From NCBI GenBank assembly GCA_964532715.1, contig CAZHIX010000002.1:1-35606 (forward strand): a stretch of DNA of 35,606 bases. The letters are read 5' to 3'. Of the stretch, positions 1 to 35,606 are shown in pieces; within the stretch, counting starts at the first letter, position 1, and each line of letters opens with the position of its first letter. The stretch comes from Candidatus Micrarchaeota archaeon. GTDB taxonomy: Archaea; Micrarchaeota; Micrarchaeia; Anstonellales; Anstonellaceae. Under the pieces are notes generated by a model. The model was not told the DNA's origin, ran no database searches, and worked only from the letters and a program-made list of their open reading frames with translations. The translations under genes and the position numbers were made by a program.

Positions 1-1
1 C

Positions 2-1369
2 GAAGTAAACGAGTTATGTCCACAATGTAAGCGAAATGGGCGCGTGTATTGTCCTCACAAACCACTTCTGTCAATAAAATCCTCACATATTAAAGATTTT
101 GATAAAACTGAATTTTTTGGTCCATCTCCTCCAAATATATTTGTAGGTCATTTCGGTTATCCAAAAATAAATGTTGGGCCTATGGTCTGTGTAGAAGCTG
201 GATTGTCAGACAATCCAAAAGATTGGTTTGGATGGAACTTTGATAAAATAATTTATGCACGTTCAATGCAGATTCGTTCTCAAATTAATTCTGCAGTATC
301 TGGTGCAAAAAATTTGCGCGCTCAAAAAATGGATTCTACGTCTGCTCGCATAATCTCAGATTCACAAGAAGCGGCTATGTCTGTGGCTGCAATTGACGTA
401 GAGACACATTTTTCAAAAAAGCCTATTTTGAACGTGTCATTTCATTCAATAAATCAGCCCATGGGTCCAAGCGCACCTCTAAAAAAATTAATTGTTGCTC
501 AAAATCCAAAAATCCCAAAAAAATTAGATGCTCTTGTTGATGATGGCGTGAAATCTCAAGACGCGTTACTTGAACTTTTTTCTCTTGGTTTTGATGAGCA
601 CTATTTAACTAGAATACTTACTGCTGGAGTTTTAGGAAAAAAAGACGCGCGTAAATTTGTTCCTACTAAGTGGGGTATAACTGCTGTGGACGATACGCTT
701 GCAAAAGCGCAGATTGAAAAAATCAAGCAATTGCCTCAAAATAGCGATTTTCTATTATATGAAGGTGAGTATCTTTCAAATCGTTTTCACATCCTAATAT
801 TACCTGGCGCATGGGAATATGAAAATTTTGAAGCATGGGTCGGTTCTTTATCCTCAAATTGGGTCGAAGACCCCGCAACTCAATCGACGGCTAAAGCCGT
901 CGGTGCACCAACGCCTGTATACAGGCGTTGGTTGTGTTGCGGGTCCAATTTGGGGATAGACTGCCGAATGAGGGATACCCCACTGCTTGCAGTGGGGACT
1001 CTTCGGCAGGCTTCATCAAATTTCAATATAAGTGTAGAGTATGAACCATATTGGGGTAGAACAAATTATGCATCTTCTCAAGGAGGCGGTTATTACTCTG
1101 CTCGGTTTAGTGTGTGTGAAATGCTTGTGTCCAAGCTTAAACGTCAAGCGCGCGTAGTTTTAATTCGTGAGATTTTGCCTGGGTATGAGTTGCCCTGTGG
1201 GGTCTGGGTAATTCGTGAAACTGTAAGAAATGCATTTTCAAACCCTGTTCAAAAATTTGCAAGCATAGAACAGTTGCAAGATGTTCTATGTAAAAATCTA
1301 AGCGCCCCTCTCTTGAATTTTATTTCAAAAAGCAATATTCTGGCACAAAAAAGGCTTGTTGATTTTTAA
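2..1369 (+). CDS. nreA: Nre-family DNA repair protein (NreA-like, Nre_N/Nre_C = DUF650/DUF651). The 5' end is cut by the window edge. It contains a 54-codon insertion (see findings).
   Basis: The frame is open back to nt 2 (EVNELCPQCKRNGRVYCP, a zinc-ribbon-like N-terminus upstream of the listed GTG at 44). Family blocks seen: FFGPSPPNIFVGHFGYP, FVPTKWGITAVDDTL, GAWEYENFEAW, GRTNYA..GGGYYSARF, PCGVWVIRETVRNAF. Confidence 0.8.
   Translation, partial: EVNELCPQCKRNGRVYCPHKPLLSIKSSHIKDFDKTEFFGPSPPNIFVGHFGYPKINVGPMVCVEAGLSDNPKDWFGWNFDKIIYARSMQIRSQINSAVSGAKNLRAQKMDSTSARIISDSQEAAMSVAAIDVETHFSKKPILNVSFHSINQPMGPSAPLKKLIVAQNPKIPKKLDALVDDGVKSQDALLELFSLGFDEHYLTRILTAGVLGKKDARKFVPTKWGITAVDDTLAKAQIEKIKQLPQNSDFLLYEGEYLSNRFHILILPGAWEYENFEAWVGSLSSNWVEDPATQSTAKAVGAPTPVYRRWLCCGSNLGIDCRMRDTPLLAVGTLRQASSNFNISVEYEPYWGRTNYASSQGGGYYSARFSVCEMLVSKLKRQARVVLIREILPGYELPCGVWVIRETVRNAFSNPVQKFASIEQLQDVLCKNLSAPLLNFISKSNILAQKRLVDF
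851..860 (+). repeat. Left copy of the 10-nt direct repeat (TCCTCAAATT) flanking the nreA insertion
   Basis: It matches 1013-1022 at 9 of 10 positions. Both copies are read as Ser-Ser-Asn in the nreA frame. Confidence 0.7.
1013..1022 (+). repeat. Right copy of the 10-nt direct repeat (TCATCAAATT) flanking the nreA insertion
   Basis: See the left copy. The offset is 162 nt, which is 54 codons. Confidence 0.7.
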
Positions 1370-1414
1370 CGTTCGGTGTATTTTCAGTATAATTACATGT
1401 TTTTTCATCCTTCA

Positions 1415-1428
1415 AAACATTTATATAT
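1415..1428 (+). promoter_or_regulatory. Archaeal BRE/TATA-like promoter element AAACATTTATATAT
   Basis: The identical 14-mer recurs at 6616-6629 upstream of another + strand gene. It lies about 50 nt upstream of the ATG at 1479, with GGTGA (1467-1471) as a Shine-Dalgarno site. Confidence 0.45.
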
Positions 1429-1478
1429 ATCTTAAGCATAAATATTGATAATTTATTGTAATATGTGGTGATTAATAT

Positions 1479-3413
1479 ATGGTAGTTATCAAATCAAATA
1501 CAAATTCTTCTCTCCCCCAAAACACTCCGATAGATAATAAGACTGCTAAGTACGAAGCTCAAATAGCTAAAGCACAACTTGAAATTCTTAGACAAAACTT
1601 ACTTATTGATTATCTGGATAATGCAATTAAATCTTCAAAAGAACAACGAGCATCTGTTCTTAGTGGGGTGTATGATCCTCAAGTAAGTGCATCAATCAGA
1701 GATTTTATGATCAACCCCCAAAATAAACAAAATGAGCAAGTTCCTGCTGAAATTGATGTAAGTAAATTAGTTCTCAACGCTATATTGAACCCTGCGCAAA
1801 AACCAACAGATCCAAAAAATATCAATCACAGTGAAGTCGTGCGCGACTTTATATTAAATGGTTCAAACGCACAGGTTTTGGGCAACAAACAAAATTTGCA
1901 AAACGATATTCTTACTGAAGACACGAATTCTTCTAATCAATCCGATTCTGCAAATCAAGTTTCAGATGTTTCTGAAGCACCAAATGCAAATACTCAAGAA
2001 ATAATGGATGATGCAAAACAAAAATTCTCAAATTATCAAACCGAGGCAACGAGCTCTGATAGCAAGTTCTCATCTTATGATCAAGAGCTATTTCCAGAAT
2101 ACGAAAATAATACGACTGAGACTCCAGCGTCCACTCAAGAAAAAAGGACCTCTGATTCTAGCGACTCTTTTCCAATAGTTGGCGATTTAACCGAACCAAT
2201 TGATTCTGAATATGATAATTTCGACGATTCAGCTTTTGGTGCACAAGAAAACAAACGCGCACAAACTCAGCAAGACTTAGGACAAAATAATGTTCAATCA
2301 CAAGATGACGCTCAATCAAATGCAGATAACTTTGATGATGTCAACACTACCAAAAACACATCTTCTAAAAACACAACAAAAGAAAAATCAGGCAAATTCA
2401 AAAAGTTTGTAAAACGCTCTTTAGTTACACTTGCAATCGTAGCAGGCGCGTTTGGAATATACAAATCTTGCAACATGCCAACTGAGGATTCATACGTAAT
2501 CAACAATCCCCCTAAAATAGTTTTTCCTCAAGATTCATCCGAATCACAAAATCCTGCAGATTCTATTTTGATCCCGCCAAGCACTCCTGACACCTTACCA
2601 AAACAAATTCCTGCACCAATAGACACTTCTAAATCAACCAAAATTGTTCCAGTCAATCCAGCTACTCCAAAAGACACCTCTAATTTAGAAAATAACAAAA
2701 AACAGATTTCTGCTCGCTACACAGTTGAAGACGGAATATATAAATTCAATCTTTCAGATAAAGATGTTGAAAATCTTGCGCTTGCAAGAAAACTTGGTAT
2801 TTCAGGATTTTTCAAATACGTTTTACAAGCGCGTAGTGAATTCAAGGGCTTAGATAAAGAGTTTTTTGAAACTTTGAATAAGAATTGTATTTTGAATTTG
2901 AATAAAACATACGAAGAAGTATGCAAATCTTGCAATTACTGGAAAGTTTCTGATCTGCTAAACAAATCTGAAAACGGTACTCCTCAAGTTTGGATCAAAC
3001 TAACTGATTTAACCTCAGATTTAATCAATACTAATCCTTTATCGGTATTTGATTGCGATAAAATTTTGAGTTTGGCTGGAATGAGTGAGAACAATTTAAG
3101 CAAATTGTATTCAGACTATGATTCAAATGGCAACTACATAATCTATGCCAATTGGTTAAGTAGTGCCGATTCTGTGTCCATATCCGATTCCTCAAAAGTT
3201 TCAATGGCAGAAGTAAAACAAGCACTTAATGACTGCGGTTTTGTTATTTATGATGTTTTGCCATTAAGCAAATCATCGTTAAGCAAACAAACTTCCATTC
3301 AAACGCAAACACCTACGTCTCAAGAAATGCAATATATTGTTGTTCCATCTGACACGACAACTCAAAAGACGAATGAATGGTCCGTTCCATTGTGGCCACT
3401 AAACAAACACTAA
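1479..3413 (+). CDS. Hypothetical single-pass membrane protein. It has a long Asn/Gln/Ser/Asp-rich low-complexity N-terminal half, one TM helix (LVTLAIVAGAFGIY) and a Pro/Ser/Thr linker plus a C-terminal globular region.
   Basis: It is a long ORF with SD GGTGA 7 nt upstream of the ATG, and the TM segment is visible in the translation. I recognise no family motif. Confidence 0.7.
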   Translation: MVVIKSNTNSSLPQNTPIDNKTAKYEAQIAKAQLEILRQNLLIDYLDNAIKSSKEQRASVLSGVYDPQVSASIRDFMINPQNKQNEQVPAEIDVSKLVLNAILNPAQKPTDPKNINHSEVVRDFILNGSNAQVLGNKQNLQNDILTEDTNSSNQSDSANQVSDVSEAPNANTQEIMDDAKQKFSNYQTEATSSDSKFSSYDQELFPEYENNTTETPASTQEKRTSDSSDSFPIVGDLTEPIDSEYDNFDDSAFGAQENKRAQTQQDLGQNNVQSQDDAQSNADNFDDVNTTKNTSSKNTTKEKSGKFKKFVKRSLVTLAIVAGAFGIYKSCNMPTEDSYVINNPPKIVFPQDSSESQNPADSILIPPSTPDTLPKQIPAPIDTSKSTKIVPVNPATPKDTSNLENNKKQISARYTVEDGIYKFNLSDKDVENLALARKLGISGFFKYVLQARSEFKGLDKEFFETLNKNCILNLNKTYEEVCKSCNYWKVSDLLNKSENGTPQVWIKLTDLTSDLINTNPLSVFDCDKILSLAGMSENNLSKLYSDYDSNGNYIIYANWLSSADSVSISDSSKVSMAEVKQALNDCGFVIYDVLPLSKSSLSKQTSIQTQTPTSQEMQYIVVPSDTTTQKTNEWSVPLWPLNKH

Positions 3414-3427
3414 GCATTTTTCAGTCA

Positions 3428-3451
3428 TTTTTTTTGTTTTTTAATTTTTTT
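3428..3451 (+). terminator. Oligo-T tract typical of archaeal intrinsic termination
   Basis: T8, T6 and T7 runs lie directly after the stop at 3413. Confidence 0.4.
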
Positions 3452-3635
3452 AAATAGTTTTACTAACTTAATTAACGTGTTTATTGCATTCTAGCTCGTA
3501 CTTGTGTATATCTAAAAATATCCACTATCAATACGGGTTGCTGTATCTTTTATCAGTGCGATCTCTTTGCGTGTGCTACGGGCATTAATATGTATTTTTA
3601 AGCGTGCGCGAATACGTAATATTGGTGATTCCGAT

Positions 3636-4187
3636 ATGGAAATCTTACTAATAGTTGGTTTAGCTGTTGTAGTATTGGCAGTTTTTTTCGTGTTCATGTT
3701 CAACGGTCTTGTTTCACTGAGGGCACGTGTTGAAAACGCATGGTCACAAATAGATGTTCAGCTAACAAAGCGTTATGAGCTTGTTCCAAATCTTGTTGAA
3801 ACCGTGAAAGGTTATGCAAAGCATGAAAAAGAGCTTTTAGAAAACGTCACTAAAGCTCGTTCTGTTGCGATGGGCGCAAAAGATATGGGCGAGCGAGCAA
3901 AAGCAGAAAATGCGTTTTCTTCCACACTAAAAAGTCTTTTTGCTGTTGCAGAGAATTATCCGCAATTAAAAGCGAACGAAAACTTCAAACTTTTACAAGA
4001 GCAACTACAAGGAATTGAAGACAAAGTTGCGTATGCAAGACAATTCTACAACGATTCCGTGCTAGAATACAACACTTCAATCGCAACATTGCCAAACGCA
4101 GTTATTGCTGGTCCTCTTGGTTTTGTAGCAAAAGAATATTTCAAAGCGCAAGAAGAGGCGCGTTCTGCAGTAAAAGTAAAATTCTAA
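3636..4187 (+). CDS. lemA: LemA family membrane protein
   Basis: It has an N-terminal TM helix followed by the LemA-like blocks RARVENAWSQIDVQLTKRYELVPNLVE and NYPQLKANENF..LQ..L...E..VA.AR..YN. SD GGTGA (3623-3627) favours the ATG at 3636 over the listed upstream start at 3567. Confidence 0.85.
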   Translation: MEILLIVGLAVVVLAVFFVFMFNGLVSLRARVENAWSQIDVQLTKRYELVPNLVETVKGYAKHEKELLENVTKARSVAMGAKDMGERAKAENAFSSTLKSLFAVAENYPQLKANENFKLLQEQLQGIEDKVAYARQFYNDSVLEYNTSIATLPNAVIAGPLGFVAKEYFKAQEEARSAVKVKF

Positions 4188-4224
4188 TTTTTTATTTTCT
4201 ATTTTGTTTTGAGGTCGGTTTTTT

Positions 4225-5124
4225 ATGGCGAGTTTTTGGGACGTGCAAAGTCAAAATAAGTGGCAATCCTATTTGTTAGTTGTGTTAATGATGCCAATAA
4301 TCATTGGACTTGCATGGTTTGCCAGCTGGTCTTTTGAAGGTGGCGAAATAATACTCCCGTTTGCAATACTTTTTTCAATAGTATATTCTATTGGCGGTTA
4401 TTTTTACGGGGATAAAATTGTTCTTGCAACAACTGGTGCAAAACTTGCGCAAGGAAACGATTATGTGTATTTACAAAATGTCACCGAGGGGCTTGCACTT
4501 GCTGCCGGAATACCTAAACCAAAGCTTTACGTGATAGAAGATTCATCTCCAAATGCGTTTGCGACTGGTAGGGATCCAAAACATGCATCAATTGCAGTTA
4601 CGCGTGGTCTTATAGATAAGATGAATCGGGCAGAACTTGAAGGAGTAATCGCGCATGAAATGTCTCACATAAAAAATTTTGATATACGTTTTATGACAAC
4701 TGTTGTAGTTCTTGTGGGTCTTGTTGCAATTCTCTCTCAAATAATCGGAAGAATGTTTTTCTTCAGTGGCGGACGGGGCAGTGGTGATAAAAAAGGTGGC
4801 AATGCAGTCATAATGATTATCGGTATATTGCTTGTAATTCTTGGTCCAATCGCCGCACACTTGGTGAAATTTGCAATATCACGAAAACGTGAATATTTGG
4901 CAGATGCATCTGCAGCGCAACTTACAAGAAACCCGCAAGGTCTTGCTTCTGCACTTGAAAAACTAAAATCTGCACCTGCAATGGCAAAAAGTGATGATGC
5001 AACTGCATCTCTATTCATATCAAATCCTGCCGGTTCAAAAAAATCATTTTCAGAATCAATCTCCGGTTTGTTCTCAACGCATCCCCCTCTTGATGAACGA
5101 ATTAAAATATTGCGTTCAATGTAA
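4225..5124 (+). CDS. htpX: HtpX-like M48 zinc metalloprotease
   Basis: The HEMSHI zinc motif, four TM segments, NAFATG and STHPPLDERI blocks are present. The conserved LemA-HtpX gene pairing is also seen. Confidence 0.9.
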   Translation: MASFWDVQSQNKWQSYLLVVLMMPIIIGLAWFASWSFEGGEIILPFAILFSIVYSIGGYFYGDKIVLATTGAKLAQGNDYVYLQNVTEGLALAAGIPKPKLYVIEDSSPNAFATGRDPKHASIAVTRGLIDKMNRAELEGVIAHEMSHIKNFDIRFMTTVVVLVGLVAILSQIIGRMFFFSGGRGSGDKKGGNAVIMIIGILLVILGPIAAHLVKFAISRKREYLADASAAQLTRNPQGLASALEKLKSAPAMAKSDDATASLFISNPAGSKKSFSESISGLFSTHPPLDERIKILRSM

Positions 5125-5146
5125 AATTCTATTTATTTTTATTAAT

Positions 5147-6007
5147 TCAAACGTAAATAGTTTCTAATTTTTGTTGTTGTATTATCCTCTCAATGTTCTC
5201 TTGCTGTTCTTTTTTGAGTCCGTTTTTATCAATTATCGCGCCACAAACGGGTTCAATCGTTTTTTTTATTGCCTGTATAATAATCTGTTCATCAATTTCG
5301 TCTATTCTGTATTTTGAGCACATATGTGAAATTGCAATCTCTTTTGAGTCAATGAGTTTTTTACCTAAAATGTAATCGCTAAACTTTGGGGTATAATGTC
5401 CTCCTCCAAATGCAATATATGTCGGATATTGGGGTTCAACTCTTAGCAGTGTTTTGAACATTGCTTGTGCGACAATTTTACCTGCAGTTTGATTATTCCA
5501 TTCCTTTTGTGATGAACCTATCTCTACAAAAATTATGGGCAAATTTCCATTTTTCGGAGTCGGCCCATGATGGTCAACCTCTGCGCAAACTTGCCAATTA
5601 AGCCCTAATTCGTGATTCTGTTCATATAAAAATTTGAGTATCTGCTTTAGTTTGCATGCGTATGCAACGTTCAATGTTCTTGGTGTTCCTCCGTAATCTG
5701 CGCTTGCCCAGTTTCCCGCAAAATGTGCAGTAAGTGCGGGTAACTCTTTTTCGCTTTTATGTGTACTTGCATACATAAAATAATTTGATTCAAAATCTGG
5801 CTCTATTTCAATAATAGATTTATCGTATCCGATTGCGCTTGCGCCCGTGCAACAGTTTTGTTTACCGCACGCAGAAAACGTATATAATTTTTCATTATGT
5901 TTTTTCCATTTCCAATCATCTTGAAGATGTTTAACTATATTTAGGGACGCTTCATTCTTAGTAGAAAAGAGTATTGAACCTAACTTTAGCTCTTTTGCGC
6001 ATGTCAT
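5147..6007 (-). CDS. dtdA: Archaeal-type D-aminoacyl-tRNA deacylase (DtdA family, PF04414)
   Basis: Diagnostic blocks seen: EVDHHGPT, PIIFVEIGSSQKEW, GGGHYTPKF. Confidence 0.85.
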   Translation of the reverse strand: MTCAKELKLGSILFSTKNEASLNIVKHLQDDWKWKKHNEKLYTFSACGKQNCCTGASAIGYDKSIIEIEPDFESNYFMYASTHKSEKELPALTAHFAGNWASADYGGTPRTLNVAYACKLKQILKFLYEQNHELGLNWQVCAEVDHHGPTPKNGNLPIIFVEIGSSQKEWNNQTAGKIVAQAMFKTLLRVEPQYPTYIAFGGGHYTPKFSDYILGKKLIDSKEIAISHMCSKYRIDEIDEQIIIQAIKKTIEPVCGAIIDKNGLKKEQQENIERIIQQQKLETIYV

Positions 6008-6079
6008 ACTTCTAGTCTTGTAGTTGTATGTTTTTATGCATTAGTTGTTATCCTGGTTGTTATTCCATATGTGTAGCAA

Positions 6080-6550
6080 CTAATACATGTGTTTTAAACT
6101 TCCTATCGCCTTTCTCACTTTTTCAAATGCATTTTTTGTGTTTGTCAAATAAAGATATTCAAATGCATTTGCCAAATCTGTATCTTCTGCCATCGGAGGT
6201 AACGAAAATTTATATCTGCCTGCTTTTTTTGCAAGTAATCCTTTCTCTTTTAGTTGATGAATGTGATATCTAACCGCCTTTATCTGTGCTGGTGGCAAAT
6301 TCTTTTCACGCACCTGATTTACAATCTCCATTATTCTATTCATGTCTGGTTCTTCTGATGCAAAATGGGCTTTTAGGAGTGCATCAAAAATATCAATGAG
6401 CAACGTTCTTGTTTCATTTGGAGATATGAGTCCAAGCGACAGTGCTAAATATCTTACAAGCCCACGTCGCGTGAGTTTTACTTCTGAGAATAGTTGCATG
6501 TCTCTTATTATATACTCTTGGCGTATTAGCGAACTTTCTAAAAAAGTCAT
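6080..6550 (-). CDS. Hypothetical winged-helix-like DNA-binding protein
   Basis: It is a 156-aa ORF upstream of, and co-oriented with, dtdA. The segment IKAVRYHIHQLKEKGLLAKKAGRYKFSL resembles a wHTH recognition helix plus wing. No precise family was recognised. Confidence 0.55.
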   Translation of the reverse strand: MTFLESSLIRQEYIIRDMQLFSEVKLTRRGLVRYLALSLGLISPNETRTLLIDIFDALLKAHFASEEPDMNRIMEIVNQVREKNLPPAQIKAVRYHIHQLKEKGLLAKKAGRYKFSLPPMAEDTDLANAFEYLYLTNTKNAFEKVRKAIGSLKHMY

Positions 6551-6615
6551 ATGACCAAAACTCTTTTGGAACAGATGTTTTTAATGCTTTTGAATCACTT
6601 CTGAATCGGTGCACC

Positions 6616-6629
6616 AAACATTTATATAT
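6616..6629 (+). promoter_or_regulatory. BRE/TATA-like promoter element AAACATTTATATAT, implying a leaderless transcript for the 968-aa gene
   Basis: The 14-mer is the same as at 1415-1428. It ends 21 nt before the ATG at 6650, and there is no SD between them. Confidence 0.45.
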
Positions 6630-6649
6630 GTTGGAATTAACCTAATTAT

Positions 6650-9556
6650 ATGGATGTGGTTTGTGATAATTGCAGTAGTGTTAACTATCATATTAAATAT
6701 GAAGATATATACTCTCCAATTGATTTAGCAGTAGCTTCTGCTATGAAATCTGGAATTAGTTTTTGCAAACCTATATCTGAATATTTCCAAAACAATGGGC
6801 ACACTGGTTTTTTCAACATTTCTTTTGACAAAATATCATTCAAAGATGAAAATACTGGGAATGTATATACCTTACGTCGCTTTCCGGTTTTTGTGGATGA
6901 TTATCAAGGGTTCTATATTTTACCTATTGAGTCTAGTAACTCTGAGAAAAACTCTACTAAAGATACTTCTGAAGATTTGTTCAACTCTGAGTCTAATACT
7001 AATAATTCATCTTCAAATCCTTCTAAATCCACTCAATGTTCTTTACGGGTTTATAGAATAAAATCTCACGAGTCTGTATCTGATAAAATATGGCGTCTGA
7101 CTACTGTTCAAAATGATTATGTGGGGCATATCCGACCTTTGCATCAATATAGCTTAAATATGAAAAATTATGAATTTTTAACGAGCAGTTGTTTATCTGA
7201 GCAAAAAAAAGAACATTTGCGTTCACTAAAAGAAACTATCAATACTCTCTATTCTTTAGAAGTAAAAGCGCAAACAACCATAAACGAGTATCTCAATCTC
7301 AACAGCGCAAAAATTTTTCCTCTAATTAAAGAATACGCTAAAACATTGTCAGATATCCGCGAGATATACGATCTTCGCCGTAGTTTTGTGTTCATAGATA
7401 CAAACTATTGGGCGGGTAATCATGCGGATTGGGTTAATCTTTGTGAATTCTTGCCATTTGAAAATATAAATGTCGATCAGCTACTTATTCATCTAGACTC
7501 AAAAAAGTACCATACAAAATTTAGGCGCACAACAACAAAGATTCTCAAATCTTTTTTTGAAAACCAGCACAACTTACTTTTTGAAAGTCCTGTCAATTAT
7601 ATCTATTCTGCAATTCGTGAGCTTGAGCATTCGCGATATGCTCCAGATAAGAAATTACTAAACTTATCCAATCTTGCAATGAAATATGATTTAGAATGCG
7701 CTTCATTAATGTCATTTTTAGATTCAATGAGTTTGCAAATTGATAAAAAAACTGCATCTGAACGCGAAATTAATGCTGAATTAATAAAAAAATTAATCTC
7801 GTTCTCAGATCTTAAGCTCTCAACTCTACGCTCTGCTCAAAAAATTCTCAACGATCTAAATACTCATAAAAAAAGTAATTCGTATGCGCTTGCACGTAGA
7901 ATGCTCTGTCTTTATATTGCTCGTCTAAGTTGGGCAGATTCACAAAACGACTCAAAACTGTTTTCTGAATTTATGGAGTTTTTTAAAGATTCCACTATAA
8001 CTTTCAAGTCAGCTTATTATCCTCTTCAATCTATTAATGCAATAAATCAAACTACACTCTCATTATCTAATTCTTTAATGTCAAAATCTTTTGGCGAAAA
8101 CCAAAAACAATACAAACAAGCGCGCAAAGAACTGCTTGATAATCTTGAAGTTATAGCATCAAAACTTGAATCAGAAGGTGCCCGTGTTTATGCAATTCGT
8201 GCAAGAGAATTTAGACAAAAAGAAGTTTCTCATTCAAGATACAAACTAGGTCCTCAACGTTATCTTGCATCAGAAATTTTTTCTGCATGGCATATATTGC
8301 AAGTGCTCTTATGCGAAAAAACGGGAGTATCTGATTTGCAAAAACAACTATTTCTTGAATTATCTCAAGATCTAGAGCGTGCTGTATCTCAAGCAATCAA
8401 TGCTATGAACTCATTGGTTTCAAGAGATTATGTTTCCAATTGTTTTTTTGTTAAAAATAATCCAACTCTGCATTATATTGAAAAATCTCCATCTGACATT
8501 TTTCCCATACACACACAACTGAACAGTCATGGTGATATAAAAATAGGTTTGGATATACTTATCCCAAAAACTGATAATTTTGTTCAACATACTTCTTCTG
8601 ATTCTATTTCTTCAATCAATTCTTCAAGTTCCAAAACTCAATCTATGAATTTAGGTCGGCGTATTTACAACGTGGTTTGTAAGGGCGATAAAATAGAAAA
8701 TTTTGAATTTAAAACAGACAATCTACGTCAAAGTCCTGCCAAATCTCCACCAATGCGACCAAACAAATACGAATTTATATTCGGACCAAAACTTTCTTAT
8801 CCTTCTAGTTTAAACTTTAGTGAAGAAGATGTAAAACAACTTGCAAATTATGTGCGTGCAAATAAATCTCATCGTGGCGAACTTGCGTCAATTGCATATA
8901 AGCTTCCATATATCTTTGGGCACGTAGTAAGTGCAGACCCATTTAGAGGTTGCAAACTGGTTCAATATGCTTCATACGATGATAATCAACTTTGTGTAGT
9001 GAACAAATTAGGTTTTTATCCTTCTGTTTTCCAAGAGGATGATGGAAATAATGTGTCAATTTGGGATGTAAGAAAATCTACAAATTCCAGCCTGCTTCAA
9101 AACATGTCTAAATTCGTAAACAATACTGCTCAAAAATTACTGCATCAAAAAGAAACAATCTCTTGCAACAACCTCGGTCGTGGTTCTTGGGATGATGTTC
9201 GTTGGCCTTGTGCAGCGAATATTCTTGTAAGTACCGAGTTTACTCAATTTCAATCTGCATTGTGTAACGAAGTAATCTCCGACCGGTTAAACTGTCTTAT
9301 GTCTGATGTTTTTGCAGTTGTTGATAAAGTTCTAAATCGTCTAGTGGTTGAGCAAAAGCAAAAATCAACATCCAAGACTATCTACGCCCCCGAAAATTCT
9401 TGCGAGCACAAACCTGTTTTGTCTCAATCGGATTCAAAAGAACCTGTATCCGATACACAATCAACAAGACGTGCAATCAATCTAATGAAGTCCAATTCAT
9501 CTGTTCCATACACACAACACACTAAAAATAACAAAATTGATCTACGCCAATTATAA
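6650..9556 (+). CDS. Large (968 aa) hypothetical cytoplasmic protein with no recognisable domain
   Basis: The ORF is uninterrupted over 2.9 kb in an AT-rich genome where random frames close quickly. No signal peptide or TM segment is visible. Internal Ser/Asn-rich linkers are present. Confidence 0.75.
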   Translation: MDVVCDNCSSVNYHIKYEDIYSPIDLAVASAMKSGISFCKPISEYFQNNGHTGFFNISFDKISFKDENTGNVYTLRRFPVFVDDYQGFYILPIESSNSEKNSTKDTSEDLFNSESNTNNSSSNPSKSTQCSLRVYRIKSHESVSDKIWRLTTVQNDYVGHIRPLHQYSLNMKNYEFLTSSCLSEQKKEHLRSLKETINTLYSLEVKAQTTINEYLNLNSAKIFPLIKEYAKTLSDIREIYDLRRSFVFIDTNYWAGNHADWVNLCEFLPFENINVDQLLIHLDSKKYHTKFRRTTTKILKSFFENQHNLLFESPVNYIYSAIRELEHSRYAPDKKLLNLSNLAMKYDLECASLMSFLDSMSLQIDKKTASEREINAELIKKLISFSDLKLSTLRSAQKILNDLNTHKKSNSYALARRMLCLYIARLSWADSQNDSKLFSEFMEFFKDSTITFKSAYYPLQSINAINQTTLSLSNSLMSKSFGENQKQYKQARKELLDNLEVIASKLESEGARVYAIRAREFRQKEVSHSRYKLGPQRYLASEIFSAWHILQVLLCEKTGVSDLQKQLFLELSQDLERAVSQAINAMNSLVSRDYVSNCFFVKNNPTLHYIEKSPSDIFPIHTQLNSHGDIKIGLDILIPKTDNFVQHTSSDSISSINSSSSKTQSMNLGRRIYNVVCKGDKIENFEFKTDNLRQSPAKSPPMRPNKYEFIFGPKLSYPSSLNFSEEDVKQLANYVRANKSHRGELASIAYKLPYIFGHVVSADPFRGCKLVQYASYDDNQLCVVNKLGFYPSVFQEDDGNNVSIWDVRKSTNSSLLQNMSKFVNNTAQKLLHQKETISCNNLGRGSWDDVRWPCAANILVSTEFTQFQSALCNEVISDRLNCLMSDVFAVVDKVLNRLVVEQKQKSTSKTIYAPENSCEHKPVLSQSDSKEPVSDTQSTRRAINLMKSNSSVPYTQHTKNNKIDLRQL

Positions 9557-9557
9557 C

Positions 9558-10316
9558 TCACATATTTTTTCTAATAGTGCGATAAGCTTTTGGGGCATCC
9601 TCGTCTTTTAGTACAATTATGAATTCAGTAAGTGTGGAGACTATCTCATAAACGTTTATATTTTCCCAAGACAGCTCTCTTAATACTCTATCAAAAAAAC
9701 CTGGTTGATACAAAATATCTTTTGAAAATTTAAGTATCAAAAGACTCAATTCTTTTTCTACATTAGTTATTTTTTCATTTTTTAAAACTGCCATAAATTC
9801 TTTTTCAAATTTAGCTGAACTTATTATTGTAACTTCTGTAGGTGTTTGTGTTATAGAAATTATATCGTTTGGGCTCTTTGATGCAATTTTTTGAATTTGC
9901 ATTATTTTGTCATATGTGTTTAAACTTTTTTGCAAATCTATTTGCAATGCATCTGATTTTATACAAACTTCTATTTTTGAAAAATTATTCTTCTCAATCT
10001 GTTCTTGTTTTTGTGCAACCATCAAATCTCTCATTCTTGAAAGGGACATAACAATTGCGGGTATTCTAATGTCTTTTTTTAACTCTGTTTGTACTTGGGG
10101 GTGTAAATATTTTGCAAGTCTGTGAAACGAAATCAAATCCCGTTCGATAAACTGTTCTAAATTCGGGTGTTCTCGCACTATCTTTTGTACTATATGTGCA
10201 ACCGTTGGCATAATGTTATTTACAAAACAAATAGTTAAATAGTCAACACCTGTTCTCGAGAGTTTTTTTGATGAGCTTTTTTTCTGCATCCTTGATTTTT
10301 GCATAGTGCTTTGCAT
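9558..10316 (-). CDS. Hypothetical regulator-like protein with an HTH-like N-terminal region and an ACT-like C-terminal domain. It is a paralog of 22305-22910.
   Basis: It aligns by eye with the 201-aa protein at 22305-22910: VAHIVQKIVREHPNL..LISFHRLAKYL..AIVMSLSRM against VSKIVEEYMYERPYL..LINTSSLARKI..AVMVALYRF. The C-termini align as PGFFDRVLRELSWENINVYEIVS against PGVLFHILAKFYEQSISIMEVFS. The true start may be the internal MQKKSSSKK (ATG near 10289). Confidence 0.6.
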   Translation of the reverse strand: MQSTMQKSRMQKKSSSKKLSRTGVDYLTICFVNNIMPTVAHIVQKIVREHPNLEQFIERDLISFHRLAKYLHPQVQTELKKDIRIPAIVMSLSRMRDLMVAQKQEQIEKNNFSKIEVCIKSDALQIDLQKSLNTYDKIMQIQKIASKSPNDIISITQTPTEVTIISSAKFEKEFMAVLKNEKITNVEKELSLLILKFSKDILYQPGFFDRVLRELSWENINVYEIVSTLTEFIIVLKDEDAPKAYRTIRKNM

Positions 10317-10345
10317 TTTATAAATTTTTTATATGATAACTTCTC

Positions 10346-11998
10346 ATGCCACAAAAACAAACTCGTTATATTGTAATTCTTGGTTCGTTGATGTCTGGTT
10401 TAGGAAAAGGTATTCTTTCTGCATCAATAGGGCGTATTCTTCAGTCTCAAGGATATTTAGTATCCCCTATAAAATTTGATGGTTATCTCAACGTGGATTG
10501 TGGCACGATGAATCCATTTAGACATGGTGAAGTATTTGTCCTCAACGACGGAACTGAATGTGATATGGATTTTGGAACATATGAACGTTATCTAAACATA
10601 AATTTATCTGGGGGCAACTCAATTACTGGGGGAAAACTTTTCAAAAAAGTAATTGAAAAAGAGCGCTCTGGTGGCTATCTTGGTAAAGATGTACAAATAG
10701 TCCCTCATCTTACTAATGAAATAAAAAAATGGGTACGTGGGGTTGGCGAATCTAATAATTCTGATTTTGTGATAGTAGAAGTAGGTGGAACGGTAGGAGA
10801 CCTTGAAAACAATTATTTCATAGAAGCAATGCGTCAAATGGCATACGAAGAAGCTGGCAACATTACGTTTGTGCAACTTACATATATTCCTTCTTTACAA
10901 AAGGGCGAACCAAAGACAAAACCTACTCAACATGCAAATCGTTTAATCACGAGTATGGGAATAACTCCAAAACTGATAGTTTGCCGTGCAGAAGAAAAAT
11001 TAAACAAAGATGCTAAAGAAAAAATATCTATGTTTTGCAACGTAGAATTAGATGATGTATTTGACGATCCTGCACTGGCAACAATTTATGAGCTTCCACT
11101 AATTTTAGAAAAACAAAGTTTCTGCTCAAGATTGTTATCTAAATTTAATATAAAACCAAAAGAAACCAATCTAAAGGACTGGGCTTCGCTTGTCAATAAA
11201 ATAAAAAGCCCAAAAAATGAGCTTAACATCGCGGTTACTGGTAAATATGTTTCTGTAAAAGACGCGTATGTTTCAATAGAAGAAGCGCTTGTCCATTCTT
11301 CTGCCTCAAATAATTGTCATGTCAATCTAGAATTCATAGATACTGAAGAGCTTGAGAAAAATAGTGCAAACATCAGTCAAATTCTATCTAAATTTGATGG
11401 AATAATTGTTCCGGGCGGATTTGGTTCACGTGGTGTGGAAGGAAAAATTGAGGCGATAAAATATGCGCGCATAAACTCCATCCCATTTCTTGGTTTATGC
11501 TTAGGTCTTCAATTATGTGTAGTGGAATATGCAAGAAACTGTGCAAATCTGGACGGTGCAAATTCTACTGAGATGAATAAGGATACAAAATATCCTGTGA
11601 TTGATTTGCTACCTGAGCAAAAAGCAATAAAAGACAAAGGTGCAACCATGCGTCTTGGTGCATGGGATTGTGTTCTTAAAAAAGGCACAAAAGCATATGA
11701 TTCATATGGTTGTGAAAAAATATCTGAAAGGCATCGTCATCGTTTTGAAGTTAATAATGAATTTATCGGGTTGCTTGAAAATGCCGGGCTTGTGATATCT
11801 GGCAAATCTCCAGATGGAAAAATAGTTGAAATGGTTGAGTGGTCATCTGGTTGGGGGGTTGCAACTCAGGCGCATCCAGAACTAAAATCTCGTCTTGAAA
11901 ATCCTGCGCCTTTGTTTGTTTCGTTTGTGCAAGCCTGTCTGAAAAATAAGAAATCTCTTGTCCAAACACAAAAAATATCTTCAGCTGAAAACAAATAA
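10346..11998 (+). CDS. pyrG: CTP synthase
   Basis: It is full length with the synthetase N-terminus (GSLMSGLGKGI, KTKPTQH) and the glutaminase domain (GLCLGLQ Cys nucleophile, HRHRFEVN). Confidence 0.95.
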   Translation: MPQKQTRYIVILGSLMSGLGKGILSASIGRILQSQGYLVSPIKFDGYLNVDCGTMNPFRHGEVFVLNDGTECDMDFGTYERYLNINLSGGNSITGGKLFKKVIEKERSGGYLGKDVQIVPHLTNEIKKWVRGVGESNNSDFVIVEVGGTVGDLENNYFIEAMRQMAYEEAGNITFVQLTYIPSLQKGEPKTKPTQHANRLITSMGITPKLIVCRAEEKLNKDAKEKISMFCNVELDDVFDDPALATIYELPLILEKQSFCSRLLSKFNIKPKETNLKDWASLVNKIKSPKNELNIAVTGKYVSVKDAYVSIEEALVHSSASNNCHVNLEFIDTEELEKNSANISQILSKFDGIIVPGGFGSRGVEGKIEAIKYARINSIPFLGLCLGLQLCVVEYARNCANLDGANSTEMNKDTKYPVIDLLPEQKAIKDKGATMRLGAWDCVLKKGTKAYDSYGCEKISERHRHRFEVNNEFIGLLENAGLVISGKSPDGKIVEMVEWSSGWGVATQAHPELKSRLENPAPLFVSFVQACLKNKKSLVQTQKISSAENK

Positions 11999-12008
11999 AT
12001 GTGCAATG

Positions 12009-12267
12009 TTTTGTGTTGTTTTCAATCATCTATCTATTTATCCTCGGTTTGTGTTCTTCAACGAGTGTATGTGCATCTTTGAGTTTGTGGTTTTAATCAA
12101 TGGAGGTGACATGCACTTCAATGAACATATGTGCATTGTTAGTCTGTATTTTCAATCAATGAGCATGTGTGGACTTATCAACGAGTTTATGTATATCTGT
12201 TCGTATATGTTCTCAATCAATGTGTATATCATTCTTCAGTTTGTACTTCAAATCAATGGATGCACAC
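12009..12267. repeat. Degenerate tandem repeat array with a unit of about 30 nt organised in a 60-nt super-period, about 8 copies
   Basis: CTTCAACGAGTGTATGTGCATC (12056), CTTCAATGAACATATGTGCATT (12116) and CTTATCAACGAGTTTATGTATATC (12174) are spaced 58-60 nt apart. AATCAATG occurs at 12095, 12154, 12215 and 12251, each preceded by a GTTTGT..TTTT-type segment. Confidence 0.75.
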
Positions 12268-12387
12268 TCTTTTTATGTCCTATATATTCTGCATATTCTG
12301 TATACACTAACTTACTATATGTTTGCCATTTTTCTAAAACCGTTTTATTTATAATCTTCACGTTCTTTTTCTCTTCATACTATTCTT

Positions 12388-13119
12388 ATGGGTGATGGGT
12401 TGGCAAATATTATGAAAAAAAGAAAAAGTTCATCGGTTCAAAAACAAAAATCGCGTTCTGCAAATTATTTTGTAAAAAAATCAGCCACAAACAAACAGAT
12501 ACAGAAAGCATTAGTACAATCTCGTAAAATTCAAAAAAGCGTTCGTTTGAAATCTGTAAAATCTGCTAAAAAATCACAGAATTTATCTGCCTCAAAAGTT
12601 GCGACTACTTCTAACGTTTCATTTGTAAAACCAAAAGCAAAACTTTCAAGCTATTTTCTTTCATCTGATATAATAAGAAAAGATTTGAAATATCAGTCAA
12701 AATCCCAGCCCGTGCTTGCATCAAAACAAGAATTTGAACAAAAAATACAACTTGCGCGTTCTCTCAACACCGGGCTTAAAGAAAAATCAAAAAAAGCACG
12801 TCTAAGTCGCTTTGAAATAATTAAGCGAAATATAATGATATTAGTCCGCAGATTTTTGGCATGGTTCTCATCAAATTCTCATCGTGCAAATATCACCTCT
12901 GCTGGTCGTCGTGCTCTTTTACAACTTGGGGATTTGTATGATTTACTAATGCTTGAGGCTATTGATGACGAATCGTTGCTTAAATTAAAAGTTGCCTATG
13001 GGGAAGCATGCTACTATGTTACTCAAGCTTCAAGAAGCTATCTTAAAAAACACGGGGGAAAAGGACGAGAAAATTACTCCGCATACTTTGATCGCTTTGT
13101 AGATTGTGCGTCCGGATAA
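12388..13119 (+). CDS. Hypothetical protein with a highly basic Lys/Ser/Gln-rich N-terminal half and a helical C-terminal half
   Basis: It is a 243-aa ORF and the first gene of a co-oriented, tightly spaced cluster (12388-15007). No motif was recognised. Confidence 0.6.
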   Translation: MGDGLANIMKKRKSSSVQKQKSRSANYFVKKSATNKQIQKALVQSRKIQKSVRLKSVKSAKKSQNLSASKVATTSNVSFVKPKAKLSSYFLSSDIIRKDLKYQSKSQPVLASKQEFEQKIQLARSLNTGLKEKSKKARLSRFEIIKRNIMILVRRFLAWFSSNSHRANITSAGRRALLQLGDLYDLLMLEAIDDESLLKLKVAYGEACYYVTQASRSYLKKHGGKGRENYSAYFDRFVDCASG

Positions 13120-13148
13120 TTTTTAAACTGTAAACGGGGTATCATTTC

Positions 13149-13661
13149 ATGGCATCAAATTCGTGTGGTCTTTTTGGCTTTATACAAAACTTAATTTTAA
13201 GAAAAATCATAGAAGTCTTATTTTCGTCAATTCCGGGCGCAATAATCTTTTTTGTTTTTATAATTGCAACTGGTATTTTGAATATCTTATCAACATCCGG
13301 TACAGAGAACAATATCTTTGCACTCACTTACATTCCTGTTGTTTGTGTATTGCCTATAGTGATTGGGGTTATCGGGCCACTTATTCTTGAAAAAGTTCGC
13401 TCAAACCCAACTCTTTCGTTGCGTGCATCTGTTCTTGTGTCTTTCATATCTGCATTTGTTGGGTCATTTTTTGGTGCTTTTGCACTTGCAATAACTGGTG
13501 TGGTCTCTGAAGGGTTTAGTCCATTTGGCGGATTACTTGAACCGGTACTTGGCGCACCTGGGCTTCTCTTGGCAATGGTTCTTATAGTGTTTATATCTAC
13601 AATCTTATCAACTATCGGTGGAGCGTTAATAACTGTGCTTCTAAATAGGGCAGGTAACTAA
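13149..13661 (+). CDS. Hypothetical polytopic membrane protein (4-5 TM)
   Basis: Hydrophobic helices run throughout. Its stop lies 2 nt before the next start (13664). Confidence 0.65.
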   Translation: MASNSCGLFGFIQNLILRKIIEVLFSSIPGAIIFFVFIIATGILNILSTSGTENNIFALTYIPVVCVLPIVIGVIGPLILEKVRSNPTLSLRASVLVSFISAFVGSFFGAFALAITGVVSEGFSPFGGLLEPVLGAPGLLLAMVLIVFISTILSTIGGALITVLLNRAGN

Positions 13662-13663
13662 AT

Positions 13664-13909
13664 ATGGCATCTATATTTGATACTGTGGAATCAATAAAAC
13701 TTGGACTTTTATCAATCGGTCCTGGAATCGCAGTAATACTCATAGTTTTAGGTGGAATAGTATATGGGCTGTCTTATACTCAACCTGCGCACAATCGTGG
13801 CAAATGGCAATCGCTTGGTGCGGGTATATTCATAGGCGGTATAATCGTAGCTGCTATTGTAGGTGCAGCAGAACTAATCGCGCAGTCTTCACTTACGCTA
13901 CTCACTTAA
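13664..13909 (+). CDS. Small two-TM membrane protein with TrbC/VirB2-pilin-like organisation (function uncertain)
   Basis: It is 81 aa: hydrophobic helix 1 (GIAVILIVLGGIVYGL), a basic loop (HNRGKW) and Gly/Ala/Ile-rich helix 2 (GAGIFIGGIIVAAIVGAA). It is translationally coupled to the upstream gene. Confidence 0.6.
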   Translation: MASIFDTVESIKLGLLSIGPGIAVILIVLGGIVYGLSYTQPAHNRGKWQSLGAGIFIGGIIVAAIVGAAELIAQSSLTLLT

Positions 13910-14005
13910 TTTTTTTGTATTTTTGTTTGTAATACTTTTGAGCAAATATTTTTGTTTTGCCATGGAATTGTTAAGTTCTAAAAGCTTCTTATTCAAACTT
14001 AGTAT

Positions 14006-15007
14006 ATGTCGTCCTTGCTTGTTCTTGATTTGTCCGCAACTTCTGCGGTTTATTCTCTTGCACTAAATCTAATTGTAATCAGCCTATTTTTATGTGCGTT
14101 TGCACTTGGAATATCACACGCATTTAAACTGAAACGACTCTGGGCATGGGGGGTTGAAGAGCTTGCTCAAGCGATAATCAATGCGTCTCTACTAGGAGTA
14201 ATTATTGGCTTTGGGGTTTTTGCAACTTCAATGATGGATTCATTTGTAGACTCTGCAAGTTTTTCAAATTGTTCTTATTTGTCATATTCACAAAATTCTC
14301 CAATTGCATATTCGTTATGTTCTATAGAGCAAACTCAAGATAAGGCATGGAAAATTTCTGATTCTACTCTAAGTCAATCATATCTTCTTGGAGCATTATC
14401 TTCTTTGGAATTGTCTTTTAATGTAGCACATGCATCTCCATTTAATTCTCTTTCACATAGTGCACAAGCCTACAATTCATGGGCGCAAACTCTCGGAGTT
14501 TTGTTAAGCTCTCTTGAGTTAAATCGCCAATTTTTACTCTTTGTAGCTAAAAGTGGTTTTTCATTTTTCTTACCGTTAGGTCTTTTATTGCGTATGTTTT
14601 TTGCAACAAGAAAATTAGGTGGTGCAATAATGGCAGGTGCAATTTCATTTTTTATGTTATACCCACTTTTATTTTTTTCATTTAGCGTGTCTGATTCAAA
14701 TCTGCAAACTGCCTTTGATTTTGCATTTAATGATCTGAACAATTTATCTAAAACTCTTGAGTTTGTTCCAACAATTGACTGGGCAAAAGAACCTGATATA
14801 GCCGGGCTCTTTGATTCTTTAGCTAACACGCAATTAGCAAGTCTCGCTTCAGCTCCATTTAGGTCAGTTCCTCAATTTATAGGTGTCTTGTGCATGTATT
14901 CGTTTTCGTATCCGCTTTTTGCGTTTGCGCTTTGTTTAGTGTGTGCCAAAGAACTTTACGGATTTTTAGGTTCACCTCTAAGTATTGATATTTTTTCCAA
15001 CGTATAG
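14006..15007 (+). CDS. Polytopic membrane protein with VirB6/TrbL/CedA-like topology (function uncertain)
   Basis: It is 333 aa with N-terminal TM helices, a loop of about 100 aa that is Ser-rich and contains several Cys, then 4-5 further TM helices. Confidence 0.6.
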   Translation: MSSLLVLDLSATSAVYSLALNLIVISLFLCAFALGISHAFKLKRLWAWGVEELAQAIINASLLGVIIGFGVFATSMMDSFVDSASFSNCSYLSYSQNSPIAYSLCSIEQTQDKAWKISDSTLSQSYLLGALSSLELSFNVAHASPFNSLSHSAQAYNSWAQTLGVLLSSLELNRQFLLFVAKSGFSFFLPLGLLLRMFFATRKLGGAIMAGAISFFMLYPLLFFSFSVSDSNLQTAFDFAFNDLNNLSKTLEFVPTIDWAKEPDIAGLFDSLANTQLASLASAPFRSVPQFIGVLCMYSFSYPLFAFALCLVCAKELYGFLGSPLSIDIFSNV

Positions 15008-15102
15008 TTAAGTGTTTGTTCTTTCACGCTCATCGTCATGTGCGATGAAAAACTCCCGTGTCGTTTGTATGCAATTGAGTTGATGTGTGCATGTTTACTC
15101 AA

Positions 15103-16224
15103 TCACTGTTTTGTTTTATTCTCTGGTTTTTTTACTGCTATTCTCCATATGCGCGTTCGTCCCTGTCCTTTTCTCACTTCTTCACATTCTAAAATTCCAA
15201 TTGTGTTTAGCTTCTCTAAATGATTTCTTATCCCCCTTATTTTTTCTTGAGGTATTTTTAATTTATCATAAATCTGACCTGACTCAATAGGGGTTCTATT
15301 GTCACGCACGATCTGGATTATTTTTTTGTCAACATCTTCAAGTGCATTTTCTTTTCTTTGTGCAAGCGTATTCTCTGTTTGCACTGCGCGTTCTCTAACT
15401 GCTTGCACATGTTCAACTGTAATTTTTTTACACGACTGAGTTTGAGCTTTTTTTGCTGATGCCCAAAGCAAGTGTAGTGCAAGTCTCGCATCTCCTTGTG
15501 ATTTTGCGCCTATCCCTGCGCAAAGCCCTAATACGTCCTCGTCATATGCGTCATCAAATAATGCTATTTTTGCTCTTTGTCTAAGTATTTCTTTGAGCTG
15601 AGTAGGTGTGTATTGTTCAAAATAAATCGTGTGATTTGCAAGCACAGACCTGACGCGCGCATCAAGTTTTAATGTAATCTCCTTTTCATTTGTTATGGCA
15701 ATCAATGAACTTGATAACCCTATAGCTTCTTGTGATCTTGATAAATCGTAGAGAATTTTATCGTCTTGTGTTGAACTATCTAAGAGTCTATCTACTTCGT
15801 CAAGTATGATGATTGGGATTCTTTTTTCTCTTCTTCCAATCTCTGCGAGTCTTGCAACTATTTCATCAGTTGCAATTCCTCTTCGTGGAAGCATATCTCC
15901 AAGTTCAATCACAATCTTGTTCAATATCGCGTATCTTGTAGTTGTCTCCCAACAATTGATGTAAATCATAATTGGAGCGTTTGAAACTTCACATAACTGA
16001 GTAAGTAATAATTTGGATATCGTAGTTTTTCCAGTTCCCGGGGGTCCAACCAACAACATAGATTGAGGTGCGACTCCGCGTGTCGCCTCTTGCAAATACG
16101 ATGCCATGTCTTTCATCTGTCGTTCTCTTGTGGGCATTTCGTCTGGCATGAACTCAGGCCTTAGTGCATTTTCATTTTTGAATATATCGCTGTTTTTTTC
16201 CATCTGGCGAAAAATGTTTGCCAT
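15103..16224 (-). CDS. cdc6: Orc1/Cdc6 replication initiator (paralog 1)
   Basis: It has Walker A GPPGTGKTT, Walker B IIILDEVD, sensor regions and a C-terminal winged helix (RNHLEKLNTIGILECEE..GRTRIW). Confidence 0.9.
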   Translation of the reverse strand: MANIFRQMEKNSDIFKNENALRPEFMPDEMPTRERQMKDMASYLQEATRGVAPQSMLLVGPPGTGKTTISKLLLTQLCEVSNAPIMIYINCWETTTRYAILNKIVIELGDMLPRRGIATDEIVARLAEIGRREKRIPIIILDEVDRLLDSSTQDDKILYDLSRSQEAIGLSSSLIAITNEKEITLKLDARVRSVLANHTIYFEQYTPTQLKEILRQRAKIALFDDAYDEDVLGLCAGIGAKSQGDARLALHLLWASAKKAQTQSCKKITVEHVQAVRERAVQTENTLAQRKENALEDVDKKIIQIVRDNRTPIESGQIYDKLKIPQEKIRGIRNHLEKLNTIGILECEEVRKGQGRTRIWRIAVKKPENKTKQ

Positions 16225-16283
16225 TATGGTATTTACTCGTGTGTCTTTATCAATATTTAGTGTGTCTTTCTTTTGGTGTAATT

Positions 16284-16838
16284 ATGAGTCTTGTTGAGTC
16301 AAGTCAAAAATTAAAGCCAGGTCAAAAAGCTTTGAATTTTGAACTATTTGGGGTAGATGGAAAAATTCATCGCTTAGAAGATTATTCTGATGCAAATGCA
16401 TTAGTTGTAATATTTATGTGTAATCATTGTCCATATGTCCTTGCAAAAATTCAAACCATAAACAATATTTATGAACAATACAACAAACGAAAAGTTGCGT
16501 TTGTAGCTATAAATTCAAATAATCACCCAGATTATCCAGATGACTCTTTTGAAAACATGAAAAAGTTTGCAAAAGAAAACCACCTTAAATTCGATTACTT
16601 ATTTGACGACACTCAAAAAATTGCAAAAGATTACGGTGCAACATGTACTCCTGACGTATTCGTTTTTGATGCAGATTTTATTCTTGCTTATCATGGTCGT
16701 GTAGATGATGCACGCACTTTAGATGCAATGCCAACTACTCATGATTTGATGGATGTGCTTGATGCATTAAGTGTAGGTTCACTTCCAAGAAATGCGTTCT
16801 TGCCATCTATGGGGTGTTCTATAAAATGGCGGGATTAA
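16284..16838 (+). CDS. Thioredoxin-fold protein (AhpC/TSA, PRX_like1-type redoxin)
   Basis: The CNHCPYV redox motif is preceded by the LVVIFMC beta-strand. I take the ATG at 16284; the listed TTG at 16218 would overlap the cdc6 start region. Confidence 0.8.
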   Translation: MSLVESSQKLKPGQKALNFELFGVDGKIHRLEDYSDANALVVIFMCNHCPYVLAKIQTINNIYEQYNKRKVAFVAINSNNHPDYPDDSFENMKKFAKENHLKFDYLFDDTQKIAKDYGATCTPDVFVFDADFILAYHGRVDDARTLDAMPTTHDLMDVLDALSVGSLPRNAFLPSMGCSIKWRD

Positions 16839-17627
16839 ATGTCTAAGTTAAAAATTGTTTTTCTTGGAACAAATGGCTGGTATAGCACGAATGTTGCAAA
16901 CACTATATGCACTCTAATTGAGACTGATAATCGTTACATTGTTCTTGATGCAGGAGACGGGATACAACATTTGGATAAATATGTAACTGACAAAAATAAA
17001 CCAATAGATATCTTTTTATCTCATTTTCATTTAGATCACGTGTTTGGTCTTCACATACAACCAAAATTCAGATTTCTAAATAACAAAATAAGAATATTTT
17101 CACAAACCGGTGCAAAAAAAATTCTCAATACCCTTGTAAACAAACCATTTACAGCTTCTTTTTCAACTCTAAAATCAAAAGGATTTAATGTAGGTGTGCA
17201 TGAACTTGTGCTTGGAAAAAATGTGATTGATGACTACGTAGTCCATGCGCAACCGCTTGTGCACGCAGATTCTTGCTGGGGGTTTCGTTTTGAAATTGGT
17301 TTAAATACTCATCACGAAAAAATAATCTCTTATTGTACGGACACTGGTCCATGCGAAAACATAATCTCTCTTTCAAAAAACGCAGATGTGCTCATAACTG
17401 AGTGTTCACTTTTACCTACTGATTCTTTATCGCCTGATTGGCCACATATGACTCCTCAGCTAGGTGCAAAAAGTGCAAAAGATTCAAATGTAAAGCTTCT
17501 AATCTTTACTCATTTTGCGGCGCATAAATATACTTCTCTAAAATTGCGTGAAGATGCAAAATTGCATGCACAAAATATATTTGCAAATGTAATCTGTGCT
17601 CACGATGGTCTTGAATTATCAATCTAA
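16839..17627 (+). CDS. MBL-fold metallo-hydrolase (short RNase Z/ElaC-like)
   Basis: The HFHLDH motif, LDAGDG and a late H..D are present. Its start abuts the stop of the previous gene. Confidence 0.8.
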   Translation: MSKLKIVFLGTNGWYSTNVANTICTLIETDNRYIVLDAGDGIQHLDKYVTDKNKPIDIFLSHFHLDHVFGLHIQPKFRFLNNKIRIFSQTGAKKILNTLVNKPFTASFSTLKSKGFNVGVHELVLGKNVIDDYVVHAQPLVHADSCWGFRFEIGLNTHHEKIISYCTDTGPCENIISLSKNADVLITECSLLPTDSLSPDWPHMTPQLGAKSAKDSNVKLLIFTHFAAHKYTSLKLREDAKLHAQNIFANVICAHDGLELSI

Positions 17628-17701
17628 AAATTTTTTTGGCGTTTTATGTGTTTTGTATGTTAGTTTTTTGTTGTGATATGTTTTAATATATGTATTTACA
17701 T

Positions 17702-17710
17702 AATTTATAT
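17702..17710 (+). promoter_or_regulatory. TATA-like box AATTTATAT about 27 nt upstream of the ATG at 17737 (leaderless arrangement)
   Basis: Based on position and sequence only. Confidence 0.3.
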
Positions 17711-17736
17711 GTGCAACGTGTGCGCGGTGTATTATA

Positions 17737-18252
17737 ATGGTTAATCCAGTTGTGCTCTTAGTTGAAGATAATGAAAATTATCTAAACGTTTACTCACAAA
17801 TTCTTCGTTCAGGCTTGTGTGATGGGGTTCGTTGCGAAGTAATATGTGCAGTCGACGGTGTGGATGGTTTTGAAAAATTCTCTCAAAATATAAACGACAT
17901 TTCATTTGTAATCACAGATTTTAAAATGCCACGTTTAAACGGGGGCGAGCTTGCAAAAAAGATTCGCGATTTAGATCCTACGATGCATATAATACTTAAC
18001 AGTTCTACATTTGCTCCTCCAAGTAGATCTCATTTATTTTTTGCATCTACTCTCAAGGACAAAGAAAATTTCATCAGTGCCACTTCAATGCTCATACAAA
18101 TGTGGCAAACAAAATCAACTTTTTTTAGTGATTGTGCGCAAATTTCAAGGCAAGCCACTTGTGATCTGAATTCAAACAACAAAACCTCAAATCCAAAAAT
18201 TTCAGACAAATTTTTTTCAAATATAAGACGATTGCTTGTAACTAACCGCTAA
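17737..18252 (+). CDS. CheY-like response regulator receiver domain protein with a short uncharacterised C-terminal tail
   Basis: LLVEDNE acidic pocket, phospho-acceptor context VITDFKMPRLNG and ILNSS are present. There is no histidine kinase in the window. Confidence 0.75.
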   Translation: MVNPVVLLVEDNENYLNVYSQILRSGLCDGVRCEVICAVDGVDGFEKFSQNINDISFVITDFKMPRLNGGELAKKIRDLDPTMHIILNSSTFAPPSRSHLFFASTLKDKENFISATSMLIQMWQTKSTFFSDCAQISRQATCDLNSNNKTSNPKISDKFFSNIRRLLVTNR

Positions 18253-18356
18253 ATTCCTTGATTATTACCTCGTAAGTTATAGTTTGGTCTTATAAATATT
18301 GTTATGCATAATAGTCCCATGCGTTTTTCTTTTTTGTAACGCCGTGGTGATCAGCA

Positions 18357-18983
18357 ATGTACAACATATTAACAGTTCAAGACAGAGTTCGTTTGCCTGC
18401 ACAGAATTTCTCTATGGAACTTGTCGGTGGTCTAACTCAAATTTTACGTGAAAAATACGAGCGAAGAACCGATAAAGATTCTGGGATAGTTCTTTCTGTT
18501 TGGGATGTAAAACCCCTTGGAGATGGGATAGTCATTCCTTCTGATGGTGCGGCTCATTATGACGTTGAGTTCAATGTTCTTACTTATAGACCTCAAGTCA
18601 ACGAAGTGGTTGAAGCAAATGTTTCAGAAATTGTAGAATTTGGAGCATTTGTAGGTTTAGGTCCGATTGAGGGTCTTATTCATCTTTCTCAAATAACAAA
18701 TGATTTTCTAAACTATAACAAAAAATCTGCCGTATTTAGTGCAAAGGAATCTAAAAAAATGTTAAAAAAAGGCGATACGGTGTATGCAAAGATTACTACT
18801 GTGTCATTGAAGCCAACCTTGGCAGATACGAAAATTGGTCTATCAATGCGCCCTGCCGGTCTTGGGAAAGACGAGTGGATAGAAAAAGATGATAAACGTT
18901 TACAAGGTGGCGAGCCAGCAATGAAAGAGGAGAAAAAAGAGCACAAAGAAAAACCAAAAAAAACAAAAGAAAAAAGTGATTAG
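18357..18983 (+). CDS. rpoE: DNA-directed RNA polymerase subunit E' (Rpo7) with an S1 domain and a Lys/Glu-rich C-terminal tail
   Basis: The N-terminal Rpo7 fold block is V.LPAQNF....L...Y....D...G.V..V. The S1 block is EVVEANVSEIVEFGAFVGLGPIEGLIHLSQI. SD GGTGATC lies upstream. Confidence 0.9.
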   Translation: MYNILTVQDRVRLPAQNFSMELVGGLTQILREKYERRTDKDSGIVLSVWDVKPLGDGIVIPSDGAAHYDVEFNVLTYRPQVNEVVEANVSEIVEFGAFVGLGPIEGLIHLSQITNDFLNYNKKSAVFSAKESKKMLKKGDTVYAKITTVSLKPTLADTKIGLSMRPAGLGKDEWIEKDDKRLQGGEPAMKEEKKEHKEKPKKTKEKSD

Positions 18984-18991
18984 TGATTTTC

Positions 18992-19186
18992 ATGGTTAAA
19001 GTAGATAAGTCAACTCATAGAATTTATTCAGATGACGATCCATATCTTCAAAGTGAACAAGCAAAACAATCTGAGTTTTCAGATCGTTACAATTCGTCTG
19101 TATTAGTTTTTGATGCTGGACGATCAGAAATTGCACAAAAGATGGGTTTTACAACTCCTGGTCTTTATGCAATAAAAGTAAGGTGA
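18992..19186 (+). CDS. spt4: Spt4 / RNA polymerase subunit E''-like protein lacking the zinc ribbon cysteines
   Basis: It sits directly after rpoE'. The C-terminal block VLVFDAGRSEIAQKMGFTTPGLYAIKV matches the archaeal Spt4 signature (..D.EKSEIAKK.GI..PG.YA.KV). The translation contains no Cys. Confidence 0.7.
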   Translation: MVKVDKSTHRIYSDDDPYLQSEQAKQSEFSDRYNSSVLVFDAGRSEIAQKMGFTTPGLYAIKVR

Positions 19187-19191
19187 TATTT

Positions 19192-19494
19192 ATGGGCAAA
19201 CCAAGAGGCAGAAGTAGACTCGTAACTTGTGATTCATGTGGTAGAAGTGTTCCACGTGATAAAGCATTAGTTATAGATAGTATTACTGTTTATTCAACCG
19301 AATTTAAAGGGGATACTGAAGAGGAAAAATTAAATGACGTAAAAACCTCTCTAAGACGTGAAATGCATTATTGCATATCTTGCGGAAAGCATCGTCATCT
19401 TTTTGATAAAAAAGCAAAAATGCTTCAACGACAAAAAGATAGGTGGGGTAGTCAAGACAAGGAGGCAAATTGGGGTTCACGAGATCGTTTCTGA
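19192..19494 (+). CDS. rps26e: Ribosomal protein S26e
   Basis: It has a basic N-terminus, CDSCGRSVPRDKA, then YCISCGKH about 45 residues later, which is the S26e Cys4 spacing and PRDKA motif. SD AAGGTGAT lies 5 nt upstream of the ATG at 19192 and overlaps the spt4 stop. Confidence 0.75.
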   Translation: MGKPRGRSRLVTCDSCGRSVPRDKALVIDSITVYSTEFKGDTEEEKLNDVKTSLRREMHYCISCGKHRHLFDKKAKMLQRQKDRWGSQDKEANWGSRDRF

Positions 19495-19579
19495 AATTTA
19501 TTTATATTTTAATTTATATACTTGGACTCAAAACAACAAAAAATTGTTTTGATGTTTTGCGACAGTTAGGGGTGATCTG

Positions 19580-19873
19580 TTGGCTGAGAAAACGATAGTT
19601 TTTGATGGGCGGGAGTATAGGGGGATATGTTATGAGCTTGGAAACAAGCCATTGCTTATTCTAAAAGCTAAGAAAGGCTATGTTGCGTGTTCTTATCTTG
19701 ATCGCTCTTCTGCCGAAAATCTTGGGGATATTGCCGCGTTTGTTTGCGGAGTAGACTCGTTTGAGGATCTCTATACCTCCAAAATAAAAAATATGACTGC
19801 ATGGGCCGAAGAAATGGGCATACGAGAAGGTATGTCTGTTAAAAAAGCACTTGAACTCATGGATAAGTTCTGA
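19580..19873 (+). CDS. DUF1805 (YunC-like) domain protein
   Basis: It has a TTG start preceded by SD GGGGTGAT. The blocks G.CYELGNKPLLILKAKKGYVAC.YL....AE.LGD.AA.V.GV are typical of DUF1805. Confidence 0.65.
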   Translation: MAEKTIVFDGREYRGICYELGNKPLLILKAKKGYVACSYLDRSSAENLGDIAAFVCGVDSFEDLYTSKIKNMTAWAEEMGIREGMSVKKALELMDKF

Positions 19874-19900
19874 GGTAGTCGGACTATTTCGTCCTCTATT

Positions 19901-20491
19901 TCATCTTTTTTCTTCAAATATCCACTCAAGCGAATCTGTTTTATTCATAATCTCAAAGAGTTTTTTAGCTTCTTTAGTTCGCAAAATCTTTTTGGTATTA
20001 TCTATCCACGTCTGTGTTCTAAATCCTAAATCAAGATATTCTTTTGCTCTAAATGCGCATTCAAGTTTATCCGCATCTTTTAGATAATCAAAAATCCACT
20101 TTTTTTGTTCAAGATTCAAACAATTAGTCATGTCCTGTTTTATATCTTCTGGTAATTTTGAAATTTGTAGTTTTTCGCACTCTTTTTCGTGTGCATCTAT
20201 ATACTTTCTTGCTATTCTATGAATATCTCCAATTCTTGCCTCGTGCAAATCGTGAAAAAGTATAGCTTTTATCAGTATCCCTTCATCTTTCATACTCATA
20301 TTTGCCATTTTTGCAAGTATATATGCAAGGACTGCACTTCGATAAGAATGTTCTGCAACCGATTCACTTGGTGCGCACACCGTTCTCCAACCGCTCCTAT
20401 CTACGTTTTTTAAACTTCCAACTTCGTACAAAAATCGCACTAACGATTTTATCTCCTTATCACTATATGCTGTTTTTATCCCCATACACAT
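19901..20491 (-). CDS. HD-domain phosphohydrolase (YfbR-like 5'-nucleotidase family)
   Basis: ESVAEHSY, LFHDLHEARIGD and D..E motifs are present. It lies 12 nt downstream of cdc6 paralog 2 on the same strand. Confidence 0.8.
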   Translation of the reverse strand: MCMGIKTAYSDKEIKSLVRFLYEVGSLKNVDRSGWRTVCAPSESVAEHSYRSAVLAYILAKMANMSMKDEGILIKAILFHDLHEARIGDIHRIARKYIDAHEKECEKLQISKLPEDIKQDMTNCLNLEQKKWIFDYLKDADKLECAFRAKEYLDLGFRTQTWIDNTKKILRTKEAKKLFEIMNKTDSLEWIFEEKR

Positions 20492-20503
20492 TCTCTCACA
20501 ATT

Positions 20504-21760
20504 TCATCCCTGCTCAAGCTTTGTTTGTTGTATTGTGGGTGCGCAATATCCAATCAGTGCACCTAGAGCTTTTTGAGACATTATAATATCTTTCATTTGT
20601 TGTGGTTCATATCCCGGTTTTATCAATCTGGTGTGACCACGTAGGCCCCTTCCAGATTCAATAGTTGTAATAAGTCCAAGCATTTCTAAATCGTTTAGAT
20701 ACTCTCTATACCATCTTGCAGATCGCTTTGGTTTTTTGAATTGTCTGCATACTTTTGAATATTCTTCATAAACTTCTCCTGACATGAGACTTTTTTCAAT
20801 ATCTTGTCCGTCTGTAAGTTTTTTGTAACTTGAGCTTTTGAGCCATAAATTACAAACTGCAAGTAATACTAATTGTTGATGTGTAGGTAGCGTGGCTATA
20901 GTCTCAGCTGCTAAATCCACATCCACATTTCTTCTTGCCTGTTCAACCTCGCTGTCTGTAACTATCCCAATCTTTTTCTCATCAGCATATTCTCCTGCCT
21001 TTAATAGAAGCTTTAATGCATATCTTGCATCACCCGTTTCTGATGCCACTATGGCAGACGCTAAATTTATTGCAGACTCATGAACTGTCCCATCCTTGAA
21101 TCCTTCCATAGCTCTTTGTTCAAGTATCGCGCGCAACTGAATTGGCGTATAAGTTGCAAACGCCATCTCAGTTTCACATAATGACGATTTGCTTCTTGAA
21201 TCTAGCGCATCTTTAAACGATAATCTATTAGTTATACCTATAATTGTAACTGAACCTACCTTGAGCTCGTCGTTCATTCTGGTCAGCGTATACATTAATT
21301 CGTCTAAATCTTTTACCATATCAACTTCATCAAGTATAACTATAACTCTTCTTGGGATAGCGCCAAGATTATCTATATACTCAATCAATTTTTCATAAAA
21401 ATGTGAAAGCCCAAACCCAGTTTTATCAAGTTCTGGCAAATACTCCTTTGCAATTTTCTGTATGACTCTATATCTGGAATTATACATTCTGCAATTTACA
21501 TAAACTGGTGGCGATTCTGGTTTTTTTTGCACGTATTCTCGCATAACCATTCTTACTGTGCAAGTTTTTCCTGTCCCAGTTTTTCCATATATGAATAAGT
21601 TTCTAGGCCGTTCCCCATTTATTGCAGGCGCAACCGAAACCATAACTTTCTCAATCTCTTTATCTCTAAATGGTAAAACTTCAGGTACAAAATGTGGGGA
21701 CAGCACGTCTCGTTTTCTAAAAACCGTCGGAGAAGATAATATCTCATCAAATGAAGGCAT
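20504..21760 (-). CDS. cdc6: Orc1/Cdc6 replication initiator (paralog 2)
   Basis: It has Walker A GKTGTGKT, Walker B VIVILDEVD, GDARYALKLL (sensor 2) and a C-terminal winged helix (YLNDLEMLGLI..ESGRGLRGHTRLI). Confidence 0.9.
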   Translation of the reverse strand: MPSFDEILSSPTVFRKRDVLSPHFVPEVLPFRDKEIEKVMVSVAPAINGERPRNLFIYGKTGTGKTCTVRMVMREYVQKKPESPPVYVNCRMYNSRYRVIQKIAKEYLPELDKTGFGLSHFYEKLIEYIDNLGAIPRRVIVILDEVDMVKDLDELMYTLTRMNDELKVGSVTIIGITNRLSFKDALDSRSKSSLCETEMAFATYTPIQLRAILEQRAMEGFKDGTVHESAINLASAIVASETGDARYALKLLLKAGEYADEKKIGIVTDSEVEQARRNVDVDLAAETIATLPTHQQLVLLAVCNLWLKSSSYKKLTDGQDIEKSLMSGEVYEEYSKVCRQFKKPKRSARWYREYLNDLEMLGLITTIESGRGLRGHTRLIKPGYEPQQMKDIIMSQKALGALIGYCAPTIQQTKLEQG

Positions 21761-21880
21761 ACTTTTGATTAACTAATGCGAATTTGAAAAACGTTTGCCT
21801 CTTGCAAAGCTTTAAAAGAAGAAGCTGGTTAAACTCCTATCAGGTGGCATTTTTGCTTTAGAATTTTTAGAGGTGGAACG

Positions 21881-22255
21881 ATGGGCATTTTTGATGATTT
21901 GTCAAAGTCGCTTGGTATTTCAAAGGACAAGGACACTGACAACATAGAAGAATATATAGATTCAGTTGACATGGAAAGTGTAGATGTTCTTCACGAAGCT
22001 GCAGATTTCTATGTAAAACCAATATCTCTTGAATCTGAGTCAGACGTAAGTGTTGTAATAGATGAATTAAAGCAGAAAAACTTGGTTTTACTCAATGTAT
22101 CTGCAATGAAACGCAATACTGCGAAACTCAAAATGATTGTTGATAATATCAAGGCTCATGTGCACAAGATAAATGGAGATATTGCAAGAATTGATGAAGA
22201 TAAAATTTTGTTAACTCCAACAAAAGTAAAAATTGTAAAAACAAGAAAAAAATAA
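21881..22255 (+). CDS. sepF: Archaeal SepF-like cell division protein (DUF552)
   Basis: It is 124 aa. The block VKPISLESESDVSVVIDELKQKNLVLLNVS....N.AKLK..VD.IK......NGDIARIDEDKILLTP matches the SepF core. SD GAGGTGG lies upstream. Confidence 0.75.
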   Translation: MGIFDDLSKSLGISKDKDTDNIEEYIDSVDMESVDVLHEAADFYVKPISLESESDVSVVIDELKQKNLVLLNVSAMKRNTAKLKMIVDNIKAHVHKINGDIARIDEDKILLTPTKVKIVKTRKK

Positions 22256-22304
22256 TCGTTTTCTAATTCTTTTTTAATTTGTTTTTATCCTTTTATCTTT
22301 TGGT

Positions 22305-22910
22305 CTATGTGAAAAACATGTTTATTACTTTTTGAACATCTTTTTTTTCAATCAATATATATGTAGAATCCCATGCGGAAAATACTTCCATTATACTAAT
22401 AGATTGCTCATAAAATTTTGCAAGTATATGGAATAATACCCCTGGGGTTTCTTCAATATTTTTTGCATGTGCAAGCTCAATAAGCGTCAGACCCTCCTTA
22501 TAGTATATCGAATCTTTTTCATATTGTTTTAGTAAATTTCTCTCGGCTATACACACTTGTTTATCTGAATACGAAATAATATTTTTTGATTTAATCTCTT
22601 TTTTTATATCTGCAACTAAAACTGCATAACCTGAACGTATATTTATGGTTGTGGTTTGCACAATTTTCTTCGGCTCATTTGATGGGGGCAATATTTTGTG
22701 TGATTTTTGTAAAAATCTATACAATGCAACCATGACTGCATCTTGTGAGCGTTTGATGTTCGCATCTTGTTTTATTTTTCTTGCAAGTGACGATGTATTA
22801 ATTAATTTCTGATTCGCCAAATCCAAAAGATATGGTCTTTCATACATATATTCTTCAACAATTTTTGAAACTGAAACTGTCTTTTCATTTTTCTTCTGCA
22901 TTTTTATCAC
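22305..22910 (-). CDS. Hypothetical HTH-like/ACT-like protein, paralog of 9558-10316
   Basis: See 9558-10316. The start may be the internal MQKKNEK (22901). Confidence 0.6.
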   Translation of the reverse strand: MIKMQKKNEKTVSVSKIVEEYMYERPYLLDLANQKLINTSSLARKIKQDANIKRSQDAVMVALYRFLQKSHKILPPSNEPKKIVQTTTINIRSGYAVLVADIKKEIKSKNIISYSDKQVCIAERNLLKQYEKDSIYYKEGLTLIELAHAKNIEETPGVLFHILAKFYEQSISIMEVFSAWDSTYILIEKKDVQKVINMFFT

Positions 22911-23012
22911 ATGTAAGATTTCTTACACTTAATATATAAATTTTAGTAATATTTGTAAATTTATTTATAAACAAGTCAACACATCATTTTCTAATCAAAT
23001 GAGGTGTATAAT

Positions 23013-23363
23013 ATGAAAACTTTGAATGTAAAAAATAATCCAAACTCTGTTAATTCAGAACCACAAAATAGCGGATTTCTTGCAAGAAGAAACGATAAAT
23101 ATTCGCAAGAAGGACTAAAAGTAAAAGCATTGCACGTCTCTCGCCACAAACCAAAGTCGGAAACAATACAAACCAATGTTTCTCAATCCAAATATGGTGA
23201 TTATCGCTCTGATTTTATGGAAGCTACAAAAAACAATGGCGAGTATAAACTTCAGGTTAATAGCAAAAACAAAAAACCACAATCCCTTGCAGGAAAGGGT
23301 GCAGTTGCTCAATTTGAAATTTTTGGTGATAAGCAAATCAAGCAAATCTCAAATGATTCATAA
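23013..23363 (+). CDS. Small hypothetical basic protein
   Basis: SD GAGGTG lies 6 nt upstream of the ATG at 23013, and the listed GTG at 23004 lies inside the SD. No motif was recognised. Confidence 0.45.
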   Translation: MKTLNVKNNPNSVNSEPQNSGFLARRNDKYSQEGLKVKALHVSRHKPKSETIQTNVSQSKYGDYRSDFMEATKNNGEYKLQVNSKNKKPQSLAGKGAVAQFEIFGDKQIKQISNDS

Positions 23364-23402
23364 TTTGATTCTTTTAAATCAAATTGATTGGTGGTTTTGA
23401 AT

Positions 23403-24677
23403 ATGGGTGAAAAAGTAATTCTTGCATACAGTGGAGGGTTGGACACCTCAGTCATTCTAAAATGGCTTTTGAATAAGGGCTACGATGTAGTTTGCTTTAT
23501 GGCAAATATCGGTCAAAAAGAAGATTTTGAACTTGCAAAGCAAAAAGCTCTTACAATCGGGGCATCAAAAGTCTATATTGAAGATCTAAGAGAAGAATTT
23601 GTAACCGACTATATATTCCCTGCAATTCGTGCAAACGCTGTTTATGAGGGAAGATATCTTCTTGGGACTGCTCTTGCAAGACCACTAATATCAAAAAAAC
23701 AAATTGAAATTGCATTTGCTGAAGGTGCTCAATATGTTTCTCATGGGGCAACTGGAAAAGGAAACGACCAAGTGCGTTTTGAGCTCTCATACTATGCACT
23801 AAATCCACAAATAAAAGTCATTTCTCCATGGAAAGATGCAGAATTTCTCTCTGAGTTCAAGGGGCGAAGTGATATGATTGATTTTGCCCAAAAAAACAGC
23901 ATACCCATCAAAGCAACTTCTTCAAAACCGTATTCTGAAGATGGAAATTTAATGCACTTATCTCACGAGGCCGGAATATTGGAAGATCCAATGTATCGCC
24001 CAGACGATAGCGTTTTCGAATACTTAAAAGTTCCAAAGAATGCACCTGATAGTGAAACTATAATCCAAATCTATTTCAAGGACGGAGACCCGATAAAAGT
24101 AGTAAATATGTCTGATGGAACAATAAAAGATTCTCCTCTTGAATTATTTGAATATTTAAACAAAATTGGCGGGGAAAACGCAATCGGGATTTTGGATATG
24201 GTTGAAAACCGTTATGTCGGAATAAAAAGTCGTGGTGTATATGAGACTCCTGCTGGGGCAATACTCCAAATCGCACATCGTGATTTGGAAGGACTTGCAA
24301 TGGACAGAGAGGTAATGCATCTGCGAGATATGTTCATTCCTGAATTTGCACGGCTTATATACAATGGATATTGGTTTTCTCCAGAAATGGACTTTTTGAT
24401 GGCTGCATTTAATCAATCTCAAGAGGCAATTGACGGAAAAGTAGTTTTATCATTATACAAAGCAAATGCAACTCCAATCGGGCGCGAATCTCCAACTTCA
24501 CTTTACAACAAAGACCTATCAAGTATGGATTCAGAGGGTGGTTTTGATCAAACCGATTCTCGTGGCTTTATCAAAATAAACGCAATCAGATTAAAAGCAC
24601 ACAATCTGTTGTTGCACAAAAAACTCCAAACATACAAACCTCGTGGGTATCGGTATGGTAGAATAGGCGTAAAATAA
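23403..24677 (+). CDS. argG: Argininosuccinate synthase
   Basis: [10 protein letters not shown]-loop, [31 protein letters not shown]. Confidence 0.95.
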
Positions 24678-24836
24678 TTATCAAAAAAGAACATTACAAC
24701 TATCAAAAGCTATAAAAACCACAACTAAAGATTCAATGTAAGTTGAATCGTAGTTATGTAAGAAGTTGGCATGCGCAATTATGGGGTTTATGTGCATATC
24801 CATTTTTTTGCAAAATTAATAGGATGGGGGAAACTC

Positions 24837-26018
24837 ATGAAAATCTGGGATAAAGGTGTGTCACTTGATGCACAAATAGAATCATATACTGTGGGTAATG
24901 ATCATATAGTAGATTTACATTTTCTAAAATACGATTGCATCGCTTCAATTGCTCATGCAAAAATGCTTTTTAAAATCGGTGTTTTAACAAAAAAAGAATT
25001 GGACGTTCTAACAATTGCGCTAAACGAAATAATAGATCTGAGTGCAAAAAACAAATTCAAAATTGAACAATCTGACGAAGATTGTAGTAGCGCTATTGAA
25101 AAATATCTGGTTTTTAAATGTGGGGACGCCGGCAAAAAAATTCATACTGCTCGCTCAAGAAATGATCAAATTCTCACTGCAATACGACTATATGAGCGTG
25201 ATTCATTATATCAAATAACTACGTTATCTAATGCGTTTATTCGCTCATGTAAAAATGCAATAAAAAAATGGGGCAATCTGAGTATGCCCGGCTATACTCA
25301 TATGCAACGAGCAATGCCAACAACTGTTGGGGATTGGATTGGGTGCTATCACGATGCAATGAAAGACAACTCTTATCTAATTGATGCCAATCAAAAACTC
25401 ATAGATCAAAGTCCTCTTGGGACTGGCGCAGGATACGGTATTCCTGTTTTTGAAATTGATCGCAATTTTTGTGCAAAAGAGCTTAATTATTGCAAAGTAT
25501 TGCAAAATCCAATATATGCTCAACACACCCGCCCAAAATTTGAAGCATCAATATTATCTGCGCTCTGTGCAATAAATTATGATTTAAACAAATTTGCGAC
25601 TGATCTTGTTCTTTTCAATACTCAAGAGTTTGGTTTTATCAAATTGCCCAAAACTTTCACTACTGGTAGCTCAATAATGCCACAAAAGAAAAATCCTGAT
25701 GTATTAGAACTAATGAGGGCAAAATATCACATCGTATTAGCGGATGAATTGAAAATAAAATCATTAATGTCAAATTTGATGTTTGGGTACAATCGAGATG
25801 CTCAACTTACAAAAGAACCCCTTGTAAATTCAATAGAAATAACTAAATCCAGTCTTAAAATAGCCTGTTTACTTCTTGATAAAATAGAGTTTGATAAAAC
25901 AAATTTGCAAAATGCGACAAGTGATGAACTTTATGCAACCAAACGTGCGTATGAGCTTGCAAAAAAAGGAGTTGCATTTAGAGATGCATACAAACAAGTA
26001 GGGGGTAAATACGTTTAA
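24837..26018 (+). CDS. argH: Argininosuccinate lyase
   Basis: It has the fumarate-lyase signature GSSIMPQKKNPD, plus TARSRNDQ and PGYTHMQRAMP. I take the ATG at 24837 (MKIWDKG) rather than the upstream 24771. Confidence 0.9.
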   Translation: MKIWDKGVSLDAQIESYTVGNDHIVDLHFLKYDCIASIAHAKMLFKIGVLTKKELDVLTIALNEIIDLSAKNKFKIEQSDEDCSSAIEKYLVFKCGDAGKKIHTARSRNDQILTAIRLYERDSLYQITTLSNAFIRSCKNAIKKWGNLSMPGYTHMQRAMPTTVGDWIGCYHDAMKDNSYLIDANQKLIDQSPLGTGAGYGIPVFEIDRNFCAKELNYCKVLQNPIYAQHTRPKFEASILSALCAINYDLNKFATDLVLFNTQEFGFIKLPKTFTTGSSIMPQKKNPDVLELMRAKYHIVLADELKIKSLMSNLMFGYNRDAQLTKEPLVNSIEITKSSLKIACLLLDKIEFDKTNLQNATSDELYATKRAYELAKKGVAFRDAYKQVGGKYV

Positions 26019-26067
26019 TATTTTAATCTAGTCCATTTCACTTCAAATATTTTTGCAAAAAATTCAA

Positions 26068-26754
26068 TTATGTTTTTTTCAAAAGAGAAATAAATGAGCG
26101 AACCTCTAATTCGTCTGGCATGGCTCTTGCTATTACTCGTTTTATCGCCATTTGCATTTTCTTTGAACTCTTTATATTCTGGGAACTTGAAATTTTTTGC
26201 AATATTAATTTTTTCAAATACATGTACTCATTTGCATCTGCACGTTTTTTTGCACCCCTCACCTTTCTCTCTCTTGCACAAAGCTCATACAGCACTATGC
26301 CCATCGCATGTGTCAGGTTAAGAATTGGATACTTTGCATCAGTAGGTATGGTAATCAACAAATCACACAAATCAATCTCATGCTCGTTTAGTCCAATTCC
26401 TTCTCTACCAAAAAGTATGGCTATCTCTCCGTCAACTGCACACGCTTCAATATGCTCTGAAAATTTTTTTATTGAAAGTGGGTGGCGAACTGTAGTCCTG
26501 TTTCTTACTTTTATTCCGCTTGTGCCAACAACCATTTTGCATCCTTTTATTGCGTCCTCCACGCATTTGTATATCTTTGCTTTTTCAAGCATTTTTTTTG
26601 CGTGTTTAGCATGCATCGTTGCAGTAAATCCAATATGACAATCTGGGTTTACTATGTGCATTTGTTTCTGTCCAAAATTACAAAGAAGTCTTGCACTGGC
26701 TCCCAAATTTGCTTCATACTCTGGCTCAACCAAAACAAATCTATATTTATTCAT
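26068..26754 (-). CDS. SpoU/TrmH-family RNA 2'-O-methyltransferase (TrmJ-like)
   Basis: FVLVEPEYEANLGASARLLCNFG, LFGREGIGL and PILNLTHAMGIVLYEL are SPOUT motifs 1-3. Confidence 0.8.
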   Translation of the reverse strand: MNKYRFVLVEPEYEANLGASARLLCNFGQKQMHIVNPDCHIGFTATMHAKHAKKMLEKAKIYKCVEDAIKGCKMVVGTSGIKVRNRTTVRHPLSIKKFSEHIEACAVDGEIAILFGREGIGLNEHEIDLCDLLITIPTDAKYPILNLTHAMGIVLYELCARERKVRGAKKRADANEYMYLKKLILQKISSSQNIKSSKKMQMAIKRVIARAMPDELEVRSFISLLKKT

Positions 26755-26764
26755 AACATCATTC

Positions 26765-27358
26765 TCAATTAGCTAAATGTATATCATAAACATATATTTT
26801 CTCAAAAAAGAAACTGTCTTGTGCCACAATCTTAAATTCACAACCAAGTTGGTTTATTTTTTTATCAAGTTTTGATACGTTTTGTTTAGTTGAAACTATA
26901 ATTAAGATTCTTCCATTTTTTCTAATGTATTTTTTTGCATCTTGCAAAAATCTAAACACTGTATCTAACCCACTTTTACCGCCATCAAATGCAAAATTCA
27001 ATTCACTTTTTATCTTCTGTGTTTTTGTTGTTGGTAAATACGGAGGATTAAATAAAATAAAATCAAATTTTTTTCCCCCAACTTTTTCAAACAAATCTGA
27101 TATTCTAAAATCAATTTTTACATTGTTGTTCTTAGCATTTTTTTTAGCGTCTTCAATCGCATTTGGGTTTATATCAACTGCAATAATCTTTGTTTTTGGG
27201 TTTTGTTTTGCCAAAGATATACAAACAATTCCACTCCCACAACCAATTTCAAGCACATCTCCACTACATTGTTGTACTGCAACTTTTGCAAGTAAAACCG
27301 AATCTTCATATGGTGGGTAAACACTATCTGAATACCCTATGTCTATATCTTCAAACAT
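26765..27358 (-). CDS. HemK/Mtq2-like class I methyltransferase (NPPY motif)
   Basis: VLEIGCGSG SAM motif, DIN acidic loop, LFNPPYLP. Confidence 0.8.
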   Translation of the reverse strand: MFEDIDIGYSDSVYPPYEDSVLLAKVAVQQCSGDVLEIGCGSGIVCISLAKQNPKTKIIAVDINPNAIEDAKKNAKNNNVKIDFRISDLFEKVGGKKFDFILFNPPYLPTTKTQKIKSELNFAFDGGKSGLDTVFRFLQDAKKYIRKNGRILIIVSTKQNVSKLDKKINQLGCEFKIVAQDSFFFEKIYVYDIHLAN

Positions 27359-27363
27359 GAAAA

Positions 27364-27969
27364 TCAGAGGCTCTCAATCCACTTTTTTGCTTTTTGTAAT
27401 TCTGAACCTGCGCGCACAATAGTTTTTAATTCAACATCTATTATGGTGGATGCGTCTTTGTATAATGTGTCGCCTTCATCTACAACTAAATCTGCCATTC
27501 TCAAAAGACGTTTATCAATTTCATATACATTTGTAGGGCTTTTAGCTCCACTAATATTTGCCGAAGTACTCACTATTGGGTTTTCAAATTCATTACATAT
27601 TTTTTTACAAAACTGATTATCTGCAATTCTACAACCAAGAAACCCACTATTTTGTGATTCTATTTTCATCTTTGATCTAAGCAAGAATGTATATGGTCCT
27701 GGAGTTATCTGTTCAAGTTTTTCTCTAATTTCTTCATTTAGGTGCACATACTCTCGTGCGTTATCCCACGAAGAAAAAAGCACCGAGAATGGTTTGTTTT
27801 CACTTCTTTTTTTAATTTTCATAATCTTTTCGATTGCGTTCTTATCTAGAGCATCACAACCAAGCCCATATAATGTATCTGTCGGGTAAATAATTACGCC
27901 TGCACTGCTCAATTGTGCATTTGCAAGTATTATCGCCTGTTCGTATGGGGGGCACGTGATTATCTGCAT
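27364..27969 (-). CDS. tsaC: Sua5/YrdC/TsaC threonylcarbamoyl-AMP synthase (YrdC domain only)
   Basis: IIYPTDTLYGLGCDA, KIKKRSENKPFSVL, STSANISG, STIID. Confidence 0.85.
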   Translation of the reverse strand: MQIITCPPYEQAIILANAQLSSAGVIIYPTDTLYGLGCDALDKNAIEKIMKIKKRSENKPFSVLFSSWDNAREYVHLNEEIREKLEQITPGPYTFLLRSKMKIESQNSGFLGCRIADNQFCKKICNEFENPIVSTSANISGAKSPTNVYEIDKRLLRMADLVVDEGDTLYKDASTIIDVELKTIVRAGSELQKAKKWIESL

Positions 27970-28063
27970 ACTGTTTTTTTGTACTTTGTATTTTAAAACA
28001 CATTATTGCACCTTTATGGTGCATACTGCTTGTTTTTATAACTCGCCAAGTATTTGATTATAT

Positions 28064-28780
28064 ATGCAAAAAAAAGCTCAAATGACCATAGAATTTACTG
28101 CGGTTTTGGCTATAATGTTAATTTTGTTACTTTTGATAATTGTTCTTGTAGCGAGTACTCATTCAAAACAAAACATACAAGTTCAATATACTATGGCAAA
28201 TGATGCTGTTAAAACTCTTGGCGCGGCTGCCAATTCTGTCTGGTCTCAAGGGTACGGTGCAGTTGAACATAAACAAATCTTAATCCCAGAATCTGTAGTT
28301 TTATCCTCTAGTTATATCTCAAACAACTCTATAGTTTTATATGTTTCAAACTTTGCAGATGCTCTTGATATAACCAACGCAAATGTATCTGGAAATTGGC
28401 CTGCGCAAACCGGTTCTGTTGTAATGGCCGTGCGCAACAACAAAACGCACGTTTTAGTCTTTCCCGCATCAATGGTTTCTGTGAATGTATCTGGAGTTTA
28501 TTTTAATTCAGCAAGTTCGGTTCAAATTCTAATCTCCAACCAAGGTTCTCAAGACTATACCGTTCGTTCGGCTTTAGTAAAACCTGCTGGTTCGTGTCTT
28601 ACTAGCACATCTTCTCAAGGAGTAGTTCTTGCAGGGCAATCTACGACTCGTCAAGTATTTTCAACTTTGTGTTCATCTGGGTTGCATTCGGCTTTTTTAC
28701 AAATAAACGCAACTGCGCCTGCGGGTTCAAAACATGAGAATGTAACCTTCAATATTCCAATAACTGCGAATATTCCTTGA
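28064..28780 (+). CDS. Secreted or pilin-like protein with a class III (type IV prepilin-like) signal peptide
   Basis: The N-terminus is MQKKA|QMTIEFTAVLAIMLILLLLIIVLVA: a basic n-region, small residue, Glu at +5 of the predicted mature end and a long hydrophobic helix. The rest is Ser/Thr/Asn/Val-rich and beta-like. Confidence 0.6.
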   Translation: MQKKAQMTIEFTAVLAIMLILLLLIIVLVASTHSKQNIQVQYTMANDAVKTLGAAANSVWSQGYGAVEHKQILIPESVVLSSSYISNNSIVLYVSNFADALDITNANVSGNWPAQTGSVVMAVRNNKTHVLVFPASMVSVNVSGVYFNSASSVQILISNQGSQDYTVRSALVKPAGSCLTSTSSQGVVLAGQSTTRQVFSTLCSSGLHSAFLQINATAPAGSKHENVTFNIPITANIP

Positions 28781-28803
28781 TTGTTAATATTTTTGTGATA
28801 TAT

Positions 28804-29532
28804 ATGGCTACAAAACTTGTAAGTGTATCATTGCTTTTGAACAACAAAAAGAAATGGGCAAAAAATCTAAGTATTCAGATTCGCAACTTTCTAATAAAAA
28901 ACGATGTAGAAGTTTTAAGTGCATTTTATGCTCAAAGTGCCCAAGTACTCATAACTATAGGTGGAGATGGGACAATTCTTTACCATAAGTCAAAATTTTC
29001 TCAACCAATATTTGCAATCGGCTCACAATCATCTTTCATATGTAATGCATGTGAAAAAGATTGGCAAAAAAAACTTGAACCCATAATAAAAAATGGTTTT
29101 GAAACCGAGACGCGAACAATGCTTTCTTCTTGGCTTGATAATAAACGTTTACCTGATGCACTAAATGAAGTTGTTATAAGAAATCGTGAGCACAGAATTC
29201 TTAATTTACGTTTATTTTTGGCAAAAAAAAGATTTGTATTTCAGGCAGACGGGATACTTTTTTCAACGGCTACCGGTTCGTCTGCATATGCGTATTCGTG
29301 TGGGGGTTCTGAAATGAATCCTCTTTCAAAAGATTATCAAGTAGTTGCAATTGCACCTTATCGCAGAAGGTTTTCTCCTATATTCGTACCTTCCACTATG
29401 ACTTGTGAAGTTCATGTGGATTCTACCTGCACCGCCGATGCTGTAATAGATGGGCAATATGAAGTTGCGGTTAAACGCAAATGTGTTTTAGTAATAAAAG
29501 TAAGCACGCGAGAATTTCTGTTTGTGAGATAA
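28804..29532 (+). CDS. nadK: NAD kinase
   Basis: TIGGDGTILY, NEVVI, DGILFSTATGSSAYAYSCGG. I take the ATG at 28804; the listed TTG at 28777 overlaps the previous gene. Confidence 0.85.
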   Translation: MATKLVSVSLLLNNKKKWAKNLSIQIRNFLIKNDVEVLSAFYAQSAQVLITIGGDGTILYHKSKFSQPIFAIGSQSSFICNACEKDWQKKLEPIIKNGFETETRTMLSSWLDNKRLPDALNEVVIRNREHRILNLRLFLAKKRFVFQADGILFSTATGSSAYAYSCGGSEMNPLSKDYQVVAIAPYRRRFSPIFVPSTMTCEVHVDSTCTADAVIDGQYEVAVKRKCVLVIKVSTREFLFVR

Positions 29533-29575
29533 TAAAACTAAATAAAAATAAAAAATAATAAAAAATAAATCAGAC

Positions 29576-31609
29576 TTATGCAAGTCCAATTCCTTTTCCA
29601 ACTAAAATTCCTGCTACAATAATAGCAACTATATTCGCTACTTTGAGTAGTGGATTTATTGCAGGTCCTGATGTGTCCTTGAACGGATCTCCAACTGTGT
29701 CTCCTACAACTGCTGCTTTATGGGCTTCAGAGCCTTTGTGTCCAGAGTGTTCAATTGATTTTTTAGCATTATCCCAAGCACCGCCTGCATTAGACATGAA
29801 TATTGCCATCAAAAGTCCTGTGCTAATAGCCCCGCCTAAAAATCCTCCAAGTCCAGCCACCCCCAAAGTTATCCCAACTACAATCGGGGTTCCAATTGCT
29901 AACACTGCTGGTCCAATAAGCTCTCTTATTGCTGCTTTTGTAGATATATCTACGCATCGTTCATAATCTGGTGTTTTTTCGCCCTTCATAATTTTTCCAT
30001 CTGCAAACTGTCTTCTAACTTCCTGAACAATCTCAGACGCGGCTTTTCCAACTGAAAGCATTGTAAGTGATGAAAACAAGAAGGGTACGCATGCTCCAAT
30101 CAAAAGACCAATAAATACTGGTGGCTGTGCAATGTCAATAGCCGAAAGTTCTGCCTCTTGTATGAATGTTGAGAAAAGTGCAACTGATGCAAGTGCAGCA
30201 GAACCTATTGCAAATCCTTTTGTAAGTGCTTTTGTTGTATTCCCGACTGAATCCAAAATGTCTAAGCGTTTGTTTGCATTTTCAGGTACGGATGACATTT
30301 CTCCTATTCCTCCTGCATTATCTGCAATCGGTCCAAATGTGTCCATAGCCATCAAAAATCCAGTGGTGCCAAGTATTCCTATTCCTACTAATGCAACACC
30401 ATAAAACCCGAGCAAGTAATATCCTACTCCTATCGCGCCTGCAATAACTATTGTTAATGCAACTGCCGATTGCATGCCAATTCCAAGCCCAGATATTACA
30501 TTTGTCCCTGCACCTGTTTTTGATGCCTCTACAATATCTTTTACTGGTTTTGATTCAGTTCCCGTATAATATTCTGTAAGTTTTGCAATCAAAACTGTAG
30601 CAACAAGTCCCACGACCGTTGCTCCAAATGCTTTTGGCGCAGTCTGTTCATCTAAAAGCGCAAATGAAATTGCGCAAAATATTATTGCCGCAAGTATTGT
30701 TGAAAGCCAAAATCCTCTATTTAGGGCATCCATTGGGTTTTCTTTTTCACTGTTTACCTTCACAATCTGTGCACCCAAAATTGACGCCACAATCCCTCCT
30801 GCATGTAATAAAAGTGGAAATATTATTCCTGCAGTTCCAAATGCAATTCCACCTAAAATCATGGCTGCAACTACAGCAACTGTGTAAGATTCAAAGACGT
30901 CTGCGCCCATTCCAGCGCAATCTCCTACATTATCTCCTACGTTGTCTGCAATTACTGCTGGGTTTCTTGGGTCATCTTCTGGAATGTTTGCCTCAACTTT
31001 TCCAACCAAATCTGCTCCAACGTCTGCGGCTTTTGTATATATGCCTCCCCCTACTCTCATGAAAAGTGCCAAAAGATTTGCTCCAAATCCAAGCCCAATA
31101 AGTGCAGTAGAAACCGTCTTAATATATTCGTGCGAATCTGTTCCAACGAATAAATATGCACTTGTCAAAACTACAGTGGATACTCCTAAAAGTCCAAGTC
31201 CCACAACTGCCATTCCATTTACTGCTCCTGATTTAAACGCCATCGCAAGTGCATCATTAAGTGATGTTTTTGATGCCTGTGTAGTTCTAACATTTCCTCT
31301 CACTGCCAAATACATGCCAATATACCCTGCCAGTGCGGATAAAATCGCCCCGAGTAAAAATGCACATGCAACAAATATCCCCAAAAAGTACCCAAGAAAA
31401 ATCGCAACTATGACGACTGGGAGTACTATCGTGGTAAACTGTCTTTTCAAATATGCATTTGCACCTTTTCTTATGGCCATAGATATCTCAATCATTTTTT
31501 CGCTTCCTTGCGGTTTTGACAAAATCTTTTTTGACAAATAAAGTCCATACAATAATGCAATTATCGCAACAACCGGTGCGATAAGTATAAGTGTCATATC
31601 CATCTCCAT
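29576..31609 (-). CDS. hppA: Membrane-bound H+-translocating pyrophosphatase, K+-independent-type signature
   Basis: It is a 677-aa polytopic protein with GDNVGDCAGMGADVFESY, DNAGGIGEM, GNTTKALTKG and GDTVGDPFKDT. SD GAGGTGA lies upstream on the minus strand. Confidence 0.95.
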   Translation of the reverse strand: MEMDMTLILIAPVVAIIALLYGLYLSKKILSKPQGSEKMIEISMAIRKGANAYLKRQFTTIVLPVVIVAIFLGYFLGIFVACAFLLGAILSALAGYIGMYLAVRGNVRTTQASKTSLNDALAMAFKSGAVNGMAVVGLGLLGVSTVVLTSAYLFVGTDSHEYIKTVSTALIGLGFGANLLALFMRVGGGIYTKAADVGADLVGKVEANIPEDDPRNPAVIADNVGDNVGDCAGMGADVFESYTVAVVAAMILGGIAFGTAGIIFPLLLHAGGIVASILGAQIVKVNSEKENPMDALNRGFWLSTILAAIIFCAISFALLDEQTAPKAFGATVVGLVATVLIAKLTEYYTGTESKPVKDIVEASKTGAGTNVISGLGIGMQSAVALTIVIAGAIGVGYYLLGFYGVALVGIGILGTTGFLMAMDTFGPIADNAGGIGEMSSVPENANKRLDILDSVGNTTKALTKGFAIGSAALASVALFSTFIQEAELSAIDIAQPPVFIGLLIGACVPFLFSSLTMLSVGKAASEIVQEVRRQFADGKIMKGEKTPDYERCVDISTKAAIRELIGPAVLAIGTPIVVGITLGVAGLGGFLGGAISTGLLMAIFMSNAGGAWDNAKKSIEHSGHKGSEAHKAAVVGDTVGDPFKDTSGPAINPLLKVANIVAIIVAGILVGKGIGLA

Positions 31610-31679
31610 CTTTTCACCTCATATTTAATTACAAATAAGTACTAACCTTCATGACATTAGCTTTTTGCATATTTAAAGC

Positions 31680-32108
31680 CTACGCAAAACAAATAGCGTG
31701 ATTATCTCTTAGTATTACTGTTTTTATTTGCTTTTCTTTAAGTCTAAATCTAAGAATCTTATCGTTGGTGGCTACCCAAGCATTACTTGATTGAGCGATA
31801 TCCAATATTGTGTCATCTGCTTTTTTACCTGATTCAACAATCAAAACTTTATTCTTTAGCATAAGTTTGTCAATTAATTCAATTGCACTTTTTGATGCAA
31901 TCGCTTTTTTTGCATTATTTTTTGAGTTTGCCATCATCTTAAGCTCATCATAAACTGGAGTTGGCAAAAGTATGACAAATGGCGTATATTCAAACGTATC
32001 TTCAAGTCCAGCTATTACATCAACTCTGTGTTCAAATGGCAACAGCCAAAAATTAGTATCAAGAATTATTTTTCTAAAATTCTTGTTTGTGTCCAATTCT
32101 TTTTTCAT
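31680..32108 (-). CDS. PIN-domain protein, archaeal Fcf1/Utp24-like (COG1412-type)
   Basis: ILDTNF (first acidic residue), VYDELK, DDTILDIA, VATNDK..R.RL: the PIN acidic quartet pattern. Confidence 0.7.
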   Translation of the reverse strand: MKKELDTNKNFRKIILDTNFWLLPFEHRVDVIAGLEDTFEYTPFVILLPTPVYDELKMMANSKNNAKKAIASKSAIELIDKLMLKNKVLIVESGKKADDTILDIAQSSNAWVATNDKILRFRLKEKQIKTVILRDNHAICFA

Positions 32109-32153
32109 ATTAATCTACACCTGTGTCGTTTCCTTCTATATAGTTTATACTAC

Positions 32154-33581
32154 TCAAATCACTTTTGATAGCAAGCTCTCCACTAATTTTATTATCTGAT
32201 CAATAATTGTATTCTCTTCTCTTAATTTATCAATTGACTTTACTGCATTATTTATTTTTTGCTGTTTTTGTTCAAGCTGTTCATTTGCATATGCTAAAAG
32301 TACTTCACTTTCAATGAGCTTTGCTTCATTAAATTTTTGTTCAACAATTCCATCTTGCATTGGAAAAACCAATGTAGAATTAAACTCAACATACTTATCA
32401 TAAATCTGTTTGGAAGTTTCAATCTCTAAATCCATTTGTTCAAGCGTGTCTTCAATTTTCTGAGTCAATTTTTTTAGTTTGTTTATTTTCTCAACACTGT
32501 CATTAATCTCAACTAATATATCTGTTGCTTCAATCTCAAGCCCTTTTCCTATATTTATTGCATTATAATATTGCCCATTTTCAGTCATATTCTTTATTTC
32601 TAGCCATTCCTGTTCCCAGTTCGCATATTTTTCAACGTGTTTTTGTTTATCTATTGATCCAATCTCTTCTTGTGCAAGTGTGCGTGTAATTTTTGCATCT
32701 AATTTACTCAAATTAGAATTAATTTTTGAAAAAACTTCTTGTCTTTGTTGTAAATATGTTTTCCATTCCTGTGTTCTTTTTGATATATCCACTGCTCTTT
32801 CATCTTCGTATTGTTCTGAAAGCTTATTTGCCACCTGCTTCCATTCTAAAGAATTTTTTTCAAACTCATTAATTTCAAAACCAGTTTTTGGGCAATATTC
32901 ATAACAGTCTCTATACCCTCCAAACCCACACCCTTCATCTTCTATGGTCAATAAAAGTGCACTATTTTCAATTTTATCAATATTCTCTAATATCTGCTCA
33001 ATAGTTTCATGCACATATAATGCATTTTTTTGTTCAACTTGTGCGTTTTGCAAATGCTCACTTAAGTTCTGCATACTTTTCAAAACAAATTCACTTCTTT
33101 TCTTATAATCAAACATGCATTCCCAAAATCCGTCTGCATAAACTGCAACTGACGATATCGGGGTTGAGAGGCCTGCCAGCAAACAACTATCTTTATCATA
33201 ACAGTCGTATCTATCCATTCCTGTCATTTTGTAACATTCGTCTTTTGCTTGTTTAAATGACTGTTGATTTGCATAAATAAGCTCATTTGTGGATTTAGTT
33301 GCATTGTTAAATCCACTGGCAATCGCCATATTTTTTTTCAATACTTTATAAATATCTTCAGAATGCTCAATGAGTTTGCCATCGGTTCCGATAACCAACG
33401 TTTCTTGTCCTTCAATCGTGATTATAGTAATCTGTCCATTGTCATCTAACAGTATCTGTTCTGTATAATCAAGCTGAGGTTCAATATATTCTGATGGTGC
33501 GTATGCATAGGTGTTTGCAACTAAACACGTCCAAACAAGTAAGCTAATCATGCTAATTAGTGTTTTAGGTTCATTTCTCAT
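32154..33581 (-). CDS. Secreted hypothetical protein with a Cys-containing N-terminal domain and a long Glu/Lys/Gln-rich coiled-coil C-terminal half
   Basis: An N-terminal signal-like helix is present (LISMISLLVWTCLVANTYAYA). No family was recognised. Confidence 0.65.
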   Translation of the reverse strand: MRNEPKTLISMISLLVWTCLVANTYAYAPSEYIEPQLDYTEQILLDDNGQITIITIEGQETLVIGTDGKLIEHSEDIYKVLKKNMAIASGFNNATKSTNELIYANQQSFKQAKDECYKMTGMDRYDCYDKDSCLLAGLSTPISSVAVYADGFWECMFDYKKRSEFVLKSMQNLSEHLQNAQVEQKNALYVHETIEQILENIDKIENSALLLTIEDEGCGFGGYRDCYEYCPKTGFEINEFEKNSLEWKQVANKLSEQYEDERAVDISKRTQEWKTYLQQRQEVFSKINSNLSKLDAKITRTLAQEEIGSIDKQKHVEKYANWEQEWLEIKNMTENGQYYNAINIGKGLEIEATDILVEINDSVEKINKLKKLTQKIEDTLEQMDLEIETSKQIYDKYVEFNSTLVFPMQDGIVEQKFNEAKLIESEVLLAYANEQLEQKQQKINNAVKSIDKLREENTIIDQIIKLVESLLSKVI

Positions 33582-33633
33582 ATACTTGTTTCAAATCATA
33601 ACATTATAATCTTTAGGATGCATTTAGATTCTA

Positions 33634-34416
33634 ATGGACGTAGAGCTTGATACCTCAAAAAGTGCAATCTGGAATCTCTCGCAATTATTTGAAAAACTAA
33701 AATTAGCAAAAGCAAAAAAAAATCGTGTGCTTGATGAAATAAGTCGCACAAAATCAGAACTAGACAAAATTCAAAAAGATAGTTGCGAATCTCAAACTAA
33801 AACCAATTTGCAACCGTCTAATAAAAAAAATTTCAAAAACAAAAAAAAGTGGTGGGAGCAATATCGCACATTTGAGACCTCTGGCGGATTTAGAGTTGTT
33901 GCAGGTAAAAACGCAAAACAAAACGACGAGCTTTATGCAAAACAAATTAGTGAGAACGATTTATTTTTTCATGCAGATATTCAAGGCGCCCCTGCAACAA
34001 TAATGAAAAATGCCAAGGGTGCAGATAAATCTGATTTAATTCAGGTAGCACAATGGGCAGGTTCATATTCATCTGCATGGAAAAGTGGTAGTGCATCTGT
34101 TGACGTTTATTGTGTTGAAAAAAACCAACTTTCAAAACACTCCTCTGGTGGGTATATTGGAAGAGGTGCTTTTGCAATAAATGGGGAGCGCAAATGGTTT
34201 AGAGAAACTGAACTAAAACTAAAATTAGGTTTTTTGGGCCAAGAACTTTACATACTACCAAGTACTCATACTGAAACTCTTGAGCGTCAAATATTCATAA
34301 AACCGAATGGCGCTGAACGTGAAGTGGTTGCAAAAGAGTTATCTGCTCTTCTGAGTTGCAAAATGGATTTGTTACTTCAAATTTTACCAAGTGGGAAAAT
34401 TTCTTACTCTAAATAA
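33634..34416 (+). CDS. NFACT-R (DUF814) domain protein, a short Rqc2/NEMF-related protein lacking NFACT-N
   Basis: A coiled-coil N-terminus is followed by FETSGGFRVVAGKNAKQNDELYAKQISENDLFFHADIQGAPATIMKN, the DUF814 core. Confidence 0.75.
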   Translation: MDVELDTSKSAIWNLSQLFEKLKLAKAKKNRVLDEISRTKSELDKIQKDSCESQTKTNLQPSNKKNFKNKKKWWEQYRTFETSGGFRVVAGKNAKQNDELYAKQISENDLFFHADIQGAPATIMKNAKGADKSDLIQVAQWAGSYSSAWKSGSASVDVYCVEKNQLSKHSSGGYIGRGAFAINGERKWFRETELKLKLGFLGQELYILPSTHTETLERQIFIKPNGAEREVVAKELSALLSCKMDLLLQILPSGKISYSK

Positions 34417-34436
34417 CTTATTTTCAGGGTGTAATC

Positions 34437-35027
34437 ATGAAAAAATATTCTCTAAATGATTTTTCTCAAATCATATCTGGTAATCCAAAATTTCTATTTC
34501 TTAGAGTAAATTCTCGTACATGTTCAACACGTTATATCTTGCGCGATGCTGAAAAAATTCTTCTAATAGATTCTGGAGATGGAGAAGATGAGCTTGATTT
34601 TGTTCCAGATGTGTGCATACTAACCCATTGTCATTATGATCATTCGGGCGGTGTAAAAACTTCTTGGGAAAATACTTATTATTCAAAAGACGAAAATCCA
34701 AAACTTCCTTTTGTAAAAATACCGAAAAATGCTAAAGGGTTAGAACCAAAATTATCCTTAGACAGCCGTTTTAGTTTCGGTTCGTTTTCTTTGAAAGTAA
34801 TAAAAACTCCTGGGCATACGTATGGAGGCATTTGTCTTTTTGAGCCAAAAAACAAAATACTCTTTTGTGGAGATACTAAGTTTGCAAATGGATTGTGGGG
34901 GCGAACAGATTTAGGTGGTTCTGATGAGCAAATAGCACATTCACTATCTACGCTTGACAAATTAGATTGGAAAATACTTTGTCCAGGGCACGGCGCATTA
35001 CAATTAAGAGATGGGCGCATGTTCTGA
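34437..35027 (+). CDS. MBL-fold metallo-hydrolase (glyoxalase II-like)
   Basis: THCHYDHSGG, TPGHT, CGDT, PGHG motifs. Confidence 0.8.
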   Translation: MKKYSLNDFSQIISGNPKFLFLRVNSRTCSTRYILRDAEKILLIDSGDGEDELDFVPDVCILTHCHYDHSGGVKTSWENTYYSKDENPKLPFVKIPKNAKGLEPKLSLDSRFSFGSFSLKVIKTPGHTYGGICLFEPKNKILFCGDTKFANGLWGRTDLGGSDEQIAHSLSTLDKLDWKILCPGHGALQLRDGRMF

Positions 35028-35151
35028 GTTTTCTGCTGTCTTTTTGTGTCTAAGTATGTTCTGTTAGCCTAATTGTGTAAATGCCGTAAAATTCCTATCT
35101 GTTGAAAAATCGCGTGCCTCTCTACTCAGTCTTTAGCTATTTTGCACGTTT

Positions 35152-35439
35152 TTAAGCTTCTTGCATATATTCAACCACGATGTTGATGACCTTCTTTATC
35201 GTATCATTGCAGTTTTTGAAAATTATTTTATCAAGTACCTGAGGTCCCTTTTGTCTTATAATCTCACTTATCATTGCATGAACAAATGATTGCGTTGCAC
35301 CCGAGACTGCATAAAAATCCAATTCAATTTGCTCATTTTTTTCAAGGGCGACAAGAATCTGTTCAATTCTTATACGTTTTGCAACATCTTTGTTTTCTGC
35401 AAAATCTCCTGCATATTCAAATATTTTTATTTTTTTCAT
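35152..35439 (-). CDS. STAS-like DUF4325 domain protein
   Basis: It is 95 aa. The blocks ...R..G..IR..I........I.LDF..V.G.TQSF.HA.ISE are characteristic of DUF4325 as I remember it. Confidence 0.55.
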   Translation of the reverse strand: MKKIKIFEYAGDFAENKDVAKRIRIEQILVALEKNEQIELDFYAVSGATQSFVHAMISEIIRQKGPQVLDKIIFKNCNDTIKKVINIVVEYMQEA

Positions 35440-35453
35440 GCAAATCTGGCCTT

Positions 35454-35606
35454 CTTATATCTTTGTTTTTTTCTTTCTATGACTGCTTTTGAATATGTAT
35501 TTCTTATCTCATCCATAAGCTCTCCAAACTCCAATCCATTACCAATTGTTATATCTATACCTATGGATGTTCCTTGCCAATATGGGCAGTCAGTTTGCAC
35601 AGAATG
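35454..35606 (-). CDS. C-terminal fragment of an upstream gene, cut by the window edge. It is possibly a GHKL/HATPase_c-like ATPase.
   Basis: The reverse-strand frame is open from the window edge: HSVQTDCPYWQGTSIGIDITIGNGLEFGELMDEIRNTYSKAVIERKKTKI, then a stop. The stop lies 14 nt before the DUF4325 start. G-GT-x-I-x-I resembles the end of an HATPase_c fold. Only 50 residues are visible. Confidence 0.3.

What the first reader, a model, noticed from the sequence alone, without database searches (positions are those of the whole stretch)
851..1022. 162-nt GC-rich in-frame insertion in nreA, bounded by a 10-nt direct repeat
Seen directly:
- nt 861-1010 contain 88 G+C of 150 (hand count, about 59%). 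The flanking 60-mers have 23/60 and 19/60.
- TCCTCAAATT (851-860) recurs as TCATCAAATT (1013-1022) exactly 162 nt (54 codons) downstream. Both copies are read as Ser-Ser-Asn.
- Removing one repeat copy plus the intervening sequence gives ...GAWEYENFEAWVGSLSSNFNISVEYEPYWGRTNYA...
- The insert has no stop codon. It encodes an odd peptide (VEDPATQSTAKAVGAPTPVYRRWLCCGSNLGIDCRMRDTPLLAVGTLRQA) that resembles no Nre block.
Established knowledge: in the Nre proteins I know (for example haloarchaeal NreA), the WE.E.IE block and the EG..GRT.Y block are about 20-25 residues apart. Here they are about 75 apart.
Inference: this is a recent insertion into a conserved gene. Three options seem possible.
- (a) It is a translated palindromic mobile element, analogous to Rickettsia palindromic elements.
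- (b) It is an intervening sequence removed at the RNA level.
- (c) It is bypassed by the ribosome using the matched Ser-Ser-Asn take-off and landing codons, as in T4 gene 60 or the GC-rich byp elements of yeast mitochondria.
I know of none of these being described for Nre or for DPANN-like archaea.
Basis: partly seen in the sequence, partly recalled or inferred. Interest (0 to 1): 0.8.

Follow-up and report, generated by a model that had tools for sequence, protein, structure and literature searches.

The report
GC-rich hairpin repeat inside nreA
The GC-rich stretch inside this archaeal DNA-repair gene is one copy of a small, strongly folding repeat element also found at unrelated places in related Micrarchaeota; it sits in frame in a flexible loop and is most likely simply translated.

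Summary
The GC-rich, stop-free, in-frame insert in nreA is real, but its limits and the meaning of the 10-nt repeat need correcting.

- **A dispersed repeat.** Three more copies exist. Two are held as DNA: L010 (93% identical, between convergent ORFs) and L005 (90%, directly after a stop codon). The third is seen only as the antisense translation at the C-terminus of protein P0121.
- **Limits.** Homology begins at 845, so the left repeat TCCTCAAATT lies inside the element, as the 5' arm of a 17-bp stem. Removing 845-1009 (165 nt, 55 codons) gives G-A-S-S-N-F. That aligns without gaps to G-A-P-D-N-F in the closest orthologues.
- **No transposon hallmarks.** There are no terminal inverted repeats and no target duplication. 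Every copy abuts G-Y-T-T-C-A-T-S, and one empty site has GCTCATC at the junction.
- **Fold.** Two hairpin domains, -100 kcal/mol, z about -10. This is the only structural outlier in the window. No Rfam family, tRNA or bulge-helix-bulge motif matches.
- **Protein.** The encoded segment is predicted disordered. It lies between two confident strands, at a site where other Micrarchaeota carry unrelated insertions of about 11-55 aa. Nre_C and the C-terminal PCNA-binding motif stay in frame.

Best reading: a selfish element like the Rickettsia palindromic elements, tolerated and translated. Excision as an intron or ribosomal bypass is unsupported but not excluded without RNA or protein data.

The parts
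2..1369 (+). nreA gene, cut at its 5' end by the window start. It carries Nre_N, Nre_C and the C-terminal motif QKRLVDF.
   Evidence: Pfam Nre_N 3.3e-73 and Nre_C 6e-29. The protein shares all 73 columns that are invariant across the 40-sequence alignment. Gene order matches that of relatives.
845..1009 (+). Inserted repeat element, 165 nt (55 codons), 55-58% GC, made of two hairpin domains.
   Evidence: Homology to L010 1184-1346 (92.7%) and L005 173-337 (89.7%). Removing it makes Nre colinear with its orthologues. Fold -100.2 kcal/mol, z -9.9.
847..960 (+). Domain 1. A 17-bp closing stem (847-863 with 944-960), then an 8-bp stem (872-879 with 936-943), then two hairpins (883-904 and 907-932).
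   Evidence: Minimum-energy and consensus folds. The closing stem has only one varying position across the three DNA copies.
961..1009 (+). Domain 2. A hairpin with stems of 8, 3 and 8 bp, directly abutting domain 1.
   Evidence: The pair 962-1008 reads U-A, U-G and C-G in the three copies.
1010..1017 (+). GCTTCATC, the motif found next to every copy. It is either the preferred target or a microhomology. Here it encodes Ala-Ser-Ser of the restored loop.
   Evidence: L010 has GTTTCATC, L005 GTTTCATG, and P0121 back-translates to GC YTC RTC. The empty site in L013 has GCTCATC at the junction.
851..860 (+). It is internal to the element, as part of the 5' arm of the closing stem.
   Evidence: Identical in L005 and L010.
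1013..1022 (+). It consists of the flank motif (TCATC) plus the host Asn-Phe codons (A AAT T).
   Evidence: Orthologues have GAY AAT TTC at this place.

Best explanation
Positions 845-1009 are one copy of a small family of about 165-nt, GC-rich elements found in AT-rich Micrarchaeota. On the + strand the element folds into two adjacent hairpin domains.

**How it got there.** It entered nreA as DNA, between the Gly codon (842-844) and the Ala codon (1010-1012). It has no terminal inverted repeats and made no target duplication. It lies directly 5' of a GYTTCATS motif, as the other copies do.

**Why it is tolerated.** The length is 55 codons. The sense frame that nreA reads is the only one of six frames without a stop. 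The site is a surface loop between Nre_N and Nre_C that accepts insertions in other lineages. So the gene stayed intact, and the ribosome most likely reads straight through. The element adds 55 residues (282-336 of the window translation), predicted disordered, and Nre_C and the PCNA-binding C-terminus are still made.

**Shown:** the repeat family, the limits, the fold, colinearity with orthologues, the permissive loop, the intact downstream domain.

**Inferred:** translation through the element; site-specific insertion, possibly through a folded single strand; the selfish nature of the element.
For: **Other copies**
- P0121 ends in the antisense translation of the element, 93% identical over 45 aa.
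- L005 is a copy directly after a stop codon.
- L010 is a copy between convergent ORFs.
- Nothing else matches in 129 kb of held sequence.

**Empty sites**
- Orthologues L006 and L008 read GGC GCN CCN GAY AAT TTC at the site.
- Removing 845-1009 restores gapless colinearity.
- P0126 in L013, the uninterrupted orthologue of P0121, has GCTCATC at the junction.

**Fold**
- z is -9.9 for the window copy, -9.1 for L010 and -4.7 for L005.
- Loop inserts of other Micrarchaeota give z of -0.9 and +0.9.
- The element is the only structural outlier in the window.
- 96% of cells pair in register, against 32-46% when the partners are slid.
- Window against L010: 7 of 8 differences at paired sites keep + strand pairing. 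Differences run at 8/126 paired sites against 7/39 unpaired sites (Fisher p 0.05).

**Protein**
- pLDDT is below 50 only at residues 285-337, between confident strands 272-280 and 341-346.
- Unrelated inserts of about 11-55 aa occupy the same site in other Micrarchaeota.
- Only one of six frames is open across the element.
- Loss of the NreA PIP motif phenocopies loss of NreA in Haloferax (PMC4929162). That motif lies downstream of the insert and is in frame here.
Against: - There are no RNA or protein data, so read-through is inferred only.
- Only four copies are known, one of them only as protein. No autonomous partner or transposase was found, in the window or elsewhere.
- Whether GYTTCATS belongs to the target or to the element is unresolved within about 8 nt. 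If the element is taken as 845-1017 (173 nt), exact removal breaks the frame.
- Covariation is not significant with three sequences: 1 compensatory pair, and 327 of 500 shuffles score as high.
- TCNTCAAATT recurs at junctions: the right junction in the window and the left junction in L010. The model does not explain this.
- A -100 kcal/mol structure inside a coding region could impede translation.
Confidence: 0.68

Rival explanations
1. The element is removed from the nreA transcript. It would act as an intron or processing substrate, cut by the archaeal splicing endonuclease or by an unknown activity that recognises the two stacked hairpin domains. The mature mRNA would then encode an ordinary Nre.
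For: - The insert is exactly two self-contained hairpin domains with only 2 unpaired nt at its 5' end, so positions 846 and 1010 come close together.
- Removing 165 nt restores a loop of orthologue length.
- Substitutions between the window and L010 copies favour pairing on the + strand, which is the mRNA sense.
- Three of four copies lie downstream of, or within, an ORF in the same orientation.
- From the literature: ARMAN-type splicing endonucleases have broad substrate range (abstracts of PMC5829648 and PMC12397907).
Against: - No bulge-helix-bulge motif pairs the two junctions. The 12 weak candidates are misplaced; the one examined in detail would be out of frame and remove invariant residues.
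- No Rfam intron or ribozyme matches, even at E up to 10.
- Copies lie in intergenic DNA and antisense to P0121, where splicing has no role.
- The sense frame being open is unnecessary for an intron, but is required if the element is translated.
Confidence: 0.1
2. The insertion has inactivated or crippled nreA. The open frame would be luck (about 1 chance in 6), and the gene is on its way to becoming a pseudogene.
For: NreA is dispensable under normal growth in Haloferax (PMC4929162). Because 165 is a multiple of 3, the downstream frame would be kept whatever frame is read, and one of six frames lacks stops.
Against: - The protein shares all 73 columns that are invariant across the 40-sequence alignment.
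- Nre_N, Nre_C and the C-terminal Q..L..F motif are intact.
- The model outside the insert is confident, with pTM 0.81.
- The loop tolerates inserts of similar length in other lineages.
Confidence: 0.1
3. Ribosomes bypass about 162 nt, taking off at Ser-Ser-Asn (851-859) and landing at Ser-Ser-Asn (1013-1021). This would resemble T4 gene 60 or the mitochondrial byp elements.
For: Matched codons lie 162 nt apart, and a strong structure begins at the take-off site.
Against: - The take-off codons are element sequence present in every copy, including intergenic ones.
- No stop or unusual codon follows them; the next codon is TGG. The gap is an open frame.
- From my own knowledge, known bypasses span about 27-55 nt, against 162 nt here.
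Confidence: 0.02
4. The segment is a protein loop that arose in place in this lineage, by expansion and drift as in other Micrarchaeota. It would not be an inserted element.
For: Other Micrarchaeota have inserts of about 11-55 aa at the same site.
Against: - The same DNA, about 90-93% identical, occurs in unrelated, partly non-coding contexts in other contigs.
- Those copies carry stops in this frame.
- GC content and folding are extreme here but ordinary in the other lineages' loops.
Confidence: 0.01

Closest known systems
Rickettsia palindromic elements (RPEs)
   Same: Short (about 100-150 bp), dispersed, hairpin-forming repeats. They sit in frame inside unrelated protein-coding genes and are translated as extra surface segments compatible with the fold (review PMC10969869). 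Here there is one in-frame copy in a permissive loop, plus intergenic and gene-end copies.
   Different: The host is an archaeon of the DPANN group, not a bacterium, and no sequence relation is expected. Only four copies are known, and only one is fully within an intact ORF. The element is GC-rich in an AT-rich genome. All copies abut a common 8-nt motif.
[quoted passage not shown]
   Same: Small, non-coding, multi-copy, strongly folding, presumably moved in trans. They can create in-frame fusions (PMC10969869).
   Different: The two defining marks are absent. The outer ends are not inverted repeats; the left end pairs with an internal segment at 944-960. There is no target site duplication.
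Non-autonomous derivatives of IS200/IS605 (palindrome-associated elements) and REP elements moved by HUH/Y1 transposases
   Same: No inverted repeats and no duplication. Hairpins at or near the ends. Insertion next to a fixed short motif. Signs of strand-specific folding. Frequent location at gene 3' ends. (Family properties are from my own knowledge.)
   Different: The shared motif is 7-8 nt rather than 4-5. The hairpins reach almost to the very ends, leaving no room for the usual guide segments. No Y1 transposase or TnpB partner was found. No omega-RNA or IS605-related Rfam family matches.
GC clusters and byp elements of yeast mitochondria
   Same: GC-rich, hairpin-forming mobile inserts in very AT-rich genomes that can lie within coding sequence. 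(From my own knowledge.)
   Different: Those are 30-60 nt. Byp elements are skipped by the ribosome and are not open frames. Here the insert is 165 nt and stop-free.
Archaeal bulge-helix-bulge introns in protein-coding genes (cbf5 of Crenarchaeota; PMC2738675, listed)
   Same: A short intervening sequence in an archaeal protein-coding gene, whose removal would restore the orthologous protein.
   Different: No bulge-helix-bulge motif lies at the junctions. Copies occur outside genes and antisense to a gene. The insert keeps an open frame.

Membership tests
MITE | Terminal inverted repeats at the two outer ends | tested here: not met
   The left end TCTTTATCCTCAAATTGGG pairs with the internal segment 944-960, not with the right end ..CTTCGGCAG(GCTTCATC).
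MITE | Target site duplication flanking each copy | tested here: not met
   Left and right flanks are no more alike than shuffles in any of the three DNA copies (p 0.48-0.68).
MITE | Small, non-coding, several dispersed copies | tested here: met
   165 nt. Four copies in four unrelated contexts.
MITE | A related autonomous insertion sequence sharing the ends | not testable with these tools
   The source genome is not in the searchable collections. There is no transposase in the window and no match in plasmids, phages or viral contigs.
RPE-like in-frame palindromic repeat (works like, not sequence membership) | A dispersed hairpin-forming repeat inserted in frame, leaving the host ORF intact | tested here: met
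   55 codons with no stop. Nre_C and the PIP motif are in frame. Fold z -9.9.
RPE-like in-frame palindromic repeat (works like, not sequence membership) | The inserted peptide lies at the protein surface, compatible with the fold | tested here: met
   pLDDT is below 50 only at 285-337, between confident strands. The rest of the model is confident. The same site is variable in orthologues.
RPE-like in-frame palindromic repeat (works like, not sequence membership) | The insert is actually translated | not testable with these tools
   Needs proteomics or ribosome profiling.
Archaeal bulge-helix-bulge intron | Two 3-nt bulges separated by a 4-bp helix, formed by the two junctions | tested here: not met
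   A scan of both arrangements over 800-900 against 960-1060 gave 12 weak candidates. None lies at usable junctions; the one examined in detail would be out of frame and remove invariant residues.
Archaeal bulge-helix-bulge intron | Removal restores the orthologous reading frame | tested here: inconclusive
   Removing 845-1009 restores it. Removing the full stretch of homology, 845-1017, breaks it.
Self-splicing intron or self-cleaving ribozyme | Match to a known catalytic RNA family | tested here: not met
   No Rfam match at gathering score in the window. The best local matches are at E 0.47-6.8, with the hammerhead at 12.6 bits against a threshold of 34.
Programmed translational bypass (gene 60, byp) | Matched take-off and landing codons | tested here: met
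   Ser-Ser-Asn at 851-859 and 1013-1021. The left set is element sequence in all copies.
Programmed translational bypass (gene 60, byp) | A stop or unreadable codon after take-off, and a short non-coding gap | tested here: not met
   The next codon is TGG. The 162-nt gap is an open frame.
IS200/IS605-derived element | No inverted repeats, no duplication, insertion next to a fixed short sequence | tested here: met
   GYTTCATS abuts all four copies, and GCTCATC lies at the one empty site available.
IS200/IS605-derived element | Subterminal hairpins with guide segments that pair with the cleavage sites; a Y1 transposase or TnpB partner | tested here: inconclusive
   Hairpins are present but reach the ends, with 2 nt and 0 nt unpaired. 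No partner gene was found. No omega-RNA family matches.

The most novel reading that the evidence does not exclude
The element may be a new kind of archaeal mobile unit. It would insert site-specifically next to GYTTCATS, without inverted repeats or duplication, and its + strand fold would be the functional part. That fold could serve as the single-stranded substrate or guide for a recombinase acting in trans. Alternatively it could be an RNA that the cell cuts out of the host transcript. Its length of exactly 55 codons, with one open sense frame, would then be an adaptation that lets it live inside genes of a very compact genome.
Probability: 0.12. Interest if true: 0.8.

Novelty: new variant of a known kind. 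Interest (0 to 1): 0.5.

Why it matters
- It would be an archaeal (DPANN) counterpart of the Rickettsia palindromic elements: selfish DNA that survives inside a conserved gene by being translatable. I found no report of this for Micrarchaeota in the literature searches.
- It gives a concrete case for asking how small, gene-dense genomes tolerate mobile DNA.
- It marks the Nre_N/Nre_C junction as a permissive loop.
- The shared flank motif, the lack of transposon hallmarks and the hints of strand-specific structural constraint point to an undescribed way of moving that is worth testing.
- For annotation: such inserts inflate protein length and create false 'novel' peptide segments. Gene callers also extend neighbouring ORFs into the element, as with P0121 and P0122.

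Tried and rejected
**Searches that found nothing**
- Rfam at gathering score over the whole window, and at E up to 10 locally; ARAGORN.
- Repeat search in the window found no second copy.
- An exact-pattern scan of GTDB genomes with the central hairpin gave only four chance hits in bacteria.
- Viral contigs: one peptide scan and three DNA patterns.
- Plasmid and phage collections.
- The source contigs of the window and of P0121 are not on record.

**Searches with partial yield**
- A six-frame composite peptide query against the protein collection found only P0121. It missed P0122, which the representative search found later.

**Ideas tested and dropped**
- *Bulge-helix-bulge intron:* only chance-level candidates.
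- *Target duplication:* flank comparison not significant.
- *Recurrent element insertion at this loop in other Micrarchaeota:* their inserts (L011, L012) have ordinary GC and fold z of +0.9 and -0.9.
- *Covariation test:* underpowered with three sequences.
- *Pairing between the element's unpaired 864-871 loop and the flank motif:* checked by eye, only 4 bp and not kept in L010 or L005.
- *Structure search of the Nre model against the PDB:* nothing below E 0.06.
- *Transposase or recombinase in the window:* none among the ORFs scanned.

Full report
**1. The observation**

The window is AT-rich, at 35.3% GC. Positions 2-1369 encode an Nre protein: Nre_N at residues 13-280 and Nre_C at 348-450 of the translation. 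The 5' end of the gene is cut by the window start.

There are 88 G+C in 861-1010, and the flanks hold 24/60 and 18/60. The two 10-mers TCCTCAAATT (851) and TCATCAAATT (1013) are present. The frame is open and the peptide is as quoted. This is the highest GC peak in the window.

In an alignment of 40 Nre proteins the closest orthologues (64-69% identity) have nothing here. More distant Micrarchaeota carry unrelated inserts of about 11-55 aa at exactly this site.

**2. A structured element, and a repeated one**

The + strand of 845-1017 folds at -100.2 kcal/mol, with z = -9.9 against dinucleotide shuffles. The - strand of 841-1030 gives z = -9.0. A sliding scan shows it is the only structural outlier in 35.6 kb, with a residual z of -7.4 against -2.7 for the next region. 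Rfam and ARAGORN find nothing.

Searching the six-frame translations found P0121, a 249-aa protein from NCBI. Its last 45 residues are the antisense translation of the element, 93% identical and mapping to 1017-883.

A back-translated scan of JGI metagenomes found L005, a copy directly after the stop codon of an upstream ORF and next to a nucleotidyltransferase/HEPN gene pair.

A full HMMER search with the sense peptide found P0122. Its contig, L010, carries a 93% identical copy between two convergent ORFs, and both ORFs run into it.

Viral contigs, plasmids and phages gave nothing.

**3. Limits and the 10-nt repeat**

Homology among the three DNA copies starts at window position 845 (TCTTTATCC...) and runs to about 1016-1017. 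So the left 10-mer is inside the element. It is part of the 5' arm of a 17-bp stem (847-863 with 944-960).

Orthologues L006 and L008 read GGC GCN CCN GAY AAT TTC at the site. Removing 845-1009 (165 nt, 55 codons) gives W-V-G-A-S-S-N-F-N-I-S. That aligns without gaps to W-F-G-A-P-D-N-F-S-I-S. Removing the full stretch of homology, 845-1017 (173 nt), breaks the frame.

The AAATT of the right 10-mer is therefore the host Asn-Phe codons. No copy has a flank duplication, and the outer ends are not inverted repeats.

**4. A shared flank motif**

Every copy is followed by G-Y-T-T-C-A-T-S:
- window: GCTTCATC
- L010: GTTTCATC
- L005: GTTTCATG
- P0121: GC YTC RTC (back-translated)

P0126, the uninterrupted orthologue of P0121 (77% identical), continues ..KIADE|QTFGD... 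Its DNA (L013) has GCTCATC exactly where P0121 switches into the element, and P0121 has only one Asp-Glu there. Together with the colinearity in Nre, this suggests the motif is a preferred target or a microhomology used at insertion. The boundary is uncertain within these 8 nt.

One thing is unexplained. TCNTCAAATT occurs six times on the + strand in 40 kb: three times inside copies, twice at junctions (the window's right junction and L010's left junction), and once elsewhere.

**5. Is the fold under selection?**

On the three-copy alignment 96% of cells pair in register, against 32-46% when partners are slid. Only one pair shows a double change (U-A, U-G, C-G), and shuffles match the score in 327 of 500 trials. 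So covariation is not established.

Between the window and L010 copies, 7 of 8 differences at paired sites keep + strand pairing (binomial p 0.035). Differences are also rarer at paired sites (8/126) than at unpaired sites (7/39; Fisher p 0.05). L010 still folds at z = -9.1. L005 is decaying, with z = -4.7 and six broken pairs.

This hints at constraint on the + strand fold, but the sample is tiny.

**6. What happens to Nre**

An AlphaFold model built on the 40-sequence alignment is confident overall (pTM 0.81). pLDDT drops below 50 only at residues 285-337. That falls within the 55 residues the element encodes (282-336 of the window translation) and lies between strands 272-280 and 341-346.

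The protein shares all 73 invariant columns of the alignment and ends in QKRLVDF, the family's PCNA-binding motif. Loss of that motif abolishes NreA function in Haloferax (PMC4929162).

Only one of six frames through the element lacks stops, and it is the one nreA reads. L010 and L005 carry a TGA in that frame.

Inserts at the same loop in other lineages (L011, L012) have ordinary composition and fold z of +0.9 and -0.9, so they are ordinary loop growth and not this element.

**7. Alternatives**

- *Bulge-helix-bulge intron.* A scan of both possible arrangements found only 12 weak, misplaced candidates.
- *Ribozyme or self-splicing intron.* No family matches.
- *Ribosomal bypass.* Nothing requires it. 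The gap is an open frame, no stop follows the take-off codons, and those codons are element sequence in every copy.
- *Mobility mechanism.* No transposase lies in the window, which is a core chromosomal region. It holds CTP synthase, two Orc1/Cdc6 genes, argG and argH, an H+-pyrophosphatase and others. The mechanism of movement remains unknown. The absence of inverted repeats and duplications, the fixed neighbouring motif and the strand-specific fold resemble elements moved as folded single strands (IS200/IS605, REP). Membership is not shown.

**8. Verdict**

The finding is real, and it is an insertion. It is a copy of a previously undescribed small repeat family of Micrarchaeota. It behaves like the Rickettsia palindromic elements: it sits in frame in a permissive loop and is most likely translated (confidence about 0.7).

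The 10-nt 'bounding repeat' is not a target duplication. RNA-level removal (about 0.1) and bypass (about 0.02) remain formally open until RNA or protein data are available.

Noticed in passing
window 15103-16224 (-) and 20504-21760 (-): Two Orc1/Cdc6 genes lie about 4 kb apart (Cdc6_lid, AAA, Cdc6_C). A replication origin may be nearby. The 19495-19900 gap between ORFs, just upstream of one of them, shows mild excess folding (residual z about -2.2 to -2.3) and has no Rfam match.
   Followed up: no
Alignment A1 columns about 390-450 (Nre residues between FEAW.G and ..ISxEYEP): The Nre_N/Nre_C junction varies greatly in length among Micrarchaeota. One clade shares a Cys-containing motif, GPM.C..AT.V, followed by 0-40 extra Gly/Ala/Ser-rich residues. 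P0051 has a Lys/Glu-rich insert of about 50 aa. These are unrelated to the element and are not structured as RNA.
   Followed up: partly
L010 1172-1183 against window 1010-1021: The left flank of the L010 copy (GCATCTTCAAAT) is 10/12 identical to the window's right junction (GCTTCATCAAAT). TCNTCAAATT is strongly enriched at element junctions. This could point to a circular or tandem intermediate, or to a longer target. It is unexplained.
   Followed up: partly
L005 170-175, L010 1181-1186, window 842-847: In all three DNA copies the upstream ORF is in phase with the element's only open frame. In L005 the TGA stop directly abuts the first base of the element. With three cases this could be chance (about 1 in 9).
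   Followed up: no
L010 980-1270 (+) and 1129-1530 (-); P0121 C-terminus: Gene callers extend neighbouring ORFs into the element on both strands. This creates overlapping 'genes' and artificial C-termini: P0122 ends in 28 element-derived residues and P0121 in 45.
   Followed up: yes
window 1479-3413 (+): A 644-aa Asn/Gln/Ser/Thr-rich ORF with no Pfam match lies directly downstream of nreA. A gene occupies this position in relatives too, but its length varies widely: 587 aa in L006 and 242 aa in L008.
   Followed up: no
window 2-1369 (model me7339ec037a7): The confident Nre model has no structural neighbour in the PDB below E 0.06. The top, insignificant hits are aspartyl-tRNA synthetases and OB-fold SSB proteins. 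The Nre fold appears to have no solved representative.
   Followed up: partly
L005 457-1267: The decayed L005 copy lies next to a nucleotidyltransferase (Polbeta/NTP_transf_2) and HEPN gene pair, a typical accessory toxin-antitoxin-like module. The L010 copy lies near a gene encoding HATPase_c_4 and HTH domains.
   Followed up: no

What the first reader, a model, noticed from the sequence alone, without database searches (positions are those of the whole stretch)
847..1009. The nreA insert folds into a near-perfect two-domain structure, and one arm base-pairs with its own 5' flank
Seen directly, paired by hand:
- S1: 847-862 pairs with 945-960. That is 16 pairs including two G-U, with 14 contiguous from 849-862/945-958 and a single T854-G953 wobble.
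- S2: 872-879 pairs with 936-943 (8 bp).
- S3: 885-891 pairs with 896-902 (7 bp, loop TAAA).
- S4: 908-917 pairs with 922-931 (10 bp, loop TATA).
- S5: 961-968 pairs with 1002-1009 (8 bp) and continues after a 1-nt bulge as 970-972/999-1001.
- S6: 978-985 pairs with 990-997 (8 bp, loop CTTG).
Together these form a three-way junction closed by a long stem, followed immediately by a long hairpin. The 5' strand of S1 is the left direct-repeat copy, that is, the putative target or exon sequence. The element therefore carries an internal inverted copy (CCAATTTGGGGATA) of the sequence flanking its own insertion site. This recalls guide-target pairings (group I P1/IGS with its G-U, group II EBS/IBS, bridge or guide RNAs of IS elements), although no cognate enzyme gene is nearby. 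An imperfect terminal inverted repeat also exists: CGAAGACCCC at 865-874 against the reverse complement of 994-1005, CGAAGAGTCCCC. This density of pairing in a coding region of an AT-rich genome is not expected by chance.
Basis: seen in the sequence. Interest (0 to 1): 0.75.

Follow-up and report, generated by a model that had tools for sequence, protein, structure and literature searches.

The report
Transposase-less hairpin transposon inside nreA
The GC-rich, strongly folding stretch inside the nreA gene of this tiny archaeon is a copy of a small mobile DNA element with no gene of its own; it landed next to a TTTAT motif, is read through as 55 extra codons, and looks like an ordinary IS200/IS605-type parasite rather than a new ribozyme or guide RNA.

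Summary

Most of the interpretation does not hold. The "left direct repeat / exon" strand of S1 is not flanking sequence. Positions 852-862 recur in every copy of a repeated element found in unrelated contexts: three metagenome contigs and one NCBI protein.

- **Boundaries.** All copies begin after TTTAT and end with TTCAT. They have no terminal inverted repeats and no target duplication.
- **Empty site.** L049 matches the filled site L005 for 77 nt and stops matching within 2 nt after TTTAT. So TTTAT already existed in the target.
- **Insert size.** The inserted DNA is window 852-1016: 165 nt, 55 codons.
- **Family.** This is the signature of IS200/IS605-family palindrome-associated elements (PATEs). 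AAGA and GATA sit just 5' of two CCCC-footed hairpins and fit the IS608 guide/cleavage-site rule for TTAT and TCAT.
- **Effect on nreA.** The element sits in a variable NreA loop, in the only stop-free frame of six. A G at 931 gives TGG where the other copies have TGA.

There is no Rfam match, no BHB intron motif and no covariation. The mobilising transposase was not found. Verdict: a new member of a known kind, of moderate interest.

The parts
2..1369 (+). nreA (DNA repair protein NreA), N-terminally cut by the window edge; host gene of the insertion
   Evidence: Pfam Nre_N (residues 13-280, E 3e-73) and Nre_C (348-450, E 6e-29). 1075 homologues, the best from Micrarchaeota. The same gene order is found in L002/L003, whose NreA lacks the insert.
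847..851 (+). TTTAT: target motif (transposon-adjacent motif, TAM) kept on the left flank; not part of the inserted DNA
   Evidence: Invariant in all four DNA copies. It is present in the empty site L049, which matches the filled site L005 for 77 nt up to TTTAT(CT) and then diverges.
852..1016 (+). The inserted element: 165 nt (55 codons), no transposase gene, no terminal inverted repeats, no target duplication
   Evidence: Conserved block shared with L004 175-346, L006 1186-1355 and L005 1630-1728 at 85-91% identity. The closest NreA homologues have 5 residues between the invariant W and NF; removing 852-1016 leaves W-VGSLS-NF.
847..863 (+). S1, 5' strand (TAM plus the first 12 nt of the element); pairs with 944-960
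   Evidence: S1 is 100% paired in all copies and is the least variable part: 2 of 34 columns vary against 31 of 136 elsewhere, Fisher p = 0.028.
867..870 (+). AAGA: candidate left guide tetranucleotide (G_L), unpaired, directly 5' of the CCCC foot of S2, 19 nt after the TAM
   Evidence: It is the only AAxA in the element and lies in the unpaired internal loop 864-871 of the MFE. The IS608 rule predicts AAxA for the cleavage site TTAT (PMC5934647, PMC3201880). Present in L005 and L006, destroyed in L004.
872..943 (+). Left-end palindrome: S2 (872-879/936-943) enclosing hairpins S3 (881-904) and S4 (907-932)
   Evidence: S3 is invariant except for one cell. S2 and S4 carry uncompensated breaks in L004, L005 and L006.
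929..931 (+). Codon TGG (Trp) in the nreA frame; TGA in the three other DNA copies
   Evidence: Alignment A3. The ORF of P0122 in L006 ends at exactly this TGA. G931 also restores the C908-G931 pair.
944..960 (+). S1, 3' strand (TCCAATTTGGGGATAGA): complement of the element's first 12 nt and, through ATAGA 956-960, of the TAM
961..1009 (+). Right-end hairpin domain: S5 (961-968/1002-1009 and 970-972/999-1001) and S6 (978-985/990-997, loop CTTG)
   Evidence: One compensatory pair, 962/1008 (T-A, T-G, C-G).
974..977 (+). GATA: candidate right guide tetranucleotide (G_R), unpaired, directly 5' of the CCCC foot of S6
   Evidence: Lies in the internal loop 973-977 of the MFE. Present in all three complete copies. 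The IS608 rule predicts GAxA for the cleavage site TCAT.
1012..1016 (+). TTCAT: last 5 nt of the element (transposon-encoded motif, TEM; right cleavage site)
   Evidence: Identical in the window, L004 and L006, and followed by unrelated flanks CAAATTTC / GCAAATAT / CTACTATG.

Best explanation
The stretch is one copy of a small, non-autonomous mobile DNA element of Micrarchaeota. It is best classified as a palindrome-associated transposable element (PATE) of the IS200/IS605 type.

Shown:
- It is a repeated element that occurs in unrelated genomic contexts.
- It inserts immediately 3' of a pre-existing TTTAT and ends in TTCAT.
- It makes no target duplication, has no terminal inverted repeats and is too short to encode a protein.
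- In nreA the inserted DNA is 852-1016 (165 nt). It lies in a variable loop between the Nre_N and Nre_C domains, in the only orientation and frame without a stop codon.

Inferred:
- It moves as single-stranded DNA, mobilised in trans by a Y1 HUH transposase (TnpA) encoded elsewhere in the genome.
- The dense pairing is the set of hairpins such a transposase recognises on the top (+) strand.
- The unpaired tetranucleotides AAGA (867-870) and GATA (974-977), just 5' of the two CCCC-footed hairpins, are the DNA guides. They pair with the left cleavage site TTAT (in the target) and the right cleavage site TCAT (in the element), as in IS608.
- In nreA the element is not removed. It is transcribed and translated as a 55-residue, probably disordered, loop insertion that NreA tolerates.
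For: 1. Repeated element. Copies at 85-91% identity lie in L004 (intergenic, upstream of a nucleotidyltransferase gene), L005 (9 nt after a stop codon) and L006 (between or inside ORFs). A further copy, on its reverse strand, forms the last 46 residues and the stop of P0121.
2. Boundaries. The conserved block starts with TTTAT and ends with TTCAT in every complete copy. Flanks are unrelated, with no TIR and no TSD. The right-hand pentamer is TTCAT, not TTTAT, in 3 of 3 copies, so it belongs to the element and is not a duplication.
3. Empty site. L049 carries the same 232-aa gene as L005 (100% identical) and reads ...GTGTTTAGTTTAT|CTATTAGC..., where L005 reads ...GTGTTTAGTTTAT|CTTCAAATTGGG.... 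So TTTAT pre-exists, and the insertion is polymorphic between samples.
4. Size. Removing 852-1016 leaves five residues (VGSLS) between the invariant W and NF, the same number as in the nine closest homologues aligned except P0005, which has four.
5. Definition of the class. PATEs have no ITRs, have near-terminal palindromes, make no target duplication and are too short for a transposase, and the 5' palindrome lies farther from the end than the 3' one (PMC3119063). IS608 inserts 3' of a tetranucleotide that stays on the left flank only; its cleavage sites pair with 4 nt lying 5' of each hairpin foot, and C_L lies 19 nt from the foot (PMC3201880).
6. Guide rule. In IS608, G_L AAAG goes with C_L TTAC and G_R GAAT with C_R TCAA, with G1 pairing C-3 and G2 pairing C-4 (PMC5934647). 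That the fourth guide base pairs with C-1 is my inference from the two IS608 sequence pairs. The rule predicts AAxA for TTAT and GAxA for TCAT. The observed tetranucleotides are AAGA (the only AAxA in the element, 19 nt after the TAM) and GATA. Both lie in unpaired internal loops directly 5' of CCCC-footed stems. The T/C difference between TAM and TEM is matched by the A/G difference between the guides.
7. Precedent. TTTAT and TTCAT are experimentally established TAMs of IS200/IS605 elements ISGst2 and ISGst5, which also have PATE-like derivatives (PMC10055086).
8. Host range. More than 65% of Micrarchaeota genomes carry IS200/IS605 elements (PMC13343696).
9. Read-through.
   - Only one of the six frames is stop-free, and it is the nreA frame.
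   - G931 gives TGG where the other copies have TGA.
   - The family-invariant NreA residues are kept.
   - AlphaFold gives pLDDT below 50 for residues 284-335, between confident strands 272-280 and 341-348.
Against: - No autonomous IS200/IS605 element with the same ends, and no tnpA or tnpB, was found. The window has none, and the searchable collections gave no parent element.
- Only three complete and one partial DNA copies are available.
- The left 'hairpin' is a 72-nt three-way junction rather than the simple palindrome of about 20-30 nt seen in IS608.
- C871, needed for the exact 4-nt register of AAGA, faces T944 and is unpaired in the MFE.
- The two hairpins share only the ACCCC foot.
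- The guide match was found after the fact; I estimate its chance probability at roughly 0.02-0.03.
- The right junction of the L005/L049 pair is missing because the contig ends.
- The 19-nt spacing and the guide rule are taken from a bacterial element (IS608).
- Translation of the insert was not observed.
Confidence: 0.6

Rival explanations
1. It is a non-autonomous mobile element that targets TTTAT but is moved by some other or unknown machinery. Candidates are a rolling-circle IS91/Helitron-like enzyme, a site-specific recombinase, or an undescribed archaeal system. The resemblance to IS200/IS605 guides would then be coincidental.
For: Mobility, target motif, absence of TIR and TSD, and filled/empty polymorphism are shown. 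None of them names the enzyme. No TnpA or parent IS was found. The left-end structure is atypical for IS608-like ends. Three of four left flanks read TC before TTTAT, a hint of a longer target preference.
Against: The whole combination is the defining set for IS200/IS605 and PATEs: a left-flank-only target pentamer, a similar but distinct element-encoded 3' pentamer, subterminal hairpins, and guide tetranucleotides that fit the IS608 rule at both ends. TTTAT and TTCAT are known TAMs of that family. IS110-type targeting would give conserved flanks on both sides, which is not seen.
Confidence: 0.22
2. The element is, in addition or mainly, an RNA gene. Either it is a stand-alone omega-RNA-like guide scaffold, as many PATEs carry, whose 3' guide would be the flank 1017-1032 and which would direct a TnpB encoded elsewhere to the empty TTTAT|CAAATTTC... 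site; or it is another stable structured RNA of about 165 nt.
For: The + strand folds extremely well as RNA. PATEs 'often encode omega-RNAs' acted on in trans by TnpB (PMC10055086). The TAM of such a nuclease would be the TTTAT found here. S1 is significantly less variable than the rest of the element.
Against: There is no Rfam match. There is no covariation: one compensatory pair, no better than shuffled controls. Helix-breaking transitions are as frequent in the C-A class (13 cells) as in the G-U class (9 cells), so neither strand looks selected as RNA. The - strand and the DNA fold are equally exceptional. No tnpB is in the window. No expression data exist.
Confidence: 0.12
3. It is an intron that is spliced out of nreA mRNA so that normal NreA is made. 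It could be an archaeal bulge-helix-bulge intron, or a self-splicing or IStron-like element whose internal guide pairs with the 5' exon. This is the spirit of the reader's P1/IGS or EBS/IBS idea.
For: The insert is a multiple of three and sits inside a coding region. S1 includes 5 nt of true flank. IS605-family elements fused to group I introns exist (title and abstract of bioRxiv 10.1101/2023.11.20.567912).
Against: A systematic scan finds no in-frame BHB with flanking helices. No group I, group II or small-ribozyme model matches even at E <= 10; the only ribozyme line is Hammerhead_1 at 12.6 bits against a gathering score of 34. 165 nt is too small for a group I or II core. Other copies are intergenic or on the antisense strand of genes. 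The frame is kept open by a copy-specific TGG where the consensus has TGA, which would be pointless if the insert were spliced out.
Confidence: 0.03
4. It is a native, protein-level loop expansion of NreA whose nucleotide pairing is incidental.
For: The same loop carries other insertions (12 to about 55 residues) in other Micrarchaeota NreA proteins.
Against: The same 165-170 nt occur outside nreA in four other places, in both orientations and in non-coding DNA. Fold z = -11.5. GC is 59% in a 35% GC genome.
Confidence: 0.01

Closest known systems
PATEs (palindrome-associated transposable elements) of Haloquadratum walsbyi and the PATE-like derivatives of Geobacillus ISGst elements; non-autonomous IS200/IS605 derivatives (PMC3119063; PMC10055086)
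   Same: No terminal inverted repeats, no target duplication, palindromes near both ends, too short to encode a transposase, and a short 4-5-nt targeting sequence at the 5' side only. The 5' palindrome lies farther from the end than the 3' one. The same pentamers (TTTAT, TTCAT) serve as TAMs in ISGst2 and ISGst5.
   Different: The host is a DPANN archaeon (Micrarchaeota). There is no sequence similarity to any described element and no identified parent IS. The left end is a three-way junction closed by a 17-bp helix that also pairs with the TAM. This copy sits in frame inside a conserved gene.
IS608 / ISDra2 (IS200/IS605 paradigm; PMC3201880, PMC5934647)
   Same: Insertion 3' of a specific short motif that stays on the left flank. 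The right end finishes with a related motif. Guide tetranucleotides lie 5' of the hairpin feet and fit the G1:C-3, G2:C-4, G4:C-1 rule. There are 19 nt between the left cleavage site and the hairpin foot.
   Different: No tnpA or tnpB. The target is a pentamer rather than a tetramer. There are 15 nt rather than 10 nt between the right hairpin and the cleavage motif. The two hairpins share only the ACCCC foot. The long S1 helix has no IS608 counterpart.
Rickettsia palindromic elements (RPEs) and other intragenic MITEs (review PMC10969869)
   Same: Structured repeats of about 150 bp that insert in frame into unrelated housekeeping genes and are translated as extra peptide segments in positions compatible with protein function.
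   Different: Unrelated sequence and host. RPEs encode a conserved peptide and are frequently intragenic. Here only one of five known copies is clearly an in-frame insertion, and the consensus element has a stop codon in that frame.
Classical MITEs (TIR plus TSD, DDE-transposase dependent)
   Same: Small, non-autonomous, multicopy, strongly folding.
   Different: No terminal inverted repeats and no target-site duplication, so it is not a MITE in the strict sense.
Bridge RNA of IS110, IGS/P1 of group I introns, EBS/IBS of group II introns
   Same: A segment inside the element (ATAGA, 956-960) is complementary to the short target motif beside the insertion site.
   Different: No recombinase. Right flanks are not conserved. 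No intron or ribozyme core (Rfam negative). The complementarity to true flank is 5 nt, not 14-16 nt.

Membership tests
IS200/IS605-derived PATE | No terminal inverted repeats | tested here: met
   Left end CCTCAAATTGGG... and right end ...GGCAGGCTTCAT are not inverse complements. The only inverted repeat is internal and poorly conserved.
IS200/IS605-derived PATE | No target-site duplication | tested here: met
   Flanks of three complete copies share nothing. The 3' pentamer is TTCAT in all three copies while the 5' one is TTTAT. The empty site L049 has a single TTTAT. The right junction of that particular pair is not available.
IS200/IS605-derived PATE | Insertion 3' of a specific 4-6-nt target that remains on the left flank only | tested here: met
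   TTTAT precedes all four copies and pre-exists in the empty site L049, which is otherwise identical to L005 for 77 nt. The junction is ambiguous by 2 nt (CT).
IS200/IS605-derived PATE | Subterminal palindromes (hairpins) near both ends on one strand | tested here: met
   S2-S4 begin 19-20 nt from the left end, and the S5/S6 hairpin ends 7 nt from the right end. The left one is an unusually large three-way junction.
IS200/IS605-derived PATE | Guide tetranucleotides 5' of each hairpin foot, complementary to the cleavage sites (IS608 rule) | tested here: inconclusive
   AAGA|CCCC and GATA|CCCC fit AAxA for TTAT and GAxA for TCAT, and both are unpaired in the MFE. The match is post hoc, depends on counting the unpaired C871 as the foot, and rests on four copies without covariation.
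IS200/IS605-derived PATE | Too short to encode a transposase | tested here: met
   165 nt. The six-frame translation matches only other copies.
IS200/IS605-derived PATE | Ends shared with an autonomous tnpA/tnpB element; mobilisation by Y1 TnpA | tested here: inconclusive
   No parent element was found in the window, in GTDB genomes, in IMG/VR or in phage and plasmid records. The source genome and the metagenomes could not be searched exhaustively. Enzymology is not testable here.
Classical MITE | Terminal inverted repeats and target-site duplication | tested here: not met
Archaeal BHB intron | Bulge-helix-bulge motif (3-nt bulges, 4-bp helix, flanking helices) at in-frame splice sites | tested here: not met
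   An exhaustive scan of 800-900 x 960-1060 found no in-frame candidate with more than 5 flanking base pairs in total.
Group I / group II intron, small self-cleaving ribozymes, any Rfam family | Match to the family covariance model | tested here: not met
   No hit at gathering score in the whole window. The best line at E <= 10 over 700-1150 is psRNA14, 20 bits against a gathering score of 60. Hammerhead_1 scores 12.6 against 34.
IS110-type element with bridge RNA | Sequence-specific target recognised on both sides of a core, hence conserved left and right flanks; DEDD recombinase | tested here: not met
   Right flanks are CAAATTTC / GCAAATAT / CTACTATG (L049: CTATTAGC), and left flanks beyond TTTAT differ. 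No recombinase in the window.
Rickettsia palindromic elements | Sequence membership in an RPE family; conserved encoded peptide; frequent in-frame insertion | tested here: not met
   There is no similarity outside the five copies found here. The analogy is functional only: an in-frame, tolerated insertion.

The most novel reading that the evidence does not exclude
The invariant S1 strand 945-960 may act as a Watson-Crick 'splint'. In one continuous helix it pairs with the element's own first 11 nt and with the 5-nt target motif TTTAT. In the excised single-stranded circle it could hold an incoming TTTAT end-to-end with the element's 5' end. That would be a canonical-helix form of target read-out not described for IS200/IS605, where a non-canonical tetranucleotide guide does this job. 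Alternatively, the whole 165-nt element could be a free-standing omega-RNA gene that programmes a distant TnpB against the empty nreA site. Either reading would make this a new variant of transposon-encoded guide/target recognition in DPANN archaea.
Probability: 0.15. Interest if true: 0.6.

Novelty: new member of a known kind. Interest (0 to 1): 0.35.

Why it matters
- It explains an alarming-looking structure as a known kind of selfish DNA, and removes the suggestion of a new ribozyme or guide RNA.
- My two literature searches on MITEs turned up no description of such an element in Micrarchaeota. The boundaries are defined by a filled/empty site pair.
- It is an archaeal example of a structured transposon read through in frame inside a conserved repair gene, as Rickettsia palindromic elements are. 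A copy-specific TGG replaces the consensus TGA, a small but clean case of how mobile DNA can add peptide segments to proteins.
- For annotation, such GC-rich islands in AT-rich DPANN genomes should not be called ncRNA genes or introns without checking for repeated copies.
- The TTTAT TAM and the guide candidates give testable predictions for the TnpA/TnpB systems of these organisms.

Tried and rejected
- **Rfam.** Gathering threshold on the whole window, and E <= 10 on 700-1150: nothing credible.
- **tRNA/tmRNA scan.** None in the window.
- **Second copy in the window.** None, by repeat finder or by nhmmer profile.
- **BHB intron scan.** Rejected.
Rejected: 847-862 is conserved in other copies, and L006 lacks the repeat.
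- **Collection scans for copies.**
  - IMG/VR with a peptide query and four DNA patterns: only chance hits.
  - GTDB genomes with peptide patterns: none.
  - GTDB genomes with the right-end 19-mer: 42 hits, nearly all in Actinomycetota, matching only about 22-30 nt, so chance.
  - Phage and plasmid BLAST: none.
- **Six-frame concatenated protein query.** Found only P0121. The HMMER representative search added P0122; its other three hits are low-complexity noise.
- **Source contig.** The look-ups of the window's own 644-aa protein, of P0121 and of P0127 found no record, so the source genome could not be read.
- **Covariation.** Not informative with four sequences.
- **Pfam on reconstructed L006 ORFs.** No hit, so it stays open whether L006 is a second in-frame insertion.
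- **The insert in P0014/L001 at the same NreA loop.** It is a GC-rich low-complexity protein insertion, not this element.
Full report
**1. The observation**

The window is an AT-rich (35% GC) stretch of a Micrarchaeota (DPANN archaeon) genome. The ORF at 2-1369 (+) is nreA. Pfam finds Nre_N at residues 13-280 and Nre_C at 348-450, and the best of 1075 homologues are Micrarchaeota proteins.

S1 has 14 Watson-Crick and 2 G-T pairs; S2 to S6 are all Watson-Crick. The minimum-energy fold reproduces the two-domain architecture.

| Molecule folded | Energy (kcal/mol) | z-score |
|---|---|---|
| RNA, + strand | -98.9 (shuffles -51.7 +/- 4.1; 0 of 200 as good) | -11.5 |
| RNA, - strand | -91.6 | -10.0 |
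| DNA, + strand | -58.3 | -11.3 |

The stretch is also the strongest GC island in 35.6 kb.

**2. It is an insert, and it is a repeated element**

An alignment of 25 NreA homologues shows that the nine closest ones aligned (57-69% identity) have only four or five residues between the invariant FEAW and NFxIS. The window has 60 codons there. The relatives L002 and L003 share the gene order nreA - large ORF - LemA - M48 - ... - tRNA deacylase but have no insert.

The element occurs elsewhere:
- A translated search of JGI metagenome contigs found two copies, L004 (complete, intergenic) and L005 (cut by the contig end, 9 nt after a stop codon).
- A six-frame protein query found P0121, an NCBI protein whose last 46 residues and stop codon are the reverse strand of a copy.
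- A HMMER search of protein representatives found P0122, which led to L006, a third complete copy.

The copies are 85-91% identical and lie in unrelated contexts.

The block shared by all of them corresponds to window 847-1016.

**3. Boundaries**

The shared block starts with TTTAT and ends with TTCAT in every complete copy. Beyond it the flanks are unrelated. There are no terminal inverted repeats and no duplication.

The decisive result is an empty site. The 232-aa gene next to the L005 copy occurs, 100% identical, on another JGI contig, L049. The two sequences are identical for 77 nt through ...GTGTTTAGTTTAT(CT). L049 then continues with ATTAGCATATACG..., whereas L005 continues with the element. 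Three conclusions follow:
- TTTAT was already in the target.
- The inserted DNA begins right after it, with a 2-nt ambiguity.
- The insertion is polymorphic between samples, so the element has been mobile recently.

In the window the inserted DNA is therefore 852-1016, 165 nt or 55 codons. Removing it leaves W-VGSLS-NF, the five-residue loop length of nearly all the closest homologues.

L006 has no such repeat.

**4. What kind of element**

The following set of properties is the published definition of IS200/IS605-type elements and their transposase-less derivatives, the PATEs (PMC3119063; PMC3201880):
- no TIR and no TSD;
- insertion 3' of a short motif that stays only on the left flank;
- a similar but distinct motif as the last bases of the element;
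- hairpins near both ends;
- no coding capacity.

TTTAT and TTCAT are themselves experimentally verified transposon-adjacent motifs of the Geobacillus elements ISGst2 and ISGst5, which also have PATE-like derivatives (PMC10055086). A 2026 survey reports IS200/IS605 elements in more than 65% of Micrarchaeota genomes (PMC13343696).

In IS608 the cleavage sites are read by 4-nt DNA guides lying immediately 5' of each hairpin foot: G_L AAAG with C_L TTAC, and G_R GAAT with C_R TCAA. Guide base 1 pairs with C-3 and guide base 2 with C-4. From the two IS608 sequence pairs I infer that guide base 4 pairs with C-1. C_L lies 19 nt from the foot.

Applied here, the rule predicts AAxA for TTAT and GAxA for TCAT.

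| End | Cleavage site | Predicted guide | Observed | Position |
|---|---|---|---|---|
| Left | TTAT (target) | AAxA | AAGA, 867-870 | The only AAxA in the element; 19 nt after the TAM; directly before CCCCGCAAC (S2) |
| Right | TCAT (element) | GAxA | GATA, 974-977 | Directly before CCCCACTG (S6) |

Both tetranucleotides lie in the two unpaired internal loops of the fold. The T/C difference between the two cleavage motifs is matched by the A/G difference between the guides.

I regard this as suggestive, not proven.
- It was noticed after the fact, and I estimate a chance probability of about 0.02-0.03.
- It requires counting the unpaired C871 as the hairpin foot.
- The left 'hairpin' is an unusually large three-way junction.

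No autonomous partner (tnpA or tnpB with the same ends) could be found. The window has none, and the collections I could scan have none either.

**5. Is the structure an RNA?**

No Rfam family matches. With four sequences there is one compensatory pair (962/1008), no better than shuffled controls. The other helices carry uncompensated breaks in L004, L005 and L006.

The breaks are transitions of both classes: 13 C-A cells against 9 G-U cells on the + strand. Neither strand looks selected as RNA. L004 folds much less well (-71.7 kcal/mol). This is what decaying copies of a DNA element look like.

One feature is unusually constant. The S1 strands plus the TAM vary at 2 of 34 columns, against 31 of 136 elsewhere (Fisher p = 0.028). 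S1 continues without interruption from the element's first bases into the target-derived TTTAT, which pairs with ATAGA at 956-960.

Whether this helix has a role is open. It could be a splint that aligns target and element end, or part of an omega-RNA-like scaffold.

**6. What happens to nreA**

A bulge-helix-bulge intron is excluded by an exhaustive scan. 165 nt without any Rfam intron or ribozyme signal is too small for self-splicing.

The evidence favours read-through:
- Of the six reading frames of the element, only one is free of stops, and it is the nreA frame.
- The three other DNA copies have TGA at the codon corresponding to 929-931, where the window has TGG. The ORF of P0122 ends at exactly that TGA. 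Selection for an open frame makes sense only if the insert is translated.
- The NreA residues invariant across the family are kept.
- An AlphaFold model places the insert (residues 284-335, pLDDT below 50) between two confident beta strands.
- Other Micrarchaeota NreA proteins carry unrelated protein-level insertions of 12 to about 55 residues in the same loop, so the loop tolerates insertions.

This parallels the in-frame Rickettsia palindromic elements (PMC10969869).

**7. Verdict**

| Claim | Confidence |
|---|---|
| The feature is real but not a new class: it is a transposase-less mobile element | about 0.95 |
| It is IS200/IS605-type (a PATE) | about 0.6 |
| It inserted 3' of TTTAT in a permissive loop of nreA and is read through as 55 codons | inferred |

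The guide/exon interpretation is largely refuted, apart from the 5-nt target motif.

Novelty: a new member of a known kind, in a phylum for which my two literature searches on MITEs turned up no description of such an element. Interest is moderate.

Noticed in passing
window 836-1024 (NreA loop after FEAW); L001 3870-4170: Many other Micrarchaeota NreA proteins (P0011-P0027) carry a different insertion in the same loop. It starts GPMxCxNATPV and reaches about 55 residues of GC-rich low-complexity sequence in P0014. The loop appears to be a recurrent, tolerated insertion site.
   Followed up: partly
window 929-931: This codon is TGG in the window but TGA in L004, L005 and L006. The consensus element would therefore truncate NreA. 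The same G931 also restores the C908-G931 base pair.
   Followed up: yes
L006 1129-1530 (- strand) and 980-1270 (+ strand): A minus-strand ORF reads through the whole L006 copy and 17 codons beyond. A G at the position of window 882 removes the only stop of that reverse frame. This may be a second in-frame insertion. A plus-strand ORF (P0122) also runs into the element. Pfam gave no help in deciding which ORF is real.
   Followed up: partly
P0121 (NCBI protein, 249 aa; DNA not retrievable): The last 46 residues and the stop codon of this protein are the reverse strand of an element copy, so the element has replaced or extended a gene's 3' end.
   Followed up: partly
window 15103-16224 (-) and 20504-21760 (-): Two Orc1/Cdc6 genes lie within about 5 kb of each other, so a replication origin may be nearby. 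Small GC-rich patches at about 16013-16150 lie inside the first gene.
   Followed up: no
window 1479-3413, 6650-9556, 32154-33581: Three large ORFs (644, 968 and 475 aa) have no Pfam domain. The 644-aa one is conserved in position next to nreA in L002/L003.
   Followed up: no
L007-L048 (GTDB genomes): The 19-mer GCAGTGGGGACTCTTCGGC from the right hairpin occurs once in each of 42 genomes, nearly all Actinomycetota. Only about 22-30 nt match, presumably a conserved coding segment in GC-rich genomes unrelated to the element.
   Followed up: partly
window as a whole: Exact-protein look-ups of a window protein (the 644-aa ORF) and of the closest NCBI relatives (P0121, P0127) return no contig. The source genome could therefore not be inspected for further copies or for tnpA/tnpB.
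   Followed up: yes
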